In this document: piece after piece, positions 1 through 64,000 of the stretch
Numbering within the stretch: position 1 is the first letter of the stretch
How the letters are laid out: each line of letters starts with the position of its first letter
Virus record (IMG/VR): IMGVR_UViG_3300017914_000750
Span: 29,737-93,736 of that record
DNA length: 64,000 bases
From: a virus
Lineage: Duplodnaviria > Caudoviricetes
Reading direction: 5' to 3' (one strand)
Program-made: the position numbers and the translations under genes
The notes under the pieces: generated by a model
What the model saw: only the letters and a program-made list of their open reading frames with translations
Databases searched by the model: none
Told to the model about the DNA's origin: nothing

Positions 1-6
1 CTCTCA

Positions 7-2394
7 TTATGCTATCTCCTTAATAAATTCATTAGTCAAAAATCTAGAAGTCGTTTTAGACTTTTGGTTCTTTTTGAAAGCTGACATGATTCTTGATTTC
101 TTTGCATCAACCAATTCGTCATCAAGTTCATCACTTCCTTCAACTCCAATCTTTGAAGCAGCTGCAACAAACAATTTGTTGTATCCGTGAGCTTCAATGA
201 CACAACCACCGTTTCTTGCGTCCTTCCAGTTTTGGTCATACCATGTAGTGTTGTAGTATGAGTCATCGACAAGTTGGAACAACTGAGTTGCATCTGCTTT
301 CTTACTGCAGATAAAGTATCCAGTGATTGTAGTATTTGTTTCTTTACCTAACCAGTGTAGAAGGTTCTGAGTAACTTTGAAATCCATACTACCCCAGTCA
401 CTACTAGTTTCTTGTAGAGGGTAAACTTTTCTAGAGTAAGGGTCAATCATTTCTCTAATTCTTTTGACTCTCCAGCCGTCTGAATCACCCAGCTGTTCCT
501 TCTCTGCTTCTCTCTCGTCATTGTCTTTCTTCAAGCACTCAGCACTATGTGAGTATCCATCAGTGATTACTGTTAGGATTGATTTCTCAATTGAATACTT
601 CTTAATGAAATCTCTCAAGTGAGTTCTCATTCCAACAATACTTGCATCAAGTGGTGTTCCACCCAAGTTGTATCTGTTTGGAATCACATCACTAGGAACT
701 GAAGTCCAGCCGTCCTCTTTGTAGATTGGGTCTTGACAACCTTTGAACCAGTCGTCATATCTTTGAACTTTCTTTTCCCAACCTCTTCCCCAAGTGTTTA
801 GGTATTGAGTATAGAAGTGGTTGTAGAAAGCACAAACATTGACTAACATTGCTTTGTAATCTTTTGAACTCATCTCGTTAGAGAAAATCTCAATCATTTT
901 ACTAGTATCAGAATCCCAGTCATAATCGTTTCTAGCTGTGATTCTATCTGAGAACAAGTAAACTCTATGTGGAATGTTTACTTTTCTGCAGAACATTGTA
1001 AGAATGATTGTTTGTTCTAGAATGTCTTGAACCTCATTACAGATTGAACCACTCCAGTCAACAAGAATGTTGACACCATGATTCTGTCCGTCAGGCATAA
1101 GAGTTGTTCTTTTGAAAACATCGTCAACAATCTGATACTTTGCAAGTCTGTTCATATCAAGTTTACCAGTCTTACCAGTAAATGCATGGACAGCTCTTTG
1201 TGCAGTTTGTCTCATTTCAAATTCTTTTGCCATGTGCATGACAATTGATTTGTTTTTTCTTTCAAGTTTTCTTGCAGTATGTCTTGCTCTGTTTACAGTA
1301 GATACTTTGTAGTCATTGTCATATGAATCTTCTTCAGTATTGTTGTAATACTTGTCCATATCTTTCATGACATCTTTGTAAGAGTAAACCATGTCTTTGA
1401 AGTAACCATTCTTTTTGAACTTCTTAGTTAGGTCAATCTGATACTTAATGAAGTTCTCATCTGAAATGAATTGTTCTTCATTGTTATGTGCATTGTGTTC
1501 AGTGATTGATTCTCTTGCACCGTCTTCGTCATCGAACTGGTCGGGAGTAGCACCACCACCTTTACCAGCAACAGAACCAGTAGGTTTGTTATCGTCTGCT
1601 TCTTCTTCAGTTTCTTCTTCACCAGTTGACTTAGCTTCCTCTTCACCGTCTTCTTCAGACTCTACCTCGGGAAGTGAATCTTCTTCTTGTTCTTCTTCGT
1701 TGTCTTCGTAAGACTCACCCCAAGACTCATCTGAATCTTCGAAGTCTTCGTCTTCGTCCTCGTCTTCTTCTTCGTCACCAACATCAAACATTTGAGGAAC
1801 TAACTGCTCGTCAACCTCAGTTCTTGTTTCGTTTTCTTTTGACCACTCATAGATTGCAGTTGCACATTCTTCAACCTCTTCCCAAGTCTCACACTTCATT
1901 GCCCAGTCAAGGAAGAATTGTTCTTCTTTAGTAAGAGTAATAGAAACTCTAGAACCACATTTAGTAATCAAGTTGATTTTGTCAATCAATGAACATTCTT
2001 TAGTAAGGTCTCTACCTTTGACACCAAAGAAATCCATATCCATAAGTTCATTGTATGCAGTGTAGAAAGATTTTCTAAGGCCTGGATATTTGTTCTTGAT
2101 AATTCTCTCAATCCTTACATCTTCTACAACATTAAGATATCCTTTTAGAGTTCTGTTTTTAGTCACTGCAGAATGCACACCTTCATATGGTGTATGCAAT
2201 GCATGAGAAACCTCATGACCCATAAACAAGTCATAAAGTTCGGGGGAAATGTCGTCCTTAAGAATAGGGCAACATAGTAATCTATTCTTCAAATCGAAGT
2301 ATGCAGTAGGAACCTTTCTATGAACAACAGTAAGATTCTCTGTTGCCATTAGTTTTGCAAGGTTGTCTTTTTGGTTTGTTAATCTCTCATTCAT
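7..2394 (-). CDS. CobT-like protein: N-terminal HExxH metallopeptidase-like domain, acidic linker, C-terminal vWA domain
   Basis: GHEVSH motif; long D/E-rich linker; MIDAS elements VDWSGS, GGTPL and ITDG. This architecture is common in marine T4-like phages next to a CobS/MoxR AAA ATPase. Confidence 0.75.
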   Translation of the reverse strand: MNERLTNQKDNLAKLMATENLTVVHRKVPTAYFDLKNRLLCCPILKDDISPELYDLFMGHEVSHALHTPYEGVHSAVTKNRTLKGYLNVVEDVRIERIIKNKYPGLRKSFYTAYNELMDMDFFGVKGRDLTKECSLIDKINLITKCGSRVSITLTKEEQFFLDWAMKCETWEEVEECATAIYEWSKENETRTEVDEQLVPQMFDVGDEEEDEDEDEDFEDSDESWGESYEDNEEEQEEDSLPEVESEEDGEEEAKSTGEEETEEEADDNKPTGSVAGKGGGATPDQFDDEDGARESITEHNAHNNEEQFISDENFIKYQIDLTKKFKKNGYFKDMVYSYKDVMKDMDKYYNNTEEDSYDNDYKVSTVNRARHTARKLERKNKSIVMHMAKEFEMRQTAQRAVHAFTGKTGKLDMNRLAKYQIVDDVFKRTTLMPDGQNHGVNILVDWSGSICNEVQDILEQTIILTMFCRKVNIPHRVYLFSDRITARNDYDWDSDTSKMIEIFSNEMSSKDYKAMLVNVCAFYNHFYTQYLNTWGRGWEKKVQRYDDWFKGCQDPIYKEDGWTSVPSDVIPNRYNLGGTPLDASIVGMRTHLRDFIKKYSIEKSILTVITDGYSHSAECLKKDNDEREAEKEQLGDSDGWRVKRIREMIDPYSRKVYPLQETSSDWGSMDFKVTQNLLHWLGKETNTTITGYFICSKKADATQLFQLVDDSYYNTTWYDQNWKDARNGGCVIEAHGYNKLFVAAASKIGVEGSDELDDELVDAKKSRIMSAFKKNQKSKTTSRFLTNEFIKEIA

Positions 2395-2400
2395 AAGTAT

Positions 2401-2435
2401 ATGCTAACAGAAAGCTGGGGTCATTGTCAAGGCTT
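2401..2435 (-). promoter_or_regulatory. sigma70-like promoter, copy 1 of a conserved 35-nt motif
   Basis: AAGCC-TTGACA-ATGACCCCAGCTTTCTGT-TAGCAT, then 6 nt and the ATG of 7..2394. Confidence 0.6.
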
Positions 2436-2437
2436 GA

Positions 2438-2653
2438 TTAGCCGTGTATTGACGGGGCTTGTAGAGCATCGTCAAACATTAATTTAATTAAAACATCAAT
2501 ATGGTCGTCATCGTCTTTAGAATAAACGACTTTTTCTTGACCGTAATCAGAAGCGATTTTATCGATTACACCCCATACACCTTTATCGGCATAGAGGTCA
2601 TATACATCATTTGCAATATTGTCTGCAATGATATCATTTGAAATGTGACTCAT
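2438..2653 (-). CDS. hypothetical protein (likely start MSHISNDII)
   Basis: AGGAGG Shine-Dalgarno precedes the ATG at 2653; the ORF-track start at 2686 lies inside the promoter -10 box. Confidence 0.65.
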   Translation of the reverse strand: MSHISNDIIADNIANDVYDLYADKGVWGVIDKIASDYGQEKVVYSKDDDDHIDVLIKLMFDDALQAPSIHG

Positions 2654-2681
2654 AATTCCTCCTTTTTCACAATATAGTATC

Positions 2682-2716
2682 ATCATACTATAAAGCGGGA
2701 GGCATAGTCAAGGCTT
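2682..2716 (-). promoter_or_regulatory. sigma70-like promoter, copy 2 of a conserved 35-nt motif
   Basis: AAGCC-TTGACT-ATGCCTCCCGCTTTATAG-TATGAT; aligns without gaps to 2401-2435. Confidence 0.6.
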
Positions 2717-3515
2717 ACTTTTTAGTAATTTTTAAGAGGTGTTGTCTCCATTCGTGTTTACTTCTATGCGTTGCATGATAATTATTACGAATGACATCAT
2801 AGGTGGGAGTTATCAATTCTTTTTTGACTGAGTATTCGTTGTGGTCTAAATTTTCTATTGGTCGTTGTGTTGCAGATTTGTTTATATCGTTGGTGAACCA
2901 AAATGATAATGTATGTCTTGAACACCTTCTCACTGGAAACACTCCATGTTGGTGATAGATACCTTGAAATAATAATGCATCTCCTGTTACCCTTTCTCTA
3001 AACATAGGATTACCAGCAGATTGCCAACCCATAGGATAATAATCAGTTGGTGGGAAATATGTTTCTCCACCCCCGTGGTCGTCATTTAGGTATACTATAC
3101 AAGTCCATTCTCTAGAAGAACCTCTCAATCCTTTTTCAATCTTAACATCGTAATCGGGGTCTTCGTCTTTTTCTGTATCTGAATAAGTATCGAGGTGTGG
3201 TGTTTGAACTCCACCAACAGGCCACTCGTTGATTGCAGACATTTCAGTATAATATACTGTATCTGTTGCTTTATAAATTTCGGATATGCAATGATTTTCT
3301 ACTTTTTGAAATAATTTACGAATACTTTCATTTAGGATATTCATTCTACGAATACCCCAGTAGTCTGACCCGTCTCCTAATCTACGCAGATGCTTGTGAC
3401 TTTGGTGCCACCGAATCAGTGTCTTGCACTCCTCCTTCGTCAGAACTGGAATCAGTTTGTGATTCCACACTTTGTTGTTCTTGGAGGTATCTAGCAATTG
3501 CCATTCTTCTTTCAT
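2715..3515 (-). CDS. 2OG-Fe(II) oxygenase, prolyl-4-hydroxylase-like
   Basis: HxD (PHLD), IVYLNDDHGGGETYF, distal His (HGVFPV) and Arg (RHTLSFW). Confidence 0.85.
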   Translation of the reverse strand: MKEEWQLLDTSKNNKVWNHKLIPVLTKEECKTLIRWHQSHKHLRRLGDGSDYWGIRRMNILNESIRKLFQKVENHCISEIYKATDTVYYTEMSAINEWPVGGVQTPHLDTYSDTEKDEDPDYDVKIEKGLRGSSREWTCIVYLNDDHGGGETYFPPTDYYPMGWQSAGNPMFRERVTGDALLFQGIYHQHGVFPVRRCSRHTLSFWFTNDINKSATQRPIENLDHNEYSVKKELITPTYDVIRNNYHATHRSKHEWRQHLLKITKK

Positions 3516-4017
3516 AATCTAATCTCTTTTTCATTTCTTTTGGTCTAGCTTTTAATGCTCTTTCAATCTTAAGTCTAGACGCTCTTTGAAGAAATATAAT
3601 TCCGTTTAGGTGGTCAATCTCATGTTGGACACACCTAGAACCAATACCGTCTAATTGTAATGTCTTTCTTTCTCCTTCTGCATCAGTGTAATCAAATTCT
3701 ATCACCTTTGCTCTTTTTATCATTAAGTATATATCGGGAAAAGAAAGGCACCCTTCTTTCATCATTTCAGTCTCTTTTGATAGTTTTGTAATCTCGGGAT
3801 TAAAGAATGCTTTGGTTCCACTATCTGCAGTCTTCATTACAAAAACTCTGTAATCTAATCCTAACTGATTTGCAGATAATCCTATACCACCAAACCTATC
3901 CATTGCCTCTGCAAGGTTCTTTTCTATTTGTATAGGGTCTTCGGGTGGATTTTCAAAGTCAAACTCTGAAGTTGGATTTCTTAATACTTTACTTGCTTCT
4001 TCTACTAACTCATACAT
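3382..4017 (-). CDS. def: peptide deformylase
   Basis: All three PDF motifs: GIGLSANQ, EGCLS, QHEIDHLNG. Confidence 0.95.
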   Translation of the reverse strand: MYELVEEASKVLRNPTSEFDFENPPEDPIQIEKNLAEAMDRFGGIGLSANQLGLDYRVFVMKTADSGTKAFFNPEITKLSKETEMMKEGCLSFPDIYLMIKRAKVIEFDYTDAEGERKTLQLDGIGSRCVQHEIDHLNGIIFLQRASRLKIERALKARPKEMKKRLDYERRMAIARYLQEQQSVESQTDSSSDEGGVQDTDSVAPKSQASA

Positions 4018-5486
4018 TACAAACTCACCTCAACTGGAATATTTTTTACATCTGATATTTCAACACCAAAGAAAGCCATGACTGCTTCAAACATTCTTTT
4101 ACCCATGTTTACAATCTTACTTAATGCTTTCTTTATATTTTTCATTACATTTTGAATGACCTTTTGGAATTTCTTCCATGTTTGTTGACCTATAGATTTT
4201 GCCCAATTACCTGCTCTCTTAATCATATCAAAGGCACCTTCTTCTAAGAAGTCTTCGGTTAATAGGGTTTCATATCCGTCTAGTGTTTGTAATTCGTTTA
4301 GAACCATGTCTTTCATTGTGTCTATACCATAGTTCTCTTTGAGTCCTATTCTCATTGTAGAGTATGCTGGAGAGTCTCCACCACCTTTTTTGAATGCAAT
4401 GTAAGGGTTTATCTTACTTGCATAGTCTTTGATTATTTTATCATTGATAGAAGTGATAGGTTCTACTACAACCTTTTGACTACCAATATCAAATTTACCT
4501 AATAAATTTGCAGCTGCTGGGCCTTCACTAAATTTTACATTACCCGTTGAAGCTTCAAGGACAACATTCAGTGAGAATAGTTCATTTACTTTTGAATTAT
4601 TATTTAGGTATGAAGATAAAACTTCTGATAGTTCTCTATTATCTTTATCTTTCTTTTGGAAATCTAAAATTGCTTCGTCTGATTCACCGTCTTTAACTCT
4701 CTTATTAAGAGAAGTAACAGTTTCAGTTGTAATCAACTTATCCATTTTCTCTTCCATTTGAGATATCAAACCCTTTGCAAAGTTTTTGTTTTCACCCATT
4801 TTAGAAAGTGCAGCTCTTACCGTTGCAATAGATTCTCCTTTTGCACCCGACATTAATTGTGAACCACCAGCTTTCTTAAGTGAAATCTTTTCTTTAAATT
4901 TAGAACCAGCAATATCTGTTTTAGGTGTAGTATTACTTGCACCACTATCTTTATAAATTTTTGATATTGCATTTGGAATACCACCTTTACCAGTGGATAC
5001 TAATTCATTCTCTCTTAGTTTCTTATTAAAGTTTTCTGCAATACCTTTTGCAATATCTAGATATAATGGAAATGATTCTGCAGTCTTTACAACATCTGAA
5101 TCTGTTTTTGCACCATTTAATTTGTTGTATTCATATATGATAAGTTCTTCCCATTGAGCTCCACTTGGTTTACCACCACCTTCTTTTACATGATTGAAGT
5201 ATGCAGATTTATATCCTGCTGAACCTTTGACATAGAATGTCTTACCGTTTGACTCTAGATATTTTTCGTTTGTTCCTTCTTCGTCACCAATGAAAATGAA
5301 TTTTTTAGTAGGAACTACTGCAGTAAATATATCACCGTGTTTGAATCCTTCTTTATCCATTTCTTTAATTCCACCTTTATACATAAACTTATGACCAATA
5401 ACATAGTCGGGTTTAAGTATAGAAGCCTCTGCAAGGTTTAATTTAATATCCTTGGTTGGGTCTTGGAATTGTGAAAAAGTTTTCAT
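4017..5486 (-). CDS. putative internal head protein with a PD-(D/E)xK-like domain
   Basis: N-terminal MKTFSQF resembles the T4 capsid-targeting sequence; LAE is a possible gp21 site; late promoter upstream; WEE...KTDI...ISLKK pattern. Confidence 0.5.
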   Translation of the reverse strand: MKTFSQFQDPTKDIKLNLAEASILKPDYVIGHKFMYKGGIKEMDKEGFKHGDIFTAVVPTKKFIFIGDEEGTNEKYLESNGKTFYVKGSAGYKSAYFNHVKEGGGKPSGAQWEELIIYEYNKLNGAKTDSDVVKTAESFPLYLDIAKGIAENFNKKLRENELVSTGKGGIPNAISKIYKDSGASNTTPKTDIAGSKFKEKISLKKAGGSQLMSGAKGESIATVRAALSKMGENKNFAKGLISQMEEKMDKLITTETVTSLNKRVKDGESDEAILDFQKKDKDNRELSEVLSSYLNNNSKVNELFSLNVVLEASTGNVKFSEGPAAANLLGKFDIGSQKVVVEPITSINDKIIKDYASKINPYIAFKKGGGDSPAYSTMRIGLKENYGIDTMKDMVLNELQTLDGYETLLTEDFLEEGAFDMIKRAGNWAKSIGQQTWKKFQKVIQNVMKNIKKALSKIVNMGKRMFEAVMAFFGVEISDVKNIPVEVSL

Positions 5487-5498
5487 AATACTATTTAT

Positions 5499-7214
5499 CT
5501 ATTCTGCGATACGACTGAAGTTTTTATATTTTTCAAATCGTATTACATTCTCAAATTTGTCATATAAGATATCACCTTTGTGAGATATAACGAATGCATT
5601 TGTATTTTCTGTAAGTGTGTTCAACATTTTCATGAACTCGTCTGTTCCAGCAGCGTCCAATGAAGAATCAAATACTTCGTCTAAAATCAATAGATTAGTG
5701 TTCACTGAGTTCTTCATTCTTGCAACTGCTCTCCATGTGAATAGTAGTGCAAGGTCAATTCTCATTTTCTCACCTTGAGAGAAGTTCTCATATTTGAATA
5801 CATCTCTAAATCTAGATTTGATTGTTTCGTCAAACGATTCGTCCAGTTCAAATCCTACATAAAATTCTAATTGTGCAAGATACTTATTAATAAGCTTATT
5901 CATAATAGGAACATACTGTTTAATAATCTTTTCTTTTACACCTTGGTCTCTTAATAGAAGAGTTGCAATTTCTAGATAATGACCATGTTCAGATAAGAAC
6001 TCCTTCTTTCCTTGAAGGATATCTAAATCGTCTTCTGCCTTTGTTACCTCGTCATGTGTATCAGAATTACCTTCTACTTCTTGTTTAAGGTCTTCAATCT
6101 CACCTTGTAGTTTGTTAACATATTTTTGATTAGATACAATTTCAGTTTGTAATAAACCAACCTCTCTTTGTATCTCGTCTATTTCTGCTTGGACATCGTT
6201 GATTCGTTGGATTTCGTCATTGAGTTCTTGGACTTGTTTGTCAAGAGTTGACACCGCCTCCTTGATTTCTGAGACCTTATCCTGCTTTTCCTTAATGCAT
6301 TTCTCTTTGTGTTCACCAGTTAAATCCTGTTTACATGTGGGACAGTTGTCGTGGTTTTCGTAGAATTCAATATCTGCAATTGCTTTCTTTCTAGCTGTTG
6401 CGAGTGATTTCTCCACTTCAATCGTTTGTTGCAATCTAGTTTCCGTAGTATTTTTATCCGAGATACTGGATTTTTTCTCCACCACATTTTGCGTCTTTTC
6501 ATCAACTTCTCCTAATAGTTTGGTAATATTACCTTGGGTTTGCTCTATCGTTGATTCGAATTTAGAGATTTTTTCTTCTCTATTTTCACGGAGTGCATTA
6601 AGTTGACTATTCAAACCATTGATTCTTTCTTCAAGAATTGCAATTTCATGTTGATTCTCTTTTGTATCTAATGCATGATTAGATTTTCTTTTCCTCAACA
6701 ATTGCATCATAGTTGTAAATATGGTTATATCCAAAAGGTCTTCTACTAACTTTCTTCTATCTTTTGCTCTTAACTGCATGAAAGGAGTAAAGTTTGCAGA
6801 ACCTAGGATTGCCACTTGAGTAAAAGAACGATAACTCATTTTGAGTATGTTCGATTCTAAGTGGTCTTGATAGTCACGGACACTGGCGTCTTGGTTAACC
6901 ATAATACCATTACACCATAGTTCAAACTTATTAGGTTTGGTTCCACGAACTACTTTGTATTCTTTTTTACCGATTGTGAAATCTAATTCAACTAGTAAAT
7001 CTTTTTGATTGATTGAGTTTACGAGAAGGTCTTTCTTTAGATTACGAAAGCCTTTTCCATACAATGCATAACATAATGCATCTAATAAAGTAGACTTACC
7101 AGCACCATTCTCTCCAAGGATTAATGTTGTTTGGTGGGTGTCTAGTTTTATTGTGGTAAATCTATTTCCCGAAGATAACAAATTTTTGTATCTTACTTCT
7201 GTAAATTTTATCAT
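5499..7214 (-). CDS. gp46: recombination endonuclease subunit (Rad50/SbcC-like)
   Basis: Walker A GENGAGKST, zinc hook CPTC, FSQGEK signature, LILDEVFD. Confidence 0.95.
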   Translation of the reverse strand: MIKFTEVRYKNLLSSGNRFTTIKLDTHQTTLILGENGAGKSTLLDALCYALYGKGFRNLKKDLLVNSINQKDLLVELDFTIGKKEYKVVRGTKPNKFELWCNGIMVNQDASVRDYQDHLESNILKMSYRSFTQVAILGSANFTPFMQLRAKDRRKLVEDLLDITIFTTMMQLLRKRKSNHALDTKENQHEIAILEERINGLNSQLNALRENREEKISKFESTIEQTQGNITKLLGEVDEKTQNVVEKKSSISDKNTTETRLQQTIEVEKSLATARKKAIADIEFYENHDNCPTCKQDLTGEHKEKCIKEKQDKVSEIKEAVSTLDKQVQELNDEIQRINDVQAEIDEIQREVGLLQTEIVSNQKYVNKLQGEIEDLKQEVEGNSDTHDEVTKAEDDLDILQGKKEFLSEHGHYLEIATLLLRDQGVKEKIIKQYVPIMNKLINKYLAQLEFYVGFELDESFDETIKSRFRDVFKYENFSQGEKMRIDLALLFTWRAVARMKNSVNTNLLILDEVFDSSLDAAGTDEFMKMLNTLTENTNAFVISHKGDILYDKFENVIRFEKYKNFSRIAE

Positions 7215-8278
7215 AAAAATGTATGTTCATCTAATGCTTCATTATACAATGAAGTCATTAAATCTGTAAGGTGCTTTTTCTTTCCTTGAATTTCCATTCC
7301 CTCAACATACTTGTTGAGTATTGTTAATGTATCTTCGACATTCTCTACATCAGCGTCGTCCATTAAATCCATATGTTTATGGTCATCAACTACATTTAAA
7401 TGCAATGGACTTGCATTATGAATCTTATCTAAGAATGAATCAAACCAATATGGATTGTCTTTATTGACTACGATTACTTTTGTAAATTTTCCAGTAACAT
7501 TACTATAGTCTTTATTACTAATGGTCTCAAAAGTTTCTTTTGTATCGTCATAGAATACTTTTTCAAATATAGTCAATGGATTTGGAACTGGTAACATTTC
7601 TCTAGTTTCTGTATCAAAGATATGGAAGTATTTGTTGTCTCCATAATCTGACCAAGTAAACTGCATTTGTGAACCAAGATAAACTATATTTGCAAACTCA
7701 GACCTTTGGTGGAAATGACCACTATAAACTTTTTCATATCGTTTTACATAAGAATGGTCTAGTCCGTGTTGACATGTCATGCCTGGCATCATTAAAGCTC
7801 CTTCGAACTCAAAATGACCCATACAGATAGGTGCATTTGCAGAAGTTAAGAACTCAACTGAATCTGCATAATTTTCTGAATTAATCCATGGAACTAATGC
7901 AATGTCGAGGCCGTCGAAATTTTTTACTTCGGGTTCTGTTATTACATTAATTGCTTCGTCACCAAACAACAACAACTCGGGTGAGTTTACATCATTAGTA
8001 TTCTTATAGTAAGTATCATGGTTACCTATAATTAAGTCCATGGTCATACCATTCTCTAATAATGGTTCAATGAAATGCTCTCTATTCAATTTGAGTGAAG
8101 AGAAGTTTACATATTTCCTACGGTCAAAGTAATCACCCAAGTGGAGAATATGTGTTATACCATTCTCTTTTAGATATGGGAAGAATACTTCGTTATAGAA
8201 TCGTCCTTGGTATTTTGCCATTTCAAGCATATCACCTCGGACACCTGCGTGTGTGTCGTTAAGTATTGCTATTTTCAT
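7211..8278 (-). CDS. gp47: recombination endonuclease subunit (Mre11/SbcD-like)
   Basis: Phosphoesterase motifs DTH, GDYFD, GNHD, GHFH; adjacent to gp46. Confidence 0.95.
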   Translation of the reverse strand: MKIAILNDTHAGVRGDMLEMAKYQGRFYNEVFFPYLKENGITHILHLGDYFDRRKYVNFSSLKLNREHFIEPLLENGMTMDLIIGNHDTYYKNTNDVNSPELLLFGDEAINVITEPEVKNFDGLDIALVPWINSENYADSVEFLTSANAPICMGHFEFEGALMMPGMTCQHGLDHSYVKRYEKVYSGHFHQRSEFANIVYLGSQMQFTWSDYGDNKYFHIFDTETREMLPVPNPLTIFEKVFYDDTKETFETISNKDYSNVTGKFTKVIVVNKDNPYWFDSFLDKIHNASPLHLNVVDDHKHMDLMDDADVENVEDTLTILNKYVEGMEIQGKKKHLTDLMTSLYNEALDEHTFL

Positions 8279-8826
8279 TCAGTAAATTTTTCTAGATTGG
8301 TTGCCTTTTTCACCTTTTTAGTTCTTTTTGATTTTCTCGGTTCATATTCAACCCGATTCATATTCTCTTGCATCCATTCTACATTTGTATTGGTAAGAGT
8401 TGGGTCGTGTTCACCGTCTATGGTTGTGTATGCGTCCATTGTAATATTAGCTTCCTCTATAGACTTCTGTTTAATGAAGACTTGTTTCTTCTCCTTTTGT
8501 ATTCTTCTGAGGAATGCATAATAGCATATCTGAGTAATATATGCAAACGCATTGTTTGATTTTTCTTGATTGAAGTTACCGATATATTGGATACAGTTTT
8601 CAATTGCATCACAAATCATTTCGTCTCGGTAAGTATAATTTATAAAGTTAGGACGAGTGGATAGTCGGGTTGCAATCTTATAGATACACTCACCGATATA
8701 TTCAGTCATTCTAGGTGGGACTTCTCCCTTTGATTCTGCAAGTTTACACGCTGTGTTAAACTCGGAGACTGCTGCTGTGAACTCTTTGTTATTTACATAG
8801 TGTTCATTTTGTTTTTTCGTAGTCAT
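8275..8826 (-). CDS. gp55: late transcription sigma factor
   Basis: HYVNNKEF, NFINYTYRDEMICDAIENC, AFAYITQICYYAFLRRIQKEKKQ; gp55-47-46 synteny. Confidence 0.95.
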   Translation of the reverse strand: MTTKKQNEHYVNNKEFTAAVSEFNTACKLAESKGEVPPRMTEYIGECIYKIATRLSTRPNFINYTYRDEMICDAIENCIQYIGNFNQEKSNNAFAYITQICYYAFLRRIQKEKKQVFIKQKSIEEANITMDAYTTIDGEHDPTLTNTNVEWMQENMNRVEYEPRKSKRTKKVKKATNLEKFTE

Positions 8827-8832
8827 GTATAC

Positions 8833-8861
8833 ATTATACCTGAAAAACCCTGTATTGTAAG
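8833..8861 (-). promoter_or_regulatory. sigma70-like promoter of gp55, probably leaderless
   Basis: CTTACA-17 nt-TATAAT, 6 nt, then ATG; overlaps the inverted repeat AAAAACCC...GGGTTTTT. Confidence 0.55.
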
Positions 8862-8955
8862 GGGGTTTTTAGTATTTATTTAATTTGATTTTTTTAGCAA
8901 AACCCTATAGACATATGGGAAATCTATGATAAAATGAATATGTTCCCGAGGGGAA

Positions 8956-9075
8956 TTAGCTATTAAGAGATATTTCTATTCTTCTTTCGATTGCACGGGA
9001 CATTCTATCCATATCTCCTACCGATATGTAGAACATACATAAGCTTATCATTCCACCCATTATATAGTGCTTCAT
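8956..9075 (-). CDS. small membrane protein, 39 aa (MKHYIMGGMISLCMFYISVGDMDRMSRAIERRIEISLNS)
   Basis: ATGA overlap with the upstream stop; hydrophobic N-terminus. Confidence 0.55.
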   Translation of the reverse strand: MKHYIMGGMISLCMFYISVGDMDRMSRAIERRIEISLNS

Positions 9076-9155
9076 ACGAGACTGAATAGGAGGACGATTC
9101 CTATCTCCCAAGGTATAAGTATTGCAGCGTAAATGAGATATTTGTTTATATTCAT
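9072..9155 (-). CDS. small membrane protein, 27 aa (MNINKYLIYAAILIPWEIGIVLLFSLV)
   Basis: Manually translated; ATGA overlaps at both ends; single TM-like segment. Confidence 0.55.
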   Translation of the reverse strand: MNINKYLIYAAILIPWEIGIVLLFSLV

Positions 9156-9421
9156 GAGAAGATACTCTGATTGAGGGCCATGACTGCAAACATGAGTCCT
9201 AACATAGTAACCTGAACTAATGTGGCAATTGCGACGATATTAAGTTGACGGTCTCCCCATGGTTTTAATTCTGTTTCATACCATTCTTCAGCTTCTTCGG
9301 GGGTTGCGTCTGCTGGTTTGTTTAGATTTAATGACAATTGAGTTTCATATCCTGACATTACATCTGCAGCGTCATCAACTGCAGAAGGTAAATCTCGTTT
9401 CCAAACTGGGTCATATTTCAT
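9152..9421 (-). CDS. small membrane protein, 89 aa (start MKYDPVW)
   Basis: ATGA-coupled start at 9421; C-terminal TM helix. Confidence 0.65.
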   Translation of the reverse strand: MKYDPVWKRDLPSAVDDAADVMSGYETQLSLNLNKPADATPEEAEEWYETELKPWGDRQLNIVAIATLVQVTMLGLMFAVMALNQSIFS

Positions 9422-9522
9422 AAGTATACACTTCCTATCATATATCCACAAAGGAAAAATGCAATTGACCAGCCTGGAAATTCTTTACAGAACTCGATTA
9501 TTCTTTCGAAGTATTCAATCAT
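9418..9522 (-). CDS. small membrane protein, 34 aa (MIEYFERIIEFCKEFPGWSIAFFLCGYMIGSVYL)
   Basis: Manually translated; ATGA overlaps at both ends. Confidence 0.55.
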   Translation of the reverse strand: MIEYFERIIEFCKEFPGWSIAFFLCGYMIGSVYL

Positions 9523-9620
9523 ATGGAAGGACTTACCCCCATAATTGAAAGCAAAAAGATAGAACAGAGCGTAAATAACTCTAAATGGTCTTTAAGTTGT
9601 TCTATCTTTTTTTGTGACAT
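9519..9620 (-). CDS. small membrane protein, 33 aa (MSQKKIEQLKDHLELFTLCSIFLLSIMGVSPSI)
   Basis: Manually translated; its stop overlaps the next ATG. Confidence 0.55.
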   Translation of the reverse strand: MSQKKIEQLKDHLELFTLCSIFLLSIMGVSPSI

Positions 9621-9644
9621 ATCTTTCTATATGCCACAACAATC

Positions 9645-9815
9645 TCAATACCCTGCTGACGCAAGGAACATGATTCCCAAGGGAAGTAATATCGGAAGAG
9701 TCAATAGTGTTAGAAATTCTATTCCTTCGATAGCCTTTGATGTAATCTCCAAGTCTCTAATGTATTCGAGTTCAGACACCATGCTCTTCACAGCTCTTAA
9801 AACTGTTGTGGTCAT
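9645..9815 (-). CDS. small membrane protein, 56 aa (MTTTVLRAVK...LLTLPILLPLGIMFLASAGY)
   Basis: Manually translated; AGGA SD; C-terminal TM helix. Confidence 0.6.
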   Translation of the reverse strand: MTTTVLRAVKSMVSELEYIRDLEITSKAIEGIEFLTLLTLPILLPLGIMFLASAGY

Positions 9816-9916
9816 GGTTTTTTTCCTAAATTAATTATAAACACACTGAATAATATGATATAACTCAAAATTATTCGTTAGTATATATATGAATTGAAAG
9901 TCTAAGAAATATATTT

Positions 9917-10429
9917 CTAATGAATTTTTTTCGGGTCGGTAGGTTTTTGTGCAAAGGTAAATTCGTCTTCTAATTCCCACCCTTCTTCTTCGAGTCGTTC
10001 TAACATTCTTTCTTCTTTTTCAGTGATTGGCCCACCAGTAGATTCCATGAGTTCGTCTATCACTCTTTGAATGTATTCTCTATGAACTTTATCTCCACTC
10101 TTTGATAAAGGTATATTACCACCTTCAACCATGTTAAACCATTTTGAACTTGCTTCGTCATACAATCCTACAAATTGATTGTTCATATTATTTCTATGTG
10201 CAATCAAATCATAAGGTATAACAACAGTTGGGTCTGAGGACAAGGGAGCGTATGGATAAAAAGTTGCAAGGGTTGTAGTTTTATCGGGAACAACTTGTAA
10301 TGAACACATCATAGGTAAGGTTACCTCTACACCTTTGTCGGTGTCTCTAACCATGCCTACGATTTCTGCGCCAGTTCTAAGTTTTAGAACTTCGTATCTT
10401 TGTGGAATAAGGTCTTTAGGTGTTGTCAT
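9917..10429 (-). CDS. hypothetical protein downstream of uvsW (possible Sm-like fold)
   Basis: VLKLRTGAEIVG N-terminus; position matches a conserved ORF in marine T4-like phages. Confidence 0.6.
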   Translation of the reverse strand: MTTPKDLIPQRYEVLKLRTGAEIVGMVRDTDKGVEVTLPMMCSLQVVPDKTTTLATFYPYAPLSSDPTVVIPYDLIAHRNNMNNQFVGLYDEASSKWFNMVEGGNIPLSKSGDKVHREYIQRVIDELMESTGGPITEKEERMLERLEEEGWELEDEFTFAQKPTDPKKIH

Positions 10430-11834
10430 TTAAATCAAATTGTAAAATTTCGTAAGGAAATTTCTCCTCGTTGTAAATATTTATACGGTCTTTAAGGTGA
10501 CCAAGTGTATAATTATCACATTGTAGGTCGTCTGCTATATCAAACAAACGCATTGATTCTTTACCTTCTACCTTTCTTAAACCTCTTCCTATCGATTGTA
10601 GGTTTCTGATTCTTGATTTACTAGGACTTGCAAATACGATATTATCTATTCTTTTTATATTAACACCAGTAGAGAATGTTCCATAAGATGCAAGTATGGT
10701 ATCGTTCTCTGCCTTCTCTACTATCTCTCTAACAGCTTCTCTGTCTTCCGTGTCTGTTCCACCATATACATAGTGTAAGTTTTCACCCAGTCTCTTAAAC
10801 ATTTTCTCATGTAGAAGAACTCCATGTTTTTCGACATATTGGAATAATACGAGTGTATTTCCCGATAAACTATACACAAGATTACAGATAAATTCGTTTC
10901 TTGCCTCATTAGAAACAAGGTAATCCATTTCTTCTTGGTATGTTAATTTCTTCTGTTTAGTATGACGAAGTATGACACATTGTATATCTAATTTTGCAAT
11001 AGTTCCTTCGTCCATGAGTTGGTATGACGATATTACTTTCTTTACAGGCCCGAATAGACCTTCTAATTGTAATCTATGACACTCTGACCCGTCTAATGTT
11101 CCTGTAGTTCCTATACGAACTGCAGTCTTTCTCATTTTCTCTAGTATACCTTTTAACACATTTGCTTTAAATAAATGTGCTTCGTCTCCTACTACTACTT
11201 CGAAACTTTCCAAGACTTCTTTAGGAGCCTTACTAAATGACTGCCATGTAGTGATTGTGATGTCCGAATCAAATACAGGCTGACCCGAATAAATCTTACA
11301 AATCTTTTCATCATATCCATACTCCTCAAAGTCTTTTGCCATTTGCTCTACCAATGAAGTAGTAGGGACAATGATAACAGTTTTCTTATTATAATACCTT
11401 GTAAGCATATATATAATCAACGACTTTCCACTTGCAGTAGGTGAAAGTAATAGTTGTCTACCATATTGAACTGCAGTTCTGAATGCGTCTAATTGGTAAT
11501 CTCTTGGTTCAAAAGGAAGTCCTAAATGTTTAATAAAGTCCTCATCGGCTTGTCTTGTTTTTTCACCGAGGATATCCCCTATACCTTTTATTTCATACCC
11601 TCTCTCCCTACAGAACTCGTCTACATAAGGAAGGAGACCGATATAAATCTTATTTGTTTTTATGCTGAAGAGTCTGACCTTCCCGTCCCAATACCTATTC
11701 TTTACGGAAGGCATAAACTTTGCATTTGGAACGGTGAACGAGAAGAAGTCGAAGAGGTCTCTAGCTAGACCGTCATCACATTCTACTTTCATGAAGACTT
11801 CGTCAATCTTCTTTAGGTTTATTTCAGAGGCCAT
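10416..11834 (-). CDS. uvsW: RNA-DNA/DNA helicase UvsW
   Basis: PTASGKS, DEAH, QSIGRGLR; likely start MASEINL at 11834. Confidence 0.95.
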   Translation of the reverse strand: MASEINLKKIDEVFMKVECDDGLARDLFDFFSFTVPNAKFMPSVKNRYWDGKVRLFSIKTNKIYIGLLPYVDEFCRERGYEIKGIGDILGEKTRQADEDFIKHLGLPFEPRDYQLDAFRTAVQYGRQLLLSPTASGKSLIIYMLTRYYNKKTVIIVPTTSLVEQMAKDFEEYGYDEKICKIYSGQPVFDSDITITTWQSFSKAPKEVLESFEVVVGDEAHLFKANVLKGILEKMRKTAVRIGTTGTLDGSECHRLQLEGLFGPVKKVISSYQLMDEGTIAKLDIQCVILRHTKQKKLTYQEEMDYLVSNEARNEFICNLVYSLSGNTLVLFQYVEKHGVLLHEKMFKRLGENLHYVYGGTDTEDREAVREIVEKAENDTILASYGTFSTGVNIKRIDNIVFASPSKSRIRNLQSIGRGLRKVEGKESMRLFDIADDLQCDNYTLGHLKDRINIYNEEKFPYEILQFDLNDNT

Positions 11835-12511
11835 CCTGTATTCCATACTACCAAGGATTTTCTGACTCCTCTTGTTACGGGTGTAACTTGGTGGTGTAAC
11901 CATGAAGGGAAAACTAATAGTGAACCTAATTCCTTTCCACTAAATGGTGCAGTTTGAACTAACTTATCATAGGGTAAATTCTTTTGATTGAACTTCAAAG
12001 TATCGAATACTTCTGTTGATTCAATCCATTGAAAATGTCCACCTTCATAATCTTCGGGTGGAGATAGTTGTATAGAAGCTGATAACTTTCTAGTCATACC
12101 ACTTGGATATAAATCTGCACTAGAATCTGTATGCCATGTGTAGAAGTCTCCAGTAGGTAATTCGGGTTGGTGTTCATATATGGTATACTGCCATGTTTCC
12201 ATAAACTCTAATTCATAATTCCAACCAGCTTGTTGGTTTGCAGACATCATACCGTCTTGAATTTTTTGTTTTAATTTTGGGTCAAATCTAGGGTCTGAAT
12301 GGTCTAACCAACGATTGGTTGATTGTCTAATACTATTATCAATTGCACCACCATCGTCTCCACTTCTTGCTCTTTCACCGTCTGCGTCAAAATCATTATT
12401 ACCAATTTTTGCTGTAATGATTTCTAAATTTTGTGCATATCCATGTATATAATCTACTTCTTGAGGTGTCAAGAAATTAGGAATTACATAACAATAAGTT
12501 TTATATAACAT
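11819..12511 (-). CDS. 2OG-Fe(II) oxygenase
   Basis: WHTD, RKLSASIQL, YEGG, HQVTPVTRGVRKSLVVW; start MLYKTY coupled to the uvsY stop (TAATG). Confidence 0.9.
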   Translation of the reverse strand: MLYKTYCYVIPNFLTPQEVDYIHGYAQNLEIITAKIGNNDFDADGERARSGDDGGAIDNSIRQSTNRWLDHSDPRFDPKLKQKIQDGMMSANQQAGWNYELEFMETWQYTIYEHQPELPTGDFYTWHTDSSADLYPSGMTRKLSASIQLSPPEDYEGGHFQWIESTEVFDTLKFNQKNLPYDKLVQTAPFSGKELGSLLVFPSWLHHQVTPVTRGVRKSLVVWNTGWPLK

Positions 12512-12954
12512 TAAGAACCCGCCATAAACTTTCTCCAATCAATTGTGTTCTTAATTGTTTGGTGTCTCCAAGTGATATTAGTCATACACTCTTTGAGAAA
12601 GTTAATCTTTATATTTGCATACTCTAAGTTTGCATTTAGTTTCTGTAAATCTGTATCTGCATTGAAGAATACTTGCATATCATTCTTCATAATTTTAAGA
12701 CCGTCAAAGGGGTCGTCATTCCACCCTAGTTCTTTGATTCTTGCTTCGTCCATTTTACCATTGAACCATAACCATTTATCTTTCAATAATGTATTATATT
12801 GAAACTGTATATTCTTTTGTTGGATAATAGCGTCTGTTAAATACTCTGAGTATTTTGCATGGAGTTTAGGGATTTCTAGGGAAGATTTATCCAGTTCGAT
12901 ATCGTCTATCTCACAATCGGATTTCCATTCAGCTTTCAATTCGTCAATATTCAT
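12511..12954 (-). CDS. uvsY: recombination mediator UvsY
   Basis: IPKLHAKY and IKNTIDWRKF motifs; synteny with uvsW. Confidence 0.9.
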   Translation of the reverse strand: MNIDELKAEWKSDCEIDDIELDKSSLEIPKLHAKYSEYLTDAIIQQKNIQFQYNTLLKDKWLWFNGKMDEARIKELGWNDDPFDGLKIMKNDMQVFFNADTDLQKLNANLEYANIKINFLKECMTNITWRHQTIKNTIDWRKFMAGS

Positions 12955-12960
12955 AATAAT

Positions 12961-12983
12961 ATTATATCACAAAAGTGTGATAT
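12961..12983 (-). promoter_or_regulatory. extended -10 promoter of uvsY within an inverted repeat
   Basis: TG-A-TATAAT, 6 nt, then ATG; inverted repeat ATATCAC-ACTTTT-GTGATAT. Confidence 0.5.
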
Positions 12984-13522
12984 TAACTAGTGGATTCTAT
13001 ATCGTAATATGTAAATCTAAATTCAACTGTTGCAATAACGGTCTCACCGTCTGCACCTGATTCTAATTCTATCCCACTCAATGAGATTGGGAATGCGTCA
13101 TGGAATCTGAAGAATTTATTTGGTATGTTTTTGTTTGTATTAGTAACTAAAGTGATATCTGAATATTGATTCATGTCATTATCTATTGCACTTAGTGTTC
13201 CTGTTTCAGTCTTTGCAGATGCAACATAGTTTGCAAAGTCTTTAGGGTCTGATACTGGAACAATAGAATCCATCCAATCAAATATCTCTTTAAAGTTTTG
13301 TAAATCTTCGTCTACTAGGAAGGATACAGATAAGGTTTCAAATTGTATTTTGTCGCCTGGGAAGAATGCATCTAAACCAATACCCGCTGCAAGAACTGTC
13401 TCCGTGAATGTAAGGCCAGGGATATTTACAGACTTAACAAAAAATTCCACATTTGGAACTTTGTCAATCAGTAGTCTGAAATTATTCTTACTGAGTAATG
13501 ATTTGTTTATACTAGTTGTCAA
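12983..13522 (-). CDS. gp3: tail completion / sheath stabiliser
   Basis: NFRLLIDKVPNVEFFVKSVNIPG, FLVDEDLQNF, FPISLSG; position between gp23 and uvsY. Confidence 0.8.
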   Translation of the reverse strand: MTTSINKSLLSKNNFRLLIDKVPNVEFFVKSVNIPGLTFTETVLAAGIGLDAFFPGDKIQFETLSVSFLVDEDLQNFKEIFDWMDSIVPVSDPKDFANYVASAKTETGTLSAIDNDMNQYSDITLVTNTNKNIPNKFFRFHDAFPISLSGIELESGADGETVIATVEFRFTYYDIESTS

Positions 13523-13730
13523 GTTTTATAATCCTCTTTGTTTTGACTGTATCATGATAATCACCGTCACGATAGTCTCTGTTTACAGTTTGTTCACATA
13601 GATAACCGTCTTGAATGTAAGTAGTGATAATCTTTCTAGACATAACATTCGTGGATTCCTCACCGTTTGAAAATGCATGATTTACAAATGGCCCTTCTAA
13701 CATAGTAATATTCTTTCTGTATTCTTCCAT
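13512..13730 (-). CDS. hypothetical protein
   Basis: 72-aa ORF with late promoter CATAAATA 5 nt before the ATG. Confidence 0.7.
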   Translation of the reverse strand: MEEYRKNITMLEGPFVNHAFSNGEESTNVMSRKIITTYIQDGYLCEQTVNRDYRDGDYHDTVKTKRIIKLDN

Positions 13731-13743
13731 AGTAGTATTTATG

Positions 13744-13959
13744 TTATTTCTCGTTTACAAATTCATTAAGTTGTCTTGCAACTGAAATAACTTCTTCCGT
13801 AGACACAAACTGGTCACCATAAGGTTTTCTATCGTTTGGGAAGTTATTGTTGTGTTCAACAACTGCTTCATTGTTACGATAGATATTACCTTCCAGTAAT
13901 CCTTGTGCTTGATTTAGTAGTTCGGCTCTGATTTCGAACCCTGATTTTCCGTTTGACAT
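13744..13959 (-). CDS. hypothetical protein, 71 aa (start MSNGKSGFEIRAELL)
   Basis: AGGAG SD before the ATG at 13959. Confidence 0.7.
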   Translation of the reverse strand: MSNGKSGFEIRAELLNQAQGLLEGNIYRNNEAVVEHNNNFPNDRKPYGDQFVSTEEVISVARQLNEFVNEK

Positions 13960-14060
13960 ATTTTTCTCCTGTGTGTTTTGCATGTGTGTGTTTAAAGTAG
14001 GTCGGGGGTATCTGACATGCCAGACCCCCCTTGCCTTTCGACTATTAGTATATAGGTGTC

Positions 14061-14180
14061 TTAAGCAACCCACTTAGAACCACGGTATACACCCTTGGTC
14101 TGTGGCTTTGACTTAGTGACTTCACCGTTGTGACGAACACCACGATATACTAACTTGAGGTCAGCTTTCTTTTTAGTCAT
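14061..14180 (-). CDS. DUF4278-like YRG peptide, 39 aa (MTKKKADLKLVYRGVRHNGEVTKSKPQTKGVYRGSKWVA)
   Basis: Manually translated; GGAG SD; two YRG motifs; directly downstream of a glnA-type riboswitch. Confidence 0.8.
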   Translation of the reverse strand: MTKKKADLKLVYRGVRHNGEVTKSKPQTKGVYRGSKWVA

Positions 14181-14213
14181 TTCCATTCTCTCCGTTTAAA
14201 GGTTGAACAAAAA

Positions 14214-14274
14214 TGCGTTCCTTCGGCCCCATGCCTACTTCCGTTCACTGCTACATTTAGAGTGAATGAACGAT
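14214..14274 (-). ncRNA. glutamine riboswitch (glnA RNA motif)
   Basis: ATCGTTC-A-[TTCACT...AGTGAA]-CGGAAGTA-[GGC ATGGG GCC]-GAAGGAACGC: P1 CGTTC/GAACG, P2, P3 and the conserved CGGAAGTA and GAA junctions. Confidence 0.85.
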
Positions 14275-14279
14275 TGTAT

Positions 14280-14287
14280 TATTTAGA
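14280..14287 (-). promoter_or_regulatory. T4-type late promoter driving the riboswitch
   Basis: TCTAAATA, 5 nt before the riboswitch 5' end. Confidence 0.65.
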
Positions 14288-14288
14288 C

Positions 14289-14317
14289 AAAAAAAAACCC
14301 CTCGAAAGAGGGGTTTT
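14289..14317 (-). terminator. Rho-independent terminator after gp23
   Basis: AAAACCCCTC-TTTC-GAGGGG followed by T9. Confidence 0.9.
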
Positions 14318-14336
14318 AATTCGAAATTTAATTCGA

Positions 14337-15653
14337 TTACAGAATGTTGCTTACTGCAAATTTTCTGTAGTATTGGTTAGTTCCAGCACTTGCTAAACCG
14401 TCTGAAGGTGTTGAACCTACGAATGGGTTAGAAACCATACCATATCTAGTTTTGAAACCGATTTTTGGTTGGAAAGTGTTTTCGCCAACTGCTCTCACCA
14501 TTTGTAGTGGAACATATGGGCAATAGAACATACCTGCGTCATAAGGATTTGAACCTCTGTAACCAACTGTTAAGTAATCAACACCAGCATATGGGTCGAT
14601 GTATACTTTAACTCTTCCGTTAAGAACACCAGCAAATGTATTGCCTGTGTCATCAACATTTAAGTTAGTTGATAAAGCTGGTGCATAATCTAACACTCCA
14701 GCCATTGAAAGTGCTGATGCAACATCAGAAGAACAAAGGATAAAGTTACCTTTACCTCGTCTTGTTTCTTTTGCTATTACATTGCTTTCTCTTTCGATTT
14801 GGAACAATAATCCCTTGAATTTTTCTACAGACCATCTACCGTTTGCGTCAACATCTAAGTTAAATGTTCCAGCAGAAGCAGTTGCTGATGCACCTGTTTT
14901 TGCTTGTAAGTTAACATTTCTTACAACTTCTCTGTTGATTTCTGCAAGGATTTCTGATGATAGAATATTTGCAAGTTCTGATTCTGCATCAAGACCGTGG
15001 ATTGCTTTGAGGTCTTGTGCTAATTCTAATGTATACTCTGCTTTTAGTGCTCTTGACTTCGCAGTAACAGTTGCCTTTTCAATTGTGAAAGACATTTCGT
15101 TGAAATGGTTACCTGAACCACTTCCGTCACCTAAAGCTTCTGCAGCTGCAGTAGACATTCCTGCTACTGTATCGCCTGCATAAGTCTCTGGGCCTGATGC
15201 GTCAAAAGGGTCACCAACTGGGTCTGAGTCTGCAGTGTTATCGATGTCGTCTGAGTTCCCTGCTGAGAATTTTGAACGAGCTTCGTTGTGTAATGCTTCA
15301 GATTGGTTTAATCTGTCAGCATTTGCATCGTCTTGATATCTTGCTTTCATAGCAAAGATAAGACCTGTTGGGCCAGTCATTGGTTGAACACCGCAAATGT
15401 CGTATGCAACGAGATTTGGCATAGCTCTTCGAACTAGTGATATTAGGATTGGATCCCAGTTACTAATTCCAGTGCCAGTAGAGTTTAAAGGTGCAGCTTC
15501 CTCAAGAGTTGCTCTGTCTTCGTTAAGAGCTTTCTCTTGGTTTTCAAGTATAACTGCTGTGACTGCCTTCTTGTAGTTGTCCTCGATTTTTGGTAAATCG
15601 GAATGTTCTAGAATAGGCTCCCACTTCTCTTGTAAGTTTTCTGATAAAAACAT
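14337..15653 (-). CDS. gp23: major capsid protein
   Basis: GVQPMTGPTGLIFAM, SRALKAEYTLELAQDLKAIHGLDAE, QPKIGFKTRYG. Confidence 0.98.
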   Translation of the reverse strand: MFLSENLQEKWEPILEHSDLPKIEDNYKKAVTAVILENQEKALNEDRATLEEAAPLNSTGTGISNWDPILISLVRRAMPNLVAYDICGVQPMTGPTGLIFAMKARYQDDANADRLNQSEALHNEARSKFSAGNSDDIDNTADSDPVGDPFDASGPETYAGDTVAGMSTAAAEALGDGSGSGNHFNEMSFTIEKATVTAKSRALKAEYTLELAQDLKAIHGLDAESELANILSSEILAEINREVVRNVNLQAKTGASATASAGTFNLDVDANGRWSVEKFKGLLFQIERESNVIAKETRRGKGNFILCSSDVASALSMAGVLDYAPALSTNLNVDDTGNTFAGVLNGRVKVYIDPYAGVDYLTVGYRGSNPYDAGMFYCPYVPLQMVRAVGENTFQPKIGFKTRYGMVSNPFVGSTPSDGLASAGTNQYYRKFAVSNIL

Positions 15654-15672
15654 GAGTTTAGTTTCCTTTAAA

Positions 15673-17049
15673 TTAACCTAATGGTTTTAGTTTAGTTAAA
15701 GCCTCTGAATATCTTGCAATTGAAGGGTCTAGGACTTTCTCTTCGTCTGAAGCGAATTCTCCTGTTCCTTCTTCAACTACAGTTTCTTCTGAGACCGTTT
15801 CACCGTCAACTTTGAAGTATGCTTCTTTGATTTCTGCAATTTTCTCTTCGAAATCTGCTTCGTCTGTGAAGTCTACTCCTTTTGATAATGAAACTAGCTT
15901 TTCTCTTTGTGATTCAGTAAGGTCTTCCCCTGCTGATTTCACAACATTTTCTCTCTTCAATGAACCAAGTTCCTCATTGATATCGATGTTCTTTTGAACT
16001 TCGGCATCGAGTTTTTGTTCCATCTCATCGAGACGATTTGCGAGTTCGTCAACAACATTATACTTGTCTTCAGGAACTTCAACATAGTGTTCTACGAACA
16101 ATGTTTTCAATCCTTCGATAAAGTTTTCAGTCATTTCCGACCTCAAACCCCTTTCTATTGCGAGTTCGTTTTCTTTCGTCCACTCTTCAGCACAGTATGA
16201 TAGATACTTGTCAACTGCTTCCGATAGGTCACCTTTAACTTTCTCTACTGAGGTTTTTAATTCTTCTGAATATTGAGACTCTAGTTCTTCTTTAATCTCT
16301 TCGACTTTAGATGATACTGCAGCCTTAAAGATTGTTTTTGCTTTCTCTGAGTTCTCTTCTGATAATTCTAGTGCTTCTGAAATTTTTGATAGGTCGTCAT
16401 CTATTTCAATTTCTACTAGTGAAGATTCGAGTTCAGCAGAAGTTTCTTCGTCTACATTCTCTTCAGATGTTTCTTCGTATTTTGCCATGAGTTTTTTCTT
16501 CTTCTCATCGTCTTTTTCATATGAACTATCTAGTTCGGAAACGAATTTTTGAACATCTTCTTGAGACATAGCCTTAAGAGATTCTACTACTTTTCTAGCA
16601 ACTTCTGCTTTAGTCAAGGATTCATCGACCTCTTCGTCCTCTTCAGACAATGAAGAAAGCATTTCTTTGATTGATGCTTTGTCTAGACCTTTCATCTTGT
16701 CGACTACTGCCTTGATGTTTTCCATCTTAGAAGTTGTTGCCTCGTCTACTTTAGACTCTTCTTCACCTTCTTTTAATTTCTCTCCTTTCTCAGGAGCAGA
16801 TGCACCTTTCTTCTGAGGGTCACCTTCGTTTGAAGGAGCCTTCTCATTAGATTTAACTGATGCTACGGCTTTGTCAACAGGATTTTCTTCTGGCTTGACG
16901 ACTTCACCTTTACCGCCTTCGATTTTCTCGGCGTCTGATGAACCTTGCTTTACTGCAGATTTGTCACCCTGTTCTGCACCGTCATGTGGTTGCTTAACTT
17001 CGTCAAGCACCTCTTCGGTGTTTTCAACTTGATTTTCTAAATCTGACAT
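15673..17049 (-). CDS. gp22: prohead core scaffold protein
   Basis: Acidic coiled coil, KAKTIFKAAV, DKYLSYCAEEW; between gp21 and gp23. Confidence 0.9.
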   Translation of the reverse strand: MSDLENQVENTEEVLDEVKQPHDGAEQGDKSAVKQGSSDAEKIEGGKGEVVKPEENPVDKAVASVKSNEKAPSNEGDPQKKGASAPEKGEKLKEGEEESKVDEATTSKMENIKAVVDKMKGLDKASIKEMLSSLSEEDEEVDESLTKAEVARKVVESLKAMSQEDVQKFVSELDSSYEKDDEKKKKLMAKYEETSEENVDEETSAELESSLVEIEIDDDLSKISEALELSEENSEKAKTIFKAAVSSKVEEIKEELESQYSEELKTSVEKVKGDLSEAVDKYLSYCAEEWTKENELAIERGLRSEMTENFIEGLKTLFVEHYVEVPEDKYNVVDELANRLDEMEQKLDAEVQKNIDINEELGSLKRENVVKSAGEDLTESQREKLVSLSKGVDFTDEADFEEKIAEIKEAYFKVDGETVSEETVVEEGTGEFASDEEKVLDPSIARYSEALTKLKPLG

Positions 17050-17077
17050 AAATTTCTCCTGTTTATGATTACTTTTT

Positions 17078-17085
17078 TATTTATA
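17078..17085 (-). promoter_or_regulatory. late promoter TATAAATA (gp22-gp23)
   Basis: Exact T4 late consensus upstream of an AGGAG SD. Confidence 0.8.
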
Positions 17086-17087
17086 TG

Positions 17088-17741
17088 CTAAAGGCTTTCA
17101 ACAAACCTTTTCCATAAGTTCAATTTGGTTTCTTCAAGCTTATTCAGTCTTGCAGACTTTAATTCTTTCTGCATTTGTTCGACTTCTACTGCTTTTAAGA
17201 TACCGTTTTCCATTACCCATTCAACTCCTTCCATGATTCCTTCTACGAAAGCCTCAGGTGCTGAAGGGTCTGCGACTATGTCCCCTGCTGTTGCAAGTTG
17301 AAAGTCGTCTTTTACATATTGTGCATTTCCTTTAGATTCTAGTGAACCTAGACCTCTAGAAGAAACACCCAACTTTGCACCGTCATCAATCAAATTTTTA
17401 ACAATTTGACCGTTTGGTGTTGATAAAATCTTTGCTCTTCCCACATAGTTGTTTCCATCTTCTTCTAATTTCGTGATTAAGTGGGATACTTTGTCTAAAT
17501 TGATTGTAGGCCCTTCGGGGTGTCCTAACTCTCCGAATGCTCTACTTTTTTCTACGAACTCTTTGTTATACCTTTTTACTTCTTCTTGTATAACTTGTTT
17601 AGGGTATATACGACCATTTCTGTTTTTAATTTCAGACTGCATAAAGATACCTTCGATGTAGTAATCTTTCTCACCCTTTTCGTTTTGTTCTACTATTACA
17701 GGTTCAATCCCGTAGTCATTAAATTCAGAAATTAATTTCAT
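17088..17741 (-). CDS. gp21: prohead protease
   Basis: NRNGRIYP, GELGHP, GVSSRGLGS, DIVADPSAP. Confidence 0.97.
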   Translation of the reverse strand: MKLISEFNDYGIEPVIVEQNEKGEKDYYIEGIFMQSEIKNRNGRIYPKQVIQEEVKRYNKEFVEKSRAFGELGHPEGPTINLDKVSHLITKLEEDGNNYVGRAKILSTPNGQIVKNLIDDGAKLGVSSRGLGSLESKGNAQYVKDDFQLATAGDIVADPSAPEAFVEGIMEGVEWVMENGILKAVEVEQMQKELKSARLNKLEETKLNLWKRFVESL

Positions 17742-18018
17742 TTGTTATTTCCTCTATTGATATACCTTCTTCGGACATGTCTTTCAAAATTTGTTTAACA
17801 TGCTGTATACCAGTTTTCAAAGACTCTTGGTCTTCAAAGGTCTCTTGTATTCCATGTCCGTTCAAGAATACAGTCAACCCTTCTTCACACTCGGTGTAAA
17901 CTATATTTATAGTTTCTTCACCAGCTTTAAAGAGTTCCCTCTTTACTTCAGTATGTCCCTCGGGAATACTGAACTTCGACTCATGAAGTTCCTGAGCTAT
18001 ATCAGAAAAGGTTTTCAC
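17725..18018 (-). CDS. putative prohead core protein
   Basis: GTG start coupled to the upstream stop; MKTFSD capsid-targeting-like N-terminus; occupies the gp67/gp68 position. Confidence 0.55.
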   Translation of the reverse strand: MKTFSDIAQELHESKFSIPEGHTEVKRELFKAGEETINIVYTECEEGLTVFLNGHGIQETFEDQESLKTGIQHVKQILKDMSEEGISIEEITNEINF

Positions 18019-18194
18019 TTCTCTACTTCACCTTCTGAAGTGTTATTATTCATCCAGTTAACACTCTTTTCTACTCTCTTCATGTCAACCACTTCTGCAG
18101 CTTTCTGTTTGATACCGTCAAAGATTTCACTCTTTGCTTGTTCTAACTTTCCTGCCTCAATACTATCAACTATTTTATCTGATATTTCACTCAT
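18015..18194 (-). CDS. putative prohead core protein, 59 aa (MSEISDKIVDSIEAGK...)
   Basis: Manually translated; fills the gap after gp20; GGAGG SD; gp67-like position. Confidence 0.65.
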   Translation of the reverse strand: MSEISDKIVDSIEAGKLEQAKSEIFDGIKQKAAEVVDMKRVEKSVNWMNNNTSEGEVEK

Positions 18195-18196
18195 TA

Positions 18197-19729
18197 TTAA
18201 AATCCTCCAAAGTCGTCATCGTCTCCACCTTCCTCATCACCACCTTCGTCTTGTATCTGTTGGTCAATGAGTTTGATGTCCTCTTCTGATTGTCTTAGAA
18301 CATACTTTCTAACATATTCGTTTGAATAGTATTTTCCAACATAATCAGATATTGTTCCAAGAGTATCTAATCTTTCTCTTAGAACCTCTGCATCTTTCAA
18401 CTCTGTAAAGTGGTTGTCCGTTGCAAAGTCATACTGGATAAAGTCTTTCATTTTGTCAAACTCTTCACCAGTTACGATTTCCTTAAGAACTAATTGTGTC
18501 TTAAGAATATCTGTAAAACTTCTTGCAAATTTATTTTGCAATCTATTAGTGAACTTATTAAATTTAAGTTCGTCTCTAGATATCTCTGAAGCACGACCCA
18601 TGTTAAATCCATTGTCTGCTTCTAATCTAGTTGCAGGCACATTTAGTGACTGATATAACTTCTTCTTGAAGTATTCTATATCGTCAATGTCTGCAAGGTT
18701 TTGACCGCCTGGGAGTGTGGTAATCTCTGTTCCTCTACCACCCTCTCTTCTAGGTAACCAAAAGTCCTCAAGCATAGACATGTGTTTTCTATCATCTTTG
18801 ATTTCACCTGTCTGTGCGTTATAAACAAGTTTATTTCTATACTTGTTCATTACATCTGCAAGATATTGTTCTGCTTTTGCTTTTGGCAAGTTACCAACAT
18901 CAATATAGAAGATTCTTCTTTCAGGAGCTCTTGAAATCCTATAGATTACAAGTGCATCTTCCATCATTGATAACTGGTTTGCAGTCTTCAATGCCTTGTG
19001 CAGATATCCGATAACTACATTCTTACTGTAGTCGAGAAGGCCACTAGTAGTGTATGAGACGGCCTCAGGTGCAATTCTTACGACATTCCCGTCTGTTGCA
19101 CTAGATTTATCAAATCCTTTGTCATTAAAGACATAGAACTCTTCAATCTTCTCTACTCGTTCTATCTTTGTCTTAGGGTCTTTACCCTTTTCGACATTCC
19201 TGACCTTCTTAATTTTAAGTGGGTCAATGTTTCTTAGGTCTACTATACCTAACTTTGGTCGTTTGCTATCAACGACCTTATGGAAGTAAATCCTTCCGTC
19301 AACATACCACTTTCTGAAAATTTCATGAGAGTTCTGATTGAACTTCATTATGGATAAGATGTGATTGAACTCGTCATGTATCTTATTTTTGATACTATCA
19401 GAGAGTTTCACATCTCTGAGGTCGAGTGTCACTATCTTATCTGAAGTATCAGAAGTGATACACTCATTAACAATATCTTCTATTGCTGAGTCACATTCGG
19501 GAACTAATGACACTTCACGGTATCTACGAATGAGTTCTGCCTCATTCTTGATACCACCTTCCATATCAACATAGGCACCGTAAGCACCTCCTGATATGTA
19601 ACCCGCCTGTTGTTGTATAACGGGTGTGCCATCATCGTCAACAGGAGGCACGAATGACTTAGCATTCGGTGTCTCCTTGACTCTCAACTCGTCTTTCTTA
19701 CGAGTTATTTCAAACCCAAATAGTTCCAT
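18197..19729 (-). CDS. gp20: portal protein
   Basis: WYVDGR, RAPERRIFYIDVGNLPK, EDFWLPRREGGRGTEI. Confidence 0.97.
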   Translation of the reverse strand: MELFGFEITRKKDELRVKETPNAKSFVPPVDDDGTPVIQQQAGYISGGAYGAYVDMEGGIKNEAELIRRYREVSLVPECDSAIEDIVNECITSDTSDKIVTLDLRDVKLSDSIKNKIHDEFNHILSIMKFNQNSHEIFRKWYVDGRIYFHKVVDSKRPKLGIVDLRNIDPLKIKKVRNVEKGKDPKTKIERVEKIEEFYVFNDKGFDKSSATDGNVVRIAPEAVSYTTSGLLDYSKNVVIGYLHKALKTANQLSMMEDALVIYRISRAPERRIFYIDVGNLPKAKAEQYLADVMNKYRNKLVYNAQTGEIKDDRKHMSMLEDFWLPRREGGRGTEITTLPGGQNLADIDDIEYFKKKLYQSLNVPATRLEADNGFNMGRASEISRDELKFNKFTNRLQNKFARSFTDILKTQLVLKEIVTGEEFDKMKDFIQYDFATDNHFTELKDAEVLRERLDTLGTISDYVGKYYSNEYVRKYVLRQSEEDIKLIDQQIQDEGGDEEGGDDDDFGGF

Positions 19730-19773
19730 AATATTATTTAGTCTCCCCTAAAGGAGTCATTTTTATTAGGTTA

Positions 19774-20271
19774 TTATACGACTCTTTCCCAGTGCGAATA
19801 TGTGAAATCAACTGTGAACTCCTCTAATGCATCTACTGTTTCGTAATTTAAGTCGATAGCAGCGATATTCTTAGGGAATATGTTGAAGAACTCATATTTA
19901 GCAAGGACTGAGTCGTCTTTTCCTAATTGTTCAACACTTGCTCTTGCAAGTAAGTAGTCGTTTGACGCCATACCTACACCTGAGTCAAGTTCTTGAATGT
20001 CTTGTTGCCAAGCTTCTAGTGCTGACCTAGCAGAAAATTCAGAATCATTAATGATAGTCACTGACCAATCTTCGAATGTTCTGTCTCCCGCCAATTTAAG
20101 ATTGTGTCCTCTAAAAGGAACCAAAATCTCACCTAGGGTAGCAGCTGGAATTTGTGCAGCCTTACATAGGAACTCAATCCTATTACCGCTTCTTGGAATG
20201 AAGACTCTGAATCGGTTTGGTCTTGGGCCACCACCAATCAGTTGTGCTTTAAATTCATCTATTGTTGCCAT
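19774..20271 (-). CDS. gp19: tail tube protein
   Basis: GGPRPNRF, LAGDRTFEDW; follows the sheath gene. Confidence 0.93.
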   Translation of the reverse strand: MATIDEFKAQLIGGGPRPNRFRVFIPRSGNRIEFLCKAAQIPAATLGEILVPFRGHNLKLAGDRTFEDWSVTIINDSEFSARSALEAWQQDIQELDSGVGMASNDYLLARASVEQLGKDDSVLAKYEFFNIFPKNIAAIDLNYETVDALEEFTVDFTYSHWERVV

Positions 20272-20281
20272 TCTTTACTCC

Positions 20282-22252
20282 TTAAACTGCTCCGTAGATT
20301 TCTTCAAACTCAACTCCTGACCTTGCAGCCACGAAGTTAAGAGTGATAAAGTTAATACTTCTAGCAGGTTTCACAAAGATAGAACATACAAATTCATTTC
20401 TATCTATAACAGTATCAGTGTTGTTTGTTTCATCACATAATACTGAGAAGTCTACTAGACCCCTTCTGTTTTTAACATCTCTTAAGAAAGGTTCTACCGC
20501 TGCTCTAAATTGTGCTCTAGTGAATGCATCGTTAAATTCAAAGAGTTGTGATTTAGCTGCAGTTGCAATTGCTTTCTCTAAGACAATGAATAACCTTCTG
20601 ACATTGATTCTATCGAATGCTGAAGGTGATGTTAGTGCAGTTTTGTCTCCGAAAAGAACTGTTCCTTGGCCTGGGAATGTTACTATTGGATTGATTCTTG
20701 CACTGTATAAATCATCTCTAGATGATTGCGATGGGTTAAATGCAAGTTTTGTAATCCCTAAGTATTGACCTCTTGAGAATCCTGCTGGTGAGAACCATGG
20801 GTCTCTCAATAAATCTGACCTTGCCATAAGTCCTGCTGTATGTCCGTTGCCTGGCACCCAACAATATCTGTCGTTATATCTGTCATATTGATATACCCAA
20901 CCTGAATCTAAGACTGCATATGAACTTGAAGTTACATTTGCAAAGTCTTGAATTACTTGACTTGATTGAGTAGATTCTGAAGATACATTTACTACTGATA
21001 CTTTCTTAGGTGAAGCAATAACCATACAATCTTTTCGACTTTCTGCTACTTGGATAATTTGGTTAACTATAGTGTTGTGGTCTGCCTCGTTTGCATTGTC
21101 TGTTCTAGTAGAACCTACAATCAAGAATGAAACATCAACTGTTTCTGCGTCTCCGAATAAGTCCACATATGCACCATACTTCTGACCTGCTGTATGTTGA
21201 GCTCCATCGGAACCGTTTGCAAGTGAAGAGTTAATTGGTGCAGAAGGTCTTGAGAACGCAGTTGAAGCTGAATCTAAGTGTGTTGTTACTGAGTTTGCAG
21301 CTGCGTGAGTTGAGGTTGAGTGACCTGTCCACCATACCCATTTTGATTGATTATTAATTACTTCTTTGTAGTAATTAGACCCACCTTGTGAATCTTTTGC
21401 GTCTGAAGCACATGAAACAAACCCGTAAGTTTCTAGAACTTCGTGTTGTTTACCTGTAATACTTCCGTCTTCGTCTACGACTACTACATGAATTTCGTCT
21501 GCACTACCTGATACTGCACTCGCAGATACAGATGTGCCTGGAGCTTTATCAAATAGATTATAAAACTCCCAATACCTATGAACATTAGCTCCTGAAGATA
21601 ATGCTTCAACGAGACCTGTTCCTGCTGGTTGGTTTAGTGCTTCGATGGTTATAGTTCCTGTTGCAGTAGCAGTTACCCTATATTCTTGAGGGTTAGTAGC
21701 AAATCTTACGATATCTCTAACTTGGAATCCCGCTTCGGAAGTGACTGATATTACAGTCTGACCGACAGCTTCGTTTTCGTCTAAGGTAGTTACAATGTCG
21801 TTGAAGTATGCATCTGAACTTGCACATACTGAAACTTTCAATGAATTACCTAGTGCGCCTGGGTATTTTGCTGTCCAACTACCTACAGTGCCTGCAGCTC
21901 CACCATTTTCAAATCCTGATTGGTAAGCATCTAGGTTTTTGATACTTGCATCAGTATCTCCACCTGAGTTAGCATTGTATGTTGTTGCACTTGCAACACG
22001 AACAACTCTTAGTGATGAACCATATCTAAGAAAAGACTCTGCTGTATAGAAGTCTTCTGCACTAGCGTTTGTGTTTGCTGGTGACATGAAGTTGTCAACT
22101 AAACCTGTTGCGTCTGAAACTGATACTACTTCATCAACAGGGCCCCATCGAAATGAACCTGCGAATCCACCAGTTGTGGACGATACTGCAGGCACAACAT
22201 TTGTCAAGTCTACTTCTTTGACCTGAACGCCTGGTGATACTTGAAATGCCAT
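20282..22252 (-). CDS. gp18: tail sheath protein
   Basis: SPGVQVKEVDLT, PWFSPAG, FDRINVRRLF. Confidence 0.97.
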   Translation of the reverse strand: MAFQVSPGVQVKEVDLTNVVPAVSSTTGGFAGSFRWGPVDEVVSVSDATGLVDNFMSPANTNASAEDFYTAESFLRYGSSLRVVRVASATTYNANSGGDTDASIKNLDAYQSGFENGGAAGTVGSWTAKYPGALGNSLKVSVCASSDAYFNDIVTTLDENEAVGQTVISVTSEAGFQVRDIVRFATNPQEYRVTATATGTITIEALNQPAGTGLVEALSSGANVHRYWEFYNLFDKAPGTSVSASAVSGSADEIHVVVVDEDGSITGKQHEVLETYGFVSCASDAKDSQGGSNYYKEVINNQSKWVWWTGHSTSTHAAANSVTTHLDSASTAFSRPSAPINSSLANGSDGAQHTAGQKYGAYVDLFGDAETVDVSFLIVGSTRTDNANEADHNTIVNQIIQVAESRKDCMVIASPKKVSVVNVSSESTQSSQVIQDFANVTSSSYAVLDSGWVYQYDRYNDRYCWVPGNGHTAGLMARSDLLRDPWFSPAGFSRGQYLGITKLAFNPSQSSRDDLYSARINPIVTFPGQGTVLFGDKTALTSPSAFDRINVRRLFIVLEKAIATAAKSQLFEFNDAFTRAQFRAAVEPFLRDVKNRRGLVDFSVLCDETNNTDTVIDRNEFVCSIFVKPARSINFITLNFVAARSGVEFEEIYGAV

Positions 22253-22290
22253 ACTTTTCTCCTGTTAATGTAAAAAGTTGTTTACTGTTT

Positions 22291-22298
22291 TATTTATA
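22291..22298 (-). promoter_or_regulatory. late promoter TATAAATA (gp18)
   Basis: Exact consensus. Confidence 0.8.
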
Positions 22299-22317
22299 AC
22301 CAAACTAATTCTAACGA

Positions 22318-23922
22318 CTACCATTTTATCTCTACATCATTCTCTTTTGTATACCAACGGTCTCCATTATCGTCTACAAAGGTTACATCTTCGGGTTTTT
22401 CCCCTCCAAACACCCCTGCTGGTAATAAATCCTCTTCTATCATCTTCTGTTGTTCTGCATACAATAAGTCTTTGACCTGAGTATCCGTTAAATGGTAGAA
22501 GTAATCAGTGGTTATAAACCACGAAAATAATACTAAATTCATGACCATATCGTCATGATATCCCTTGTCTGCTTCAAAGGAATTACCCTTATTGACAAAG
22601 GTCATAAGCTCTGTTATAGTAGGTCTATCAACTACTGATAATCGATTTTCCTCTAATAGTTCTTTAAGAGTAGAACAACCGATTCTCTTAATCTTACGAT
22701 TTACAGATATTCCAATATCCTCAGCCTTTAACTGTCCTTGAGTAAACACATTTGGATATTCAATATCATAATGTAATTGAGTTGCAACTATACCACCTTC
22801 TGCATTATTTTCAATGATAACTAATGCCTCATTATAAGGTCTTACATATTTATTTATAATATCGGGAAACAGCATGGGACTTACCATGTCGTCTCGATAG
22901 GTTGCAACTTGTTTAAAAGGTTTACTTGTTACATCAAATATAGAGAATGTGGAAAAGTCCATACCTCTACCTTTTGCAACATCAACCGTGCAAACATAAT
23001 TATGTCCTTCAATCGGCTTCTGATATATACTCACACCGTCGCGATTCCACTCGGGGTCTTCGGACATCATACCTAACAAGGTATTAGAGTTAATTAGAGT
23101 ATTACCAGTTCCTAAGAATGAGTTACCATACTCTTGTTCAAACTGTGCTTCTGAGGTGTTTGCAATAGTTTGTTCTTTCCATTCCTCGTCTCTGCCTGGC
23201 ACATCATACCAATTGATTATGAAGTGTTTATATTCTGACTGTTCGTGAACTGCAGATTCGTATATCTTATGGAACATATTACCTACACCGTTTGCAGTTG
23301 AGGTAATGATAACCTTTGAATCTTTACCCGAGGTAATTACGGGATATGTTGCAGTATAGAATGTCTCTGCATCGTCTACAAAAGCAAACTCGTCCAAGTA
23401 TAGTAGATTGATAGACATACCACGAATCGAACTTGAACTTGTTGCAGCTGCAACTACTTTTGAGTCATTTGCAAACTCAATTGACCCTTTGTTTAAAATC
23501 TTTACGCCTGGTTGTAAAAAGAATGGAACAGACTCTAACATGGTTACGACCCTTGCAATCATTTCTCTTGCAATTGCACCTTTGTTAGCAAGAACTGCAA
23601 CGGTAACTTCGGGGTGAAATAATAGATACCATAATAAGTATGCACACGAAGTGATTGATTTACCACTCTGTCTACTTGCAAGAACTACATTAAATCTATT
23701 TGAATTATAGTGTTCTATGAGTTTATCTTGATATCCACGAAGTTTAAATGGAACCATACCTTCGTCAAGAGATATAATCTGAGTATAAGATTCAATAAAA
23801 TGCACGGGGTCTTGAGAACACTTCATGTATTCTTTCAATTCCTCTTCAGTATATTGAGTCTCAATACCAGCTCTCTTAATAAGAGTGTTACCGAGATATC
23901 CTTCGTTTGTTGGTTTAACCAT
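22318..23922 (-). CDS. gp17: terminase large subunit
   Basis: SRQSGKS, LYLDEFAF, STANG, HDDMVM. Confidence 0.97.
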   Translation of the reverse strand: MVKPTNEGYLGNTLIKRAGIETQYTEEELKEYMKCSQDPVHFIESYTQIISLDEGMVPFKLRGYQDKLIEHYNSNRFNVVLASRQSGKSITSCAYLLWYLLFHPEVTVAVLANKGAIAREMIARVVTMLESVPFFLQPGVKILNKGSIEFANDSKVVAAATSSSSIRGMSINLLYLDEFAFVDDAETFYTATYPVITSGKDSKVIITSTANGVGNMFHKIYESAVHEQSEYKHFIINWYDVPGRDEEWKEQTIANTSEAQFEQEYGNSFLGTGNTLINSNTLLGMMSEDPEWNRDGVSIYQKPIEGHNYVCTVDVAKGRGMDFSTFSIFDVTSKPFKQVATYRDDMVSPMLFPDIINKYVRPYNEALVIIENNAEGGIVATQLHYDIEYPNVFTQGQLKAEDIGISVNRKIKRIGCSTLKELLEENRLSVVDRPTITELMTFVNKGNSFEADKGYHDDMVMNLVLFSWFITTDYFYHLTDTQVKDLLYAEQQKMIEEDLLPAGVFGGEKPEDVTFVDDNGDRWYTKENDVEIKW

Positions 23923-24883
23923 ACATTCTCGTTGTAAAATCCCAATCGTAAGTCATTCTCCAATGAGTAAGACCCATATTGGTAAAATTAAATTTACCGT
24001 CAAATCCACATTCCCAACCTAACATTACTTTCTTGTCGGGGTCATGAAATTTTTCTCCACCTAATATATCACCTTCATATACTTGTTTCGTTATTTTAAA
24101 AGTATCTGTATAATCACACCATAGATTTTGGTTCCTAAAACCAGCTTGTTCCCATGCATGTTGTAAATCTGAAATCATATCTAGGTATGTGAGACCAGCT
24201 TTATCTAAATCACCACCATAATCTACTTTTGTATCTTCACCATACATTTTAGTTTGTTCTAGTTCGTATAGGTTTACAGTATTAGGATATAGTTTATCCA
24301 TTACTCCTCTTTCTTTTGCACTTTCAAATAAAGGAACTATACCCTCTCCATAAAAGTTATATGCAACCATTTCATGAATATAGATATCTGCTTCAGGCCA
24401 TTCTGCTCTATTGAAACAATCATGAATTATATTCCAATTAGGAAAACGACCTTTTAGATATACATTACTCCAAAAGTTTTTATCTATACCTATACATTTT
24501 TTTGCACCATGAAAGTCTGCAAGTGCTAAGAGACAACCAGTTCCTACTCCTAAATCACAAACAGTTTTACCCCTTGCATGTTCTTTAAAGAATTTTGAGT
24601 ATGCATTATTTCTATCTGCATCTCTTATCATTGCAGTATATCCTGTTCCTCGTTTAGTTAGATTACTGACTGCTTCATACCATAGTGGGTGTCCCATATC
24701 TATATGAGGAGGCATTTTTATTTCACTATCACTTTGAAACTGTTGTTTGAGTCTGAGAACTTTTAAATATTTATCCTCACCCATTTCAGTAAAATCAGGC
24801 TCAACATATGATATCGAACCCTGTTTCATGTCATGAATTACATATGGTTCGTCATTGTTGTTTTCTTTAGTCTGTTCCGTCAT
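23915..24883 (-). CDS. SAM-dependent methyltransferase, PRMT-like
   Basis: MIRDADRNNAY helix, VCDLGVGTG motif I, IHEMVAYNFYGEG double-E-like loop, C-terminal THW. Confidence 0.75.
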   Translation of the reverse strand: MTEQTKENNNDEPYVIHDMKQGSISYVEPDFTEMGEDKYLKVLRLKQQFQSDSEIKMPPHIDMGHPLWYEAVSNLTKRGTGYTAMIRDADRNNAYSKFFKEHARGKTVCDLGVGTGCLLALADFHGAKKCIGIDKNFWSNVYLKGRFPNWNIIHDCFNRAEWPEADIYIHEMVAYNFYGEGIVPLFESAKERGVMDKLYPNTVNLYELEQTKMYGEDTKVDYGGDLDKAGLTYLDMISDLQHAWEQAGFRNQNLWCDYTDTFKITKQVYEGDILGGEKFHDPDKKVMLGWECGFDGKFNFTNMGLTHWRMTYDWDFTTRMYG

Positions 24884-25277
24884 TTCCCTTTGATTTCTTC
24901 AAGAACTTTTGCAACTCACTTGTCGAACCGACATATAAATGGTTGTGTTGTGTCTTGATAGAACTATCCTCCTTTTCTAAATCCTTTAATTTTTTCTGTA
25001 TATCAATAAGCTTTTCTGCAGTATCAGATACAGTCTTAATTAACTGTCCAGCAACCTCGTATGCACGGGGGTGTTCTGTTTCTTTGGATAGTTCTAATAT
25101 ACCGTCTATTGCATCTTGTCCTCGTTCTACGAGGTTATAGAGGTTCTCACGGGCATATTTGTAATCGGTCTCAATGTTCTCTGACCTTTTAGGGACTTTG
25201 ACAATCTGAGTTTCTTTTTTAATATCAGAATTGATATCAAGAAGATTATCTAATTTTTCGTCTATTTCTTTTGTCAT
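24867..25277 (-). CDS. gp16: terminase small subunit
   Basis: DYKYARENL, HPRAYEVAGQLIK, VGSTSELQKFL. Confidence 0.93.
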   Translation of the reverse strand: MTKEIDEKLDNLLDINSDIKKETQIVKVPKRSENIETDYKYARENLYNLVERGQDAIDGILELSKETEHPRAYEVAGQLIKTVSDTAEKLIDIQKKLKDLEKEDSSIKTQHNHLYVGSTSELQKFLKKSKGNDGTD

Positions 25278-25279
25278 AA

Positions 25280-26332
25280 TTAACCGTCACTGGCTCTATC
25301 CTCAGAATATGTTGAGGTTACACCGTCATCATAAAAACTCACTGTTTCTGCAACTACGAAAGTATCGTTAGGTTGAACTGAACCAACATACTTCAACTGC
25401 GTGTTTGCAGATATTGTTACAGCACTACTTAATGTAATTCCAAGTTTATCACTTGTAATTGCTGTAATTGTAGGATTCGTTGTTAAGTTAGTTCCAAAAA
25501 CCTCGTCTCCTACACTTATCTTACTATTTATTGCTGTGGGGAATGTTACTGTTGCACTACCACTTACTGCATTATTGTTGTCTGTTGCAAACGCAGGTTC
25601 ATAGTGTTTAACTTCTTTGACCAATCCTGAATTATTAATCTGAGTTGAAGTAAATCCAGGCTGGATATCTGTATTAATGTAATCTCTTTCGATAACATTT
25701 TTGATAACCTCTCCAGTATAAACTGGGCCGAAGAAGTATATCTTCATAGTAAATTCTAATGTGTATTCTATAACTCTTCTTTCTACAAACTCACCTTCAT
25801 ATTGGTCGTCCATTGTAACTGAGTTCAATATGACTGGGACATCTCTTACTTCATTCATACTATCAACCATTTTCATTGATACTGTATATTCGGGTTGGAA
25901 GTAAGGAAGTATTTGTTCTACAATTTGAATTGCGTCAATAGCATTCTTTGACATAATTGATAATGTAAAACTTAAATTGTATGGTGCTGGTTGATACTGG
26001 AAACCTCTCTTCCCTGTATCTGAAGTTTCTAATTGTGATTTTTGTGTTCTGAGTAATTTATTTTGTTGTCTTGCTGGGTCATACTCTAGACCTGTAAGTT
26101 CGAATGCCATACGAGGTAAAGATATAGAAGTAACATTACCGTCTTTTGCTTTTACATCGTCTTTTAATCTTAAGAGGAATTTTTGTTTTGGGCCATATGA
26201 TATAGGAACTAAATTTTTTGCCAATACAGTTCCGTCTGCTTTTATTTTACTTGTATAGATATTATTAAATAAGGTTCCAAATACAGAAATTGACCTTTTA
26301 ATAGTTTCATTGTAAAAGAATGTTCCAAACAT
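25280..26332 (-). CDS. gp15: tail sheath stabiliser / completion protein
   Basis: VPISYGPKQKF, LPRMAFE, QIVEQILPYFQP. Confidence 0.92.
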   Translation of the reverse strand: MFGTFFYNETIKRSISVFGTLFNNIYTSKIKADGTVLAKNLVPISYGPKQKFLLRLKDDVKAKDGNVTSISLPRMAFELTGLEYDPARQQNKLLRTQKSQLETSDTGKRGFQYQPAPYNLSFTLSIMSKNAIDAIQIVEQILPYFQPEYTVSMKMVDSMNEVRDVPVILNSVTMDDQYEGEFVERRVIEYTLEFTMKIYFFGPVYTGEVIKNVIERDYINTDIQPGFTSTQINNSGLVKEVKHYEPAFATDNNNAVSGSATVTFPTAINSKISVGDEVFGTNLTTNPTITAITSDKLGITLSSAVTISANTQLKYVGSVQPNDTFVVAETVSFYDDGVTSTYSEDRASDG

Positions 26333-27189
26333 TATGGTTCACCAAACGGGTTAGTTTCACTAAAGTCTAAGTAGTTATTATCATTATCTTCAAACTCTTT
26401 GTTCTGAGCAGAAGATAGACTTTCGAAAGTCATTACATCAACAATACTATTGATAGGTCTTGCTGTATTTGATACAGTTCCCGTCAATACATCATTAACA
26501 GATAAAGTCTGAGTATTGTTTTTGATTGTAAGTTTATTAGTTGAAGCTTGCCATGTTATTACTTCACCTACAGTATATTCAGTTCCAGCAATTGTTGCTC
26601 TCAAGTCTTCACCAACTGTATAATCACCTGAACCACCCATAGTCATTTCGATTGAGTAACCTTGGTCTGCTTCTACTAGGTCTGCAGCTGAACCAGTATC
26701 GAAATCCTCTCCACTGTATTCGAACAATGATACTCTCATCTTGAATACAAATATTTTTCCTAACTGATAGAATGGGTCGGGGTCTGTTACAAATCTAATT
26801 TCAAATAAATGACCTGTCATAGGGAAGTAAATTAAATCACCTTCATTAGGTCTGTTTGAAACTACGAGATTAGAATCAAGAGAAATAAATCTTTCCCAAG
26901 TTCTTAAACTCATTATAAAGGTAGCATCGTCATTGATATCAACACCGAACTTAGTAACTAAATCGTCCTGACCGTCATATCCTTCTGTATTCTCTAGATA
27001 CATTTCAACCGAATAGGCGTCACCAAATCTAGCTTGGATATCTTCTCCAAGAATAGTCTCCTCTTCTACTATTTGTCTAGGTAGATATAAGACATCATGA
27101 CCATACATTCTAAGTGCTTCAACAACTAAATCCTCGTAGAGGTGTTGTTCAGTCGCTACTGCATGGTTAAAGAATACATTTGTTGGCAT
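26332..27189 (-). CDS. gp14: neck protein
   Basis: RPNEGDLIYFP, PFYQLGK, DFSETNPFG. Confidence 0.92.
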   Translation of the reverse strand: MPTNVFFNHAVATEQHLYEDLVVEALRMYGHDVLYLPRQIVEEETILGEDIQARFGDAYSVEMYLENTEGYDGQDDLVTKFGVDINDDATFIMSLRTWERFISLDSNLVVSNRPNEGDLIYFPMTGHLFEIRFVTDPDPFYQLGKIFVFKMRVSLFEYSGEDFDTGSAADLVEADQGYSIEMTMGGSGDYTVGEDLRATIAGTEYTVGEVITWQASTNKLTIKNNTQTLSVNDVLTGTVSNTARPINSIVDVMTFESLSSAQNKEFEDNDNNYLDFSETNPFGEP

Positions 27190-27193
27190 TCAA

Positions 27194-28009
27194 TTACCCC
27201 ATTAAGTCCATGACTGGTAATTCATAATTCAGTCTTGACTCTTCTTCTAATTTTGTTATTTCCTCTTGTGCTTGTGCTTTCATTTCAGAAGCGTCTAGTT
27301 GCACTCCGCCTGGCAACTGGAATCCTGAAAACTTAGATAAATTTTCACCCCACTGATATTTCACTAGTGCAGTTGCATATCTTTTTAACCACATATCATT
27401 ATAGATATCTGTAAAATCGTTTGGGTCAATCTTTCTATGACATTCTATAAGTAAGTGTTCTGTATCTTGAAAATCTTCTATAGATGCATCGATATACAAT
27501 CTATTCATATGTTGTTTATATCTGATAGGTGTTTGTCCTACTAATACTTGGTCTAACATACTGATATGTTGTTGAACCATTTCATAGTATAAAATGTTTG
27601 TAGAAGTTAAATCATACAAATCATTTAATCTTAATTGATATCTTAAATCAAACATATTAAGATTATGTCTATCATTGAAAGGGAAGATTTTATTTACTGC
27701 AAGAACAAACTCAGGCAGAACTATATAATTCTTCTGTTGTTTGACTTGCATGTCAGCATAATCATGAGTTCCAGCCGAAGTTTCCGTGAAGGTTTCGTCT
27801 GTTCTCATTGCGTCTATTTGAGTTTGAGTTAACTGGTGCTTCAAATAACAACGAATAGACCCGTCATAATGGTATTCTTGAAAGTATTGGACTGCCTCGT
27901 CTATTCTATCATCAAACTGGTCATCGTCCACATTAATTTCTAGAACTGGAGCTCCAAGTTTTCTCTTTATGTATTCTTTAAATGTTGCTTTTGAATTTGG
28001 TGTTGCCAT
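27194..28009 (-). CDS. gp13: neck protein
   Basis: LGAPVLEINV, WLKRYATAL, QLPGGV. Confidence 0.92.
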   Translation of the reverse strand: MATPNSKATFKEYIKRKLGAPVLEINVDDDQFDDRIDEAVQYFQEYHYDGSIRCYLKHQLTQTQIDAMRTDETFTETSAGTHDYADMQVKQQKNYIVLPEFVLAVNKIFPFNDRHNLNMFDLRYQLRLNDLYDLTSTNILYYEMVQQHISMLDQVLVGQTPIRYKQHMNRLYIDASIEDFQDTEHLLIECHRKIDPNDFTDIYNDMWLKRYATALVKYQWGENLSKFSGFQLPGGVQLDASEMKAQAQEEITKLEEESRLNYELPVMDLMG

Positions 28010-28056
28010 AATAGTATAATCCAGTTATTTCCTGCTTTATACTATTTATAACGATT

Positions 28057-28317
28057 CTATTCTTGGAAATAAGTTTTAGATTGGATTCGGTCTAACTTCT
28101 CGTCAATCCTTTGAATAGACCTCATTATTTTGTCGAAATCTGCTTCAATTTGGTCTCTTGTAACATAATCTTTTGCGATTTCTTCTCTTGTTTTATTGAC
28201 TAAGATATCTAATCTTTTTTGTTCGTTTAATACATTTCTAATTAGAAATCCTAACGGGGCTACGATTACCGTGATGATAATGTTCCATAAGATATAAGGT
28301 GATACAGTAATTTCCAT
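28057..28317 (-). CDS. small late protein with N-terminal TM helix and coiled coil
   Basis: Hydrophobic N-terminus; TATAAATA 5 nt upstream. Confidence 0.6.
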   Translation of the reverse strand: MEITVSPYILWNIIITVIVAPLGFLIRNVLNEQKRLDILVNKTREEIAKDYVTRDQIEADFDKIMRSIQRIDEKLDRIQSKTYFQE

Positions 28318-28334
28318 ACTGTTATTTATAAAAA

Positions 28335-29027
28335 CTACTTGACTATGTCGTAATCTTCATTCAATGGGAAGTGATTCCAGTCGGGGTCTATATCCATTGC
28401 ATGGTCATTACTCATGTTTAATTTATGAGAAACAACATTAAAGGATATAGAATATCTATCTTTTTCTGTTCTATTTGGTTCAACCATATGCATCATAGCA
28501 CTTGGAAACAATATTAAAGACCCTGTTGTAGGTCTTATTCTATATGTATCCATTTGTCTTACATTATTTGGAAAGTCTGATACTACTTTTGGGTCTTTAT
28601 CGAGTGCAACAAAGTCTCCTTCATCGCCGTCTCCTTTAATATAAAAAGCACCACTATACCAACAACCATTATGTAAATGGGGTTTATTCCATGCACCATT
28701 ATCATTTATATTTGCCCATGAGTTACCTATATCTATTTGAATTTTACCTGTATTGATAGCATGAAATCCACAAATTTCGTTGTTGTAAATATCTTTTAAT
28801 ACTCTCATTATTTTTGTAAATGCTGGGTGTCTATCACAACCGTCATTTGATTGCCAACCACTATATGCATTTGATATGTTTCTACCAACTGGGTCTTTCT
28901 TTCTCATACCGTCTACAGCTTCTCTCAACATATCACAATAATCTTCTGTAATCCTACCACTCTCAATAAGATTTTCTTCGTATACTATCGTTGGAAATAG
29001 TAATCTAATTCCCTTTTTCATCGTCAC
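28335..29027 (-). CDS. putative 2OG-Fe(II) oxygenase (TIGR02466-like)
   Basis: SWANIN, HLH, SGAFY, LILFPS.MMHMVEPN, RYSISFN. Confidence 0.85.
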   Translation of the reverse strand: MTMKKGIRLLFPTIVYEENLIESGRITEDYCDMLREAVDGMRKKDPVGRNISNAYSGWQSNDGCDRHPAFTKIMRVLKDIYNNEICGFHAINTGKIQIDIGNSWANINDNGAWNKPHLHNGCWYSGAFYIKGDGDEGDFVALDKDPKVVSDFPNNVRQMDTYRIRPTTGSLILFPSAMMHMVEPNRTEKDRYSISFNVVSHKLNMSNDHAMDIDPDWNHFPLNEDYDIVK

Positions 29028-29940
29028 CGTCCCAATTTAATTCTGTTCTTTTCTTTTGTTCAACTTTAAAATCAAACTCCATTTGTTCTTCTTTCTTATG
29101 CATAGGACACTCAGGTGGTGGAGTATCTTCTGAGAATAATTTTGCCTTATTAGTTTTTATCTTGGCATTTCTATAACCACCAATGTTTAATTTTTCTGAA
29201 GCTTTCCTCTGTATATATTCACCTGTTGCTGGGTCTATTTTCATATGTCCACCTTCCATTTGCCATTTTTGCATTGACCTATCATGTATACCATGTGTTT
29301 GATACCATTCATTTGATTCTGCATAGGTATAAGTTGCATGATATTCTTCTCTTTTATATGGGACAAATTGACATATAGGTTGTCCAGCTGGTATAATGAA
29401 AGAATGATTAACTTTAGGATAAAATATAATTTGTGCATTATCCATATTCATATTAAAGTTATCCGTATCAATGATACCTTGCCATACTGCAAAATATTGA
29501 TTTTGAAATAAAAAAGGGTCTATAAAGAATGTGGAATACCCTTCGGGTGTTGTAATGTTCCACCTTTGACTTATTTTAAATGCGTCTTTGACTGGACAAT
29601 CTTCACCCATGTATTCAAATATATCTTCAAATTGTGAAGACCCATGTGAAGGTGAACGGATAGGACTATTAGGAGAGGTTACGAATATTTCATTTTCTTC
29701 GGGAAAATTCCAATCATGACCATTCATAACTGGTATATCTTGAGTTGCAATTATATACCAACCTAGTTTTAAATAATCGTCCATGGCTGGACATGACCTT
29801 AGAGTTTGAACTATTTGACCCCTATGGTGAACTTTTACTTTTGCTTTCTTCCACCATTCGGGGTGATAGTTCTTTGCAAGAACTGGTCTAAAGTTCTCAA
29901 AAGCACTTCCATCGAATGTTCTAAAATCAATTGTAGGCAT
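29005..29940 (-). CDS. hypothetical protein of the CP..D..G type seen beside phage 2OG-oxygenases (DUF6065-like)
   Basis: CPAMDDYLKLGW, WNITTPEGYS, GIIDTD, AGQPICQFVPYKRE. Confidence 0.55.
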   Translation of the reverse strand: MPTIDFRTFDGSAFENFRPVLAKNYHPEWWKKAKVKVHHRGQIVQTLRSCPAMDDYLKLGWYIIATQDIPVMNGHDWNFPEENEIFVTSPNSPIRSPSHGSSQFEDIFEYMGEDCPVKDAFKISQRWNITTPEGYSTFFIDPFLFQNQYFAVWQGIIDTDNFNMNMDNAQIIFYPKVNHSFIIPAGQPICQFVPYKREEYHATYTYAESNEWYQTHGIHDRSMQKWQMEGGHMKIDPATGEYIQRKASEKLNIGGYRNAKIKTNKAKLFSEDTPPPECPMHKKEEQMEFDFKVEQKKRTELNWDGDDEKGN

Positions 29941-30640
29941 ATCTATCCTGTTTATCTAGTAGTCTAACTTCGTCTCCTCTCAAGACTATAGACCTTCTAT
30001 CTATGTAGTTTGCATTTGAAGAAGGTGCTTCTGCACCATGTGGTATTCTACCGTCAAACATTAATAATCTATTCGGTTTAAATGCAACTCTTCCTATTTC
30101 AAACTCATTCATGTGGTCTTCTGTTCCAGTCTCTACATGTTGACTATAAAATCTTAAATCTCCACCCCAGTTATCATTCCAAAATGTATTTGTATAATAT
30201 AGAAAAGATAAATTAAAATCATCATCAAGACTACAATCAGCATGACAGCTTCCATTTTGACCCATAGTTTGAGAGTTGGTTCCCATATATTGAAATCGTA
30301 TCCAATCAAAAGAGAAATCAGTTCTTATTTTCTTATCTATGTAATCCATAAAATATGGATAGTAAAAGTTTGATTTACATTTTACTTTTTGTCCGTTGTT
30401 TGCTCTAAAATATGAAGCACCCCATAATTCATGACTAGGTAATCCACCTCTTTTTCTATTATCTACAGTTTGAACACAATTGTTCTTTTGCCAATTTGTT
30501 TGATTTCTTAGAAAGGAGTCTGTATGGTGGTGTAATTCAGCTGACAAATAATTGTCAAAGATATAAACTTTATTTCCTAGTGGGAGTTCTTCAATATAGA
30601 ACGGTGAATCACATTCTATTACTTCAATAGAATTAACCAT
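29927..30640 (-). CDS. 2OG-Fe(II) oxygenase
   Basis: HAD, LYY...WGGDLRF, FKPNRLLMFDGRIPHGA, RRSIV. Confidence 0.85.
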   Translation of the reverse strand: MVNSIEVIECDSPFYIEELPLGNKVYIFDNYLSAELHHHTDSFLRNQTNWQKNNCVQTVDNRKRGGLPSHELWGASYFRANNGQKVKCKSNFYYPYFMDYIDKKIRTDFSFDWIRFQYMGTNSQTMGQNGSCHADCSLDDDFNLSFLYYTNTFWNDNWGGDLRFYSQHVETGTEDHMNEFEIGRVAFKPNRLLMFDGRIPHGAEAPSSNANYIDRRSIVLRGDEVRLLDKQDRYAYN

Positions 30641-31184
30641 CTTGTATGACTGAAGAAGGTGGAAGAGTCATTATATAATCTTCTAAATCTCTTAGAGTGT
30701 CTTCTCTAGTTACAGATATGTCTCTGTAAATACCGTCTGCAACTGTATATGTTGCATCTGCAAACTCTAAGACCCTTCTTGCTTCAGACCTGTATGGGTG
30801 TGCTGAACCTTCTCTACCAGCATATATAGCGTCAAGAAAATTTTCAAATCCATATGCTTCACATTGAACTTCTATATTTCTTTTTACTGCGTCATGAACT
30901 CTATCAATGAATTGATTATTAAGAGTTACACCATGAGGTGGTTCTGAATTTTCAATGTATCTCTCAATTGCATCTCTATCTGTTTCTGATAAAGGTTGAG
31001 TGTCTTGTTCATCAAAAGGTTTGTCTTTATCCCATTCTAAAATTTTTACTTCGATTTGGTCATATACCAACACATCAAAGTCAAACCCTAAGTCTGGCTT
31101 ATCAACATTTTCAAATCTATATTCTAATCCGTTTGGTTTTCTTACTAATAAATTTCCAAACTCACAATATACTAATGCATTCAT
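30633..31184 (-). CDS. hypothetical protein, possibly tail-fibre assembly related
   Basis: C-terminal YGFENFLDA...PYRSEA...FAD resembles phage fibre-assembly proteins (recalled similarity, unverified). Confidence 0.4.
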   Translation of the reverse strand: MNALVYCEFGNLLVRKPNGLEYRFENVDKPDLGFDFDVLVYDQIEVKILEWDKDKPFDEQDTQPLSETDRDAIERYIENSEPPHGVTLNNQFIDRVHDAVKRNIEVQCEAYGFENFLDAIYAGREGSAHPYRSEARRVLEFADATYTVADGIYRDISVTREDTLRDLEDYIMTLPPSSVIQDG

Positions 31185-31204
31185 AATATCTCCATTCTAA
31201 CATA

Positions 31205-32743
31205 TTAGTTGTTTTTTGGCAACCCGTTTTTTACTCTATCGTAGTAACCTAACATATTTATGTTACTCGTATCCATGCCTTTAATCCAAGGGCCACCTCT
31301 TGTATAATGGATTGCATGTTCTGTTTTTTGAAATTTTGTATCGAATCCTTCTGTTGCAATTTTACCATGTGGTATTTTACTTACTTTATCAGTCCATTGA
31401 AACTGATGTAGATATTGTCCACTTGCAGTATTAATTAATTCGGGTGTTAGTTTCCTACAATCTTCATGACCATTATTAAAAATCATCATACTAGACCATA
31501 ATTTTTTAGGATATGATACATTCTTTTCTCCACCCATTTTAACTTCGTCATGGTGTTCAAAATCATATTGAACACATGCTACTGCATTGTCGGGGTCTAA
31601 GAAATAGAATAAAGGTAAGGGAGACCTTTGCCATATGTAATCGTTATCAATGAAGAAACTAAATCCTTCATAGTTTTCTAAATATGGAATTAAGAATCTA
31701 CTGTAAGTAAATTCAGTAGACTGTTGTGCATACTCTCTATTATACACTGGAATTTTAGAATAGTCAAGGCGTTTGACTTCTATTTTATAATCTTCAAAGA
31801 ACTCTTCTCCTACACCTTTACATTTTGACTTTTCTATGCTATCATGTATTGACTTTTCTGCAACTTCATGTATAATATCGTCATGACTTGAATCATAACC
31901 AATATAGATATTGATTGGTTTTTTCTTTGTTAGTTTATGCACCTTTCTATTAAAAGCATGAACTTGTTTTCTAAAGTCTGTTCCCCCATGGTCTATTGGA
32001 ACATTGATTTCTATTTTTCCTTGGTCTGTCCATATACCACTTATATTTTTTCTTCCCTTTGGAACTAATGAAGTCCAAAAATCTAAAAGGTTATCTACAT
32101 TTAGACTTGGGTGGTTTGAAAAACAGTTTGAATAGTCTGTAACTAAACAAGTCATATCGGGTTCGTCCATTGCTTGGAATGATTGACACCTCATAGAGCC
32201 TGGGTGTATATTAAGTTTACCGTTTTTAGTGTGTCCTTGGATAGGTTGCCAGAGACCTTCTTTTTGAATATTGTTTATTAACCAGTGTGCTTTTGCAGCG
32301 TGATAATAAACTGCAGCCACTTGATTTTCTTGAACTGGGTCTTCGTCTTGACCAGTTATTTGTTCATAGACACCGTCTTCAATCATATAGTCCATTGAAC
32401 CACCACCAATAGGGTGATTTTCTCTTAAATCTGCAGTCCAACCTTTATGAACAAAAGTAAAGTAATTTAATGAAGGATTTATTAAACCACCCCATTCTTG
32501 TAGGTCTCCTTCGTTCATTAATTTTTTGATATGTTTCCATGTAACTAATCTAATAGGTGGTAATGTATCCAAAATATGTTGCCATATTTCTTTTCTGTCT
32601 TCGATAGGTTTATGAGCTCTTTCACCTTCTGCCCATAATTGGGGAAGAATAAATTGTTCTTTAGGACGAGTTTCATATGTGAAACTATCGTTAAATAGTT
32701 CTTTTGCTCGTTCAAGGGTTTTGATTTCTTCAAATCTGTCCAT
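31205..32743 (-). CDS. fusion of a ParB/Srx-like N-terminal domain and a GT-A glycosyltransferase
   Basis: N half has LINNIQKEGLWQPI...IHPGSMR; C half has IYIGYD, STEFTYSRF, DxD (IDND), WSSMMIFN, IHYTRGGPW. Confidence 0.75.
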   Translation of the reverse strand: MDRFEEIKTLERAKELFNDSFTYETRPKEQFILPQLWAEGERAHKPIEDRKEIWQHILDTLPPIRLVTWKHIKKLMNEGDLQEWGGLINPSLNYFTFVHKGWTADLRENHPIGGGSMDYMIEDGVYEQITGQDEDPVQENQVAAVYYHAAKAHWLINNIQKEGLWQPIQGHTKNGKLNIHPGSMRCQSFQAMDEPDMTCLVTDYSNCFSNHPSLNVDNLLDFWTSLVPKGRKNISGIWTDQGKIEINVPIDHGGTDFRKQVHAFNRKVHKLTKKKPINIYIGYDSSHDDIIHEVAEKSIHDSIEKSKCKGVGEEFFEDYKIEVKRLDYSKIPVYNREYAQQSTEFTYSRFLIPYLENYEGFSFFIDNDYIWQRSPLPLFYFLDPDNAVACVQYDFEHHDEVKMGGEKNVSYPKKLWSSMMIFNNGHEDCRKLTPELINTASGQYLHQFQWTDKVSKIPHGKIATEGFDTKFQKTEHAIHYTRGGPWIKGMDTSNINMLGYYDRVKNGLPKNN

Positions 32744-32752
32744 AATATAAAG

Positions 32753-32760
32753 TATTTAGT
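32753..32760 (-). promoter_or_regulatory. late promoter variant ACTAAATA for the glycosyltransferase/oxygenase block
   Basis: TAAATA core 9 nt upstream of the ATG. Confidence 0.55.
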
Positions 32761-32769
32761 TGTTAAAAA

Positions 32770-33576
32770 TTAACTACCAATCGGAGTTGCAGGCCACTGT
32801 TGGTTTACATCTCCATCCCATCTTGCTTCAGGTGTTCTACCCTGTCTTGCATATGTAAATGGTGACCTATGGTCGTATGTAAATGGATTTTGACCAGTTC
32901 TCTGATAAGTTGAAGGTGACCTATAATCATATGTAAACGGTGTTTGACCCGTTCTCTGATATGTTGAAGGAGACCTATAATCATATGTGAAAGGTGTCTG
33001 ACCAGTTCTTTGATAAGTCGAAGGCGACTGATAATCGTAAGTAAATGGTGTTTGACCAGTTCTTTGATATGTTGAAGGAGACCTATGGTCATATGTAAAT
33101 GGAACCTGTTGGTCTCTTATATTTGGTTGTTGTGCTGACCTAATGTTAGGTTCTTGAGCATTTGCAATATAAGGACTAGGTTGTTGTATTGACCTAATAT
33201 TAGGTTCCTGTGCATTCACTGGATTTCTATAGGTGAATGGTGACCTATGAGAGTAAGTATTAGGTTGTCTCGCAGGTGCTTGATATGTAAATGGTGACCT
33301 ATAGTTATAAGTAAACGGGTTCCTTGCTGGTGCTTGATATGTGAAAGGAGACCTGTAATGATATGTAAACGGGTTCCTTGCTGGTGCTTGATATGTAAAC
33401 GGTGACCTATAGTGATAAGTAAACGGGTTCCTTGCTGGTGCCTGATATGTAAATGGCACCCTATGATGATAAGTAAATGGGTTCCTAGCATCGTTCTCAT
33501 ATATGAAAGGTTGCCTAAAAGAAAAGGGAACTGGCTGTCTAGCAGAAGAAATAAATGGTGATTGATATGTTGGCAT
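32770..33576 (-). CDS. Pro/Tyr/Gln-rich repeat protein (mirror partner of 33591..35003)
   Basis: 27 Pro-initiated units of 8/10/12 aa; GAGGAG SD. Confidence 0.85.
   Translation of the reverse strand: MPTYQSPFISSARQPVPFSFRQPFIYENDARNPFTYHHRVPFTYQAPARNPFTYHYRSPFTYQAPARNPFTYHYRSPFTYQAPARNPFTYNYRSPFTYQAPARQPNTYSHRSPFTYRNPVNAQEPNIRSIQQPSPYIANAQEPNIRSAQQPNIRDQQVPFTYDHRSPSTYQRTGQTPFTYDYQSPSTYQRTGQTPFTYDYRSPSTYQRTGQTPFTYDYRSPSTYQRTGQNPFTYDHRSPFTYARQGRTPEARWDGDVNQQWPATPIGS
32833..33558 (-). repeat. coding tandem repeats (54-nt period blocks)
   Basis: QAPARNPFTYHYRSPFTY and QRTGQTPFTYDYRSPSTY arrays. Confidence 0.9.
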
Positions 33577-33590
33577 TCTCCTCTATCCTC

Positions 33591-35003
33591 CTACTTCTGT
33601 TGTCTGTTATGAGCAAGTATATCATGTGCAAAATAGTTTTGATTTCCACTTACTTTTGTTAAATGGTATACTTTATGTAGACCTTCTAGTTTTTCTATAC
33701 AGTCGACTGCATGTTTAGGTGTGTTTTGTAAAATACATGATATTGTATCAATGATTTTATCACCTTCTTCAACTACACCTGAGATTTCTCCACCCCATGC
33801 TGTTCCTTCTGCAACTTCTTGTTCCCAATCTTCCATGCTTATAACACACCAACCTTTTCCGTCAACTTTGATTGGGTGTCCACCTGTTAGTTTTACACCT
33901 CTACCACCGAAAGATATTTCGTATAATTCACATTCTCTTGGAACCATTAGTTCTTCTACTTCACCTACCATGATTGTTAAATTCTCATCTGCAGTCATAA
34001 CCATATCACCAACTTCAACTTTTTGAATTGGCATATATGAACCGTCTTCCATCCAAATCATAGTATCTTCTGCGAAGCAACCACCACCTCGACCACCGCC
34101 TGGGAAGAAGACTGGTTGTCTTGCTTGGAAGGTGAATGGGTTTTGGAATGCACCAGTATTCGGTTGCTGAAGGTTTGCAATATAGGTAAATGGTTGCTGA
34201 GCACTTCTAATATTCGGTTGTTGAATATTCGCAGGATATGTAAATGGTTGTCTTGCACTTCTAATATTCGGTTGTTGAATATTTGCTGGGTAAGTAAACG
34301 GTTGCTGAGCATTTCTGATATTCGGTTGTTGAATATTTGCTGGGTAAGTAAACGGTTGCTGAGCATTTCTGATATTCGGTTGTTGAATATTAGCAGGATA
34401 TGTAAAAGGAACCTGACTATTTCTAATATTAGGTTCTTGTGCGCTTACTGGATTCTGATATGTAAACGGTGACCTATGGTCATATGTAAAAGGTGACCTT
34501 GCAATAGCTTGATAAGTTGAAGGAGACCTATAATTATATGTGAAAGGTGACCTATGAGAGTAAGTATTAGGCTGTCTTGCCTGTCTTATATTCGGTTCCT
34601 GTGCGTTTGCAATGTAAGGATAAGGTTGTTGTGCTGACCTTATGTTTGGTTCCTGTGCGTTTGCAATGTAAGGATAAGGTTGTTGTGCATTCCTGATATT
34701 AGGCTCTTGAGCATTTGCAATATAAGGGTAAGGCTGCTGAGCACTACGAATATTGGGTTCTTGAGCATTTGCAATATAAGGATAAGGTTGTTGTGCTGAC
34801 CTTATGTTTGGTTCTTGAGCATTTGCAATATAAGGATATGGAACCTGAGTTAATTCTTGACCTGAAGCGTTATTCCACCCTGAAGGTGTTTTAATATAAA
34901 TTTGGTCAACTGCTTTCCAGTTGTTAGGCCCTGTCTTTACCCAAGCTCCTTGGGTTTTGTTCCACCCAGTAGGGGTCTTAACCTTTTGATTACCTGATGC
35001 CAT
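33591..35003 (-). CDS. fibre-associated repeat protein with C-terminal Hint domain
   Basis: Trp-rich N-terminal cap (GW...W...IYIKTPSGW), 27 repeat units, GGGRGGG linker, Hint domain. Confidence 0.85.
   Translation of the reverse strand: MASGNQKVKTPTGWNKTQGAWVKTGPNNWKAVDQIYIKTPSGWNNASGQELTQVPYPYIANAQEPNIRSAQQPYPYIANAQEPNIRSAQQPYPYIANAQEPNIRNAQQPYPYIANAQEPNIRSAQQPYPYIANAQEPNIRQARQPNTYSHRSPFTYNYRSPSTYQAIARSPFTYDHRSPFTYQNPVSAQEPNIRNSQVPFTYPANIQQPNIRNAQQPFTYPANIQQPNIRNAQQPFTYPANIQQPNIRSARQPFTYPANIQQPNIRSAQQPFTYIANLQQPNTGAFQNPFTFQARQPVFFPGGGRGGGCFAEDTMIWMEDGSYMPIQKVEVGDMVMTADENLTIMVGEVEELMVPRECELYEISFGGRGVKLTGGHPIKVDGKGWCVISMEDWEQEVAEGTAWGGEISGVVEEGDKIIDTISCILQNTPKHAVDCIEKLEGLHKVYHLTKVSGNQNYFAHDILAHNRQQK
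33606..34079 (-). other. Hint (intein-like) autoprocessing domain
   Basis: Block A CFAEDT, IQKVEVGDMV, block B TGGHP, block F/G VYHL...NYFAHDILAHN; followed by RQQK and stop. Confidence 0.9.
34116..34841 (-). repeat. coding tandem repeats (54-nt period blocks)
   Basis: PYPYIANAQEPNIRSAQQ x5 and PFTYPANIQQPNIRNAQQ x4-5. Confidence 0.9.
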
Positions 35004-35038
35004 CTAAATTGTTATCCTCAAAAATATACTCTTATTTA

Positions 35039-36769
35039 TTAAGAGTAAAGAATCCATAAATCCCCAACTGCACCGTCTGAACCTGTAGGTGCTGAAGTTG
35101 ATTGGTATACATTTCTTGCTGTTCCGCCTGAATTAGTTGCATTTGTTATTGTTAATGCACCAGTATTTACTGCACTTGGTGTAATAGTCAAGTTACCTGT
35201 TGAAGCACCAGTGAATGAACCTGTTCCAAAAGTAACTGCGTCTGCACTTTCGTCCCAACCGATAAACACATTGTCTGAACTTCCTCTTTCAATTACGAAA
35301 CCAGCGTCATTTGAAGGTGAACCTGAAGTTCCAGTTCCTAACTCAATCAATGCATCATCGATTGTTGTATTTGTAGAAGATACAGTTGTTGTTGAACCGT
35401 TAACTGTAAGGTTACCTGAAAGTGTTAAGTTTGCAAACTGAACATTACTGTTTGTTGCAACTGCCTGACCGATACTAAACTCACCACCTGAATATGATAC
35501 ACCAGTTCCAGCACTTAAATGAGCTCTTACTTCTGCTGAATTTGGGCCGACATATGTAATAACACCACTTGAATTATCATATGCAAGTGAACCGTCTCCA
35601 CCTGAATCTGTTACTGAGATAGCACCTCTTGCATCTGAGTCTCCATAAGCTGCAGAACCAGCAAGTGTTAATGTTCCTGCTGAATCGTCATAAGTTGCAG
35701 TGATGTTTGAACCACCAACTATAAGAGCTGCAACTCTATCGTCAACTCTTTCGTTTGTGAAGTATAGATTACTTGAACCCTCTGAAAGAGCATCTGTATC
35801 TGCAAGAACAGTTCCACCTAATGCAGTAGAAGTTCCACCGATTGTGATTGAACTATTTGATAATGCACTGTTAGGTATTGAACCTGCTAATTTACTTGCA
35901 ACGATTGAACCTGCTAACATGTCGTTAGTGATACCACCTGATTTTACTTGAAGTGAATCTGAATCTATTTCGATTGAACTGTCATCTACTTGAACATTAA
36001 GGGTTACTGCACCTGTAGTTCCACCACCTGTTAAACCTGACCCAGCAGTAACTCCTGTTATGTCTGCTTGGTTAGTATTTGCAATGGTTAGTGTTCCAGC
36101 TGCATCGTCATATGTTTTTGAGATACCTGTTCCAGCAACTATAAGTGAAGCAACTCTATCGTCTACTCTTTCTGAAGTATGGAATAAATTTGTTGAACCT
36201 TCTGTAATGTCATCTGAATCACCTGATAGTTCTGATAATGCGTCTTTACTTGCAACTTGAGAATCTACATATGCTTTAACTGATTGTTGTGTTGGAATCT
36301 GTGTAGCAGAGTTCGAAGCCATATTGTCTTCGTCTAATATTGCAGTTCCACTTACACCAGTATTTAAAACTGCACTTGTAAGTGTTTTGTTTGTTAATGT
36401 TTGTGAACCTGTTAATGTTGCAACAACTGAAGTATCTACTTCAATATCGTCTGAGTTTACTGTAATACCTGTTCCTGAACCAATATTAAGTGTTGCATCA
36501 CCTGAAGTTGCAGTTCCAGTCAAACCAGCACCAGCATTAACTCCTGTAATATCACCTACATTACCAGTGATTGTAAGAGTTCCAGCAGAATCATTATAAG
36601 ATAATGATACCCCTGAACCTGCTTGGAGTAAAGTTCCCGCTATGTGGTCGTCAATAGTTTCTAAAGCATTTGTTCCGATTGAAGCTGCAGTTAAGTCTCC
36701 TGAGCTATCAATAACTTCTGTTGTTCCTACAGTAAGACCATTCTTGATTATAAAATTTTTCGATGTCAT
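35039..36769 (-). CDS. tail fibre protein
   Basis: G/S/T-rich with EGSxNLYFTNERVDDRV modules; C-terminal SAP...GDLW motif. Confidence 0.75.
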   Translation of the reverse strand: MTSKNFIIKNGLTVGTTEVIDSSGDLTAASIGTNALETIDDHIAGTLLQAGSGVSLSYNDSAGTLTITGNVGDITGVNAGAGLTGTATSGDATLNIGSGTGITVNSDDIEVDTSVVATLTGSQTLTNKTLTSAVLNTGVSGTAILDEDNMASNSATQIPTQQSVKAYVDSQVASKDALSELSGDSDDITEGSTNLFHTSERVDDRVASLIVAGTGISKTYDDAAGTLTIANTNQADITGVTAGSGLTGGGTTGAVTLNVQVDDSSIEIDSDSLQVKSGGITNDMLAGSIVASKLAGSIPNSALSNSSITIGGTSTALGGTVLADTDALSEGSSNLYFTNERVDDRVAALIVGGSNITATYDDSAGTLTLAGSAAYGDSDARGAISVTDSGGDGSLAYDNSSGVITYVGPNSAEVRAHLSAGTGVSYSGGEFSIGQAVATNSNVQFANLTLSGNLTVNGSTTTVSSTNTTIDDALIELGTGTSGSPSNDAGFVIERGSSDNVFIGWDESADAVTFGTGSFTGASTGNLTITPSAVNTGALTITNATNSGGTARNVYQSTSAPTGSDGAVGDLWILYS

Positions 36770-37029
36770 TAGAATGACCCTCCATTAACTGTTGGTAAAC
36801 TTAGTTCTCCATTACTAGAATTGTAACTTAGATTTGTTTCTCCACTTGCAAGTGAGATAGCACCTCTTGCTCTTGCATTCGTGAAGTATTGATTCGTGGA
36901 ACCTTCTGAAAGATTATCAGAATCTAACTCTGATAATGCAGTAGAAGCTAATTTACCTGTTGAAGATATCACCTCTGTAGAACCAACCGTAAGTCCATAC
37001 TCTATAACGAAAGTGTTTTTTGTTGCCAT
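36769..37029 (-). CDS. small fibre-associated virion protein
   Basis: Shares its N-terminus and the LSEGSTNQYFT module with 35039..36769; ends GGSF. Confidence 0.6.
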   Translation of the reverse strand: MATKNTFVIEYGLTVGSTEVISSTGKLASTALSELDSDNLSEGSTNQYFTNARARGAISLASGETNLSYNSSNGELSLPTVNGGSF

Positions 37030-37128
37030 TTACCGTGTCCTCGATTACATTTGGTTTGTATACTTGTATTTATCAATCCGCCGTCTTCATCTACACCGTA
37101 TACAAAAACTAATTAAACTTTTTTTTCT

Positions 37129-37962
37129 TTAAACTGCGACTGTTATCTTTTTAAACTTAAAGACAGTCGAATTGGTCGAAGCAGGGGTGACTCTGACTCT
37201 CAAAGTCCCTATGTTTATATCCACTGAGAAGGTTGCAAGTTCTGAAGAACCTGTTAACACCGTTCCATATTGTGAAATATAGGCACTCGTTCCGTCATGA
37301 ACAATATTTAATTCAGTAAATTGATAGTCTCCACTCGTTGAATCTGATATAGAAACATAATAGTTTGCACTTCTTACTGAATTAGTTGCAAAAGTATCTA
37401 AATTTGTGGCAGAAGTTGAAGTAGTTGTAACACTTCCACTATCTAAACCACCAGCTGCGTCTTGGAATGATAATGTTCCTGACCCATTTGTTGTTAATAC
37501 TTGTCCGTTTGTCCCGTCACTAGTAGGATATGTTATACTTGACCCTGTTATACTGTTTGTTGCAGTAATTGTTGTTGCAGTCAAGTCTCCGACCTGTAAA
37601 TCTGCAAGTGCATATCCTGTTCCACTTGTATTTACTACTGTTGTTGGTTCGGATTCTAATCCGTCAAACAGTTTCCATGTGGAATCACTTGCATCTCTGA
37701 ACAACCCTGTATATTCTGAAGCACCACCGTCTGATAAACCGTCATTATAGTTTCCATAGAAACCTATATCCAGTGTATCTGAAGAGGTATTTGCATTTGC
37801 AAATTCCATTAATGAATCTGCTACAGAAGTGGTAGTCGAGTTTACAGTAATTGTAGAACCATTTACAGTTAAATTACCTGTAATAGTTGCATTTCCGTCA
37901 ACCGATAAATCACTTGCTGTTTCTAAACCTAAGTCTGCAATGAATTTCTTTTGAGTTGCCAT
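37129..37962 (-). CDS. tail fibre-like virion protein
   Basis: GNLTVNG, PTSDGTNGQVL and C-terminal HDG...QYG domain. Confidence 0.65.
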   Translation of the reverse strand: MATQKKFIADLGLETASDLSVDGNATITGNLTVNGSTITVNSTTTSVADSLMEFANANTSSDTLDIGFYGNYNDGLSDGGASEYTGLFRDASDSTWKLFDGLESEPTTVVNTSGTGYALADLQVGDLTATTITATNSITGSSITYPTSDGTNGQVLTTNGSGTLSFQDAAGGLDSGSVTTTSTSATNLDTFATNSVRSANYYVSISDSTSGDYQFTELNIVHDGTSAYISQYGTVLTGSSELATFSVDINIGTLRVRVTPASTNSTVFKFKKITVAV

Positions 37963-37992
37963 AAATCTATTTATATATTTTGGGGCTAGAAT

Positions 37993-38021
37993 AAAAAAAA
38001 GGGGACTTGAAGTCCCCTTTT
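37993..38021 (-). terminator. Rho-independent terminator (possibly bidirectional)
   Basis: AAAAGGGGACT-TCA-AGTCCCC followed by T8. Confidence 0.85.
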
Positions 38022-38038
38022 AATCGATTTAAATAAGA

Positions 38039-38449
38039 TTACGCATCTACCAATGTTCTGTCAAACTTAATTACTGTTGAGTTTGAAGAAGCTGGTGTGC
38101 ATCGTAGTCTAACATTTGCTCCTGATATATCAGCATCGAATGTTGCAAGATTTGTATCTTTCAATGTTCCATATTGAGTCAAAGTAACATCTGAACCGTC
38201 ATGGACTAACATTACTTCTGTTGAGTGGAAGTTTGTTCCTTCAGACATTGCAACGATATATCTTGCAGCTCTGAAATCAGCCTTAGCAAAAGTATCAAGA
38301 TTAAACTGAGTAGTAGATGTCTTTGTTTCGGCACCTCTCTTTTTGTTTTTATCTTGAGTCTTTTTACTTGTTTTGATTACATCATCTGTAGAATCATATT
38401 CGATGTGACGAATAAGTTCTGCAAGTTTAAATGATTTACTAATTGCCAT
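38039..38449 (-). CDS. virion structural protein
   Basis: C-terminal domain paralogous to 37129 and 38462 (LDTFA...VHDG...QYG). Confidence 0.6.
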   Translation of the reverse strand: MAISKSFKLAELIRHIEYDSTDDVIKTSKKTQDKNKKRGAETKTSTTQFNLDTFAKADFRAARYIVAMSEGTNFHSTEVMLVHDGSDVTLTQYGTLKDTNLATFDADISGANVRLRCTPASSNSTVIKFDRTLVDA

Positions 38450-38461
38450 TTCTTATTCCCC

Positions 38462-39286
38462 CTATGAATGTCTAATTTGGAATGTATCCACTGTTGTGTT
38501 AGTGTTAGTAGGTGTAATGAGAAGTCTCATGTTACCTGAATTAACATCTGCACTCAATGAAAACAGAGACGAATTAGAATACACATCACCGTATTGAACG
38601 AAGTATGCATCTGTTCCGTCATTGATTAATAAAACCTCTGCAGCGTGTGTCCCTGCTGAAGCATGAGTTGCGTTTATCACATACTTAATTGCCTTGTTGG
38701 CAATTCCGTTTGCAGATAATACTTGGTTTGCACTGGTTGTTGTCAAAGAAGTTTCAGTATAGAAACCTTGCACTAAGTTTAGTGCAGACACAGCCACTAC
38801 CTCTAAAATATCACCCGATATCGCATTTGCTTGTAAAGTGATAGTAGAACTATTTGTTGCAGTGTAGTCTGAACCACCGTCAATGAGTTTAACACCATTT
38901 AGGAAGACTTGCTCTACGCCTGGATTATAGGATAGAGAGTTTCCGTCATCATCGTTTCCTGTGAAAACTGTTTGGTTACTCGTTACGGTGTATTTGAAAA
39001 TGTCCACACCACTACTGGACAATGTTGTGAATGATAGTGTTCCTGAACCGTTGGTCTGTAGAACCTGACCACTCGAACCATCACTAGTAGGAAATGTGAT
39101 AGCGTCATTAATTGTTAGAGAGGCTGGGTTTGACCCGACCTCGACTACTGATGCTGAACCGTCATTCTTCTCGGTATAAAATCTACCGTGATAAGTATTG
39201 ACAGCTAATTCTCCAAGTGCTAAATCACTTGTAGTAGGCACATCATTTTGTGTAGAACTTCTCTTAAATTGAATAACTGTTGCCAT
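38462..39286 (-). CDS. fibre-like virion protein
   Basis: IQFKRS...LALGELA N-terminal module; VFLNGVKL...DYTAT domain. Confidence 0.65.
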   Translation of the reverse strand: MATVIQFKRSSTQNDVPTTSDLALGELAVNTYHGRFYTEKNDGSASVVEVGSNPASLTINDAITFPTSDGSSGQVLQTNGSGTLSFTTLSSSGVDIFKYTVTSNQTVFTGNDDDGNSLSYNPGVEQVFLNGVKLIDGGSDYTATNSSTITLQANAISGDILEVVAVSALNLVQGFYTETSLTTTSANQVLSANGIANKAIKYVINATHASAGTHAAEVLLINDGTDAYFVQYGDVYSNSSLFSLSADVNSGNMRLLITPTNTNTTVDTFQIRHS

Positions 39287-39310
39287 CGTTTCCTCCTATA
39301 GAAAGTCTAA

Positions 39311-40927
39311 TTAAAATGTTCCACCATCTATAGCAGTTACGGTTACAGCACCACTTGAAACTGTAAAGTTGTCTGATGAGAAAGAAGCAATACCTTTATT
39401 AGAAGTTGTTGCATCTTCACCAGCTACTGTTACTGTTCCACCTGAGTATGTTGCGTCCATACCCTCGCCTGCTGCCACGATTACGACACCAAGATTTGAC
39501 CCTGTTCCAGTTTCGGCTGCAATTGTTATACTACCGTCTGCATTTGTTACATCGATACCTTCACCAGCAGTTAGAGTTCCAGCTGCAAAGTCACCATTTG
39601 TTCCGTGACCAATTAACAACTGACCTGCTGTTGGGGCAGACCCGTCTATGCTTGTGATTGAACCACTTAATGCAAGACCTGAACCTTCGATACCACCGAA
39701 TGCAACATTACCAGCACTTCCTGAGAACACTGAAGATGTATCTGTTGCATCTGCAATAAAGGTAAATTTATTGGTTGAGTCGTCAAAACCGAAGAAACCA
39801 GTTTTAGCTCCACCATTATTGTATAAGAATTTTATACCTCTATCTAGGTTGTCATCTGAACCTGATTCACCTAATTCGAAAATAGGGTCATCAATAGATA
39901 CTGTTGTAGAGTTTACAGTAGTTGTTGTTCCGTTAACTGTTAAGTTACCTGAAACTGTTAAGTTTCCTGAAGCAGCGATGTTTGTAGATGTGATATCGTC
40001 TGATGTTAGTGTTCCGTCAACATCGACATTGTTAAATGTGACATTATCAGTTGTTCCAACTGACTGACCAATATTAACTGTTAATGTGTTTCCTGAACCT
40101 GCTGTTGTTACACCTGTTCCACCTGCGATATCAAGAGTTTCACTATCTAAATCTATAGATAATGCACCACCTGAGTCACCTTGGAAGTCTAGGTCTTGAG
40201 CAGTTAATTGACTGTCAACATATGCTTTAACTGATTGCTGTGAAGGAACTTTAACTGCTGAATTTGAAGCCATGTTGTCTTCGTCAACAAAGAAGTCAAT
40301 TTTCCCAATAGTAACATTACTATCTGCAATCATTGCTGTTTCAACAGCAGAGTTTGCGATTGTTACTGCACCACTTGAAGCAAGTGAGATATCTCCACTA
40401 ATTGCGACATTATCAAAACTATCTGAACCGTCATGAACAAGAACATGTCCTGCTGCTGGGTTAGAAATATCTGAATCTGTTGCACCTGCTAATGTAGATG
40501 TTGTTGATAGGAATGAAAGGTTACCTGAACCGTCTGTTCCAAGAACTTGTCCATTACTTCCGTCTGCAGACGGTAAGACTAATGTATGTGAACTTGCAAC
40601 TGAGTCGGGTGCTTTAAGACCTACAAAATGAGTTCCGTTGTCTGAATCTTCCAAAAATTGAACTGAACCACCTGTAGATGAACCATTACCAACTTTAAAG
40701 TTAGCAGGGGTTGCAGTAGAACCAGCAAGAATATCAGTATAATACTTACCACCAATTGCTTGAATTAGAGGAGTAGAGTTATCTGAATCTACGGACTCAA
40801 TGTATAGTTTTGCACCAGCACCTGAATTCGACCTATCTTGCACATAAGCCAATTCACCTTCTGCTAAGTCTGAGACTGCAGGGGCTGTTAGACCAGTGCT
40901 TCGTTTGATTTGAATTACTGTTGCCAT
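39311..40927 (-). CDS. fibre-like virion protein
   Basis: IQIKRS...LAEGELA N-terminus; QQSVKAYVD module; ends IDGGTF. Confidence 0.7.
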   Translation of the reverse strand: MATVIQIKRSTGLTAPAVSDLAEGELAYVQDRSNSGAGAKLYIESVDSDNSTPLIQAIGGKYYTDILAGSTATPANFKVGNGSSTGGSVQFLEDSDNGTHFVGLKAPDSVASSHTLVLPSADGSNGQVLGTDGSGNLSFLSTTSTLAGATDSDISNPAAGHVLVHDGSDSFDNVAISGDISLASSGAVTIANSAVETAMIADSNVTIGKIDFFVDEDNMASNSAVKVPSQQSVKAYVDSQLTAQDLDFQGDSGGALSIDLDSETLDIAGGTGVTTAGSGNTLTVNIGQSVGTTDNVTFNNVDVDGTLTSDDITSTNIAASGNLTVSGNLTVNGTTTTVNSTTVSIDDPIFELGESGSDDNLDRGIKFLYNNGGAKTGFFGFDDSTNKFTFIADATDTSSVFSGSAGNVAFGGIEGSGLALSGSITSIDGSAPTAGQLLIGHGTNGDFAAGTLTAGEGIDVTNADGSITIAAETGTGSNLGVVIVAAGEGMDATYSGGTVTVAGEDATTSNKGIASFSSDNFTVSSGAVTVTAIDGGTF

Positions 40928-40972
40928 TTTCTTTTTTTCTCCTACGAAAAAATATAAAATTAATTAATTAAT

Positions 40973-41051
40973 TTTCTCTTCACTATCCGAGAAAGACTCA
41001 TTCTATAATACTATCCCCTCACTATGGGGTTCGTGTCTCACTGAATGACAC
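40973..41051 (-). promoter_or_regulatory. 5' leader with three hairpins sharing an AGTGA loop motif
   Basis: GTGTC-ATTCAGTGA-GACAC, CCCC-ATAGTGA-GGGG, TTTCTC-GGATAGTGAA-GAGAAA, downstream of late promoter CATAAATA (41067-41074). Confidence 0.65.
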
Positions 41052-41076
41052 ATTGATTTGTTAAAGTATTTATGCG

Positions 41077-41319
41077 TTAGAAAGTCCCACCGTCTATAAC
41101 ATTAGTGGTTTTCCATTTGTCTGAAGCTTGGTCGTATTGTAGAAGACCTTTATCTGTTTCTGCAGCGTCTACATCATTCAATTCTTGAATAGATTTTTGA
41201 GTAATATCTGTTCCCGCTGCACCTGAACCAATTGCAACTTGTCTTGCACGAACATTACCAGTTCCTTGAACTCGTCCGCCAATTGCTCCCTGTCTGTTTA
41301 CTACACCTTTAATTGCCAT
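41077..41319 (-). CDS. small virion protein
   Basis: LNDVD...GLLQYD...KW module; ends IDGGTF. Confidence 0.6.
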   Translation of the reverse strand: MAIKGVVNRQGAIGGRVQGTGNVRARQVAIGSGAAGTDITQKSIQELNDVDAAETDKGLLQYDQASDKWKTTNVIDGGTF

Positions 41320-41321
41320 AA

Positions 41322-41654
41322 TTACCTCGTTACGCCTGGGGTTACTACTGCTTGACCTTCTACAACTCTAGTTGTTATTCCACCAGCACTTGTAATATTT
41401 AAGTCATATACATATCGACCTGCGTCTAAAGCAGTTGTTTGTGTATCATTTAATGATAATGTAACTGCTCCTCCAGCATTATTATGTGAAGAAGTGAAAG
41501 TTTGACTGACATTTGAGGAACTATATGTCTTTCTGATTTGTGCAGCTGCACTATATCCAGTTAGGTCTAATACATTCCCTGATGAATCTGTTACATCTAC
41601 AGTAATAGAAAAGTCTGTTCCTTGGTCGATAAATATGTTTGCAATAATAGCCAT
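41322..41654 (-). CDS. virion structural protein (baseplate/fibre adaptor-like)
   Basis: IDQGTDF, AQIRK, GRYVYD, RVVEG...VTPGVT. Confidence 0.65.
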   Translation of the reverse strand: MAIIANIFIDQGTDFSITVDVTDSSGNVLDLTGYSAAAQIRKTYSSSNVSQTFTSSHNNAGGAVTLSLNDTQTTALDAGRYVYDLNITSAGGITTRVVEGQAVVTPGVTR

Positions 41655-41674
41655 AAAACTATTTATACAAAAAG

Positions 41675-43306
41675 TTAGCCCTTAGAGAATTGTGCGTTTG
41701 GAACTGATTGGTGAATCTTTTCTACCGTTCCACTATCGTTTACATAAACCTCTTCTACTTTTTCAACACTTCCACTATTATTTCTGAAAATACCCTTAAC
41801 TTTTGCTACTGGGCCAATAGGTCTTGTAGTAGAATAAGGTGTTTGTCCTATTGAAGGAGACCTATGGTCATATGACACCTGATAGTTAAACTGATATGGG
41901 AACGGTTGTCTTGCAGGCAAGATATTAGGTTCTTGGTGGTTATCAGTTCTTTGATATATTGAAGGTGACCTATGATTATAGAAATTAGGTTGTCTAGTCG
42001 CTGCAATATATGGATACGGTTGTCCAGCATCTCTAATATTTGGTTCTTGTTGATTTGCAATATAAGGATAAGGATTTTGTCTATTTGCAATATACGGACT
42101 TGATTCTTGAGCATTTGCAATATACGGACTTTGTTTACTTGCAATATATGGACTTGTGTTCTGAATACTTGCAATATACGGATACCTTGTTTGTTTTATA
42201 GTCGGGTTCTGTTGTTGTGCTTGTGCAATATAAGGACTTGGTTGTTGTGCAATAAAAGGACTTCGTTGTTGTGCTTGTCCAATAGTCGGGTTTTGTATAT
42301 TTGCTTGATATGTATACGGTTGTTGTTGACTGATTATTGGAGTCGTTCCTATTGCTTGATATGTAAACGGGTTTGGTTGTTGCGTTTGTGCTGAACCAGG
42401 CGACCTATATTGATAATCAATAGGTTCACCGTATCTTCCACCACTTGGCCTTATTCCCCATTCGGGATTCTGTGCTTGTCCGATAACTGGGACTGGATTC
42501 TGTGCTTGTGCAATATAAGGATACGGTTGTTGCACCTGATTACCTTGAGCAGTAGAAGGGACTTGATAAGGCCCAACGGCTGGTGACCTATATGAATATA
42601 TTGTCCAATATGGGTCTATCTCGGGTTCAAATCTTGAAGGATATGGTGGAGTATAAAAAGGTGGAGCTCCAATCTGAGTAGTCCCAGTGGAGGGCACCTG
42701 CTGGTTGCCTTGAGCAGTAGTTTGAATATTATACGGAGCTCCTCCTGCTTGTGCTACTGGTCTTCTTGCAGCTTGAACTGGGTAAGTCGAAGGGTTTGCA
42801 TTTTGAGTATTATAAGGACTTGGGTCTCTTGCATCATACGAACTCCTTGCTTGTCCTTGATAAGTAAATGGGTTCGGTGACCTATGCTGATAAGGTGTTT
42901 GTCCTCTTGCCTGATAAGTAGACGGTGACCTTTCCGTTGCATTATAGATAACTGGTTGTCTATGTTGATATGTAAATGGACTTTGACTTTGTGCTTGATA
43001 AGTTGTAGGTGTTTGTCCTTGTGCTTGATATGTGCTTGGAGACTGGAATTGATATGTTATTGGTGTTGTTCCTATTGCAATATAGAATCCAGGCGATTGG
43101 ATACTTCTAATAAAAGGGTGTTGTCTATTTGCAGTATTCTGAGAAGTAAAAGGACTTCTTGCACTAAAAGTAAAAGGATTTTGTCCTTGTCTTAAAGTTT
43201 GTCTTATTGTTTGTCTTGATACTGGGTTCTGAACTTGTATAGTTGTCTGACCCTGATAGGGTTGTTGAAAACTCGAACCTATATTTACATAAATTTCGTC
43301 AGCCAT
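41675..43306 (-). CDS. Pro/Gln/Tyr-rich repeat fibre protein with internal mirror symmetry
   Basis: Same unit vocabulary as the 32770/33591 pair; C-terminal cap VEEVYVNDSG. Confidence 0.8.
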   Translation of the reverse strand: MADEIYVNIGSSFQQPYQGQTTIQVQNPVSRQTIRQTLRQGQNPFTFSARSPFTSQNTANRQHPFIRSIQSPGFYIAIGTTPITYQFQSPSTYQAQGQTPTTYQAQSQSPFTYQHRQPVIYNATERSPSTYQARGQTPYQHRSPNPFTYQGQARSSYDARDPSPYNTQNANPSTYPVQAARRPVAQAGGAPYNIQTTAQGNQQVPSTGTTQIGAPPFYTPPYPSRFEPEIDPYWTIYSYRSPAVGPYQVPSTAQGNQVQQPYPYIAQAQNPVPVIGQAQNPEWGIRPSGGRYGEPIDYQYRSPGSAQTQQPNPFTYQAIGTTPIISQQQPYTYQANIQNPTIGQAQQRSPFIAQQPSPYIAQAQQQNPTIKQTRYPYIASIQNTSPYIASKQSPYIANAQESSPYIANRQNPYPYIANQQEPNIRDAGQPYPYIAATRQPNFYNHRSPSIYQRTDNHQEPNILPARQPFPYQFNYQVSYDHRSPSIGQTPYSTTRPIGPVAKVKGIFRNNSGSVEKVEEVYVNDSGTVEKIHQSVPNAQFSKG

Positions 43307-43307
43307 A

Positions 43308-44585
43308 TCATACTACAAACCAAAGGTGACCAGTCGATGTAGAACCAGCACTTGAAGGTGCTGAGTTAACTATTTCATAATCCAATTCGACATCATCACC
43401 ATCGATTTTCACTCCGTTTGAAGTATTAACTGAGAAGACACCTGACCCACTCATTGCAAGTCCACTGCCTCCACTTAAATAAGATTGAACATCTGAATCA
43501 CCATATTGTGCAGAACCATTGATTGTCAATGTTCCAGCATTGTCGTCATATGATGTTGAGATACCTGTTCCACCAACAATTAATGTATTAACTCTATCGT
43601 CAACTCTTTCATTTGTAAAATATAAATTACTTGAACCCTCTGTTACTGTATCAGAAGTTTGTTGATTAGTTGGAACATATTTACTTGAAGAAGCATTATA
43701 TACTAATATCTGACCGTCTGAAGGTGCAGTAGTGTCAACATCACTTAAATCTGTTATTTGGTGATTTGTAATACTTGATACTGTTCCAGTCAATGCACCT
43801 GTAGAAGCGTCTAAAACAACTGAACCACCATGTTTAACATCACCAGTGATATCACCAGTAACATTTCCAGTTAGGTTACCAACTAAAGAAGTAGAAGTAA
43901 GAGAACTAAATCCAGTTCCAACTCCACCTGTAATAGTTGCAGTCCCGTCTGTTAATGTAGGTGCTTCTAATGAATGACCTGTATCGACTTTAACATTACC
44001 GTCAACAAAAGTGTTACCTTCTAACTGAACCTGATATCCTGATTGTAATGATACTGCAGCTGCAGATGTTCCATTTAATATGACTCCGTTTGAGTTAATG
44101 TTGTAAATTGTGTTCTCTGCTGTTTCTGTAAACTGACCACCACCAGCACCACCGTCTGCAGCTACACCTGATTGAGAACCAGTGTATGCATATACAGTTA
44201 AAATTTGACCAGCAGTAGGAGCTGCATTCAAGAGGATACCAGTATAGAATAATCCTTGAGGTATTTGAATTGTATAACCGTTTGCACCACTACCACCTTC
44301 TACTAAGTGAACTCCGTCTAGGTATACTTGAACTTTACCTTGTCTATATCTTAAAACATTTCCATTTGCGTCTGCACCTGAATATGATTGGTCTGTAGTT
44401 GTTGTATATTCGAATGTTTGTAAGAAGAATGTTTTATCTTCAAGGACATTAATTGCATCAACAAGAGAGTTAGGGTTATTAAGAGTTCCTCTTAAACCCG
44501 TGATACTTCCCACTTCATTATTCAGTGTATTGAACGAATTTCTAAATTCGTTTAAAGTCTGTTCTGCATTTACTTGATTAGCCAT
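43308..44585 (-). CDS. fibre / whisker-like virion protein
   Basis: TLNEFR N-terminus, EGSSNLYFTNERVDDRV module, C-terminal SAP...GHLWF. Confidence 0.65.
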   Translation of the reverse strand: MANQVNAEQTLNEFRNSFNTLNNEVGSITGLRGTLNNPNSLVDAINVLEDKTFFLQTFEYTTTTDQSYSGADANGNVLRYRQGKVQVYLDGVHLVEGGSGANGYTIQIPQGLFYTGILLNAAPTAGQILTVYAYTGSQSGVAADGGAGGGQFTETAENTIYNINSNGVILNGTSAAAVSLQSGYQVQLEGNTFVDGNVKVDTGHSLEAPTLTDGTATITGGVGTGFSSLTSTSLVGNLTGNVTGDITGDVKHGGSVVLDASTGALTGTVSSITNHQITDLSDVDTTAPSDGQILVYNASSSKYVPTNQQTSDTVTEGSSNLYFTNERVDDRVNTLIVGGTGISTSYDDNAGTLTINGSAQYGDSDVQSYLSGGSGLAMSGSGVFSVNTSNGVKIDGDDVELDYEIVNSAPSSAGSTSTGHLWFVV

Positions 44586-44784
44586 GTGTTTTCTCTATAA
44601 GTTCTTTCAATAGTCCTTTAATTTCACCTATTTCATTCTTTAGATTATTTATATCTTCTCTCTGAGCTCTATATACTTCTCTTCTTCTCATTGTCAATCT
44701 GTATTGTTCAATATCAGTATTGATAATTGCATGAGAAGATTCGTCTCTCTCTAGGTGGGTATGTCCTTCTACCTTTATACCCAT
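44578..44784 (-). CDS. small protein downstream of the VrlC-like gene (start MGIKVEGH)
   Basis: TAATG coupling; KVEGH..L.RD..S.AIIN motif plus coiled coil. Confidence 0.65.
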   Translation of the reverse strand: MGIKVEGHTHLERDESSHAIINTDIEQYRLTMRRREVYRAQREDINNLKNEIGEIKGLLKELIEKTHG

Positions 44785-47700
44785 TATGCTAATGCCATTA
44801 CCCTTAGAGACGATACCATAGGAACAGCACATGTGTTTGTTCCTTGTCCTACAATTTTAATTACGAATGCAGTGAACTCGGGTAAGTCTTCTGCAGTATA
44901 TTCGTATTCCTTAAAGTTTCTTCCGTCTACTTCAATTGCAGTATCGGGTGAACCGTCTGTATTGAAGAACTCAAAACCTATATCATCAAGAGGTGTGTTT
45001 TCATCTGCCTTGATAATCTTAAACATATACTTAAATTCAGTGTTAGGTGGTCTAAAGTTATCTGCAATAACTTTTAGACTCGTAGCAGGAGTTTTAAGGT
45101 TCACTTTCCTTGTTACATAAACGAATGCATTACTGTCCCCTTCGGGTTCAGTAGACGGCACATATGTAACTCCTGAAGGCACATCACTACTTGAATCTAT
45201 GTTGTTTAGTCTGTTTGCAATTGCAATACAACCGATTGTTCCAACATCTATAACTGGAGATACATTCTGATTTACTGAATATAATTGTGTCAATAAACTG
45301 AATGACCTTTGTGATTGCATTTCATTTGTTTCGTTAATTGGTGAAGCAACAACGCCTGGGTTATCTAAGAATGTATTATCATTCAAAGTAATAAAGTTGT
45401 TTGTTGACCTCTTAGTATAAACTGTATCACCACTTCCTATGACACCTTCGGGTGATTTCATTGCAGTTGTATTAATACTTGCAATAATTTTTGAACCACC
45501 AATTTGTGTTGAAGGAATCATTGTATGTAATGCGTCAAAGTAATAGTTTCTCTGTAGTTTAACAGCTTCTCCACCACCTGAAGTAGATTCTAATGCATCG
45601 TATCCAGTTGCTAATTTATTTGCACCTATGTAACTTGATAGGTCAACTGCAATATCAAACGAATCAATTCCAGTATTTGATATAGAAGTATATGTTACTG
45701 CACTTGAACCACCGATTGCATCTACTGGGATACCACCTAGTGTCTGACCAACTGAAGCAACTGTTACAGTCATATCTGCTTGACCACCGTCAAAGTTTTC
45801 TAATGTGATTACATCATTTACACTATATCCTTGGCCTGGGTTTGTAATTCTAACATCACTAACAGCACCACTTGCAATTGTAACACTAAAGATTGCACCT
45901 GAACCACCTACTGGTGATACTGAGGTTGCAGCTATTGTATAAGTTCCGTCACTCAAACTAGTATTGTCTGTTATGTTTGCACCACTTGTTGATAATACAG
46001 AACCAATTCTATCACCAGTGATTCCTGATAATTGAGTATTAGAAGTATTATCATATAATCCGTGTAAGTATGCAGCGACTTTAACTGTATTACTACTTAC
46101 AGTAGTTTGTATTGGGTTCTTTGCAAGTGTTGATAAATCTAAATCTTTGTTATCAAAATATATTGAAGGTATTTTAGAAGTATCAAATTTTGCAATCTTC
46201 ATGTTAAACTTCAAGTCGTCTGTCTGTTCTGCAGTCCATGTTGAAGCATTTTGAGACATGAATAATGAACCAGCGTATGGTTGTCCTGATATTTGTTGTC
46301 CTGAGATTAAATCTGTTTCACCCATTCTAGATATCCAACATTCATATTCGTTTGAGTTTGAGTAAACTACAAAACAGTATTCTTTCTTCTCTTCAACATA
46401 TACTGGTGAATCGAATGTGAATGTAGTTGAAACTGAACCGTCTGCAGATACATTAACATCACTTGGATTCTTTGTTACTGTTGAGAAAGGTAAAACTACT
46501 TGGCCTGGATATCCATTAACCATGTTTCTGATTTCTACTGATACAGGCATATGTGAATCTTTTGCTTGGAAGAACAAGTCAATTGAAGTCAACATCATAC
46601 CACCACTTGCTTCACATAAGAATGATTGTGCAAGTGGGTCTCCCCAACCCCTCTCTAAGAATGAACCTCTTCTAGGACTATCAATTATAGGGAATACTGG
46701 AACTGGTAATGCTGGTGGTTCGGGTGGTGGCACTGGTATATTAATAACTGGTGGCACGAAAACCTCGGGTGGTATAACCACCTCTATTGTTGTAGGTGTT
46801 GGAACCACTATTGGAGTAGTATCGACTGGAATATCGGGTGCAACCGTATCGACTGCAGATATATTTAATCTTTCACCTCTCCTTTGTGTTCTTCTTTCAC
46901 CTGAAGTATTTTGTGTAATAACCCTACCATTTCTTGTTGAAACAATTTCTGTTTGTGAACTGTTCAATAGACCTTGTGCTTGATATGTTGCAGAACCTTG
47001 ACTTGGTGGATTAGATAGGTTATAGAATGAAGAAGTTAACTTCAACTCTCTCTGACCAGTTGGGAATCTTTGAGTTGCACTATTTGGAAGTTCAAAGAAT
47101 CCTCTTAATCTACCATTACCGTCTGATTGTAAGTTTGAAGCTACAGTCAATCCACCGTCTGCTGAATAAGGTGCAGAATGTGGTCTACAGAATTTATCTA
47201 CTCTGACATTATCAAAGAAGAAGAAATGATTTGTGTTTGGTTTTAAGTTAGTTGCATCTATCTCAATAGTCCTTGCTCTCATGAAAGGAATAATAGATAC
47301 TGACACAACTCTGTCGTTTCTTGTTTCTACAAAGTCTTCTACTACTGAAGTTGTGATACCTGTTCTTGTTTGAATCTCAGGTGTCTCTGTAATTTCTCTA
47401 GTTATTTCTTGGCCTGCTTGCCATGTTCCACCTTGAGAAGGGTCACCACTCCAACTTCCTGCTGAAGTTGATTGGACTTCTGAACTAACTTCTGCTGGTT
47501 CACCTACCCATGTTGTTTGCCATGAGTTCCAAACAGTTCCTAAAGAGTTTCCAACTCCCGCCATAACTGCATCAAAATTACCTTCTCTGTTTATTCTGAC
47601 ATCAGGTAATCTTTCTGTATCGTTCCATATATCGGTGCCTGGCGTTAGTTTAACATTACCTATGAATGCAAAGACATGATATGGATTAACATTTATGTGT

Positions 47701-50700
47701 CTTGAAGCTTTATCTTGATTTACATATGATATAGGTGTATATGGTAATGTAATCAAATCTCCAGTTTTTTGATAGTTTGAAGATGTTGTAGTATTTAAAT
47801 CTAAGTCAAAGAACTGTTGTAAGTTCTGAGGTCTTAACATACCCATTTTAGTATCGATTGCACATTTATAATCGGGGTGATTGACATCACCAATCTTATG
47901 ACCTCTAAAGTTGTCTACTAAGAAACCTGATTTAAATCTATCGAAACCGTCTGCGTCTAAAATCTGTTTTGTTTGAGTATCTTTCTCTAACATAGATAGA
48001 GAAGTTACTCTTTCTAAGTTTGTGACCCTGTTGTTGATTCTACCGATATCTTTCATTGTATATCGTCTATGGTCAAAACTTCTTACTCTTATCTTACTGA
48101 TATCTTTTGTATATGCTGGAATGAACAATTCGAACATTTCGATTGCTTCGTCTACAGCTTTTGGTTTTGTTGGTGATAAAGAAGGATTACCTGTTGATAT
48201 CTCAAATAGTCCGTCTCTCTGTAAGAAGATTCTATCTATTCTAGAAGTATAGAACTCAATATCACCTGTTGTGTTTAAGCCTGGGACTGGTGTGTCTAAA
48301 GCACTTGAACCTGTTCCAGTAAATACTTTACTGTTGTATTCGAATGGGTCACCAGTTAATCCAGTTGATATATTTGCTGGACTTGTTGGGTCGGGGTCTG
48401 CACTAGAGAATGTTGAAGAACTATAAAGTTGTGCAACTGTAGGTCTAAAGTCTACTGCATCTGATAGTTCGTATTCTCCGTCTGGCTCTAATCCACCTAA
48501 GTCTACTTTGTTTGGTGTGTAAACTGGGATTTCTTTATAGTCAATACCTGAATATGAATTTACATCATAGAACTCACCACCACTTGAGGTAAAGTTATCG
48601 AATACAATTAGTATTGAATTGTTTGGTAAAGGTTGCCCTGGCTTTAATGTTATTTTTGCATGGTCATAATATCCGTCTCTTTGACCGTTATCAAAGAAGT
48701 ATCTATCTGTAATGTTATCTGACCCTGTTGTTATTGTTCCTAATGTTGCAATTGCATTTGAAGTTTGACCAACAACACTTTCACCGTCTTCGAATACAAA
48801 GTTATTTGTGTAGTAGAAGTATGTGGCTGCACCTGAGTTATATTGTATAACTCTTGCTCTTGCACCTGAAGTTTGACCTACAAGTATTTCGTCTTTAACT
48901 GGTAAACCAGTTACACTACCAAGGATTGCACTAGGAGGTAAAGGTGTTGAACCGCCTATACCCTCATAGATTCCTCTTACTGCAAGAACATCAGCAACAC
49001 CTAGTGTTATATCTTTATGGTCGTATGCAGTTCCGTAATCTACACTTGAAGATTTAGCTGCAGTTACGATTGAACACCTTGACCTGTTCAATGTTTTATC
49101 TCTGTTTACTGGTGCATCTAAATTAACTGCATATGATACAATATAGTCGACACCGTTTGCAGCTGAAGTTGTAAATTGATATTGTTCAGTAGTTGCAGTT
49201 GGATTTGATTTAGCACCTGCTGTTGCTACTGGGTCTAACTCGTCTCCTAGATTAACACCTGAACCACCATTTAAATCGTATACAGATAATTGGAAATTAT
49301 CTTGAGACATTTGTAAGAATGATTCGTTGTTATCGGTTGTTAGGGTTACTTTACCACCACTAACTCTAATAACTTTTTGTTTCTTAACTGTAACTTGGTC
49401 GGGTGTATGATTTTTTACATAATCTCTTGGCCATGCATAAATCGATACTGACTGGTCTTGGTCATAAATTTTTGTTCTTCGTCTTGTTGTATTACCTTGA
49501 TATACTGCAGTTGAATTTGCTGTTAAGACTGCAGCGATACTACTTGTTACTGAGGAAACTATTAAGTCTTGTCCTGAAGCTGGGTTATGAACTATATCAC
49601 CCTCTTTTAATTCTGCAGTAAATCTTGTTCCGAATCCAGTAAGGTCGGTTCCATTTTGTTCAAAGATAACTGTTCCTGTTAATTGTGTATCTTGGTCTAC
49701 GATTAAATCTGCAGTAAAGTCAGCAAGAGTTGCGTCTGACCTTTCTTGACCCATACCTCTAACTCTGTCTATGTTATAAGACCTAATTTCTCTTGAGGTG
49801 CTTCTATATGTATCACCATATGAGGTGCAGGCAAAGTCTCCGTCTCCTGTTGAAGTGATTGCTTCACCGTGGACAAAGGTTCCAATTACATCATGAACAT
49901 ATAATGCATTTGAATTATTATCATATGCAACAATACCAGTTGCACCTGAAGTTCCACCTGTTACTTTATCACCAGCATGTGCAGTTCCAGTATGTGATTG
50001 ATATCCAATCTTAGTAAACATTTTTATATCAAAGAGATATAAAGAAGTTTCTGCTAAAGTTGTTCCGTAATTTTCTATATGTCTAACCCTTGCAAAACCA
50101 ATATGGTCTTCCGAGTTTAATGTTCCTGCTGAAGATATTTTACTTGGGAATAAATGAACTGGTGCAAAAGGTGTTAATGCTTGTTGTCCTGCTTCATTAC
50201 CAAAATCGGGATAACCATAAGTATTTGCAACTTTAACATAGTTACCTAATCTTGAAGGTGTCTTTGCACCTGATATTGTTGTTGTTTGTCTTGCTTTGTT
50301 TATGTTAAGGTTTGTTGTTCCGATTTTATCAATCTCGTAACCTTTAACATATGCTTTTCCTGGCGATACTTGGAATACAAATTTACTTTCGTCACCACCT
50401 TGTGCTTTAAGATAGAAACCTGCGTTTGTTGTATCGTCTAGATGTTCTCTAAGACTATGTGTAAATTGTTGAACTATGAAATCACCATTTGCATCGAATG
50501 TTCTTCGTGCAAGTGTGTTTTCTATTTCTGTATAAATTGGTCGTGTTGTTTTTAATTCTATAACACCGTTGTTTACTCTAACTAATTCAACGAAGTTTGC
50601 GTCTTCTGTTGAAGTTAATGCATATTTTGATAGAGTAAGTGTAAACTTAAGTCTGTCAGCACCAGCTGCATTCTCATTTGAAGTTCCCTGAGCATTATCA

Positions 50701-51422
50701 TACAAAGAACTATCTTCTGCAGTTGATATGAATGATTCTGTAATTGTCAAACCAACTCTGTAAGAAGGTTTTGAATTGTATTTTTCTAAAACTAGTTGTT
50801 GTGCTGGAACTCTTACAAAGAATCCTCTAATGTATACAACACCTTCTGATATATTTGCAATTGAAGTTCTACCAACTGGTGTTACACTTTGAGGTGCAAC
50901 TTTAAAATGATTATTGTTTGAAGTGTCTTCAGTTACATCACCATCACTATTAAATCCACATGGTGCTAATTCTTCGTCACCTGAGAATGCAAAAGAGTTA
51001 TTTGCATCTGTTCCTTGTCTTTCTAATCTGATATAAAGAGTAATATAATCTGTAGAGGTTTCTGCATCTGAATTGATAACCTTTGCAACAACTCCTGAAG
51101 TTTTTCCTACAAGATATTTGTCATGATATGTTTCTCTATATGATTCTACTGCAGCGTCACCACTTGAGTTAGGGTTTGAAGCTAAAACTTTGACATAGTA
51201 TAAATCAAAGTCTACATCAGACTGAGCTCCAGTAACAATTGAACCTTCTTCGAAGAAATGGTCACCAAATTTTTCAATTTGATTCTGTAATAGAGATTGT
51301 GATTGAATTAATTCTCTTGCTTGAAGAGGTCTTCCTGCTCTATATAGAACTTTGTGAAAATCTTTTAACTCCGAATAGTCATCGTAATAGGGTGATATGT
51401 TTAAATCAGTCTTCTGCGCCAT
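44784..51422 (-). CDS. large virion structural protein, VrlC/DUF4815-like
   Basis: LNISPYYDD, PLQAREL, GKAYVKGYE, RRYTMKDIG, FKSGFLVDNF, DPLAQSF. Confidence 0.85.
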   Translation of the reverse strand: MAQKTDLNISPYYDDYSELKDFHKVLYRAGRPLQARELIQSQSLLQNQIEKFGDHFFEEGSIVTGAQSDVDFDLYYVKVLASNPNSSGDAAVESYRETYHDKYLVGKTSGVVAKVINSDAETSTDYITLYIRLERQGTDANNSFAFSGDEELAPCGFNSDGDVTEDTSNNNHFKVAPQSVTPVGRTSIANISEGVVYIRGFFVRVPAQQLVLEKYNSKPSYRVGLTITESFISTAEDSSLYDNAQGTSNENAAGADRLKFTLTLSKYALTSTEDANFVELVRVNNGVIELKTTRPIYTEIENTLARRTFDANGDFIVQQFTHSLREHLDDTTNAGFYLKAQGGDESKFVFQVSPGKAYVKGYEIDKIGTTNLNINKARQTTTISGAKTPSRLGNYVKVANTYGYPDFGNEAGQQALTPFAPVHLFPSKISSAGTLNSEDHIGFARVRHIENYGTTLAETSLYLFDIKMFTKIGYQSHTGTAHAGDKVTGGTSGATGIVAYDNNSNALYVHDVIGTFVHGEAITSTGDGDFACTSYGDTYRSTSREIRSYNIDRVRGMGQERSDATLADFTADLIVDQDTQLTGTVIFEQNGTDLTGFGTRFTAELKEGDIVHNPASGQDLIVSSVTSSIAAVLTANSTAVYQGNTTRRRTKIYDQDQSVSIYAWPRDYVKNHTPDQVTVKKQKVIRVSGGKVTLTTDNNESFLQMSQDNFQLSVYDLNGGSGVNLGDELDPVATAGAKSNPTATTEQYQFTTSAANGVDYIVSYAVNLDAPVNRDKTLNRSRCSIVTAAKSSSVDYGTAYDHKDITLGVADVLAVRGIYEGIGGSTPLPPSAILGSVTGLPVKDEILVGQTSGARARVIQYNSGAATYFYYTNNFVFEDGESVVGQTSNAIATLGTITTGSDNITDRYFFDNGQRDGYYDHAKITLKPGQPLPNNSILIVFDNFTSSGGEFYDVNSYSGIDYKEIPVYTPNKVDLGGLEPDGEYELSDAVDFRPTVAQLYSSSTFSSADPDPTSPANISTGLTGDPFEYNSKVFTGTGSSALDTPVPGLNTTGDIEFYTSRIDRIFLQRDGLFEISTGNPSLSPTKPKAVDEAIEMFELFIPAYTKDISKIRVRSFDHRRYTMKDIGRINNRVTNLERVTSLSMLEKDTQTKQILDADGFDRFKSGFLVDNFRGHKIGDVNHPDYKCAIDTKMGMLRPQNLQQFFDLDLNTTTSSNYQKTGDLITLPYTPISYVNQDKASRHINVNPYHVFAFIGNVKLTPGTDIWNDTERLPDVRINREGNFDAVMAGVGNSLGTVWNSWQTTWVGEPAEVSSEVQSTSAGSWSGDPSQGGTWQAGQEITREITETPEIQTRTGITTSVVEDFVETRNDRVVSVSIIPFMRARTIEIDATNLKPNTNHFFFFDNVRVDKFCRPHSAPYSADGGLTVASNLQSDGNGRLRGFFELPNSATQRFPTGQRELKLTSSFYNLSNPPSQGSATYQAQGLLNSSQTEIVSTRNGRVITQNTSGERRTQRRGERLNISAVDTVAPDIPVDTTPIVVPTPTTIEVVIPPEVFVPPVINIPVPPPEPPALPVPVFPIIDSPRRGSFLERGWGDPLAQSFLCEASGGMMLTSIDLFFQAKDSHMPVSVEIRNMVNGYPGQVVLPFSTVTKNPSDVNVSADGSVSTTFTFDSPVYVEEKKEYCFVVYSNSNEYECWISRMGETDLISGQQISGQPYAGSLFMSQNASTWTAEQTDDLKFNMKIAKFDTSKIPSIYFDNKDLDLSTLAKNPIQTTVSSNTVKVAAYLHGLYDNTSNTQLSGITGDRIGSVLSTSGANITDNTSLSDGTYTIAATSVSPVGGSGAIFSVTIASGAVSDVRITNPGQGYSVNDVITLENFDGGQADMTVTVASVGQTLGGIPVDAIGGSSAVTYTSISNTGIDSFDIAVDLSSYIGANKLATGYDALESTSGGGEAVKLQRNYYFDALHTMIPSTQIGGSKIIASINTTAMKSPEGVIGSGDTVYTKRSTNNFITLNDNTFLDNPGVVASPINETNEMQSQRSFSLLTQLYSVNQNVSPVIDVGTIGCIAIANRLNNIDSSSDVPSGVTYVPSTEPEGDSNAFVYVTRKVNLKTPATSLKVIADNFRPPNTEFKYMFKIIKADENTPLDDIGFEFFNTDGSPDTAIEVDGRNFKEYEYTAEDLPEFTAFVIKIVGQGTNTCAVPMVSSLRVMALA

Positions 51423-51456
51423 AGTTTACTCTTATGTTGTTTAAGATGTAATTAAA

Positions 51457-52899
51457 TTACATCTGAATAATCAGTTTAATATCCTCGATTTGGTCTGCAG
51501 CTCTTGTTACAGCACCTCTATTTTCGACATACATGATATTACCTGAGTATTTTACTATTTCGGGGAATGTAGAATCAACAGCACTCACTGTTCCGATACT
51601 TGAACTCCCTTTGTATACAGTATCAGAAGAAGCAAAGTCTACATATAATCCAGCATTATTTGCTTGAGGGATATGTGAAACTACATTTCCTGATATGGAT
51701 ACAATTTTAGAAACTGCAACACCTGAACCATTTGAACTTGCGTCCATGATTGTGTCGTCTACTGATAGACCTGTTACAGATGACAATGTCATTTTGTGAT
51801 AGGCTGCATAGTTAGTTCCTGTTGCAACTGTTGTTCCTGAAGAGAAAGGGTCTTGGATTAGACCAATTCGTCTGAAATCGTTGTCTGTTGGGAAATCACC
51901 AGCACCTTCTGCAAACTCTAATCTTGAGTTTACCATTACGAAGTTTCCACCCAATTCTTCAACTGGGTTTGCACCGTGACCGTATAATGGTGAAATGATT
52001 GGTGTTAAAACTGCACCTGAACCACTACCGATACCTGAGATATTTGCAACATCTATAGAAGCTCGTCTATAGTTTGCACCAACTGCTGTTACAGTAACAT
52101 GAGTAATAACTCCTGAACCGTTAGTATGAACCGTGCATCTTCCGTTTCCGTCTCCGTCACCAGCAATAACAACATTTGTTAATGTTGCAGATGCAGAATA
52201 ACCTGAACCACCATTATCTACTTTAATGTGGTGGATTGCACCATCGATAGCTTGGTTTTCTACTTGCCATTGTGAAGAAGAGTCATCTGAAACACCACCT
52301 AAAGCAGCTTTTGCACCAATAGTTTTAACGGGAATAAAATCTGTAGTAGTAAATTTAATTGTATCGGCAGCTGATACAGTATACATATACTTCCAAAGAT
52401 AACCTCTTCCTGTTTGAATACCTGAGTCATTAGTTTCAACTAATGCTGTTGGACTAGTTCCAGTTGGTTTTACAGTTGAGTTTACAACTGCACCATTTGA
52501 ATCCCTTCCACTTCTAATACATTTGTATACATTATATTCATCAGTAATAACATAAAACCTTGAATCGTATATGTTACTTGAAGAACTTGCACTTGAAGTA
52601 TTGGAAGCTGAAATAGTATGGTCATACTCGTCATACTTTGTATTACCTGTTGAATCCCAGTTTCTTCGTGTTAATGCATGAGTGACATCTGCTGAAGATA
52701 CTTTCTTCATTGCCACCATGTCTGAAAATGCATCCATTTCCTCACCAACTGAGTTTGCTGGTGTGTCGGGTGCCGTGTCGTCTGTCCAAGGGAAAGACCT
52801 TCCTATGAACATGTATGTTGAGGAAACATTCTCCCCAAAATCTTCTATGAATTGTTTAGCACTATGTGTTCTAAACTTTTCGGTTATAATTGCTGCCAT
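51457..52899 (-). CDS. gp8: baseplate wedge subunit
   Basis: MAAIITEKFR, YNVYKC, GYLWKYMY, QIEDIKLII. Confidence 0.88.
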   Translation of the reverse strand: MAAIITEKFRTHSAKQFIEDFGENVSSTYMFIGRSFPWTDDTAPDTPANSVGEEMDAFSDMVAMKKVSSADVTHALTRRNWDSTGNTKYDEYDHTISASNTSSASSSSNIYDSRFYVITDEYNVYKCIRSGRDSNGAVVNSTVKPTGTSPTALVETNDSGIQTGRGYLWKYMYTVSAADTIKFTTTDFIPVKTIGAKAALGGVSDDSSSQWQVENQAIDGAIHHIKVDNGGSGYSASATLTNVVIAGDGDGNGRCTVHTNGSGVITHVTVTAVGANYRRASIDVANISGIGSGSGAVLTPIISPLYGHGANPVEELGGNFVMVNSRLEFAEGAGDFPTDNDFRRIGLIQDPFSSGTTVATGTNYAAYHKMTLSSVTGLSVDDTIMDASSNGSGVAVSKIVSISGNVVSHIPQANNAGLYVDFASSDTVYKGSSSIGTVSAVDSTFPEIVKYSGNIMYVENRGAVTRAADQIEDIKLIIQM

Positions 52900-52918
52900 T
52901 TTAAATCTCCGTTATTGG

Positions 52919-52937
52919 TATTTATATACTATTTATA
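52919..52937 (-). promoter_or_regulatory. tandem late promoters TATAAATA x2
   Basis: Exact consensus at 52930-52937 and 52919-52926. Confidence 0.75.
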
Positions 52938-55900
52938 AAGAACTCAAAGTAGAATTAGTTATTTTTGATGATTTTACATAACTACTATGAGCTATATGAG
53001 TTCTCTTGTTACTTTGATTATCAAAGTTCTTCATTCTTAGACTTGGTAAGAAGTTTTGTAGGTGATTGAATGTCAATCCTGAAGGGTCTGATTCTTCTAA
53101 TAATATCGACCCATATCCATCTTCTAATACAATTTGGTCTTCGTCTGCGTCATTTGATACATCTTCGTCCAATAGATAATAAGAAATATTATAAATCTCT
53201 TGGTTACTTAATTTATTTATGTCACCAATAGTATAGTTCATTGGTGCATATGAAGTAATGCTTGTTCCTTGAGTTGATTCGTCAAGCATAACTCCACCGT
53301 CTTCTAAAGTAATCTGCATATCGTCTTCAGTTCTTAAAGAAGAAGTGTTATAGTTTGCAACTCTTTCTGATTTCAATACACCTAAAGGCTCTGACATATA
53401 TGATGCATCTTCTAACTCCATATAGTCTCCGTCTTCAAATATAAAGGTTCCACCTAGTCCGTCACCCTCGGGTGCTTCCATTCTGAAGTGTGAATGTTCA
53501 CTTTCTAGTTGCATTAATCCACCGTCCTCAAATACCATGTTCTCGTCTTCTAGTTGGAACGAAGTCATTACAATACCTAAATCTGCATGTCTTCTTTCGT
53601 ATTTGATTTCATAAGGTGAATGATATGGATTGTTTTGTGTATCTAAGTTTAAAGAAGTAAATCTATTTCCTGTTACAACTTTAACCTCTCCACCCATATT
53701 TGCGTGATTACCACAATAATAGTATAATGTGTCGGGTGTATTTTCGTCAAATAGTGCTTCTAGAGAAAGAGTAGAACTATTTGAAATACCAGTTGTATAT
53801 TGACTTCCACCACCATGAGTCCCGTCTGGCGTTGTTGAGAATCTTACTGGGTGAATACTTGGGTGTGAAAAGTCATATGTTATACCTCTCTGTAAAACGA
53901 GAGTTGGTTGTTTTTCACCATTCCAATAAAACTTACCACCACTTGCTGTAATTTCTCTGACTGCTCTGATTGGATTTGTTTCTATTCTTTCGGGTATTAA
54001 TACTTTTGCATTTGCAAGAGACTTAATCATGAATAAGTTTACATGTCTCTGTTTAAAGTCTTCGGCAGTCGGGTGTGTATTTCCAATTGTTGTTTCGTCT
54101 GTAGGCATATAAACAACAAGTGGACTATTGAGTTCTGCTTGTTTAGTATAGATTTGAACCTGAGTTAACATGTTAGTGATTGCATTAACATCAGGTGAAT
54201 CCTCTAATATTAAATGATAACCATTTTCTAACAAGATATTAGATTCGTCATCTCTTGTAACTGAATCTGCAAGTTCTAAATCAAAATGATATGTTGGGAA
54301 TCCTTGCATGATAATAGTAGGCAAGAAATTAAATCTAGATTCTCTTTCTACACCAGCTGCATTTGTAATCTCGTCAAACGGGTTTACAAATTCTTTAACT
54401 GCAACCTCACCAAAGAATATATGTCCTGAAGGGTGAACTAGGTCTTTAACAATAGACCTATATTTGTTAATAGATTCACCTATCTTAATAATATATGAAT
54501 GTGATTGATATATTTTACTATCATGAATATTGATTGCTGACGAATCGATAGTTCCCTTATCTGTTAATAATTGTTTTTGTATAATACCTTCACCACCGAG
54601 TTTACCTCTACCAGTGTAAGGATTGAATTTTAGTATCTTAAATGTATCGGTGTTGTTGTATAATATTTCTTCGTTATCTAGGAAACACCCGTCCATTTCT
54701 TTGAAGGTTAGGATTTGCCTATTAGGGTCATATAATTCCACCCTTGCAGTCGTTCCTGTTATCCTACCTGTAAATGTTAAATCTTGAGTTAGTGTTGCAG
54801 ACGGTGTTGTAATTAACATTTTATAGAATGTTGCACCACCAATCACTGGGTCTTCATTGAATTTGTAACCTTGGTCTTGAATGTTGATAGAACCAACCCC
54901 ACCAATCTCGTCTGAATAAGCAACAAGTTTTGCACCTGTTCCACTTGATACTTTAATTAAACTAGCTGCTCTCGTTATTCCACTAGTTAAACCTACGATA
55001 GATTCAGAAGATTGGAACTGACCTGTATCTGTTGATTCTCTTTTTACAACTAATCTATTCTTACCGTCTTTTGTTTCTTTTCTTATAATACTTGCAGTTG
55101 CATTTGAAGTTCCACCTCTTACAACTTCACCGATTCCAAATCCTGATAAATCGTCCATGTAAATATATCCGCCTGGAAATGCTCTAGGTAATTGAGTATA
55201 ACCAGTTCCTGGCGAAGTAATATAAACTCTTCTTATATGTGATTCAGTTGTATTGAGTTGGACTCTGTCTCCGTCTTCTAATAATAGATTATTAAACTTA
55301 GTAAAGATTTCAATAATCTCATTACCACTCATTGCATTTGTAAATGTTACTCTATCATTTTTAAATGTATAGTCGGTATATGGAGTTTGTAATACACCGT
55401 CCTTAAATACTTTTACTTCGTTGTCATTAAAGAGGACTCTGAAACCATTGTTGTCCACTCCTCTAAAAATTGTTTGGCCTGGAATTGCAAACAATTCAAA
55501 GTGTCCGTATTCTGTTGCATTTTCTAATATTGCAACATCTTCTATTGCACCAATAACAGCTTCTGCAGCGTTACCGTCTGCATTTGAGTTATCGAATACA
55601 ACTATATCTCCTCCGTTATATCCTGTTCCTCCTGCTTCAACAAAAACTTTTGTTACTCCACCTTTTCTTAGTCCGTCAATATTTGCTTGAGCAGTTAATG
55701 TGTCCCTGTCTCCTTTTCCTCCGATAAATTCTAGTTTATCGTTAAGAGAATACATTGAACCAAAAGATTGTTCGTCAATTACGATACCACCATTGGTTGA
55801 GTTATTGTAAGCTTTTACACCACTTGCCAAACCACTAGAGTTTGCAGTTAAAGTAGCAGTAGTATCATCTACAATTGTTGCAATAGTATCTGTATAGGTA

Positions 55901-57102
55901 TCGTTACCTACTTTATATGATATAGAATCACCTACCTTTAATTCAGATAAAAACTTTGTTAATCCACCAACTAAATTCGTTGTTCCGTCTGTTGTTATTA
56001 TACCTGTTAATTCTGTTGATTCTAAAAGAAGAACACTACCGTCTTCCATTCCAGCATATATTGAAGATTCTGTATCAGTGTAATCACTCAATATACCTTT
56101 TACTACTGCATTGACTGTTGTAACTCCGTCTCTATCTACAAATTGACATGCTCTTTCTACATCAAAAGTTCCGAAATGATTGTTAGTAATTTCTAGAGAA
56201 TATTCACCTGTTGTTGCATCTATGGTATATACATTTTCAACAATTGCTTCTGCAAGTATAGAAACTTCGTCATCTTGATATTGAATAACTTTGTCTGTTC
56301 CTTCTGGCTTCTCATTTACATTATCCATTTTAATTGCAATTCTTCTTTGGTCGTCATATGCAGATTCAGAAGCATGGATAGTATTTTCTATAGGATAAGA
56401 TATTTCTGCGTCTTGTCCATATAGAAGTCTTAGTAAGAATTGTAATGACTCTGCTGTTCCTTTCTTTTGATATAAGTCATTAATATTTTTGATTGTTAAC
56501 CTTGCGTCTTTAGTTTCGTCAATATCTAAAGAAGGTATGAAGTCTTTTTGGAAGTAATCTAAAAACTCTTCAGTTGTATTATCAATATCTGAATAGTTTA
56601 ACAATTGATTGTTTGCAAGAACTGTATTGTGTTTATGTTTTTCTACGACACCTGAATTACCTGTTTGAGTAACACTTCCAATAGGTTCGTTCATTCTTGC
56701 TGTAACTGTTTCTCCTTTATCAAAACCATTACCTTCAATAGTTTTGATATAGAAGTTGTTACCATTGATTGTTAATATCTCTGCAACTGAACCAGTTTTT
56801 GAACCGACAATATACTGTCCTTTTTCGAAAGGAGTTGTATTTTGATAGTTTAAGAGATAAGAAGAATCTGAATCGGGAGCTGGTTTAACAGTTCCCTCTT
56901 CTAATAAGATATCACCATTATTATCTTCTAATAGGATACCTTCCAAATCTCCTTGAGAACTGAGAGTTAATATCTCAGCCTCAAGGAATTCGAAATATGA
57001 TTTTAAGAACTGCTCAAAGATTGGTGCTTCGTCTTTAACAAAGTCGGGTAACAGATTAGGTAATCTATCTGATAACCTTTCAATCTCGAAGTTCTTAGAC
57101 AT
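52933..57102 (-). CDS. baseplate wedge initiator (gp7-like)
   Basis: FLKSYFEFLE, LYQKKGT..S..FL.RLLYG, YQSHSYIIK...HPSG..FFGE; lies between gp6 and gp8. Confidence 0.75.
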   Translation of the reverse strand: MSKNFEIERLSDRLPNLLPDFVKDEAPIFEQFLKSYFEFLEAEILTLSSQGDLEGILLEDNNGDILLEEGTVKPAPDSDSSYLLNYQNTTPFEKGQYIVGSKTGSVAEILTINGNNFYIKTIEGNGFDKGETVTARMNEPIGSVTQTGNSGVVEKHKHNTVLANNQLLNYSDIDNTTEEFLDYFQKDFIPSLDIDETKDARLTIKNINDLYQKKGTAESLQFLLRLLYGQDAEISYPIENTIHASESAYDDQRRIAIKMDNVNEKPEGTDKVIQYQDDEVSILAEAIVENVYTIDATTGEYSLEITNNHFGTFDVERACQFVDRDGVTTVNAVVKGILSDYTDTESSIYAGMEDGSVLLLESTELTGIITTDGTTNLVGGLTKFLSELKVGDSISYKVGNDTYTDTIATIVDDTTATLTANSSGLASGVKAYNNSTNGGIVIDEQSFGSMYSLNDKLEFIGGKGDRDTLTAQANIDGLRKGGVTKVFVEAGGTGYNGGDIVVFDNSNADGNAAEAVIGAIEDVAILENATEYGHFELFAIPGQTIFRGVDNNGFRVLFNDNEVKVFKDGVLQTPYTDYTFKNDRVTFTNAMSGNEIIEIFTKFNNLLLEDGDRVQLNTTESHIRRVYITSPGTGYTQLPRAFPGGYIYMDDLSGFGIGEVVRGGTSNATASIIRKETKDGKNRLVVKRESTDTGQFQSSESIVGLTSGITRAASLIKVSSGTGAKLVAYSDEIGGVGSINIQDQGYKFNEDPVIGGATFYKMLITTPSATLTQDLTFTGRITGTTARVELYDPNRQILTFKEMDGCFLDNEEILYNNTDTFKILKFNPYTGRGKLGGEGIIQKQLLTDKGTIDSSAINIHDSKIYQSHSYIIKIGESINKYRSIVKDLVHPSGHIFFGEVAVKEFVNPFDEITNAAGVERESRFNFLPTIIMQGFPTYHFDLELADSVTRDDESNILLENGYHLILEDSPDVNAITNMLTQVQIYTKQAELNSPLVVYMPTDETTIGNTHPTAEDFKQRHVNLFMIKSLANAKVLIPERIETNPIRAVREITASGGKFYWNGEKQPTLVLQRGITYDFSHPSIHPVRFSTTPDGTHGGGSQYTTGISNSSTLSLEALFDENTPDTLYYYCGNHANMGGEVKVVTGNRFTSLNLDTQNNPYHSPYEIKYERRHADLGIVMTSFQLEDENMVFEDGGLMQLESEHSHFRMEAPEGDGLGGTFIFEDGDYMELEDASYMSEPLGVLKSERVANYNTSSLRTEDDMQITLEDGGVMLDESTQGTSITSYAPMNYTIGDINKLSNQEIYNISYYLLDEDVSNDADEDQIVLEDGYGSILLEESDPSGLTFNHLQNFLPSLRMKNFDNQSNKRTHIAHSSYVKSSKITNSTLSSL

Positions 57103-57103
57103 A

Positions 57104-57571
57104 TTAAGCTACTACTGCACCAACATTTGATACTATAGCCCAACCACCTAAAGCTGAACCTAACCATACACAAACAACTGCATCACCGATTGAGTTCAGT
57201 GTGATTGTTGTTCCGTTGATAAGATTTGTAGGTGTAATAACAACATTATTAGAACCTGCTGGTTCAGTTGCAGCTACGATGATTTTAATCTCACCTGTAT
57301 CACTTGAATCAGGCAATGTCAAAGCAAGGTCTGAACTGATTGAATCAGCGTCTACTGCAATGATACCACCGTCAGCAATTGATTGTGCAGTCGAAACTGT
57401 TTGCACATCATTGATTGCTAAGTGAGTTGGTATTGCTTCGAAAAGATTAGATATTGCCAATCTTTTGTTTACTGGTGTTCCACTAGGGTCATCAACAACA
57501 TGCAGAATATCGGCTGCACCGACTTCTGATTTATTCATAACCGTTAACGCGGTAATTTTTTTATCTGCCAT
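57104..57571 (-). CDS. virion structural protein
   Basis: [10 protein letters not shown]-terminus; GGAGG SD; beta-rich. Confidence 0.6.
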
Positions 57572-57642
57572 TCTCTTTTCCTCCTATAATCCAATTGAAT
57601 GGGAAACTACTCGGGGGACTCCCGACCACTTTATACATTTAA

Positions 57643-59517
57643 TTAATAACTACTGGTTGAGGTTGTATTAAACCCTACCCCAGCACTCGATTCACCACTT
57701 GCGATGGTGTCTATCTCACCCTCTGTTTTAATATCATCACTAGAGATATCAATTAAGTTACCTCTTTCTGCAACGATATCATTTCCCGAAGGTATGACGG
57801 TGAAATCTATCGATGTATCAGTATTAACCGTAGAGGTTAATGTAATAGCATTGATAGTTATTAGTCCAGTGGAATAGTTAACTGTTCCAGCTGAACTATC
57901 TTGATATACTCTAGTTGACCCTGATAAGTAGTATCTTCTCAATACTCCATTACCATCATCGTCAAAATAATTTATATTGACGGAATCACCTTGAGTATAA
58001 AAACCTGTAGTTGTGGTAATACCACCTCCTGCTTTATTATGACCAGCATGAGGATTGAATAATGCATTACCAAAAGAAACTGTATATCCTTTAGAGTTTG
58101 AAGAAATTGTTGGTTTTAATTTTTTCTTCAATCTAATGTTTGTTGTATTTGATAAGATAGAGGAATCTGCAGCGTCAATTGTCTTTGTTAGATTTGAATG
58201 TCTAAAGATTGCGTCAAATCCATTTAGATTATCAGTATCAAATTGATTAATTGTATTCTTGACCAATGTTGCAAGTTCTCCACCTGTTAATGTTGTCAAG
58301 TTTGGATTGTATTTAAAAGTTGTTGTAATCAAAATCTTAACTATGTCTGCGTCTACGATTGTAGGTCTTACAGTCAACATGTTTAGTTTATTTAGATTTG
58401 CAATAACAGAGGCTTTTTCTGTTTCAGATAAGTAATCTGCATTGTTTGGTTTCAATGCAATGAATACTTTACCATACTCGGGTGGGTTGTTGTCTTCACC
58501 ACCCCATACTGCAACTGCGTCTGCATTTGGATAGTATTCTTGAACTTTTGCTTTGTAGTCGTTTAGTGTTACGAGTCTGTTTTGTGAAGTATAGAACTTT
58601 GTTGCTTTAAATTTTATTGACTCGATTGATTCTCTTTCTGAACCACCGTTTGCAGCTGAATCAACAACAATAGTTGAATCTGAATAACCATTGATTGTTG
58701 ATACTTGGTTAAATTTCTTAGCTCCATTTGCATGTTCTTCGTCTACCACTATGTAATCAACTGTAACCATATCACCGTCTAATAAAGCTGCACCTAATGT
58801 TCCGTCACCAAAGTAAATCTCTAAGAAACCTTCTTCGTTTTCTTGAGTATAATATATTTTAGAAGTTGTGGTGATAGTTGATATATCAGTTGACAATGCA
58901 TATGAAGAAGTTACTCCTCCTGAGTTTACAGTAACAGTAATTCTATTTGCGTCTACTCTTTTATTTGATAATACATACTTTGAATTTTTAAGTTGTGTAT
59001 CATGAACAAAAATATCTTGTGCGTATACTCCTTGAATTAATTCTACATTTGAATATGTGAATTGATTACTATCTACAGTTGGTGTATATGCAGTTGGTGT
59101 TACAAATTCGTAGTTAGTTCCTTCATATACAGTTTTAAAGATTGTTCCCCTAGGCATAATCATTGAATTGATTGTTGGAACTGAACCGTCTGCAGCTCTG
59201 ACATTATTTAAAACCATAGTTACATTTGCAGAAGCAGCTTTTTCTGAAGCAGGAGTAAATCCTAAATCCTTTGCACGGGACACAACATTCTTTCTAATTT
59301 GTGCTGAATCTAAGAACAACTCTGAAGCTGCAATGTTTGTATTTACTGCACCAATATGTGATGCATATGCAAGTAAGTCAATAAGAACTGACATTGTTGA
59401 ACCTTCGAAGTTATAGTCCTTGAATTGTTCCTGACCTTTGAGATAGTTTTTTAGATTATCAGATATGTTATCGAAATCTAAATCCGTGATATTAATTTGT
59501 GAACTGTTTACTGCCAT
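57643..59517 (-). CDS. gp6: baseplate wedge subunit
   Basis: LDFDNI, FKDYNFEGS, IYFGDG, QNRLVT..DY, WGGEDN.PP.YGKV. Confidence 0.95.
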   Translation of the reverse strand: MAVNSSQINITDLDFDNISDNLKNYLKGQEQFKDYNFEGSTMSVLIDLLAYASHIGAVNTNIAASELFLDSAQIRKNVVSRAKDLGFTPASEKAASANVTMVLNNVRAADGSVPTINSMIMPRGTIFKTVYEGTNYEFVTPTAYTPTVDSNQFTYSNVELIQGVYAQDIFVHDTQLKNSKYVLSNKRVDANRITVTVNSGGVTSSYALSTDISTITTTSKIYYTQENEEGFLEIYFGDGTLGAALLDGDMVTVDYIVVDEEHANGAKKFNQVSTINGYSDSTIVVDSAANGGSERESIESIKFKATKFYTSQNRLVTLNDYKAKVQEYYPNADAVAVWGGEDNNPPEYGKVFIALKPNNADYLSETEKASVIANLNKLNMLTVRPTIVDADIVKILITTTFKYNPNLTTLTGGELATLVKNTINQFDTDNLNGFDAIFRHSNLTKTIDAADSSILSNTTNIRLKKKLKPTISSNSKGYTVSFGNALFNPHAGHNKAGGGITTTTGFYTQGDSVNINYFDDDGNGVLRRYYLSGSTRVYQDSSAGTVNYSTGLITINAITLTSTVNTDTSIDFTVIPSGNDIVAERGNLIDISSDDIKTEGEIDTIASGESSAGVGFNTTSTSSY

Positions 59518-59930
59518 TATCGTGCCCTTGTTATATTAAATTCAACCTCTTGACCTGATAACCCATTTTTGATATTGTAGAATATAGTTACATCTAAACT
59601 GTTACCTTCTGTTTTGAATCGGCAACGAACATTTTCTACTCTAGGTTCAAAGTCTTCAATTGTCTTTGTAAGTCTTTCCTTTGCTCTGTTTAATTTTCTG
59701 TCGGTGTCTAATTCGAATAATAGTCCACGAATATTTCCACCCAAACTTGGTTTGAAAGGTCTCTCGTAATAGTTTGTAAGAACGATATTCTTTACTGCTC
59801 TCTTTACTGCATCTGCATCAGTCTTAACAGTTACATCTCCACTGATAGGGTGAGCTTTAAATAATAAATCAAGGTCGGAGTATGCTTCCTTGATTGCAAC
59901 ATTCTTACTTTTGTTTACATATTCGACCAT
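59517..59930 (-). CDS. gp25: baseplate wedge subunit
   Basis: YSDLDL.F..HP, ERPF.P.LG, FEPRV. Confidence 0.92.
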   Translation of the reverse strand: MVEYVNKSKNVAIKEAYSDLDLLFKAHPISGDVTVKTDADAVKRAVKNIVLTNYYERPFKPSLGGNIRGLLFELDTDRKLNRAKERLTKTIEDFEPRVENVRCRFKTEGNSLDVTIFYNIKNGLSGQEVEFNITRAR

Positions 59931-59947
59931 AATACTATTTATACAAA

Positions 59948-61210
59948 CTAATCAGGCTTCTTGGTTTTACCTGCTGAAGAACCTGAGGCAATTGTATGTG
60001 TATGAGTTGAAAGTTTAACACCTTTACCTGTTACTTCTCCTGTTGCAGTTATACTACTATCATTCTTCTGTGCTTTAGTTACATGAAGCGTTCCTGATAT
60101 CTTAGTATTTGATATAATTTCTGTTCCTGAATTACCTGTTATTGTTATTTTACCTTCAGAAGTTATATCTGTTGTTCCACCAATAGTTCCAGTCATGTTT
60201 CCTTTTGTAATCTCTGAAGTTACATTACCTTCTGAGATTGTTTCGGTTACATTTCCCTTTAATACTTTTAAATCTACATTACCTGTATTAACTGTTATGT
60301 TTACATTACCATGTCCAACCTGTAAGTCAGCGTTACCAGCAACATATAGTTTATCGTCTTTTAGAATTGCAGTATAATTATTGTTTACAATTCTAGTAAC
60401 CTCAGAACCGTCTGCATGAATCTCATGGAATGTTCCTGACCTATGGTGGATATTAATTCTTTCTTTACCTACAGTATCGTCTACTTCAACGACATGACCT
60501 GATTCTGATTGATATACTTTGTTATATGGATACACTGGTGCAGAATCTACATCTACAAAGTCTGCTAAAATTTGTTGTGTTTGTGGGTGAACTATATCAC
60601 CTTTTATTTTGTGGTCTAATACTGAACCTCTTGCAAGTGAAGAGTAATCTGATTCGTCTGTATACAAAGGATAGAACGGTAACATTTCTTTTGTTACTTC
60701 TAGTTCTTCGATTGTAGAACCTGTATTATCGTAATTTATTTTTAATTCTTTTGGTGCCTTTGGAGCAGTATCCATTGCACTAGTAAGACCAAAACCTCTT
60801 CTTGAATCTTGCACTGGGTTTGGGCCATCGGGTGTATCATTATAATCTGCAACTGTTAATTGTCTTGGGTCATTGAACCCTCTTTCTACTGACCTAGTAA
60901 TAAGTTGGTCTGAGATATCTTCTTTATATCCTGCTTGTGGTATACCTGCTACAGAACCAAGAATTATTGGGTCTTGTTTTGCTTGGTCTCTGAAATATCC
61001 AAACACTGTTGACCCCTCAATAAGTCCATGACCTGTTCCCATTCCTGATAATCCAGCAGAAGTTGTTGGAAGTATAACCTGACACCATGGTAAATCGGGT
61101 GTAGATATTAAAATCTTTTCGTCTGTATGAATCCCATGTATACGAACACGAACCCTACCAACTTGTAGAGGGTCTTGTCTATCTTCAACTATACCGTAAA
61201 AATATTCCAT
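59948..61210 (-). CDS. gp5: baseplate hub / tail spike protein (no lysozyme domain seen)
   Basis: GIVEDRQDP...GRVRVR..G.H OB-fold, YPYN...SESGH..E.DDT, beta-helix repeats, C-terminal HTH motif. Confidence 0.9.
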   Translation of the reverse strand: MEYFYGIVEDRQDPLQVGRVRVRIHGIHTDEKILISTPDLPWCQVILPTTSAGLSGMGTGHGLIEGSTVFGYFRDQAKQDPIILGSVAGIPQAGYKEDISDQLITRSVERGFNDPRQLTVADYNDTPDGPNPVQDSRRGFGLTSAMDTAPKAPKELKINYDNTGSTIEELEVTKEMLPFYPLYTDESDYSSLARGSVLDHKIKGDIVHPQTQQILADFVDVDSAPVYPYNKVYQSESGHVVEVDDTVGKERINIHHRSGTFHEIHADGSEVTRIVNNNYTAILKDDKLYVAGNADLQVGHGNVNITVNTGNVDLKVLKGNVTETISEGNVTSEITKGNMTGTIGGTTDITSEGKITITGNSGTEIISNTKISGTLHVTKAQKNDSSITATGEVTGKGVKLSTHTHTIASGSSAGKTKKPD

Positions 61211-62658
61211 TATGTAGCGTCCTCGGGTGGTGTTGATTTATCAAGTGGTCTTGCAGTTTCGATTTTCTTTGCATAACTTTCTTTTACACATTCTATAAAA
61301 CATAAACCTTGTTTTGTTTGTGGACTTCCTGATATTGATAAATCTGTAATTAAGTATCTATTGTCATTTACCTCGTCTTCAATATCACCAGCTCCCATAA
61401 CTTCGGGTGAAGTAATATTTAATTTTACAATCATACCTACTGACAAATCTGTTCTTAAAGGTATTGTTGCAATGATTCTATGTTGTTCTAATACTTCTAG
61501 TAAAGCTCTTCTTTGTAGGATACCTGTATCTTTTAATTTTCTTGCTTCGAATACTTCGGGTTCTGATAATGATGTTGCATTATCAAAAACATGATTACTA
61601 TGATAATCATTTATAATTAATACTTCGGGTTCTTTTGTTGGTTGTAATTCTATACCAATCTCATTTATCTTTGGTGAAGTTTGTGCGTCTTCTAAATTCT
61701 CTGCACTTAATACTCTTTCTAAATCGTCAACATATAACATAGGATTACCTGATACATGTTCACCTTTACCCATAACTGTTTCTAAATCATATATGTTTTC
61801 TTCTTCTAGTTTTCTAATAGGGTCGTATACCTTGAGAGTAGAAGCATATGCACCACCGACTGTTGCTTGTAATGTATCAAAGACTTGAGGTTTTTCATAT
61901 TGTAATATTTGTGTATTCAATCCTTTCGGTGCATTTATGTTTTCTTGTTCACTACCTACAAGTGCATTTCTAGGAGTATTACTAAACTCTATAGGAAACT
62001 CCATACTCATCATAGTATCTACTGATTGAAATCTAAATCCACCTGTTAAGGTTTGAAAAAAGAACATACCATTTTTATATGCAGCTGATTCTCCGATAGA
62101 AGAATTGTTAACTATGTAATCTATTAATTGTCCTATATTCCAATTCGGACATATGAATTGTTTGTTCTCGGGAACTGTTTGTTCCCAACCGTCAAATTCT
62201 TCTCTATCAAATTTACAAAAGTCTATCAAAACATTTTGTAGTATTTGGTCGTATCTTCCTCTCAATGCTTGACTTAATCTCTTCCTTCTTACAGTAAACA
62301 TTTTAGGGTCACATATTCTGAACATGTATGTTTGAGTTAATTCATCAGGTCTTTGCACATTGTCAACCTTATAGATTCTAAATGTTTTATCAATTGAAAA
62401 TTCGTCAGCTGATTTTTCGTCTGTTCCTTCTTTTTGTCTAATTGCAATCCTGATAAACTCCTGACCAGTCATTCTAAAGTTCTTTAATAAATTAATACCG
62501 TCCAATACAGATACATCACCTGTAACAAACTTATTAAAGATAGATTCATATAATTGAAAGTTACTTACCATATTGGTAAGGTCAACGGATTCGTTGTATT
62601 GATTTACGAGGGTTAAGGACTCAACGAAGAACTCACCCGCTGCAAAGTTTCCACTCAT
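61210..62658 (-). CDS. putative baseplate hub protein
   Basis: Between gp53 and gp5; YESIF...G, FFFQT..GF.F.S, YLIT motifs. Confidence 0.55.
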   Translation of the reverse strand: MSGNFAAGEFFVESLTLVNQYNESVDLTNMVSNFQLYESIFNKFVTGDVSVLDGINLLKNFRMTGQEFIRIAIRQKEGTDEKSADEFSIDKTFRIYKVDNVQRPDELTQTYMFRICDPKMFTVRRKRLSQALRGRYDQILQNVLIDFCKFDREEFDGWEQTVPENKQFICPNWNIGQLIDYIVNNSSIGESAAYKNGMFFFQTLTGGFRFQSVDTMMSMEFPIEFSNTPRNALVGSEQENINAPKGLNTQILQYEKPQVFDTLQATVGGAYASTLKVYDPIRKLEEENIYDLETVMGKGEHVSGNPMLYVDDLERVLSAENLEDAQTSPKINEIGIELQPTKEPEVLIINDYHSNHVFDNATSLSEPEVFEARKLKDTGILQRRALLEVLEQHRIIATIPLRTDLSVGMIVKLNITSPEVMGAGDIEDEVNDNRYLITDLSISGSPQTKQGLCFIECVKESYAKKIETARPLDKSTPPEDAT

Positions 62659-63380
62659 GATTTCATTACTTTTTCAAACGCAGATACAATCTGTTGTATC
62701 TTAGCTGGTTTGATAATTTTTATTTTTCTTTTCTCTTCGTTTTTTTCCCATTCGTCTTCCCAAAAAGTTTTTGCTTGATAGTCATTATCAAACTGATTTC
62801 TTTTTAGGTCACCTTTGAAATAATGACTTATACCGTCTCTATGGTGTGTTGTAAAATTAATTGAAAATGATTTACCTGAACTCTCTCCAGTAATAGTTCC
62901 CTCTGAAGGAGAATCAGCACCAAAATCACCCTTGATTGATTTTACACCAATTCGTTTATGAGTTGGGTCGACTTTTATAACAATCCCTTCTGACTGAGCA
63001 GTCTTAACCTTTTCTCCTAATAAAAACTTACTAGAAGAATCTATGATATCTGAAGTGCTGTTTGCATTGATTAGATATCCGTCATATTTTTGTTTTATAA
63101 ATTCTTCAAATTCCTGAGAGGTTTTAAACCAGTCAAAATAATTATCTAGGTCATTTACTAAATAAAGTGTCCAGTGTAAATCACCATTACCATAAATCTT
63201 AGAAGCAACTGTATCGGGTCTATCACCTTCTTGTAATTCATAAGTTGTATATTCAACTAATGAAGTTACAGATTCTTGTTCTATTCTAGACTTACGAAAG
63301 AAATCTTTGATAGTAATGACTTTACCATCACTTAACTTGTATTGAATATTTGGAAAGTTTTTAAAAAATTCTTGAGCCAT
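62655..63380 (-). CDS. gp53: baseplate wedge subunit
   Basis: FFKNFPNIQY, GDRPDTVA..IYG...HW, NEEKRKIK. Confidence 0.9.
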   Translation of the reverse strand: MAQEFFKNFPNIQYKLSDGKVITIKDFFRKSRIEQESVTSLVEYTTYELQEGDRPDTVASKIYGNGDLHWTLYLVNDLDNYFDWFKTSQEFEEFIKQKYDGYLINANSTSDIIDSSSKFLLGEKVKTAQSEGIVIKVDPTHKRIGVKSIKGDFGADSPSEGTITGESSGKSFSINFTTHHRDGISHYFKGDLKRNQFDNDYQAKTFWEDEWEKNEEKRKIKIIKPAKIQQIVSAFEKVMKS

Positions 63381-63382
63381 TA

Positions 63383-63994
63383 TTATCCTCCTCCGTCCTG
63401 ACTACCGTCTAATATACTTGGAGAACCTCCACCTGTTGCATCACCGATACCTAAATCACTTATAAGTTTTTCATGTGATACTTTTTGTGCATAAGTTTCT
63501 TGAGACATAATTCTAATTTCATTAAAAGCTAGAGAGAGTCCAGTTTTGGCAGGATAATATTTTCCGTCTGACCCTGCTATCATACCATGAGAGTTTCCAC
63601 CAAAAGTTGCAACATTACATTCAGTCATTACCATAGGAAGGAACCCCTCAACTTGTTCTTTGATTGGCCCTTCAAAGGAAACATCAAATATGTTTGGATA
63701 GTTAAAGAAGTTTTCATTAGGTGATTCGTCTTCAGACGCAAAAGTATCGGGAAGACCAGCAAGTCTCAATACTGTAATAATCTTTTGAACTTCTTGTGCC
63801 TCTTTTTCATTCTTAGGCATAAACTCATATTCAAAACTATGACTTCTAAAATCCACACCTTCTAAAAATTGTTCTTGCATAGGGTTAGTTGCTTGACCAG
63901 CTTTTAAGTTTTTAACCCCACCACTCATAGTGTTCATAACTTTATTGATTACTTCACCAGCTGCATTTTTAATTTCTTCAAAACCTTTATCCAT
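63383..63994 (-). CDS. gp48: baseplate tail-tube cap, likely 5'-truncated by the window edge
   Basis: NPMQEQF.EGVDFRSHSF.Y.F.PKN..EA, YPNIF; the reading frame stays open to the window end. Confidence 0.75.
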   Translation of the reverse strand: MDKGFEEIKNAAGEVINKVMNTMSGGVKNLKAGQATNPMQEQFLEGVDFRSHSFEYEFMPKNEKEAQEVQKIITVLRLAGLPDTFASEDESPNENFFNYPNIFDVSFEGPIKEQVEGFLPMVMTECNVATFGGNSHGMIAGSDGKYYPAKTGLSLAFNEIRIMSQETYAQKVSHEKLISDLGIGDATGGGSPSILDGSQDGGG

Positions 63995-64000
63995 TTTCTC

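Follow-up and report, generated by a model that had tools for sequence, protein, structure and literature searches.

Protein arginine methyltransferases (PRMTs) are regarded as enzymes essentially confined to eukaryotes, and the methylation of arginine in the proteins of bacteria and their viruses has barely been explored. The described systems that bear most directly on the phage gene considered here are the type I PRMTs (PRMT1/Hmt1, PRMT3 and PRMT8; PDB 1or8, 1g6q and 2fyt), the compact, single-module PRMT7 of Trypanosoma brucei (type III; 4m38, 4m36 and 5eku), the T. brucei PRMT1 prozyme (6dnz), which has lost its catalytic residues while the protein is retained under selection, and bacterial PrmA (ribosomal protein L11 methyltransferase), which contains an N-domain for L11 binding and no double-E loop.

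The gene lies in a 64,000-nucleotide stretch of DNA (the window) from an uncultured marine T4-like phage, between the genes for the small (TerS) and large (TerL) terminase subunits (Table 1). Type I PRMTs give the best sequence-profile matches to its product (fold Z about 13.5) and share with it a class I Rossmann SAM domain with motif I, the post-I acidic residue, the M-x2-D-x2-R-x3-Y helix, the double-E spacing, a later Pro-containing motif and, towards the C-terminus, a THW-like motif. The phage protein differs from them in that identity is only about 20%, the N-terminal alpha-X region is dissimilar, the C-terminal domain cannot be recognised as PRMT_C and spans about 125 aa where theirs spans about 170, and the gene sits inside a bacteriophage terminase operon. 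The highest-scoring fold match is T. brucei PRMT7 (Z 15.4, rmsd 4.2 Å, 222 aligned residues over 27–318), though its sequence match is weak (E 0.005). The PRMT types score practically alike in Z, so the product type (MMA, ADMA or SDMA) is not inferable from these values. The prozyme offers a precedent for the catalytically dead relatives described below, with the difference that its cell also contains an active paralogue with which it works.

PrmA is the nearest bacterial protein methyltransferase in Pfam and NCBIfam cross-matches of family members, which fall in the SAM-binding region. We rejected this identity: Pfam PrmA gave no match to the window's protein at E≤1, and the NCBIfam prmA match scored 22 bits where the cut-off is 188 and covered only 40 residues of the SAM motif. 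A named Entamoeba PRMT cross-matches PrmA equally well.

Table 1 Features of the methyltransferase gene, its neighbours and related sites (positions in the window; residues numbered in the methyltransferase unless an ORF is named).
Feature	Positions	Strand	Remarks
PRMT-like methyltransferase gene	23915..24883	(-)	322 aa; long form, catalytic residues intact as judged by sequence
TerS, gp16-like small terminase subunit	24867-25277	(-)	Pfam DNA_Packaging, phrog_445
TerL, gp17-like large terminase subunit	22318-23922	(-)	Terminase_6N/6C
N-terminal helix motif MIRDADRNNAY (M85-x2-D88-x2-R91-x3-Y95)	24599-24631	(-)	aligns to PRMT helix
SAM-binding motif I VCDLGVGTG (GxGxG: G112, G114, G116)	24536-24562	(-)	aligns to PRMT motif I
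D134, acidic post-I residue	24482-24484	(-)	end of strand 2; aligned to PRMT GID/GVD/GIE position
Double-E loop HEMVAYNFYGEG (H170-E171 ... E180-G181)	24341-24376	(-)	column-for-column on PRMT double-E loop (hmmsearch, hhalign)
C-terminal domain, residues 196-322	23918..24298	(-)	shorter than PRMT barrel/oligomerisation domain, no sequence similarity to it
THW motif, residues 306-308	23960-23968	(-)	14 residues before C-terminus
T4-type late-promoter-like site TATAAATA	28043..28050	(-)	upstream of gp13; consensus match only
Next late-promoter-like site	22291-22298		precedes sheath gene
GGGRGGG directly before Hint-domain Cys	34080-34100	(-)	in ORF 33591-35003
GGRYG in fibre protein	42428-42442	(-)	in ORF 41675-43306

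Likeness to PRMTs in sequence and predicted fold

Our sequence comparisons place the resemblance to PRMTs far beyond chance. In a phmmer search against solved structures, PRMTs made up 32 of the 34 best distinct sequences, and a profile of nine sequences returned more than 50 top matches, all to PRMT1, 3, 8, CARM1, 7, 2 or 6 (best E 1.1e-10), with the double-E loop aligned. Profile-to-profile alignment (hhalign) of 27 phage sequences with nine cellular PRMTs, the Entamoeba enzyme (a type I PRMT) among them, gave a probability of 99.95% and an E-value of 1.8e-37 over 136 columns. An AF2 model of the full-length protein (pLDDT 77, pTM 0.78) pointed the same way: the top 50 Foldseek matches were all PRMTs (E about 1e-8), as were all of the best 50 in VIA-align (Z 13.0–15.4, rmsd 3.2–4.2 Å, 190–222 aligned residues spanning 72–320), and not the DNA, small-molecule or lysine methyltransferases that the preliminary description had named as contrary outcomes. 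Pfam, PHROGs and NCBIfam yielded only sub-threshold generic methyltransferase matches, and PHROGs holds no family for the protein.

The catalytic motifs extend this likeness to individual residues, and a check of the translations located every motif that the preliminary description had named where it had placed it. The M85/D88/R91 helix is one which we take to be the counterpart of the PRMT1 M48/D51/R54 helix covering SAM. Within it, D88 and Y95 are nearly invariant, and residue 91 is Arg, rarely Lys, in every long form of the family; Met85, which corresponds to Met48 of PRMT1, is retained in the window's subgroup alone, the wider family having mostly Cys. The three glycines of motif I are invariant in 27 family members, and the D134 position, which in PRMTs contacts the SAM ribose, is Asp or Glu in all members. 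In the double-E loop, which follows motif II, the two Glu stand nine residues apart (eight intervening), the same spacing as in PRMT1, with E171 invariant and E180 nearly so among long forms. Across the 27-sequence alignment as a whole, E171, W308 and the GxGxG motif are invariant and D88, Y95, D166 and E180 nearly so, and about 40 further long forms from IMG/VR show the same conservation of catalytic residues.

A PRMT-like catalytic half is strongly supported by these profiles and fold searches, and to that extent the family assignment made in the preliminary description holds; for the C-terminal THW and barrel, which it had also counted as PRMT hallmarks, the one line of evidence is superposition of the full-length model, which follows PRMTs as far as residue 320. 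W308 is invariant and H307 usual in the family, and a plain MAFFT alignment sets the phage THW onto the THW of one cellular PRMT. In contrast, Pfam PRMT_C matched none of 31 phage members, and when the C-terminal domain was compared with PRMTs by hhalign, the probability was 1.7% and the THW was not aligned. Modelled alone from an 11-sequence alignment (pLDDT 65), the domain had no Foldseek match at E≤0.001 and a best Z of 2.7 in a wide VIA-align search. A PRMT barrel in the C-terminal third is therefore without independent support, as is any other fold. Because the region has no PRMT_C similarity and its isolated model matches no PRMT, the substrate-binding half may work differently from that of PRMTs.

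Genomic setting and distribution across a phage clade

As had been described, the gene is set between the two terminase subunit genes, and it overlaps both: the last 17 nt of TerS are shared with its start, and its end overlaps the start of TerL by 8 nt (ATGgtTAA, from the TerL ATG to the methyltransferase stop). The order of the string is gp13-gp14-gp15-TerS-methyltransferase-TerL, a packaging and neck operon with no biosynthetic genes nearby. The nearest late-promoter-like site upstream of this string lies ahead of gp13 (Table 1), and all 13 late-promoter-like matches are on the coding strand. The methyltransferase gene has no such motif of its own, and since it also overlaps both terminase genes, the protein is probably made late, with its translation coupled to that of TerS and TerL. 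Contigs from marine RNA libraries cover parts of the ORF, and one joins its 3' end to TerL, with DNA carry-over a possible source of these contigs.

Homologues occupy the same TerS-X-TerL slot at about 90 metagenomic loci, all in one marine T4-like myophage clade, and the synteny extends to a phage with just 30% identity in TerL. The slot homologues are 26–48% identical, compared with 60–99% for flanking genes. The family comprises more than 60 distinct IMG/VR sequences and several Atlas clusters of 50–160 members. No cultured phage was found to carry the gene among 50,697 phage records (tblastn with the window protein and its relative P0015 as queries; zero matches), and in C48C1, the nearest cultured phage, TerS overlaps TerL directly. 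A scan of 185,579 prokaryote genomes recovered one relative, a phage fragment of the same clade binned in a Flavobacteriaceae MAG, which is a weak hint at most as to the host.

The slot gene is kept across the whole phage clade, in some members in a form that appears to be catalytically dead. Long forms with the complete PRMT catalytic signature span about 250–320 residues. In a derived subgroup the protein is shorter (178–202 aa) and has lost both Glu, the SAM-carboxylate Arg (R91) and the C-terminal domain; a 269-aa form (L008) likewise lacks the catalytic Glu and R91. Both kinds retain GxGxG and D134. The catalytic residues disappear together in these forms, the pattern predicted for residues that work as a unit, and in the derived subgroup the slot gene would encode a non-catalytic protein of 180–200 aa. 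The examined fragments of short-form phages contained no second, active copy of the kind with which the trypanosome prozyme is paired. Estimates of dN/dS were 0.16–0.26 between long forms and 0.10–0.18 for most pairs of short or dead forms, indicating purifying selection, and the slot and TerS overlaps are retained. The existence of short non-catalytic forms suggests that the N-terminal half probably has an additional role independent of methyl transfer.

Candidate substrates and alternative functions

RGG/GAR motifs are preferred by PRMT1-type enzymes, and the preliminary description had proposed, as a speculation, that the phage methylates arginines of its virion (fibre) proteins, the candidate sites being GGGRGGG, just ahead of the Hint cleavage site, and GGRYG, in a tip loop. 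Both motifs do occur in the window (Table 1), and the enzyme would probably be produced late, alongside structural genes, as this model requires. Comparison with relatives argues against it. In a relative with an intact 299-aa enzyme (G001), the pre-Hint junction is Gly-rich with the Arg absent, and RGG or GRG is found nowhere in the Hint orthologue; the fibre orthologues of this relative and two others (G003 and G004) contain neither GGRYG nor any RGG-like motif; and in some relatives the protein stops after the poly-Gly stretch, with no Hint domain at all. Judged by these orthologues, both motifs are private to the window's lineage, whereas the putative enzyme is clade-wide. With neither motif conserved in relatives, the proposal is not supported, and we consider it the least probable of the readings discussed here. 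A co-variation analysis of gp13, gp14, gp15, TerS, TerL, sheath, tube and portal, which looked for an Arg conserved in both intact-enzyme groups and lost with dead or short enzymes, found none that tracks enzyme state; this is a weak negative, as phylogeny confounds the test.

Other functions can be weighed against the same evidence. A role in methylating DNA or RNA, perhaps DNA during packaging, would fit the position between terminase genes, the IMG labels on relatives ('predicted RNA methylase') and weak, sub-threshold matches to RrnaAD, FtsJ, Erm and mad2, all confined to the SAM-binding region (PADLOC likewise returned only weak matches to mad2, a defence-system methylase, on the SAM motif). 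However, the family's motif IV is of PRMT type, D-I-Y-I-H-E(-M) followed by a second Glu, and the (D/N/S)-P-P-(Y/F/W) motif of amino-methyltransferases (N6-adenine, N4-cytosine and HemK/PrmC) is absent from the protein; PRMT matches are better by many orders of magnitude and reach through the double-E loop, and no nucleic-acid methyltransferase appears among the top 50 fold matches, making this function very improbable. A small-molecule acceptor, for example free arginine or another free guanidino compound, is improbable as well: the divergent, shortened C-terminal domain may form no PRMT peptide groove and the conserved double-E loop requires just a guanidinium group, but the sequence and structural neighbours are all protein arginine methyltransferases, and the gene belongs to a packaging and neck operon lacking biosynthetic genes.

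The short and dead forms raise the further alternative that the protein is mainly non-catalytic, a SAM-binding or terminase-associated accessory in which methyl transfer is a dispensable relic. The loss of the catalytic Glu and R91 under continued purifying selection, the preservation of the slot and TerS overlaps, and the precedent of PRMT paralogues, the T. brucei prozyme among them, that are catalytically dead but serve structurally are all consistent with such a role, and the many relatives without catalysis imply that the activity is dispensable. Yet the window protein and about 40 other long forms keep every catalytic residue at 26–48% overall identity, a pattern that would hardly be expected without selection for catalysis, and we therefore regard a mainly non-catalytic role as distinctly unlikely for the family as a whole.

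Proposed function and significance

Our proposal starts from the observed homology, motif conservation, clade-wide synteny and purifying selection. Judging from sequence and model, the gene most likely encodes a late-expressed arginine methyltransferase, a compact relative of PRMTs, a reading to which we give a probability of roughly 60%. In such an enzyme, SAM would be held by the Rossmann motif I, with D134 contacting the ribose and R91 the SAM carboxylate; the D88/H307 pair would form part of the active site, and E171 and E180 of the double-E loop would correspond to the Glu that hold the substrate guanidinium in PRMTs. A methyl group would then pass from SAM to the omega-nitrogen of arginine, the presumed acceptor, in one or a few proteins. 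Our best guess at the target is a protein of the phage's packaging machinery or virion, or one of the host's that is encountered late in infection. A more specific version holds that this clade of abundant marine phages has its own arginine methyltransferase acting as a packaging or head-completion accessory, which would modify terminase, portal, neck or packaged proteins, with the form in one subgroup a pseudoenzyme having a structural or SAM-binding role only; we offer this version tentatively, as unlikely though worth keeping in view.

A full-text literature search, whose incomplete coverage means that absence is not proven, found no paper on phage-encoded or prokaryotic PRMTs. What is new here is a homologue kept in one slot across a phage clade, with intact long forms and a derived, dead short subgroup. 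If active, the protein would offer structural and mechanistic studies a minimal PRMT and open a direct route to a new phage post-translational modification, with a bearing on the evolutionary origin of PRMTs. Should its proposed role as a packaging accessory prove true, it would make this the first PRMT system encoded by a phage, and arginine methylation would for the first time be linked to genome packaging in viruses of prokaryotes. The series from intact to point-inactivated to truncated pseudoenzyme, all in one syntenic slot, amounts to a natural experiment on the non-catalytic role of the protein.

Fold and motifs of the methyltransferase

Sequence and structure comparisons upheld the protein arginine methyltransferase (PRMT)-like character proposed for the gene between the small (TerS) and large (TerL) terminase genes, and all motifs listed in the preliminary description were found at the expected residues of its 322-aa product. 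Curated libraries yielded little: Pfam gave only a sub-threshold Methyltransf_23 match, PHROGs nothing and NCBIfam only 22-bit SAM-motif matches. PRMTs ranked first when the single protein was searched against sequences of solved structures (E 3e-4 to 0.03), and a nine-homologue profile returned more than 50 top matches, all to PRMT1, 3, 8, CARM1, 7, 2 or 6 (best E 1.1e-10), with alignments covering the M..D..R..Y helix, motif I, the double-E loop (E171...E180) and the Pro motif after the loop. An hhalign comparison of 27 phage homologues with nine cellular PRMTs (including an Entamoeba marina protein named type I PRMT by NCBI) spanned 136 columns (probability 99.95%, E 1.8e-37) and matched H-E...E-G of the phage proteins to S-E...E-G of the cellular ones.

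The AF2 model of the protein (pLDDT 77, pTM 0.78) gave a concordant result, in that its best 50 Foldseek matches in the PDB were all PRMTs, as were all VIA-align matches (Z 13.0–15.4, rmsd 3.2–4.2 Å, 190–222 aligned residues across 72–320), which argues for a PRMT-like enzyme rather than a DNA, small-molecule or lysine methyltransferase. Trypanosoma brucei PRMT7 came first in VIA-align, with other PRMT types essentially tied, so that no product type (MMA, ADMA or SDMA) is implied. These profile and model comparisons indicate that the catalytic domain of the phage family is a bona fide PRMT domain.

The assignment has a weak point in the last 127 residues. No phage member matched Pfam PRMT_C, which a cellular control did match; hhalign of the C-terminal domain against PRMTs aligned the Y-P-N linker alone, and structure searches with this domain modelled by itself (pLDDT 65) returned nothing. 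We therefore regard the family as a compact, divergent PRMT branch with a reduced C-terminal domain of unproven homology. The terminal THW, previously read as a PRMT hallmark, is indeed present, with W308 invariant and H307 common among family members, but it lies in this domain lacking PRMT_C or profile matches, and the case for equating it with the PRMT THW loop draws on full-length model superposition and plain MAFFT alignment.

A conserved slot in the late region

The window (bases 29737–93736 of the 93.7-kb IMG/VR record) corresponds to the late/structural part of a T4-like myophage genome, with all genes on the minus strand. The methyltransferase ATG, preceded by a ribosome-binding site of AGGG type, lies 17 nt ahead of the TerS stop, and the stop of the gene overlaps the TerL ATG (ATGgtTAA). 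Since the nearest late-promoter motifs precede gp13 and the sheath gene, the methyltransferase gene (X) appears, from consensus matches, to be part of a gp13-gp14-gp15-TerS-X-TerL late unit; we expect late synthesis of its product alongside the terminase. The motif TATAAATA has 13 exact matches in the window (chance expectation, 7 over both strands), all on the coding strand and many just 5' of gene starts, which fits T4-type late promoters. Two 2OG-Fe(II) oxygenase genes adjoin the neck genes and, with the methyltransferase, suggest that the late region encodes several enzymes that modify proteins.

Features of the methyltransferase locus and late region
Feature	Position	Strand	Remarks
Methyltransferase-like ORF	23915-24883	-	322 aa
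TerS gene, upstream of ORF	24867-25277	-	Pfam DNA_Packaging, phrog_445
TerL gene, downstream of ORF	22318-23922	-	Terminase_6N/6C
T4-type late-promoter motif, nearest upstream of ORF	28043-28050	-	before gp13; consensus match; TATAAATA
Next T4-type late-promoter motif	22291-22298	-	before sheath gene; consensus match; TATAAATA
Further TATAAATA site	41660-41667	-	
2OG-Fe(II) oxygenase gene	28335-29027	-	
2OG-Fe(II) oxygenase gene	29927-30640	-	

Portions of the ORF are matched by contigs from marine RNA libraries (three studies); two of these show complete identity to the window over 23780–24055, and one covers the methyltransferase/TerL junction (23623–23964). DNA carry-over is a possible source, so these matches are no more than compatible with transcription.

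A word-indexed protein search recovered just 8 relatives; an exhaustive profile search gave 802 matches (E<=1e-3), including about 35 clusters of 235–290 aa matching full-length. These full-length relatives are all metagenomic (contigs up to 100–195 kb), and the neighbours in the ESM Atlas are clusters of 250–290 aa from viruses (Uroviricota). No relative is encoded in a 50,697-record collection of cultured phages, and C48C1 (Kyanoviridae; TerL 55% identical), the closest phage in culture, lacks the slot gene. At about 90 IMG/VR loci a homologue sits precisely between TerS and TerL, flanked by gp13-gp14-gp15 on the upstream side and by sheath-tube-portal on the downstream side. Flanking proteins are 60–99% identical to those of the window and the slot protein only 26–48%, save in the closest relatives; together with the conserved position, this indicates that the clade's ancestor already had the slot gene and that the gene evolves far more rapidly than those around it. 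The same gene order, with a slot homologue, recurs in a distant phage (L082, TerL 30% identical), and more remote family members are located in replication modules.

At one such remote locus in another phage (L092:3990-5759), between the ribonucleotide reductase genes nrdA (large subunit) and nrdB (small subunit), a 589-aa protein joins a ferrochelatase-like N-terminal part (phrog_2954) to a full PRMT-like domain in which every catalytic residue is retained. This is a second instance of the family between two subunit genes of one enzyme. An 11-kb fragment of the clade with a short-form slot gene (PACV01000026.1) turned up in a Flavobacteriaceae MAG; this is either a weak hint of the host or an artefact of binning.

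Intact, intermediate and short forms

All long forms (235–322 aa, ~45 distinct sequences) keep D88, R91 (rarely K), Y95, GxGxG, an acidic residue at 134, D166, E171, E180, P200, W290 and W308. Nested within the clade by flank identity is a subgroup of 178–202-aa proteins that end soon after the Rossmann core, having lost R91, both Glu and the entire C-terminal domain and kept GxGxG and the post-I acidic residue. The two intermediates are a 276-aa protein (P0006) with E...D and TTW, and one of 269 aa (L008) with E171G and S-F replacing H-W. Some short forms are followed by a second ORF of ~190 aa that has no Pfam family and, in relatives with a 188-aa short form, fills the remaining TerS–TerL gap (L010:5541-6113, also L011, L014-L016 and L035). 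Given dN/dS of 0.16–0.26 for long forms and 0.10–0.18 for most short-form pairs, both are maintained genes.

Mechanism and acceptor

Most likely (probability about 0.6), the slot protein uses SAM to methylate arginine at the omega-N in a target protein. By analogy with PRMT1 (structures 1or8, 1ori and 1orh), the guanidinium would be positioned by E171 and E180 and SAM held by R91 and D134, with a contact between D88 and H307 closing the pocket. The catalytic residues are kept or lost under selection as a single unit, an argument for real catalysis in long forms; some lineages do without catalysis, and there the N-terminal half probably has another role. That the main role of the slot protein is a non-catalytic, accessory one, as the short forms might suggest, is unlikely. 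A small guanidino compound as acceptor is quite unlikely, the structural matches favouring PRMTs over small-molecule enzymes. The best label among full-length relatives is 'predicted RNA methylase', and motif IV of the 322-aa protein is of PRMT type, not (D/N)PPY; a nucleic acid acceptor is very unlikely.

The virion motifs proposed earlier as substrates were GGGRGGG in a Hint-domain protein and GGRYG in a fibre. GGGRGGG does lie directly before the Hint Cys, but in G001, a relative of 130 kb whose 299-aa enzyme is intact, the orthologous Gly-rich junction has no Arg at all and the Hint orthologue contains no RGG or GRG anywhere; in four other relatives (G002-G005) the homologous proteins terminate after poly-Gly, without a Hint domain. 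Across orthologues (window 33591–35003, L036-L040) the poly-Gly before the Hint Cys is conserved and the Hint domain is not, several ending a few residues past the Gly run. The fibre orthologues of G001, G003 and G004 lack GGRYG. Both motifs are thus private to the window's lineage, which leaves the substrate proposal without comparative support and makes it highly improbable. In gp13–gp20, TerS and TerL, no Arg tracked enzyme integrity, in a comparison confounded by phylogeny.

Our literature search found no description of a phage or prokaryotic PRMT, though absence is not thereby proven. What we regard as new is a compact branch of viral PRMTs that occupies one fixed position within the terminase operon and includes naturally derived pseudoenzymes; a PRMT-like family in phages would surprise specialists.

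What the first reader, a model, noticed from the sequence alone, without database searches (positions are those of the whole stretch)
32770..35003. Two adjacent genes encode exactly mirror-image repeat ladders: a candidate split antiparallel protein zipper with a unit-pairing code
Seen: parsing at unit-initial prolines, 33591..35003 (aa 55-296) gives lengths 10,8,10,8,10,8,10,8,10,8,8,8,10,8,12,8,10,8,10,8,10,8,10,8,10,8,8. The next gene, 32770..33576 (aa 7-248), gives 8,8,10,8,10,8,10,8,10,8,10,8,12,8,10,8,8,8,10,8,10,8,10,8,10,8,10, the exact reverse; each has 27 units and 242 aa. Opposed units are complementary in type. PNIRxxQx faces PxTYxx(R/Q)x, PYPYIANAQE faces PSTYQRTGQT, and PFTYPANIQQ faces PFTYQAPARN. 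The single 12-mers (PFTYQNPVSAQE and PFTYRNPVNAQE) face each other, and in the central block the two chains swap unit types. The DNA is not an inverted repeat, so the symmetry is at protein level. Inference: the chains zip antiparallel into a long filament, and repeat expansions in one gene must be matched in the other. I do not recognise this as a described system.
Basis: partly seen in the sequence, partly recalled or inferred. Interest (0 to 1): 0.95.

Follow-up and report, generated by a model that had tools for sequence, protein, structure and literature searches.

The report
Mirror-image two-gene phage fibre zipper
Two neighbouring genes of an uncultured marine T4-like phage encode proline-punctuated repeat proteins whose unit ladders are exact mirror images, and 58 related phages keep this mirror, the equal lengths and a strict unit-pairing rule, which points to an undescribed two-chain antiparallel beta-type fibre.

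Summary
Gene A (33591..35003, minus) and gene B (32770..33576, minus) each carry 27 units over 242 aa, and A's unit lengths equal B's read backwards. In 58 non-redundant A/B pairs from marine viral contigs, prolines of A coincide with prolines of reversed B for 91% of positions. The best forward shift gives 58%. Reverse beats forward in 58 of 58 pairs, always at one fixed register. Repeat lengths track each other from about 190 to 530 aa (r=0.97). All prolines share one parity (2062:3 and 1845:32) and aromatics take the other. PNIR/PYIA-type 8-mers face PxTY-type 8-mers in 665 of 665 cases. Covariation links the N-half of one unit to the C-half of its partner, with size compensation. There is no DNA inverted repeat or antisense relation. 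The best reading is an antiparallel A:B beta-type fibre in the host-recognition cluster of a pelagimyophage-like phage. Binding itself is inferred; no structure could be predicted. It is absent in many relatives. I found no family, structure or paper describing the pair.

The parts
33591..35003 (-). Gene A, 470 aa: N-domain, repeat ladder, Gly linker, Hint domain and a 4-aa tail
   Evidence: ORF. At least 417 homologues (only the 8000 best candidates were scored) and 315 viral-contig matches.
34842..35003 (-). A N-terminal conserved domain (aa 1-54), Trp/Lys-rich and predicted to be short beta strands. Proposed base or attachment end.
   Evidence: Many invariant columns in 35 sequences. AF2 gives strands at only pLDDT 40-56.
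34116..34841 (-). A repeat ladder (aa 55-296): 27 units of 8, 10 or 12 aa
34080..34115 (-). A apex linker (aa 297-308), Gly-rich. Residue -1 of the Hint domain is Gly.
   Evidence: The -1 residue is Gly in 65 of 65 Hint-bearing homologues.
33606..34079 (-). BIL-type Hint autoprocessing domain (aa 309-466: Cys1, TGGHP block B, terminal His-Asn)
   Evidence: Sub-threshold Pfam Hint-clan hits. Catalytic residues invariant. PDB sequence hits to BIL2 and a BIL domain. AF2 pLDDT about 90, and Foldseek top hits 6y75/6tmm/2lwy at E 2e-10 to 5e-9.
33591..33605 (-). C-extein-like tail (RQQK) plus the stop codon. The +1 residue is Arg, which is not a nucleophile.
   Evidence: A proteins without Hint end in similar short tails after the Gly-rich stretch, often ending in Lys.
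33577..33590 (-). 14-nt spacer with a GGAG-type ribosome-binding site for B. A and B lie in different frames.
32770..33576 (-). Gene B, 268 aa: repeat ladder plus a conserved C-terminal tail
   Evidence: ORF. A B-like ORF follows A in nearly all loci.
32833..33558 (-). B repeat ladder (aa 7-248): 27 units, the reverse of A's ladder
32773..32832 (-). B conserved C-terminal tail (RWD...QQWP...). In the mirror register it lies at the same end as A's N-domain.
   Evidence: the register is fixed at the RWD position minus 3 in nearly all pairs
35039..36769 (-). Upstream fibre-like structural gene (576 aa), conserved upstream of A
   Evidence: phrog_697 structural protein. A homologue lies upstream in 54 of 57 loci.
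31205..32743 (-). Downstream 512-aa protein whose C-half is a glycosyltransferase. It follows B within about 100 nt in most loci and may modify the fibre (not tested).
   Evidence: phrog_28018. tblastn hits to phage glycosyltransferases over aa 277-490. A homologue is present in 57 of 57 loci and scored downstream of B in 54; the other 3 look like ORF-calling artefacts.

Best explanation
A and B are co-translated subunits of a heteromeric fibre. Their repeat domains lie side by side in antiparallel register, with position x in A against position c-x in B, from A's first proline to B's last.

Both chains keep an unbroken two-residue periodicity. Pro, Ile, Thr and Asp sit on one parity, and Phe, Tyr, Ala, His and Val on the other. 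This fits an extended beta conformation, most simply a long two-stranded antiparallel beta-ribbon or bundles of such ribbons.

Each rung pairs a bulky PxTY-type half-unit from one chain with a slim PNIR/PYIA-type half-unit from the other. The 12-mers are self-complementary points where the chains swap roles. Unit gains and losses in one gene survive only when the mirror position of the other gene is matched.

A's conserved N-domain and B's conserved C-tail form one end, probably the virion attachment. A's C-terminus and B's N-terminus form the apex, which carries lineage-specific add-ons. In this window the add-on is a BIL-type Hint domain that removes itself by cleavage at the Gly-Cys bond.

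Shown: the mirror, the length covariation, the parity, the pairing rule, the Hint fold and the conserved gene module. Inferred: binding, beta-ribbon geometry, fibre role, base/apex polarity and Hint chemistry.
For: - Mirror in the window.
- Family-wide mirror at a fixed register: 0.91 reverse against 0.58 forward, 58 of 58 pairs.
- Specific to the cognate partner, and destroyed by shuffling unit order.
- About 50 different ladders, each with A = reverse(B).
- Length r=0.97 and matched differences between near relatives.
- Parity: Pro 2062:3 and 1845:32; Phe and Tyr more than 96% on the other parity in both chains, in the same mirror frame.
- 8-mer pairing: 665 opposite-type, 0 same-type.
- Mutual information is concentrated between slim-unit positions 1 and 3 and bulky-unit positions 5 and 7, and between slim positions 5 and 7 and bulky position 1. 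The swaps compensate for size: Ala/Gly with Phe, and Asn/Arg/Gln with Ser/Thr/Leu/Ala.
- Aromatic-aromatic oppositions nearly vanish at register 0 or -2 (164 and 17 of about 6100) but reach 350-840 at the other offsets.
- No DNA or antisense explanation.
- A 14-nt spacer with its own ribosome-binding site separates the genes.
- The pair lies among tail-fibre-like genes of a T4-type structural module, in what is called the host recognition cluster of pelagimyophages (PMC7029224).
- The fibre-A-B-glycosyltransferase-oxygenase module is conserved in 50-57 of 57 loci.
- Hint.
Against: - There is no direct evidence of binding or of any fold. AF2 leaves the repeats at pLDDT about 30-40.
- No cultured phage carries the pair, so virion location is unproven.
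- Seven or eight loci have unmatched lengths, differing by 18, 36, 44 or 88 aa. Either a mismatch is tolerated or those assemblies collapsed repeats.
- The even face shows no cross-chain covariation.
- The exact register (Pro opposite Pro, or shifted by 2) is unresolved.
- The loci are related, so the counts are not independent events.
Confidence: 0.75

Rival explanations
1. A and B do pair antiparallel, but not as a simple two-stranded ribbon. Each unit could be a rung or strand of a larger multi-chain beta assembly, for example several A:B pairs forming a sandwich, tube or solenoid, with the aromatic face as a buried core of constant volume.
For: Covariation is confined to the aromatic (odd) face and conserves volume. 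An isolated ribbon of 190-530 residues would hardly be stable. Known phage fibres are oligomeric (general knowledge).
Against: Nothing here discriminates between the two. This refines the best explanation rather than contradicting it. The unbroken parity over the whole domain argues against turns that would reset the phase between units.
Confidence: 0.3
2. There is no lateral pairing. A and B join end to end (A's C-terminus to B's N-terminus), or line up in opposite directions on a common ruler. The mirror would then reflect an overall two-fold symmetry of a rod.
For: Gene order A then B puts A's C-terminus next to B's N-terminus. The mirror alone would allow this reading.
Against: Mirror-related units would lie far apart. 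That gives no reason for a strict opposite-type rule (0 of 665 same-type), for size-compensating covariation between specific positions, or for avoiding aromatic-aromatic opposition only near one register.
Confidence: 0.06
3. The mirror is a by-product of DNA history, with B an inverted or antisense duplicate of A, and has no present function.
For: An antisense copy of a repeat array would carry the same unit lengths in reverse order (reasoning only).
Against: Both genes lie on the same strand. Only three weak inverted arms were found. Antisense and retro translations are not similar (E of 0.06 or higher against a tiny database), while A and B are 44-48% identical in the forward sense. Recent indels in relatives are matched in both genes, which needs ongoing selection.
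Confidence: 0.02
4. It is a chance or parsing artefact of a mostly alternating 10/8 pattern.
Against: The parse-free proline test, the unit-order shuffles and the non-cognate controls all reject this. Highly irregular ladders of 36-53 units are mirrored too.
Confidence: 0.01
5. The pair is real but is not a virion fibre. It could be an intracellular or secreted beta-rich scaffold, or an amyloid-like material made during infection.
For: No proteomic evidence places it in virions. The composition is rich in Gln, Asn and Tyr. Curli-like genes are reported in pelagimyophages (PMC7029224).
Against: The pair lies inside the late structural region, directly after a fibre-like gene in 54 of 57 loci. 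It has conserved terminal domains of the kind used for docking.
Confidence: 0.1

Closest known systems
Antiparallel coiled-coil arms and heterodimeric leucine zippers (for example SMC/Rad50 arms)
   Same: Two segments run antiparallel. Their lengths must match, and a positional code decides what faces what. Interruptions have to be mirrored in the partner segment (general knowledge).
   Different: Those are alpha-helical heptad repeats. Here there is proline every 8-12 residues, a strict two-residue period and no heptads. This is an analogy of logic only, with no homology.
Beta-repeat phage and virus fibres (T4 gp5 triple beta-helix octapeptide repeats, adenovirus/reovirus triple beta-spiral)
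   Same: Short repeats of about 8-15 aa build long thin beta fibres encoded in tail-fibre regions (PMC3004832 for T4; otherwise general knowledge).
   Different: Those are parallel homotrimers of one gene product. No two-gene mirror and no opposite-type rule are known for them. No sequence family match was found.
BIL domains: Tetrahymena BUBL1 BIL2 (6y75/6tmm) and the Clostridium thermocellum BIL (2lwy)
   Same: These match A's C-terminal domain. They are the best sequence and structure matches. They share Cys1, a block-B His, a terminal His-Asn, a non-nucleophilic +1 residue and Gly at -1. BIL domains mainly cleave (PMC7664689). BIL2 conjugates its upstream Gly-ended domain to lysines (PMC8616854).
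   Different: About 22-24% identity. The host protein is a phage repeat fibre, the C-extein is only 4-13 aa, and the activity is untested.
C-terminal intramolecular chaperone domains of phage tailspikes and fibres (Peptidase S74 type)
   Same: A self-removing C-terminal domain on a fibre protein (general knowledge). This is a functional analogy for the Hint domain.
   Different: A different fold and chemistry (Ser-Lys dyad against Cys thioester and Asn cyclisation). Many relatives here lack the domain altogether.

Membership tests
Hint superfamily, BIL-type (A aa 309-466) | Hint fold | tested here: met
   AF2 pLDDT about 90 over aa 310-466. Foldseek top hits are BIL2 6y75 (E 2e-10, target TM 0.83) and BIL 2lwy (E 5e-9, target TM 0.85), followed by mini-inteins and hedgehog 1at0.
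Hint superfamily, BIL-type (A aa 309-466) | N-terminal Cys/Ser nucleophile, block-B Thr-x-x-His, C-terminal His-Asn | tested here: met
   C309, T373, H376, H465 and N466 are invariant or nearly invariant in 35 sequences. TGGHP is the commonest TxxHP variant among those counted.
Hint superfamily, BIL-type (A aa 309-466) | No nucleophilic +1 residue (this separates BIL domains from class 1 inteins, PMC7664689) | tested here: met
   The +1 residue is Gly 34, Phe 16, Met 4, Leu 4, Ile 3, Arg 2, Lys 1 and Ser 1 among 65 proteins. It is Arg in the window.
Hint superfamily, BIL-type (A aa 309-466) | Pfam gathering score for a Hint-clan model | tested here: not met
   Vint scores 26.3 bits against a cut-off of 27, Hint 22.5 against 29.7, and Intein_splicing 16.3 against 35.8. 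The match is sub-threshold by sequence, and the fold search settles it.
Hint superfamily, BIL-type (A aa 309-466) | Autoprocessing activity (cleavage, splicing or conjugation) | not testable with these tools
   This needs expression and mass spectrometry.
Canonical class 1 intein | Cys/Ser/Thr at +1, and insertion in a conserved site of a host protein with exteins on both sides | tested here: not met
   The +1 residue is non-nucleophilic in 64 of 65 proteins, and the C-extein is only 4-13 aa. The domain is 151-168 aa with no endonuclease.
Triple beta-helix fibre repeats (T4 gp5 type) | Octapeptide with periodic Val and Gly (VxGxxxxx) | tested here: not met
   The units start with Pro and have no periodic Gly. 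No PHROG or Pfam fibre family matches A or B.
Collagen-like or polyproline-II fibres | Three-residue periodicity (Gly-X-Y) | tested here: not met
   The periodicity is strictly two residues, and Gly is rare inside the ladder.
Any curated protein family for the repeat domains of A and B | A significant profile match | tested here: not met
   Pfam and PHROGs give no match for B or for A's repeat region. tblastn against 50,697 phage records finds nothing. ESM Atlas hits all score under 0.85.

The most novel reading that the evidence does not exclude
A and B form a continuous heterodimeric two-stranded antiparallel beta-ribbon hundreds of residues long (about 65-180 nm across the family). It would be held in register by a simple residue-level knob-and-hole code, in effect a beta counterpart of the coiled-coil zipper. 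In Hint-bearing lineages the BIL domain at the apex would use its Gly thioester to close the hairpin covalently onto B's nearby N-terminus, or to conjugate the fibre tip to another amine, as Tetrahymena BIL2 does with ubiquitin-like domains.
Probability: 0.2. Interest if true: 0.95.

Novelty: categorically new. Interest (0 to 1): 0.88.

Why it matters
If the pairing is physical, this is a new way to build a long protein rod. Two different chains would be laid antiparallel and kept in register by mirrored proline punctuation and a bulky/slim unit code, and length would be tuned by coupled repeat gain and loss in two genes.

- It would give protein designers a natural, readable beta-zipper code.
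- It would give evolutionary biologists a clean case of inter-gene repeat co-evolution, with about 50 ladder variants already in hand.
- It would give marine virologists a candidate host-recognition fibre. The phage group is related to those infecting SAR11 and OM43, and near-identical sequence occurs in seawater metagenomes of at least seven studies.
- The mirror rule also serves as an internal check on metagenomic assembly of these repeat genes.

Tried and rejected
- **Complex prediction of A(1-308) with B:** no verdict, score 0.00, controls not run. This is not evidence either way.
- **AF2 of the single-chain relative P0121 with 33 homologues:** mean pLDDT 43.5. Only a small C-terminal sheet was confident.
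- **AF2 of A with 35 homologues:** the repeats stayed at pLDDT about 30, and only the Hint domain was confident.
- **ESM Atlas search for B:** nearest clusters scored under 0.85 and no model is held.
- **GenBank phage records:** megablast and tblastn of A, A's N-domain, B and P0121 found no match.
- **Alternative C-terminal domains:** Pfam scans of those domains in relatives found nothing above cut-off.
- **Public runs:** short-read unitigs break inside the repeat arrays, so they cannot confirm the unit counts. One metatranscriptome covers only part of A, which does not show transcription.
- **Antisense, retro and alternative-frame origin of the mirror:** rejected.
- **Literature:** searches for the motifs and for similar fibres found nothing relevant.
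- **Greedy N-to-C unit parsing:** it mis-splits 6+8 units (a 'da' against 'ad' order in the ladder strings). I therefore relied on the parse-free proline test.
Full report
**What is there**

The window is a piece of a 93.7-kb IMG/VR virus record estimated at about 52% complete. It carries a T4-type structural module with major head, portal, sheath, terminase and baseplate genes. Its major capsid protein is 65-67% identical to those of Methylophilales phage Melnitz and Pelagibacter phage HTVC008M. The phage is therefore an uncultured relative of the pelagimyophages.

The two genes sit among fibre-like genes. This region was described for pelagimyophages as the hypervariable host recognition cluster (PMC7029224).

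Gene A (33591..35003, minus strand, 470 aa) has these parts:
- a conserved 54-aa N-domain;
- a 242-aa proline-punctuated ladder;
- a Gly-rich linker;
- a 158-aa Hint domain;
- a 4-aa tail.

Gene B (32770..33576, minus strand, 268 aa) starts 14 nt after A's stop codon. It has its own GGAG ribosome-binding site and lies in another frame. B consists of a 242-aa ladder plus a conserved 20-aa tail.

**Check of the observation**

I therefore used a parse-free test: do A's proline positions x coincide with B's proline positions c-x?
- In the window, 33 of B's 36 prolines are mirrored in A. The best forward shift gives 22.
- Shuffling the order of B's units gives 0.405 +/- 0.07 (maximum 0.64 of 300 shuffles), against 0.917 observed.
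- Even the prolines inside units are mirrored (+4 in one 10-mer against +6 in its partner, and +6 against +6 in the 12-mers).
- There is no inverted repeat in the DNA.
- Antisense, shifted-frame and retro translations are unrelated, while A and B are 44-48% identical in the forward sense. They share a vocabulary of units but use it in opposite order.

**Relatives**

A has at least 417 homologues in the metagenomic protein collection (only the 8000 best candidates were scored) and 315 matches in IMG/VR. Eighty of those loci were fetched. In nearly all of them, A is followed by a B-like proline-repeat ORF. After removing duplicates there are 58 A/B pairs.

The opposite is found:
- **Length.** Ladder lengths correlate at r=0.97 over 189-531 aa in the 52 pairs without extra C-domains, and 41 of them agree within 10 aa.
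- **Orientation.** Mirrored proline coincidence averages 0.91, against 0.58 for the best forward shift. Reverse beats forward in 58 of 58 pairs. In almost every pair the best register places A's first ladder proline opposite B's last proline, three residues before the RWD motif.
- **Specificity.** An A protein matches its own B (mean 0.91) far better than other loci's B (mean 0.55). Its own B ranks first for 50 of 58 A proteins.
- **Diversity.** There are about 50 different ladders, some very irregular and up to 53 units long. Parsing each protein independently gives A = reverse(B) throughout.
- **Near relatives.** Loci whose A N-domains are at least 90% identical differ by matched amounts in both genes: -36/-34, 58/60, 71/72, -85/-85, 80/80, 158/158, -169/-168 and -18/-18.

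The exceptions all involve eight loci (L017, L030, L032, L039, L044, L047, L061, L075). For six of them (L032, L039, L044, L047, L061, L075) the mismatch with the nearest relative is a whole number of repeat periods (18, 36, 44 or 88 aa). That fits slippage in a single gene or repeat collapse during assembly. In L030 the start of B is probably mis-called.

**Anatomy that bears on mechanism**

*Parity.* Over the 47 pairs kept for this count, prolines fall on one parity 2062:3 in A and 1845:32 in B. Ile and Asp share that parity. Phe, Tyr, Val, His, Ala and Glu fall almost entirely on the other. Placed in the mirror frame, the aromatic parity is the same for both chains. An uninterrupted two-residue period over 190-530 residues indicates an extended beta conformation. 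It rules out alpha-helical or polyproline-II/collagen-like structure.

In an antiparallel beta pair, residues i and j with i+j constant face each other and point to the same side. The prolines could then all sit at the positions that do not hydrogen-bond to the partner strand. This geometric reading is inference.

*Pairing rule.* Among 8-mer rungs, PNIR/PYIA-type units face PxTY-type units 665 times, and same-type pairs occur 0 times (about 330 expected). PYPY 10-mers face PxTY 10-mers. 12-mers face 12-mers and are self-complementary, with a PxTY-like first half and a slim second half. They mark the points where the chains swap roles.

*Residue-level covariation.* In 352 distinct 8-mer pairs, mutual information is concentrated in two places. 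One is between slim-unit positions 1 and 3 and bulky-unit positions 5 and 7. The other is between slim positions 5 and 7 and bulky position 1. These values are 0.57-1.05 bits. Same-end combinations give only 0.14-0.26 bits although those positions are just as variable.

The swaps compensate for size. Ala or Gly goes with Phe, and Asn, Arg or Gln goes with Ser, Thr, Leu or Ala. Asn/Arg at slim positions 1 and 3 goes with His or Tyr at bulky position 5. Tyr/Ala at slim positions 1 and 3 goes with Ala or Asn there.

This N-half to C-half coupling gives a second line of evidence for antiparallel contact, taken from inside the units rather than from their order. It does assume the mirror register.

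*Register.* Aromatic-aromatic oppositions on the odd face number 164 at the Pro-opposite-Pro register and 17 at a shift of -2, out of about 6100 rungs. At other shifts they number 350-840. Aromatic-to-Ala/Gly oppositions peak at the same two registers. The exact register is therefore known only to within two residues.

**Ends of the pair**

A's conserved part is its N-domain, and B's is its C-terminal tail. In the mirror register these lie at the same end, which I read as the base or attachment end. At the other end, A's Gly-rich linker faces B's first residues, forming the apex.

The apex is where lineages differ. Many A proteins stop a few residues after the Gly run. Others carry unrelated extra domains there (L055, L078-L081). 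In L068 the extra part looks like a degenerate Hint domain. Others, like the window's A, carry the Hint domain. One locus with Hint (L002) and one without (L040) have N-domains 91% identical and nearly equal ladders. The Hint domain is therefore an optional insertion, and the fibre does not depend on it.

**The Hint domain**

- By sequence it is just under Pfam's cut-offs.
- Cys1, the TxxH block and the terminal His-Asn are invariant.
- The -1 residue is Gly in 65 of 65 proteins, and the +1 residue is non-nucleophilic in 64 of 65.
- The AF2 model is confident, at about pLDDT 90.
- Its best structural matches are the BIL2 domain of the Tetrahymena BUBL1 locus and the Clostridium thermocellum BIL domain, ahead of mini-inteins and hedgehog. 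These are also the best sequence matches in the PDB.

BIL domains lack the +1 nucleophile and mostly give cleaved products (PMC7664689). BIL2 transfers its upstream Gly-ended domain to lysines (PMC8616854). The most likely role here is self-removal by cleavage at Gly308/Cys309. Covalent closure onto B's nearby N-terminus, or conjugation at the fibre tip, is possible but unsupported.

**Gene module**

In 57 related loci:
- a homologue of the upstream fibre gene is present in 54;
- a homologue of the 512-aa protein with a glycosyltransferase C-half is present in all 57, within about 100 nt of B's end in most of them (3 are scored as overlapping B, apparently an ORF-calling artefact);
- the next ORFs are conserved in 50-57, including two 2OG-Fe(II) oxygenase-like genes.

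Post-translational tailoring of the ladder is a reasonable guess but was not tested. These loci are related, so the conserved order may reflect shared ancestry alone.

**What could not be shown**

No tool gave a structure for the ladder. No cultured phage has the genes. Public short-read assemblies break inside the arrays. Binding, stoichiometry, fibre length (about 80 nm if fully extended, my estimate) and virion location are all inferences.

**Novelty**

There is no Pfam, PHROG, PDB or GenBank-phage match for the ladders, and no paper in the library holds the motifs. The nearest analogies are antiparallel coiled-coil arms, which share the logic but not the fold, and homotrimeric beta-repeat phage fibres, which share the material but not the two-gene mirror. 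I rate the architecture as categorically new, with the caveat that the evidence is purely comparative.

**Earlier scan notes**

Notes on this same stretch had already flagged the Hint domain at the apex, the downstream modification genes and a single-chain relative. I checked each of these here only to the extent stated above and under the passing observations.

Noticed in passing
window 41675-43306 (-), protein P0121: This 543-aa protein uses the same unit vocabulary and may be a single-chain hairpin version. Its N arm (aa 15-175) and C arm (aa 329-495) keep one proline parity. They mirror each other at x+y=510, with 13 Pro-Pro pairs and 0 aromatic-aromatic oppositions. An inner segment fits x+y=484. 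The signal is weaker than for A/B, and AF2 gave no model except a confident small C-terminal sheet at aa 500-538.
   Followed up: partly
window 28335-32743 (-): The block downstream of B is conserved in 50-57 of 57 related loci. It holds a 512-aa protein with a glycosyltransferase C-half, a 183-aa ORF, a 2OG-Fe(II) oxygenase (FlmC-like), a 311-aa ORF and a TIGR02466-family protein. It may tailor the fibre, but the substrate is unknown.
   Followed up: partly
loci L039, L044, L047, L032, L061, L075 compared with their near relatives: In these loci only one of the two genes differs, by 18, 36, 44 or 88 aa, which is a whole number of repeat periods. They are either natural unmatched variants or collapsed repeats in short-read assemblies. 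The mirror rule could be used to flag such errors.
   Followed up: partly
L055:6001-7365, L068:6001-7266, L078:4547-6706: Some A homologues carry other C-terminal domains at the apex in place of a clear Hint domain, and these match no Pfam family. In L055 and L078 they are candidate receptor-binding tips, and a small extra ORF then separates A and B. In L068 the C-terminal part looks like a degenerate Hint domain.
   Followed up: partly
window 35039-36769 and 43308-44585 (-): The fibre-like genes that precede A/B and P0121 both end in a similar motif (SAP...G-D/H-L-W). This motif might dock the repeat proteins. An earlier scan note also flagged it.
   Followed up: no
ladders of A and B in all loci: The composition is extreme. 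In the ladders of the 47 pairs counted there is almost no Lys (25 and 35 residues), Trp, Leu or Met. A Lys-free ladder would avoid self-conjugation by a Hint thioester, but this may be coincidental.
   Followed up: no
window 32700-35100: At least half of this stretch's sampled words occur in 14 seawater metagenome runs from 7 studies (2014-2025). The phage lineage therefore recurs widely in the ocean.
   Followed up: partly

What the first reader, a model, noticed from the sequence alone, without database searches (positions are those of the whole stretch)
33577..34115. Hint domain placed exactly at the apex of the split zipper, after a GGGRGGG linker
Seen: the ladder ends ...PVFFPGGGRGGG|CFAEDT and is followed by a 158-aa Hint domain ending HN|RQQK-stop. 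The partner gene starts 14 nt later with its own SD. Known: canonical splicing needs Cys/Ser/Thr after the terminal Asn. Here it is Arg, which fits Hedgehog/BIL-type cleavage or thioester transfer rather than cis-splicing, and no homing endonuclease is present. Inference: the Gly-thioester at the fibre tip could be hydrolysed (a removable folding cap), attached to a small molecule or host target, or ligated to the partner's N-terminus, which the mirror geometry places alongside it. The last option would rebuild a continuous hairpin from two genes.
Basis: partly seen in the sequence, partly recalled or inferred. Interest (0 to 1): 0.85.

Follow-up and report, generated by a model that had tools for sequence, protein, structure and literature searches.

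The report
Optional self-excising Hint at fibre tip
One of two paired fibre proteins of an uncultured marine T4-like phage carries a genuine intein-like (Hint) self-processing domain four residues before its end; related phages have the same protein without it, so it most likely cuts itself out and does not weld the two fibre proteins together.

Summary
Gene 33591..35003 (minus strand, 470 aa) ends its repeat ladder in GGGRGGG. A 158-aa Hint domain follows (C309..N466), then RQQK and stop. The partner gene starts 14 nt later.

The domain is real: AlphaFold pLDDT is 90, and the best structural and profile matches are BIL domains (6y75, 2lwy) and mini-inteins. G308, C309, F310, H376, H465 and N466 are invariant in 41 homologues.

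Across 23 loci the two genes' repeat lengths co-vary (r = 0.999). Their unit types are complementary only when read antiparallel, so the Hint does sit at the predicted tip.

Several lineages have the same gene pair with no Hint. There the protein runs straight from poly-Gly into a short basic tail, like a spliced product. On a neighbour-gene tree these alleles are nested among Hint-bearing ones. Other lineages carry an unrelated tip domain.

The Hint is therefore an optional, vertically inherited A-type-BIL-like insert that most likely excises itself. Ligation to the partner is not needed and is unsupported.

A new detail: all 51 distinct tails contain a lysine, which hints at BUBL-like isopeptide chemistry.

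This scan reached the same reading on other genomes (e1-5790585, e1-5790597). No processing has been shown experimentally.

The parts
33591..35003 (-). g1: 470-aa fibre chain precursor, made of N-cap, repeat ladder, poly-Gly, Hint and tail
   Evidence: ORF. More than 400 metagenomic homologues. Conserved position in 23 loci.
34854..35003 (-). N-cap (residues 1-50). It is Lys-rich (6 K) and is the best-conserved part of g1.
   Evidence: Consensus; Lys counts.
34101..34853 (-). Repeat ladder (residues 51-301), built of roughly 18-aa PNIR / YIAN / PFTY units. It has no Lys and 18 Arg.
34080..34100 (-). Gly-rich end of the N-extein (GGGRGGG, residues 302-308). G308 is the residue before the scissile bond.
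   Evidence: G308 is invariant in 41 homologues. Poly-Gly is also present in Hint-less alleles.
33606..34079 (-). Hint domain, C309 to N466 (158 aa). It has Cys1, block B T373-x-x-H376 and terminal H465-N466.
33594..33605 (-). C-terminal tail RQQK (residues 467-470), which is the C-extein. It carries the family-wide conserved Lys.
   Evidence: All 51 distinct family tails contain Lys, and 48 have it in the last three residues. Hint-less alleles have a comparable tail directly after poly-Gly.
33577..33590 (-). 14-nt spacer with Shine-Dalgarno-like GAGGA/GGAG between the g1 stop and the g2 start
   Evidence: In other loci the spacing is 0-41 nt.
32770..33576 (-). g2: 268-aa partner chain. It has no Lys. 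Its C-terminal end is conserved (RWDG...WP motif) and its N-terminal end is variable.
   Evidence: Its length tracks the g1 repeat length with r = 0.999.

Best explanation
The Hint is an optional, vertically inherited insert of the A-type BIL (bacterial intein-like) kind. It lies between the Gly-rich end of fibre chain g1 and that chain's own short basic tail.

Proposed steps after translation (all inferred):
1. Cys309, helped by the T373-x-x-H376 motif, converts the Gly308-Cys309 peptide bond into a thioester.
2. Asn466, helped by His465, cyclises and cuts the bond before Arg467.
3. The thioester is resolved in one of three ways: by water (cleavage only; about 35% of my total odds), by the tail's conserved Lys side chain as in Tetrahymena BIL2 (about 20-25%), or by the tail's freed alpha-amine as in the C. 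thermocellum BIL (about 15%).

In every case the Hint leaves. Mature g1 ends in poly-Gly, with or without the tail, which is what Hint-less relatives encode directly. g1 and g2 then form a two-chain antiparallel fibre whose open tip is made of g1's Gly-rich end and g2's N-terminus.

What is shown: the fold, the conserved catalytic residues, the insertion-site logic, the optional distribution, and the co-inheritance with the locus.

What is inferred: every chemical step.

What is open: whether the domain gives the phage any benefit (a transient cap or product heterogeneity) or merely persists because it is harmless.
For: Fold and family:
- The AlphaFold model has pLDDT 90.4.
- Top Foldseek hits are 6y75/6tmm BIL2, 2lwy BIL and mini-inteins.
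- Family profile against the PDB: BIL2 7e-24, 2lwy 4e-20, DnaB inteins 1e-13, Hedgehog 1e-5.

Catalytic residues:
- G308, C309, F310, H376, H465 and N466 are invariant and T373 is above 90% in 41 homologues whose mean column identity is 36%.
- The residue after Asn is F, G, M, L, I, Y, R or K, once S, and never C or T, in 51 distinct tails.

Insertion-site logic:
- Hint-less g1 alleles (L089, L091, L093, L094, L097, L098, and L107-L109 with swapped gene order) run from poly-Gly straight into a 7-15-aa tail.
- Hint-less pairs obey the same g1/g2 length rule.

Inheritance:
- Hint-less alleles form two clades nested among Hint-bearing ones on the neighbouring glycosyltransferase tree.
- The Hint tree shows the same three major groups as that tree. 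Together these indicate vertical descent with at least two precise losses.

Precedents from the literature:
- BIL domains lack the +1 nucleophile and mostly cleave (PMC7664689).
- A-type BILs keep His-Asn (PMC7765530).
- BIL2 forms a Lys isopeptide to the C-terminus of its N-flank without ATP (PMC8616854).
Against: - No experiment or proteome shows any processing.
- Curated Pfam and NCBIfam models do not reach threshold on this protein.
- The tails of closely related alleles diverge fast apart from the Lys. This weakens the argument that the tail is a conserved structural part of the mature fibre, and so weakens the case for splicing over plain cleavage.
- The Lys contrast between Hint-bearing and Hint-less tails rests on few independent lineages: Lys is missing in one of three Hint-less lineages.
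- If the domain were simply dispensable, a stop codon at its start would remove it. Its long retention with intact catalytic residues may mean it has a function I have not identified.
Confidence: 0.68

Rival explanations
1. Trans-ligation. The Gly308 thioester is attacked by the alpha-amine of the partner g2 after removal of its Met, producing one continuous hairpin chain of about 575 aa.
For: - The antiparallel register puts the g2 N-terminus next to the g1 Gly-rich end.
- The repeat regions are almost Lys-free, so near the tip the only amines are the g2 N-terminus and the tail Lys.
- The second residue of g2 is always small (P, A, T, S or V), so the Met is probably removed.
- Single-chain relatives with the g2-type C-terminus exist (P0065, P0313).
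Against: - Hint-less two-gene pairs with identical geometry exist in at least three lineages and cannot ligate.
- Other lineages carry a non-Hint globular domain of about 140 aa at the same place.
- The same g2 N-terminal styles occur with and without the Hint.
- The g2 N-terminus is the variable end of g2.
- No N-terminal Cys is present, and Ser or Thr is only occasional.
- Neither search listed a form with g1, Hint and g2 in one frame; only the best 120 and 150 hits are listed.
Confidence: 0.05
2. Conjugation device. The thioester is passed to an amine or hydroxyl of something else, such as a Lys of another virion protein (for example the Lys-rich N-cap of a neighbouring fibre) or a host-surface molecule. 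This would be Hedgehog-like or BUBL-like chemistry.
For: - The invariant G|CF junction is the same as in Hedgehog.
- The best solved relative, BIL2, conjugates its N-flank to Lys of other proteins.
- The Gly-Gly end resembles ubiquitin-like C-termini.
- The same Gly-Hint-Lys module ends many unrelated phage proteins.
Against: - Hint-less alleles lack any such activation yet keep the same locus.
- No sterol-recognition-like or adaptor region follows the Hint; only 4-29 residues do.
- No candidate acceptor is conserved with the Hint.
Confidence: 0.1
3. Permanent tip domain. The Hint is not processed and stays as a globular knob at the fibre tip, with its catalytic residues conserved for structural reasons.
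For: - Some lineages have an unrelated globular domain at the same position, so a knob at the tip is tolerated.
- Some BIL domains process slowly.
Against: - The residues that are invariant are exactly the nucleophile, the block B His and the terminal His-Asn.
- A tail of at least 4 residues containing Lys is always kept.
- The surface of the domain diverges freely, at 27-60% identity.
Confidence: 0.08

Closest known systems
A-type bacterial intein-like (BIL) domains (Amitai 2003 and Dassa 2004 as cited in PMC7765530 and PMC7664689; C. thermocellum BIL, PDB 2lwy)
   Same: - Hint fold, Cys1, block B TxxH and C-terminal His-Asn.
- No nucleophile after the Asn.
- Sits in a variable region of a non-conserved surface protein.
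- 2lwy is the best single-sequence PDB hit and scores 4e-20 with the family profile.
   Different: - Encoded by a phage and placed 4-29 residues before the end of a virion fibre chain.
- The flanks are invariant: Gly at -1 after a poly-Gly run, and a Lys in the tail.
- Insert-free alleles exist at the same site.
- Activity is untested.
BIL2 of the Tetrahymena thermophila BUBL1 locus (PDB 6y75/6tmm; PMC8616854)
   Same: - Best structural and profile match.
- BUBL-like proteins are among the sequence relatives (P0166).
- The N-flank ends in Gly and there is a Lys downstream.
- BIL2 joins its N-flank's C-terminus to a Lys side chain without ATP.
   Different: - The flanks here are a repeat fibre and a 4-residue tail, not ubiquitin-like domains.
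- Sequence identity is about 23%.
- No evidence exists that an isopeptide forms.
Class 1 mini-inteins of phages and cyanobacteria (gp41-1, DnaB, DnaE)
   Same: - Same fold, blocks A, B, F and G, and size (about 150 aa, no endonuclease).
- Insert-free alleles with contiguous flanks.
- Co-inheritance with the host gene.
   Different: - The defining +1 Cys/Ser/Thr is absent throughout the family.
- The host site is a variable fibre tip and not a conserved enzyme motif.
Hedgehog C-terminal autoprocessing (Hog) domain
   Same: - G|CF cleavage junction.
- The Hint lies at the C-terminal end of the precursor.
- Thioester chemistry at a terminal Gly.
   Different: - No sterol-recognition region.
- Keeps the terminal His-Asn that Hedgehog does not use.
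- Much weaker similarity (E 1e-5).
Self-cleaving intramolecular chaperone domains of phage tail spikes and fibres (Peptidase_S74)
   Same: Works alike in outline: a C-terminal domain of a fibre precursor that removes itself.
   Different: Unrelated fold and chemistry (Ser-Lys dyad). No S74 match appeared in the Pfam scan.

Membership tests
HINT superfamily | Horseshoe-like all-beta Hint fold | tested here: met
   AlphaFold pLDDT 90.4. Foldseek probability 1.0 and target-normalised TM 0.8-0.87 to BIL and mini-intein structures.
HINT superfamily | N-terminal nucleophile (Cys/Ser) and block B Thr-x-x-His | tested here: met
   C309 and H376 are invariant and T373 is above 90% in 41 homologues. Both align to the same motifs of 2lwy.
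Class 1 intein | Cys, Ser or Thr immediately after the terminal Asn | tested here: not met
   It is Arg in the window. Among 51 distinct family tails there is no Cys or Thr and one Ser.
Class 1 intein | Terminal His-Asn | tested here: met
   H465 and N466 are invariant.
Class 1 intein | Insert-free alleles in which the flanks are contiguous | tested here: met
   Hint-less g1 alleles run from poly-Gly straight into the tail.
Class 1 intein | Demonstrated excision with ligation of the flanks | not testable with these tools
   Needs expression and mass spectrometry.
A-type BIL domain | Hint with Cys1 and C-terminal His-Asn but no +1 nucleophile | tested here: met
   Definition as summarised in PMC7765530 and PMC7664689.
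A-type BIL domain | Closer in sequence to BIL domains than to inteins or Hog domains | tested here: met
   Profile E-values: BIL2 7e-24, 2lwy 4e-20, best intein 4.5e-13, Hedgehog 1.5e-5. The nearest non-family relatives are HN-K...CF Hint arrays.
A-type BIL domain | Located in variable regions of non-conserved, usually extracellular, proteins | tested here: met
   It lies at the variable tip end of a phage fibre chain. The g2 N-terminus and the tails are the fastest-changing parts.
Hedgehog Hog domain | Sterol-recognition region after the Hint module | tested here: not met
   Only 4 residues follow the Hint; across the family it is 4-29.
BUBL-type BIL (isopeptide-forming) | Ubiquitin-like N-flank ending in Gly and a Lys acceptor in the C-flank | tested here: inconclusive
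   The N-flank ends in Gly-Gly-Gly but is a repeat fibre, not a ubiquitin fold. A Lys is present in 51 of 51 tails. Whether it acts as the acceptor is untested.
Peptidase_S74 intramolecular chaperone | Match to the S74 family | tested here: not met
   No such hit in Pfam.

The most novel reading that the evidence does not exclude
The poly-Gly / Hint / Lys arrangement is a phage-encoded, ATP-independent ligation device. The Hint makes a Gly thioester at the fibre tip. The thioester is captured by a Lys side chain, either the conserved tail Lys (giving a branched, isopeptide-capped fibre end) or a Lys of another protein. This would be a viral counterpart of BUBL-type 'ubiquitination by protein splicing', and the same module would do this on many unrelated phage tail proteins.
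Probability: 0.2. Interest if true: 0.8.

Novelty: new variant of a known kind. Interest (0 to 1): 0.55.

Why it matters
BIL-type Hint domains have been studied in a handful of bacterial and ciliate proteins. Here the same chemistry appears as a recurrent, conserved module at the ends of phage fibre and tail proteins, in a family with hundreds of metagenomic members and natural insert-free controls.

That makes two open questions directly testable. The first is how a Hint domain without a downstream nucleophile resolves its thioester in nature: by hydrolysis, through the alpha-amine, or through a Lys isopeptide. The second is whether such domains serve the virus or merely persist.

A natural Hint that accepts Gly at -1 and needs only a four-residue C-flank is also of practical interest for making protein C-terminal thioesters.

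The finding also removes an attractive but unsupported idea, that two fibre genes are welded into one chain.

Tried and rejected
Searches that found nothing useful:
- DNA and protein searches of deposited phage genomes found no relative of g1, its N-cap or g2. The only hit to the Hint was an unrelated Vibrio phage intein. No cultured phage or host can therefore be named.
- Pfam and NCBIfam on the window protein gave only sub-threshold Hint or intein hits.
- The alternative tip domains of L101, L111, P0044 and P0058 have no Pfam family.
- Literature searches for Hint or BIL domains on phage fibres found only ordinary inteins in terminase and RNR genes.
- The last homologue search, with g2 as query, was swamped by other repeat proteins and returned no true g2 orthologues. 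I took those from the loci instead.

Ideas rejected:
- Readthrough or frameshift joining g1 and g2. The frame offset differs between loci: +2 in the window and +1 in L001.
- P0125, which looked like a Hint with a long C-flank. It is a frame-shifted read of the partner gene.

Weak result:
- The mirror test on single-chain relatives gave only moderate correlations (r -0.5 to -0.76). The apex it found in P0065 lies some 20 residues from that protein's Gly-rich segment, so I use it only as weak support.

- Model coordinates are not returned, so I could not measure the distance from the tail Lys to Cys309.

Full report
**What is there**

All genes in this part of the window are on the minus strand.
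- ORF 33591..35003 (g1) encodes 470 residues.
- Residues 1-50 form a Lys-rich N-cap.
- Residues 51-301 are about 250 residues of roughly 18-aa repeat units of three kinds, recognisable by PNIR, YIAN and PFTY.
- The segment GGGRGGG follows (302-308).
- Then comes a 158-residue domain from C309 to N466, then RQQK and a TAG stop.
- Fourteen bases later, after GAGGA/GGAG, ORF 32770..33576 (g2, 268 aa) starts.

The window belongs to a 93.7-kb record of an uncultured marine T4-like myovirus.
- Its baseplate wedge protein is only 35-37% identical to those of pelagimyophages and cyanomyophages.
- No deposited phage genome has a relative of g1 or g2.

**The Hint domain is real and looks active**

On the window protein alone, Pfam and NCBIfam give several Hint or intein hits, all below their curated thresholds. 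The best solved-structure hit by sequence is the C. thermocellum BIL domain 2lwy. In that alignment its Thr-x-x-His lines up with T373-G-G-H376.

A profile built from 61 relatives removes the doubt:

| Match | E-value |
|---|---|
| BIL2 of the Tetrahymena BUBL1 locus (6tmm/6y75) | 7e-24 |
| 2lwy | 4e-20 |
| DnaB mini-inteins | 1e-13 |
| Hedgehog | 1e-5 |

- AlphaFold gives pLDDT 90.4.
- Foldseek ranks BIL2, 2lwy and mini-inteins first, with probability 1.0.
- In 41 family members with 36% mean column identity, the invariant positions are G308, C309, F310, I326, H376, P377, W385, H465 and N466. T373 is nearly invariant.

Selection is therefore holding exactly the residues needed for an N-S acyl shift and for Asn cyclisation.

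**The flanks**

About 60 of the 120 best g1 homologues carry the module. Counting the loci as well gives 51 distinct tails after His-Asn.
- The residue after Asn is F, G, M, L, I, Y, R or K, and once S. It is never C or T, so canonical class 1 splicing is excluded for the whole family.
- Tails are 4 to 29 residues long.
- Every tail contains a Lys, and 48 have it among the last three residues.
- From Lys frequencies of 6.5-10%, 23-30 tails should lack Lys.

Outside the family, the nearest relatives of the domain are proteins with one to nine tandem Hint copies. These are joined by one to five residues, with the junction reading HN-K-(G/C)-CF. Lys follows Asn in 83 of 152 such domains, and Gly is the commonest residue before Cys.

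The same poly-Gly / Hint / short-tail module ends many unrelated viral proteins.

**The two genes pair, and the Hint is at the tip**

Two scans of viral contigs gave 23 loci with the conserved gene order: upstream fibre gene, g1, g2, glycosyltransferase fusion, small protein, 2OG oxygenase.

| Test | Result |
|---|---|
| g1 repeat length (residue 51 to end of poly-Gly) vs g2 length | r = 0.999, slope 1.01, g1 repeat length 172-480 residues |
| Unit-type complementarity (PNIR/YIAN opposite PFTY), g2 reversed | r = -0.72 to -0.96 at offsets -2 to +1, in 11 of 11 pairs |
| Same test, g2 read forward (parallel) | weak or absent, except in the symmetric window pair |

- I chose the unit classes after seeing the data, but the parallel control uses the same classes.
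- The conserved ends are the g1 N-cap and the g2 C-terminus. The variable ends are the g1 tail and the g2 N-terminus.

The Hint therefore does sit where the register puts the far, variable tip. This rests on sequence statistics only. The complex predictor was closed.

**The decisive comparison: Hint-less alleles**

Six loci (L089, L091, L093, L094, L097, L098) have g1 and g2 with the same length rule but no Hint. In them g1 runs from an aromatic patch and a poly-Gly run straight into a 7-11-residue tail that starts with Phe and ends in Lys or Arg.
- L107-L109 are also Hint-less and have the gene order swapped.
- L101 and L111 carry an unrelated domain of about 140 residues with no Pfam family at the same place, again with a length-matched g2.

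Hint-bearing alleles read: aromatic patch, poly-Gly, Hint, tail. The tail often also starts with Phe or continues the Gly run.
- The Hint is therefore an insert between the fibre's Gly-rich end and its own tail.
- The Hint-less proteins look like the spliced product.

The trees point to vertical inheritance.
- On a maximum-likelihood tree of the neighbouring glycosyltransferase gene, Hint-less alleles form two well-supported clades nested among Hint-bearing ones. This needs two changes, against a shuffled mean of 5.3.
- The tree of the Hint domains recovers the same three major groups.
- The simplest history is an old, vertically inherited insert with at least two precise losses.
- One pair (L087/L088) has near-identical neighbours but divergent Hints, so occasional exchange is possible.

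**Mechanism**

The following steps are inferred, not shown.
1. Cys309 attacks the Gly308 carbonyl with help from T373/H376, giving a thioester.
2. Asn466 cyclises with help from His465.
3. The Hint leaves.

How the thioester is resolved is open.
- BIL domains mostly give cleaved products (PMC7664689).
- BIL2 forms an isopeptide between a Lys side chain and the C-terminus of its N-flank without ATP (PMC8616854).

The universal tail Lys favours a Lys-dependent step. So does its absence in one Hint-less lineage, whose tails end in Arg. However, that contrast rests on few independent lineages.

The Lys keeps its distance from the C-terminus, not from the Asn, which fits a flexible tail but proves nothing.

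Tails of close relatives diverge quickly apart from the Lys. I therefore cannot say that the tail is a conserved part of the mature fibre.

My odds are as follows.

| Outcome | Odds |
|---|---|
| Self-excision of some kind | about 0.7 |
| of which hydrolysis | about 0.35 |
| of which Lys isopeptide | about 0.2 |
| of which alpha-amine ligation | about 0.15 |
| Transfer to another target | about 0.1 |
| No processing | about 0.08 |
| Ligation to g2 | about 0.05 |

**Against ligation to the partner**

- Two-chain fibres without any Hint exist in at least three lineages.
- The same g2 N-terminal styles (Met followed by P, A, T, S or V) occur with and without the Hint.
- The g2 N-terminus is the variable end.
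- Neither the word-indexed search nor the exhaustive HMMER search listed a form with g1, Hint and g2 in one frame. Only the best 120 and 150 hits are listed.

Some points keep the idea chemically conceivable.
- The repeat regions are almost Lys-free (0-2 Lys against 9-55 Arg) while the N-cap has 5-6 Lys. The g2 alpha-amine and the tail Lys are thus the only amines near the tip.
- Single-chain relatives with the g2-type end exist (P0065, P0313).

**Comparison with known systems and novelty**

The domain meets every tested criterion of an A-type BIL domain. It fails the defining +1 nucleophile of class 1 inteins and lacks the sterol-recognition region of Hedgehog.

What is new is the setting.
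- It is a phage virion fibre tip.
- The C-flank is four residues long.
- The flanks are an invariant Gly and a Lys.
- Natural insert-free alleles exist.
- It belongs to a much larger set of Gly-Hint-Lys modules and tandem Hint arrays in viral contigs.

I found no paper on this in the library searched. UniProt auto-annotation does label some uncultured-phage proteins as Hint-containing.

This scan has already reported the same reading on other genomes (e1-5790585, e1-5790597, and related notes). I saw those notes after my own analysis, and they agree with it.

**Limits**

There is no experimental evidence of processing, no structure of the fibre, no host and no read-level data.

Noticed in passing
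window 32770-33576 and 34101-34853; loci L001-L011: The repeat regions of g1 and g2 are almost free of Lys (0-2, rarely up to 6) but rich in Arg (9-55). The N-cap and the Hint in the same gene are Lys-rich. This points to strong selection against Lys in the ladder, whatever the reason.
   Followed up: partly
L107:1265-2738, L109:3642-5064: In one Hint-less lineage the gene order is swapped: the g2-type gene comes first, directly followed by the g1-type gene.
   Followed up: no
L101:3501-5660, L111:3014-4831: Some g1 orthologues end in an unrelated Tyr/Gly/Ser-rich domain of about 140 residues with no Pfam family, in place of poly-Gly plus Hint. They still have a length-matched g2. The tip position therefore accepts different modules.
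   Followed up: partly
L015-L027, L035 and others; proteins P0121-P0131: Viral contigs and metagenomes hold many proteins made of two to nine tandem Hint copies joined by 1-5 residues (HN-K-(G/C)-CF), often at the end of proteins of 750-920 residues. Their purpose is unknown.
   Followed up: partly
L087 and L088: The neighbouring glycosyltransferase genes are nearly identical, but the two Hint domains sit on long, separate branches. This suggests occasional exchange of the Hint or of the fibre tip between close relatives.
   Followed up: no
window 35039-36769 and the upstream genes of all loci: The fibre gene just upstream of g1 always ends in the same motif (STSAP..DGAVGD.W.LYS), and the g1 N-cap is the best-conserved part of g1. 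This would fit a docking pair.
   Followed up: no
PDB 8w20 chain A: A solved 1368-residue protein named only 'Intein C-terminal splicing domain-containing protein' matches the family profile at E 2e-17 over residues 1083-1223. It may be a solved example of a near-C-terminal Hint on a large protein.
   Followed up: no
proteins P0192, P0206, P0250, P0258, P0193: Other protein families end in the same poly-Gly / Hint / short Lys-containing tail. They include one that looks like a lambda-type tail-tip assembly protein, and a family of about 330 residues with a globular N-domain.
   Followed up: no

What the first reader, a model, noticed from the sequence alone, without database searches (positions are those of the whole stretch)
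41822..43261. Single-chain version of the same mirror code in a second fibre protein
Seen: in 41675..43306 the N-terminal units run 12,16,8,12,8,10,8,10, and the C-terminal units read backwards run 12,16,8,12,8,10,8,10. The match continues 10,8,10,10 if non-Pro unit starts are allowed. Pairings follow the same rule (PSTYQAQGQT with PYPYIANQQE, PITYQFQS with PNIRDAGQ, PFIRSIQS with PNFYNHRS). The centre holds two non-repetitive loops (PPFYTPPYPSRFEPEIDPYW and PEWGIRPSGGRYGEPIDY). Inference: this is an intramolecular long hairpin with a possibly branched tip. It independently supports the zipper model and suggests the two-gene version arose by splitting at the tip.
Basis: partly seen in the sequence, partly recalled or inferred. 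Interest (0 to 1): 0.8.

Follow-up and report, generated by a model that had tools for sequence, protein, structure and literature searches.

The report
Fold-back mirror-coded phage tail fibre
A 543-residue protein in the tail-fibre gene block of an uncultured marine T4-like phage has a first half and a second half that match unit by unit when one is read backwards, so the chain most likely folds back on itself into a very long, thin two-stranded fibre of a design I found in no database or paper searched.

Summary
Split at prolines, the N side of the 543-aa protein (41675-43306, minus strand) runs 12,16,8,12,8,10,8,10. The C side read backwards gives the same series, but only if five internal prolines are ignored. 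All nine boundaries coincide (p=6e-5).

Further tests point to antiparallel pairing of the two halves:
- Over 160 residues per arm every Pro is at an even position and nearly every Tyr/Phe at an odd one.
- Aromatic never faces aromatic in register; it faces small or polar residues, often Ala or Gly.
- Across 11 lineages each N arm fits its own C arm best (p<5e-6).
- 17 related loci (14 distinct sequences) split the protein in two at the tip: N arm plus globular tip domain, then C arm plus base. One pair mirrors exactly over 20 units.
- AlphaFold2 pairs residues 13-49 with 461-497 at moderate confidence; the rest is unresolved.

The gene always sits in the same slot of the fibre module.

Best reading: a fold-back beta-ribbon shaft of a tail fibre, about 60 nm long, probably oligomeric.

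The "branched tip" is not supported: the two loops are mirror partners. Whether split or fusion came first is open.

No solved structure, Pfam or PHROG relative was found. This scan's earlier AI notes report two-chain versions in other genomes.

The parts
41675..43306 (-). Whole ORF P0001, 543 aa plus stop. Composition: Q 15%, P 13%, Y 8.5%; 2 Leu, 1 Met, no Cys. The start codon lies 1 nt after the stop of the upstream 425-aa fibre gene.
43262..43306 (-). N-terminal base strand, residues 1-15 (MADEIYVNIGSSFQQ). It is conserved across the family and resembles the two C-terminal motifs KGIFRNNSGS and EEVYVNDSGT.
   Evidence: invariant I5 Y6 N8 G10 Q14 Q15; the resemblance is read directly from the sequence
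42665..43261 (-). N arm, residues 16-214. Pro-punctuated units of even length. Over the first 160 residues all 18 Pro are at even positions and 20 of 21 aromatic residues at odd positions. A 7-residue unit at 176-182 flips the parity.
42605..42664 (-). Loop 1, residues 215-234 (PPFYTPPYPSRFEPEIDPYW). Non-repetitive and acidic. It is the mirror partner of loop 2.
   Evidence: position sums 513-515
42467..42604 (-). Apical segment, residues 235-280. The chain reversal is presumed near residue 257. AlphaFold2 does not resolve it.
   Evidence: inference
42413..42466 (-). Loop 2, residues 281-298 (PEWGIRPSGGRYGEPIDY). It carries a second copy of the EP.ID.Y..YRSP motif. A GE[DP]..Y motif is conserved here in homologues.
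41822..42412 (-). C arm, residues 299-495. Read backwards from P496 it mirrors the N arm. A 7-residue unit at 323-329 flips the parity at about the same level as in the N arm.
41678..41821 (-). C-terminal base domain, residues 496-543 (PIGPVAKVKG...EKIHQSVPNAQFSKG). This is the best conserved part of the family. AlphaFold2 predicts short strands at 505-510 and 513-519.
43308..44585 (-). Upstream 425-aa fibre protein, ending ...SAPSSAGSTSTGHLWFVV. It is a candidate docking partner of the base. It lies upstream of the zipper gene in 68 of 69 related loci, directly adjacent in most.
41322..41654 (-). Downstream 110-aa LtfC-like beta-sandwich protein (PHROG 3304, 'L-shaped tail fiber protein assembly'). 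It is 64-81% identical across loci, far more conserved than the zipper protein.

Best explanation
P0001 is the shaft-and-tip subunit of a tail fibre of a pelagimyophage-type T4-like phage.

The chain leaves a small base domain and runs outward for about 200 residues as one beta strand (N arm). It reverses in a tip of about 85 residues. It then returns as a second strand (C arm) that pairs antiparallel with the first, so that residue i lies opposite residue about 512-i. The N-terminal strand and the C-terminal 48 residues together close the base.

Register is set by a length code: prolines at matched positions every 6-16 residues, always an even number apart. It is also set by a type code: a unit with aromatic residues faces a unit with small or polar residues (Ala, Gly, Gln), so each rung of the aromatic face carries at most one aromatic.

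What is shown: the mirror, the parity, the complementarity, the covariation, the split relatives and the synteny.

What is inferred:
- the strands are beta strands, with Pro at sites whose backbone NH does not bond to the partner strand;
- the aromatic/small face is buried by oligomerisation, probably a trimer as in other phage fibres;
- the length is about 60 nm;
- the base docks on the C-terminus of the preceding 425-aa fibre protein;
- the tip carries receptor contacts.
For: (1) Anchored Pro mirror in P0001. All nine boundaries coincide (p=6e-5), and 11 of 15 N-arm prolines are matched against 4.8+-1.8 expected (p=0.0014).

(2) The same anchored mirror is found in many relatives. P0005 and P0010 each have 16 of 19 matched (p<5e-5). 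A gapped mirror score has z>=4 in 30 of 44 proteins or pairs.

(3) Strict two-residue period over 160 residues of each arm. Even/odd counts are: Pro 18/0 and 23/0; Tyr/Phe/Trp 1/20 and 1/19; Ala/Gly 1/16 and 2/15. This is the period of a beta strand. It also explains why unit lengths are even.

(4) Complementarity tested with parity-preserving shifts. Pooled over ten lineages, aromatic-aromatic rungs number 4 of 750 at shift 0 and 2 of 750 at +2, against 62-130 at -6, -4, -2, +4 and +6. In P0001 alone the counts are 0 of 75 at shifts 0 and +2, against 10 at +-4. At mirrored positions Pro-Pro occurs 86 times against 14.8 expected, Tyr-Ala 54 against 12, and Tyr-Gly 32 against 5.

(5) Covariation. 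Among 11 lineages the N-arm ladder fits its own C-arm ladder better than those of others: trace 7.04 against 5.0+-0.33 in permutations (p<5e-6). Beyond the conserved base the figures are 6.35 against 3.57+-0.47.

(6) Seventeen IMG/VR loci (14 distinct sequences) carry a two-gene form with the same base motifs. Gene 1 has the N base, the N arm and a globular domain of about 170-200 aa. Gene 2 has the C arm and the C base. In L057 the 20 units (160 aa) are an exact mirror and of opposite types.

(7) The paralogous pair in this window, P0002/P0003, has 33 Pro-Pro matches at a single offset over 243 residues.

(8) AlphaFold2 gives two 37-residue strands, 13-49 and 461-497, with block-mean pLDDT 68-81 across most of each strand. 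They sit at the register the mirror predicts, within two residues. The only structural neighbours of the model are the two-stranded ribbon arms of HU/IHF proteins, at Z 2.1-2.3.

(9) Fibre context. The gene lies between baseplate and VrlC-like genes and the neck, in the hypervariable host-recognition cluster described for pelagimyophages (PMC7029224). Its slot is conserved in 66-68 of 69 loci.

(10) DNA-level tandem repeats are weak, so the ladder is not a recent duplication artefact.
Against: - No confident structure. 449 of 543 residues are below pLDDT 50. A second model, on homologue P0005, is below 50 even in the base ribbon.
- Beyond residue 100 the Pro mirror in P0001 is looser (offsets of 0 or 2), and part of its score comes from the quasi-periodic 8/10 alternation: the forward control scores 20 against 28 for the mirror.
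- One clade of single-chain relatives shows no significant mirror (L023, L034, L039, L051; z<1.3).
- P0017 lacks 36 residues of the C arm with no matching loss in the N arm, and P0125 has very unequal arms. Both come from short metagenome contigs and may be assembly collapses of repeats. If real, they argue against obligatory full-length pairing.
- The exact cross-strand register is open, because aromatic-small pairing peaks at shift +2, not 0.
- Oligomeric state, presence in the virion and receptor binding are untested.
Confidence: 0.65

Rival explanations
1. The arms pair antiparallel but between molecules. The N arm of one chain zips with the C arm of another, giving swapped dimers or head-to-tail polymers rather than a monomeric hairpin.
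For: Every sequence statistic is equally satisfied by pairing in trans. In the two-gene relatives and in P0002/P0003 the pairing must be between chains.
Against: Both arms are in one chain, joined by an 85-residue segment. The two loops of that segment sit at mirrored positions. The N-terminal strand and the C-terminal motifs resemble each other and would be brought together by a hairpin. The AlphaFold2 monomer pairs 13-49 with 461-497 within one chain.
Confidence: 0.15
2. It is a beta-solenoid or other stacked-repeat fibre in which consecutive units pack on each other. On this view the mirror is a by-product of quasi-periodic 8/10 repeats.
For: Much of the protein alternates 8- and 10-residue units, and any periodic series is its own mirror. 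In P0001 the forward control scores 20 against 28 for the mirror, and several offsets give 13-14 Pro-Pro pairs.
Against: - The non-periodic series 12,16,8,12 at the base is mirrored (p=6e-5).
- Irregular unit lengths within one protein do not suit a solenoid of constant coil length.
- Cognate arms covary across lineages.
- Split relatives place the two arms in different proteins, with an exact 20-unit mirror that includes the run 10,10,6,6,8,10,6,8,6.
- The parity is unbroken across 160 residues.
Confidence: 0.07
3. It is a disordered low-complexity spacer, or a curli-like or prion-like amyloid subunit. This phage group also carries curli secretion genes.
For: The composition is rich in Q, N, Y and P, and AlphaFold2 confidence is low over most of the chain.
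Against: - The N-terminus (MADEIYVNIGSSFQQ) does not look like a signal peptide; this is read from the sequence, and no predictor was run.
- The slot inside the tail-fibre module is fixed in 66-68 of 69 loci.
- The termini are conserved.
- Register-specific complementarity and covariation of the arms are not expected of a disordered or self-stacking amyloid sequence.
Confidence: 0.05

Closest known systems
Needle domain of the phage T4 long-tail-fibre tip protein gp37 (Bartual et al. 2010, as described in PMC9659904 and PMC6957217)
   Same: [quoted passage not shown] The receptor-binding part is at the turn. Large and small residues complement each other across the core: G921 cannot be replaced without clashing with F970.
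   Different: - No sequence relation: no PDB match at E<=1.
- P0001 has no HxH iron-binding motifs; its 7 His are all single.
- The gp37 needle is about 15 nm long, whereas these arms have about 200 residues each.
- gp37 has no proline ladder, no strict dipeptide parity and no unit-type pairing code.
- No two-gene form of gp37 is known to me (general knowledge).
Two-gene mirror pair P0002/P0003 of the same window (33591-35003 and 32770-33576), and the two-gene relatives in IMG/VR loci L011-L068
   Same: The unit vocabulary is the same (PFTY..RS, PNIR.AQQ, PYPYIANAQE). So are the even unit lengths, the parity and the rule of aromatic opposite small. The mirror is exact at one offset.
   Different: P0002/P0003 lack the MADEIY and AKVKG..EKIHQ base motifs of P0001, and they carry a Hint domain at the apex end of chain 1. 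The IMG/VR two-gene relatives share P0001's base motifs, but after the N arm they carry a 170-200-aa globular domain instead of P0001's small proline-rich tip.
Two-stranded beta-ribbon arms of HU/IHF-type DNA-binding proteins (Hbb 2np2, pA104R 6lmh)
   Same: They are the only structural neighbours of the confident part of the AlphaFold2 model: a long two-stranded antiparallel ribbon.
   Different: The matches are very weak (Z 2.1-2.3, rmsd 8-10 A, 2% identity). Those ribbons are short and bind DNA, and no relationship is implied.
Other beta-structured phage and virus fibre shafts: the triple beta-helix of T4 gp5 and gp12, and the adenovirus triple beta-spiral (general knowledge; gp5 as in PMC3004832)
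   Same: They are repeat-built, proline- or glycine-punctuated, trimeric beta fibres in tail or vertex appendages.
   Different: In those fibres the chains run parallel and in register and wind around a threefold axis, and the repeats have a constant length (8 or 15 residues). Here the matching is between the two halves of one chain read in opposite directions, and the unit lengths are irregular.

Membership tests
T4 gp37 needle / receptor-binding tip | Sequence similarity to gp37-type tips | tested here: not met
   A profile of 38 family members found no chain among 177,635 distinct PDB sequences at E<=1. There was no Pfam or PHROG hit.
T4 gp37 needle / receptor-binding tip | HxH motifs that coordinate iron along the needle axis | tested here: not met
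   P0001 has 7 His, and none is in an HxH motif (sequence).
T4 gp37 needle / receptor-binding tip | Chain runs out and returns, giving antiparallel strands along the fibre | tested here: inconclusive
   Sequence statistics and covariation support it. AlphaFold2 supports it for residues 13-49 and 461-497 only. There is no full structure.
T4 gp37 needle / receptor-binding tip | Homotrimer | not testable with these tools
   Three copies of 543 residues exceed the complex tool's size limit.
Phage tail fibre (generic) | Encoded in the tail-fibre / host-recognition module of a tailed phage | tested here: met
   gp5-, gp6- and baseplate-wedge-like genes lie upstream and fibre proteins lie on both sides. 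The order is the same in 66-68 of 69 related viral contigs. The region corresponds to the host-recognition cluster of pelagimyophages (PMC7029224).
Phage tail fibre (generic) | Present in the virion and binds a host receptor | not testable with these tools
   No isolate or proteome was available. There was no match in 50,697 GenBank phage records.
Mirror-coded zipper fibre family (this window's P0002/P0003 and the IMG/VR relatives) | Pro-delimited even-length units, strict parity, mirrored ladder, aromatic opposite small | tested here: met
Beta-solenoid / curlin repeats | Constant coil length with consecutive units stacking; a signal peptide for curlins | tested here: not met
   Unit lengths are irregular (12,16,8,12,8,10...). 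The N-terminus is not hydrophobic. No curlin Pfam hit was found.
Collagen-like or PPII-type fibre | Three-residue period (G-X-Y) | tested here: not met
   The period is 2, not 3. All Pro are at even positions and aromatic residues at odd positions. Gly is 30 of 543 residues.

The most novel reading that the evidence does not exclude
This is one member of a previously undescribed class of fibrous protein. In this class two beta strands of about 200 residues are held in a unique register by a sequence-encoded code: proline 'punctuation' at matched even spacings, plus complementary unit types with aromatic opposite small. The code would work equally within one chain or between two chains. Phages could then lengthen, shorten, split, fuse or re-tip the fibre by compensating changes in both arms, giving a protein analogue of strand complementarity.
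Probability: 0.5. Interest if true: 0.9.

Novelty: new variant of a known kind. Interest (0 to 1): 0.75.

Why it matters
Pelagimyophage-type phages infect some of the most abundant bacteria in the sea, and their tail-fibre proteins could not be identified by homology (PMC7029224). If the model is right, this family supplies a long fibre in a conserved slot of their host-recognition region.

The model also offers a simple, readable rule for how two very long beta strands find a unique register. That rule could be tested directly with cysteine pairs, cross-links or cryo-EM. It could also be reused in protein design for rigid nanofibres of programmable length, or for specific pairs of different chains.

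The coexistence of one-chain and two-chain forms with exchangeable tip domains points to a route for swapping receptor-binding modules.

Tried and rejected
- Pfam and PHROG scans of P0001 found no family.
- tblastn of the whole protein and of its non-repetitive C-terminal 66 aa against 50,697 GenBank phage records found no match. The tool notes that the window's own genome may be left out.
- A PDB profile search found no match.
- The ESM Atlas returned only unnamed viral clusters, with scores of 0.89 or less.
- A naive count of Pro-Pro pairs over all offsets was not decisive: 14 at sum 486 against 13 at 512, reached in 1.7% of unit shuffles. I replaced it with tests anchored on the conserved termini.
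- Complex prediction with the N part (1-200) and the C part (314-543) as two chains gave no verdict (score 0.02, mark 0.32, controls not run). I do not count this for or against binding.
- A second AlphaFold2 job, on homologue P0005 with a clade-specific alignment, had mean pLDDT 34. It placed strands 20-36 and 418-434 at the expected register, but below pLDDT 50, so I do not use it as evidence.
- A structure search of the P0001 model gave only Z 2.1-2.3 matches.
I could therefore not look for partners of the proteins that have only an N arm (P0035, P0085, P0021, P0060).
- The curli or amyloid reading and the collagen-like reading were considered and rejected (see Rival explanations and Membership tests).
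- I looked for a second internal mirror inside the apical segment 235-280, as a test of a 'branch'. Only P242/P273 match, so there is no support.
Full report
**What is there.** The window is the structural region of a marine T4-like myovirus, with all genes on the minus strand. It carries gp5-, gp6- and baseplate-wedge-like genes, a 2212-aa giant protein, and then a run of fibre proteins. The finding is the ORF 41675-43306 (P0001, 543 aa). Its start codon lies one base after the stop of a 425-aa fibre gene. It is followed by a late-promoter-like TATAAATA and a 110-aa LtfC-like gene. P0001 is 15% Gln, 13% Pro and 8.5% Tyr, and it has only 2 Leu, 1 Met and no Cys. It matches no Pfam or PHROG family.

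**Checking the observation.**
- Backwards from P496 the strict series is 6,6,14,2,4,4,12,8,8,2,8,8,2,8,10... The quoted C-side series therefore needs five internal prolines to be ignored.
- Put without that freedom: the prolines at 16,28,44,52,64,72,82,90,100 each face a proline at 512 minus their position.
- I fixed the offset by the two family-conserved anchors (QQPYQGQ and TTRPIG) and shuffled only the even-length C-arm units. All nine boundaries then matched in 6e-5 of trials. Eleven of 15 N-arm prolines were matched, against 4.8+-1.8 expected (p=0.0014).
- Beyond residue 100 the match is looser, with offsets of 0 or 2. A gapped mirror alignment still zips 16-200 with 496-314.
- Part of the score comes from the quasi-periodic 8/10 alternation: the forward control scores 20 against 28 for the mirror. 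A naive all-offset count is not decisive.

- Both arms keep a perfect two-residue period for 160 residues. All 18 and 23 prolines are at even positions. Aromatic residues are odd in 20 of 21 and 19 of 20 cases. Ala/Gly are odd in 16 of 17 and 15 of 17 cases. Gln is mostly even. This is the period of a beta strand, and it explains why unit lengths are even.
- With parity held fixed, I slid one arm against the other. Pooled over ten lineages, rungs with aromatic opposite aromatic number 4 of 750 at shift 0 and 2 of 750 at +2. They number 62-130 at -6, -4, -2, +4 and +6. In P0001 alone the counts are 0 of 75 at shifts 0 and +2, against 10 at +-4.
- At mirrored positions Pro-Pro, Tyr-Ala, Tyr-Gly, Phe-Gln/Glu and His-Arg are strongly enriched. 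Each rung of the odd face thus carries at most one aromatic residue, often opposite a small one.
- Aromatic-small pairing peaks at shift +2, so the exact hydrogen-bond register (0 or +2) stays open.

**The family.**
- A word-indexed search gave more than 400 metagenomic relatives.
- An exhaustive profile search of 1.84 billion representatives gave only 175 clusters. Some were full length. Many matched only the N part or only the C part.
- A scan of IMG/VR gave 69 viral loci and 48 distinct proteins.
- The conserved parts are the N-terminal 20 residues and the C-terminal 60 or so residues. The arms vary.
- The anchored mirror is significant in most lineages: 16 of 19 prolines in P0005 and P0010, p<=5e-4 in many others, and a gapped score with z>=4 in 30 of 44.
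- One clade shows no mirror (L023, L034, L039, L051).

**Covariation.** Among 11 diverged lineages the N-arm ladder fits its own C-arm ladder better than those of the others. The trace is 7.04 against 5.0+-0.33 in 200,000 permutations. Beyond the conserved base it is 6.35 against 3.57+-0.47. Tandem duplication gives direct order, not mirrored order. A DNA inversion would change the reading strand. A structural constraint between the two arms is therefore the simplest cause.

**Natural split forms.** Seventeen loci (14 distinct sequences) carry two genes in the same slot.
- Gene 1 has the MADEIY..QQPY base motif, an N arm and a 170-200-aa non-repetitive C-terminal domain.
- Gene 2 starts just downstream, in another reading frame, and has only a C arm and the AKVKG..EKIHQ base.
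- In L057 the series 6,6,8,10,8,10,8,10,8,10,8,10,10,6,6,8,10,6,8,6 of gene 1 equals gene 2 read backwards, over 160 residues. PYIANAQQ lies opposite PFTYQNRQ, and PYPYIANAQQ opposite PFTYARQGQT.
- The mirror reaches almost to the first residue of gene 2. The break is therefore exactly at the tip, after a tip domain.
- The paralogous pair in this window, P0002/P0003, gives 33 Pro-Pro matches at one offset over 243 residues.
- On a tree of the C-arm end plus base, the two-gene forms fall in four clades among one-gene clades. The tree needs 3-4 changes, is unrooted, and its well-supported branches force only one change. Whether split or fusion came first cannot be decided.

**Structure prediction.**
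- AlphaFold2 with 38 sequences gives mean pLDDT 41.8. It does give two 37-residue strands, 13-49 and 461-497, with block-mean pLDDT 68-81 across most of each strand. The position sums are 510, within two residues of the 512 that the mirror predicts.
- The only structural neighbours of the model are the two-stranded ribbon arms of HU/IHF proteins, at Z 2.1-2.3.
However, 449 residues are unresolved.

**The tip.**
- The two loops, 215-234 and 281-298, sit at mirrored positions (sums 513 and 515). They are copies of one motif, R[FY].EP.ID.Y..YRSP, and they hold the only acidic cluster in the centre of the protein. Related motifs are conserved in homologues.
- Both arms also contain one 7-residue unit at about the same level (176-182 and 323-329), so both flip parity together.
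- I therefore read a single hairpin with a paired knob and a 46-residue cap, not a branch.

**Context and function.**
- In 66-68 of 69 loci the order is: VrlC-like giant protein, 425-aa fibre, zipper (one or two genes), LtfC-like protein, 80-aa protein, 538-aa fibre.
- The LtfC-like protein is 64-81% identical across these loci. The zipper protein is only 31-51% identical.
- This region corresponds to the hypervariable host-recognition cluster of pelagimyophages, where tail fibres could not be identified by homology (PMC7029224).
- In this window, each of the two fibre genes that precede a zipper gene ends in SAP...G.LW. This fits docking of the zipper base on that C-terminus (an inference, also made in note e1-5959846).

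**Model (inferred).**
- A two-stranded antiparallel ribbon of about 200 rungs, some 60 nm long at 3.3 A per residue.
- One face is aromatic/small and the other carries Pro, Gln, Thr and Arg.
- The aromatic face is probably buried by oligomerisation, likely as a trimer.
- The tip contacts the host.

**Comparison with what is known.** The nearest described thing is the needle of the T4 gp37 tip, a six-stranded antiparallel needle in which each chain returns from a distal head (PMC9659904). In that needle Gly921 must stay small to accommodate Phe970 (PMC6957217). P0001 shares no sequence with it and has no HxH iron sites. It is an order of magnitude longer, and it has a proline ladder and a unit code that gp37 lacks. 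I found no paper that describes such a design.

**Earlier notes of this scan.** Earlier AI notes report two-chain versions in several other genomes and mention one-chain fold-back forms. I reached my reading before opening those notes, and I do not count them as evidence.

**Weak points.**
- There is no confident full structure.
- P0017 and P0125 have uncompensated arm differences. They come from short contigs and may be repeat collapses.
- One clade shows no mirror.
- Oligomeric state, presence in the virion and receptor binding are untested.

Noticed in passing
window 41660-41667 (minus strand): A T4-type late-promoter-like TATAAATA lies between the stop of P0001 and the ATG (41654) of the LtfC-like gene. 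That gene can therefore be transcribed on its own, although it is tightly packed behind the zipper gene.
   Followed up: partly
window 33591-35003 and 32770-33576 (minus strand): A second zipper of two chains, P0002 and P0003, has 33 Pro-Pro matches at one offset over 243 residues. P0002 ends in a Hint/intein-like domain (GGGRGGG-C...AHN) at the apex end. Relatives carry Hint-type Pfam families (PF14890, PF14623, PF01079).
   Followed up: partly
window 41322-41654 (minus strand) and loci L001-L069: The 110-aa LtfC-like beta-sandwich protein directly downstream is 64-81% identical across 67 loci, while the zipper protein is 31-51% identical. It may be a conserved assembly factor or partner of a fast-evolving fibre.
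   Followed up: partly
window 43308-44585 and 35039-36769 (minus strand): Each of the two fibre genes that precede a zipper gene ends in a similar motif (..SAPSSAGSTSTGHLWFVV and ..SAPTGSDGAVGDLWILYS). This could be the docking site for the zipper base.
   Followed up: no
proteins P0017 and P0125 (metagenome representatives): P0017 equals P0010 minus 36 residues of the C arm only. P0125 (164 aa) looks like P0005 with everything between two YPANAQTP repeats removed, which leaves unequal arms. These are either assembly collapses of repeats or real variants that would challenge obligatory full-length pairing.
   Followed up: no
   Followed up: no
window 42221-42274 and 42068-42182: Only short, imperfect DNA tandem repeats (2-3.5 copies, 74-93% matches) underlie the protein repeats. 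The units are old and diverged at the DNA level.
   Followed up: yes
window 44784-51422 (minus strand): A 2212-aa giant structural protein lies directly upstream of the fibre block. By position it is the VrlC-like protein that marks the start of the pelagimyophage host-recognition cluster (PMC7029224).
   Followed up: no
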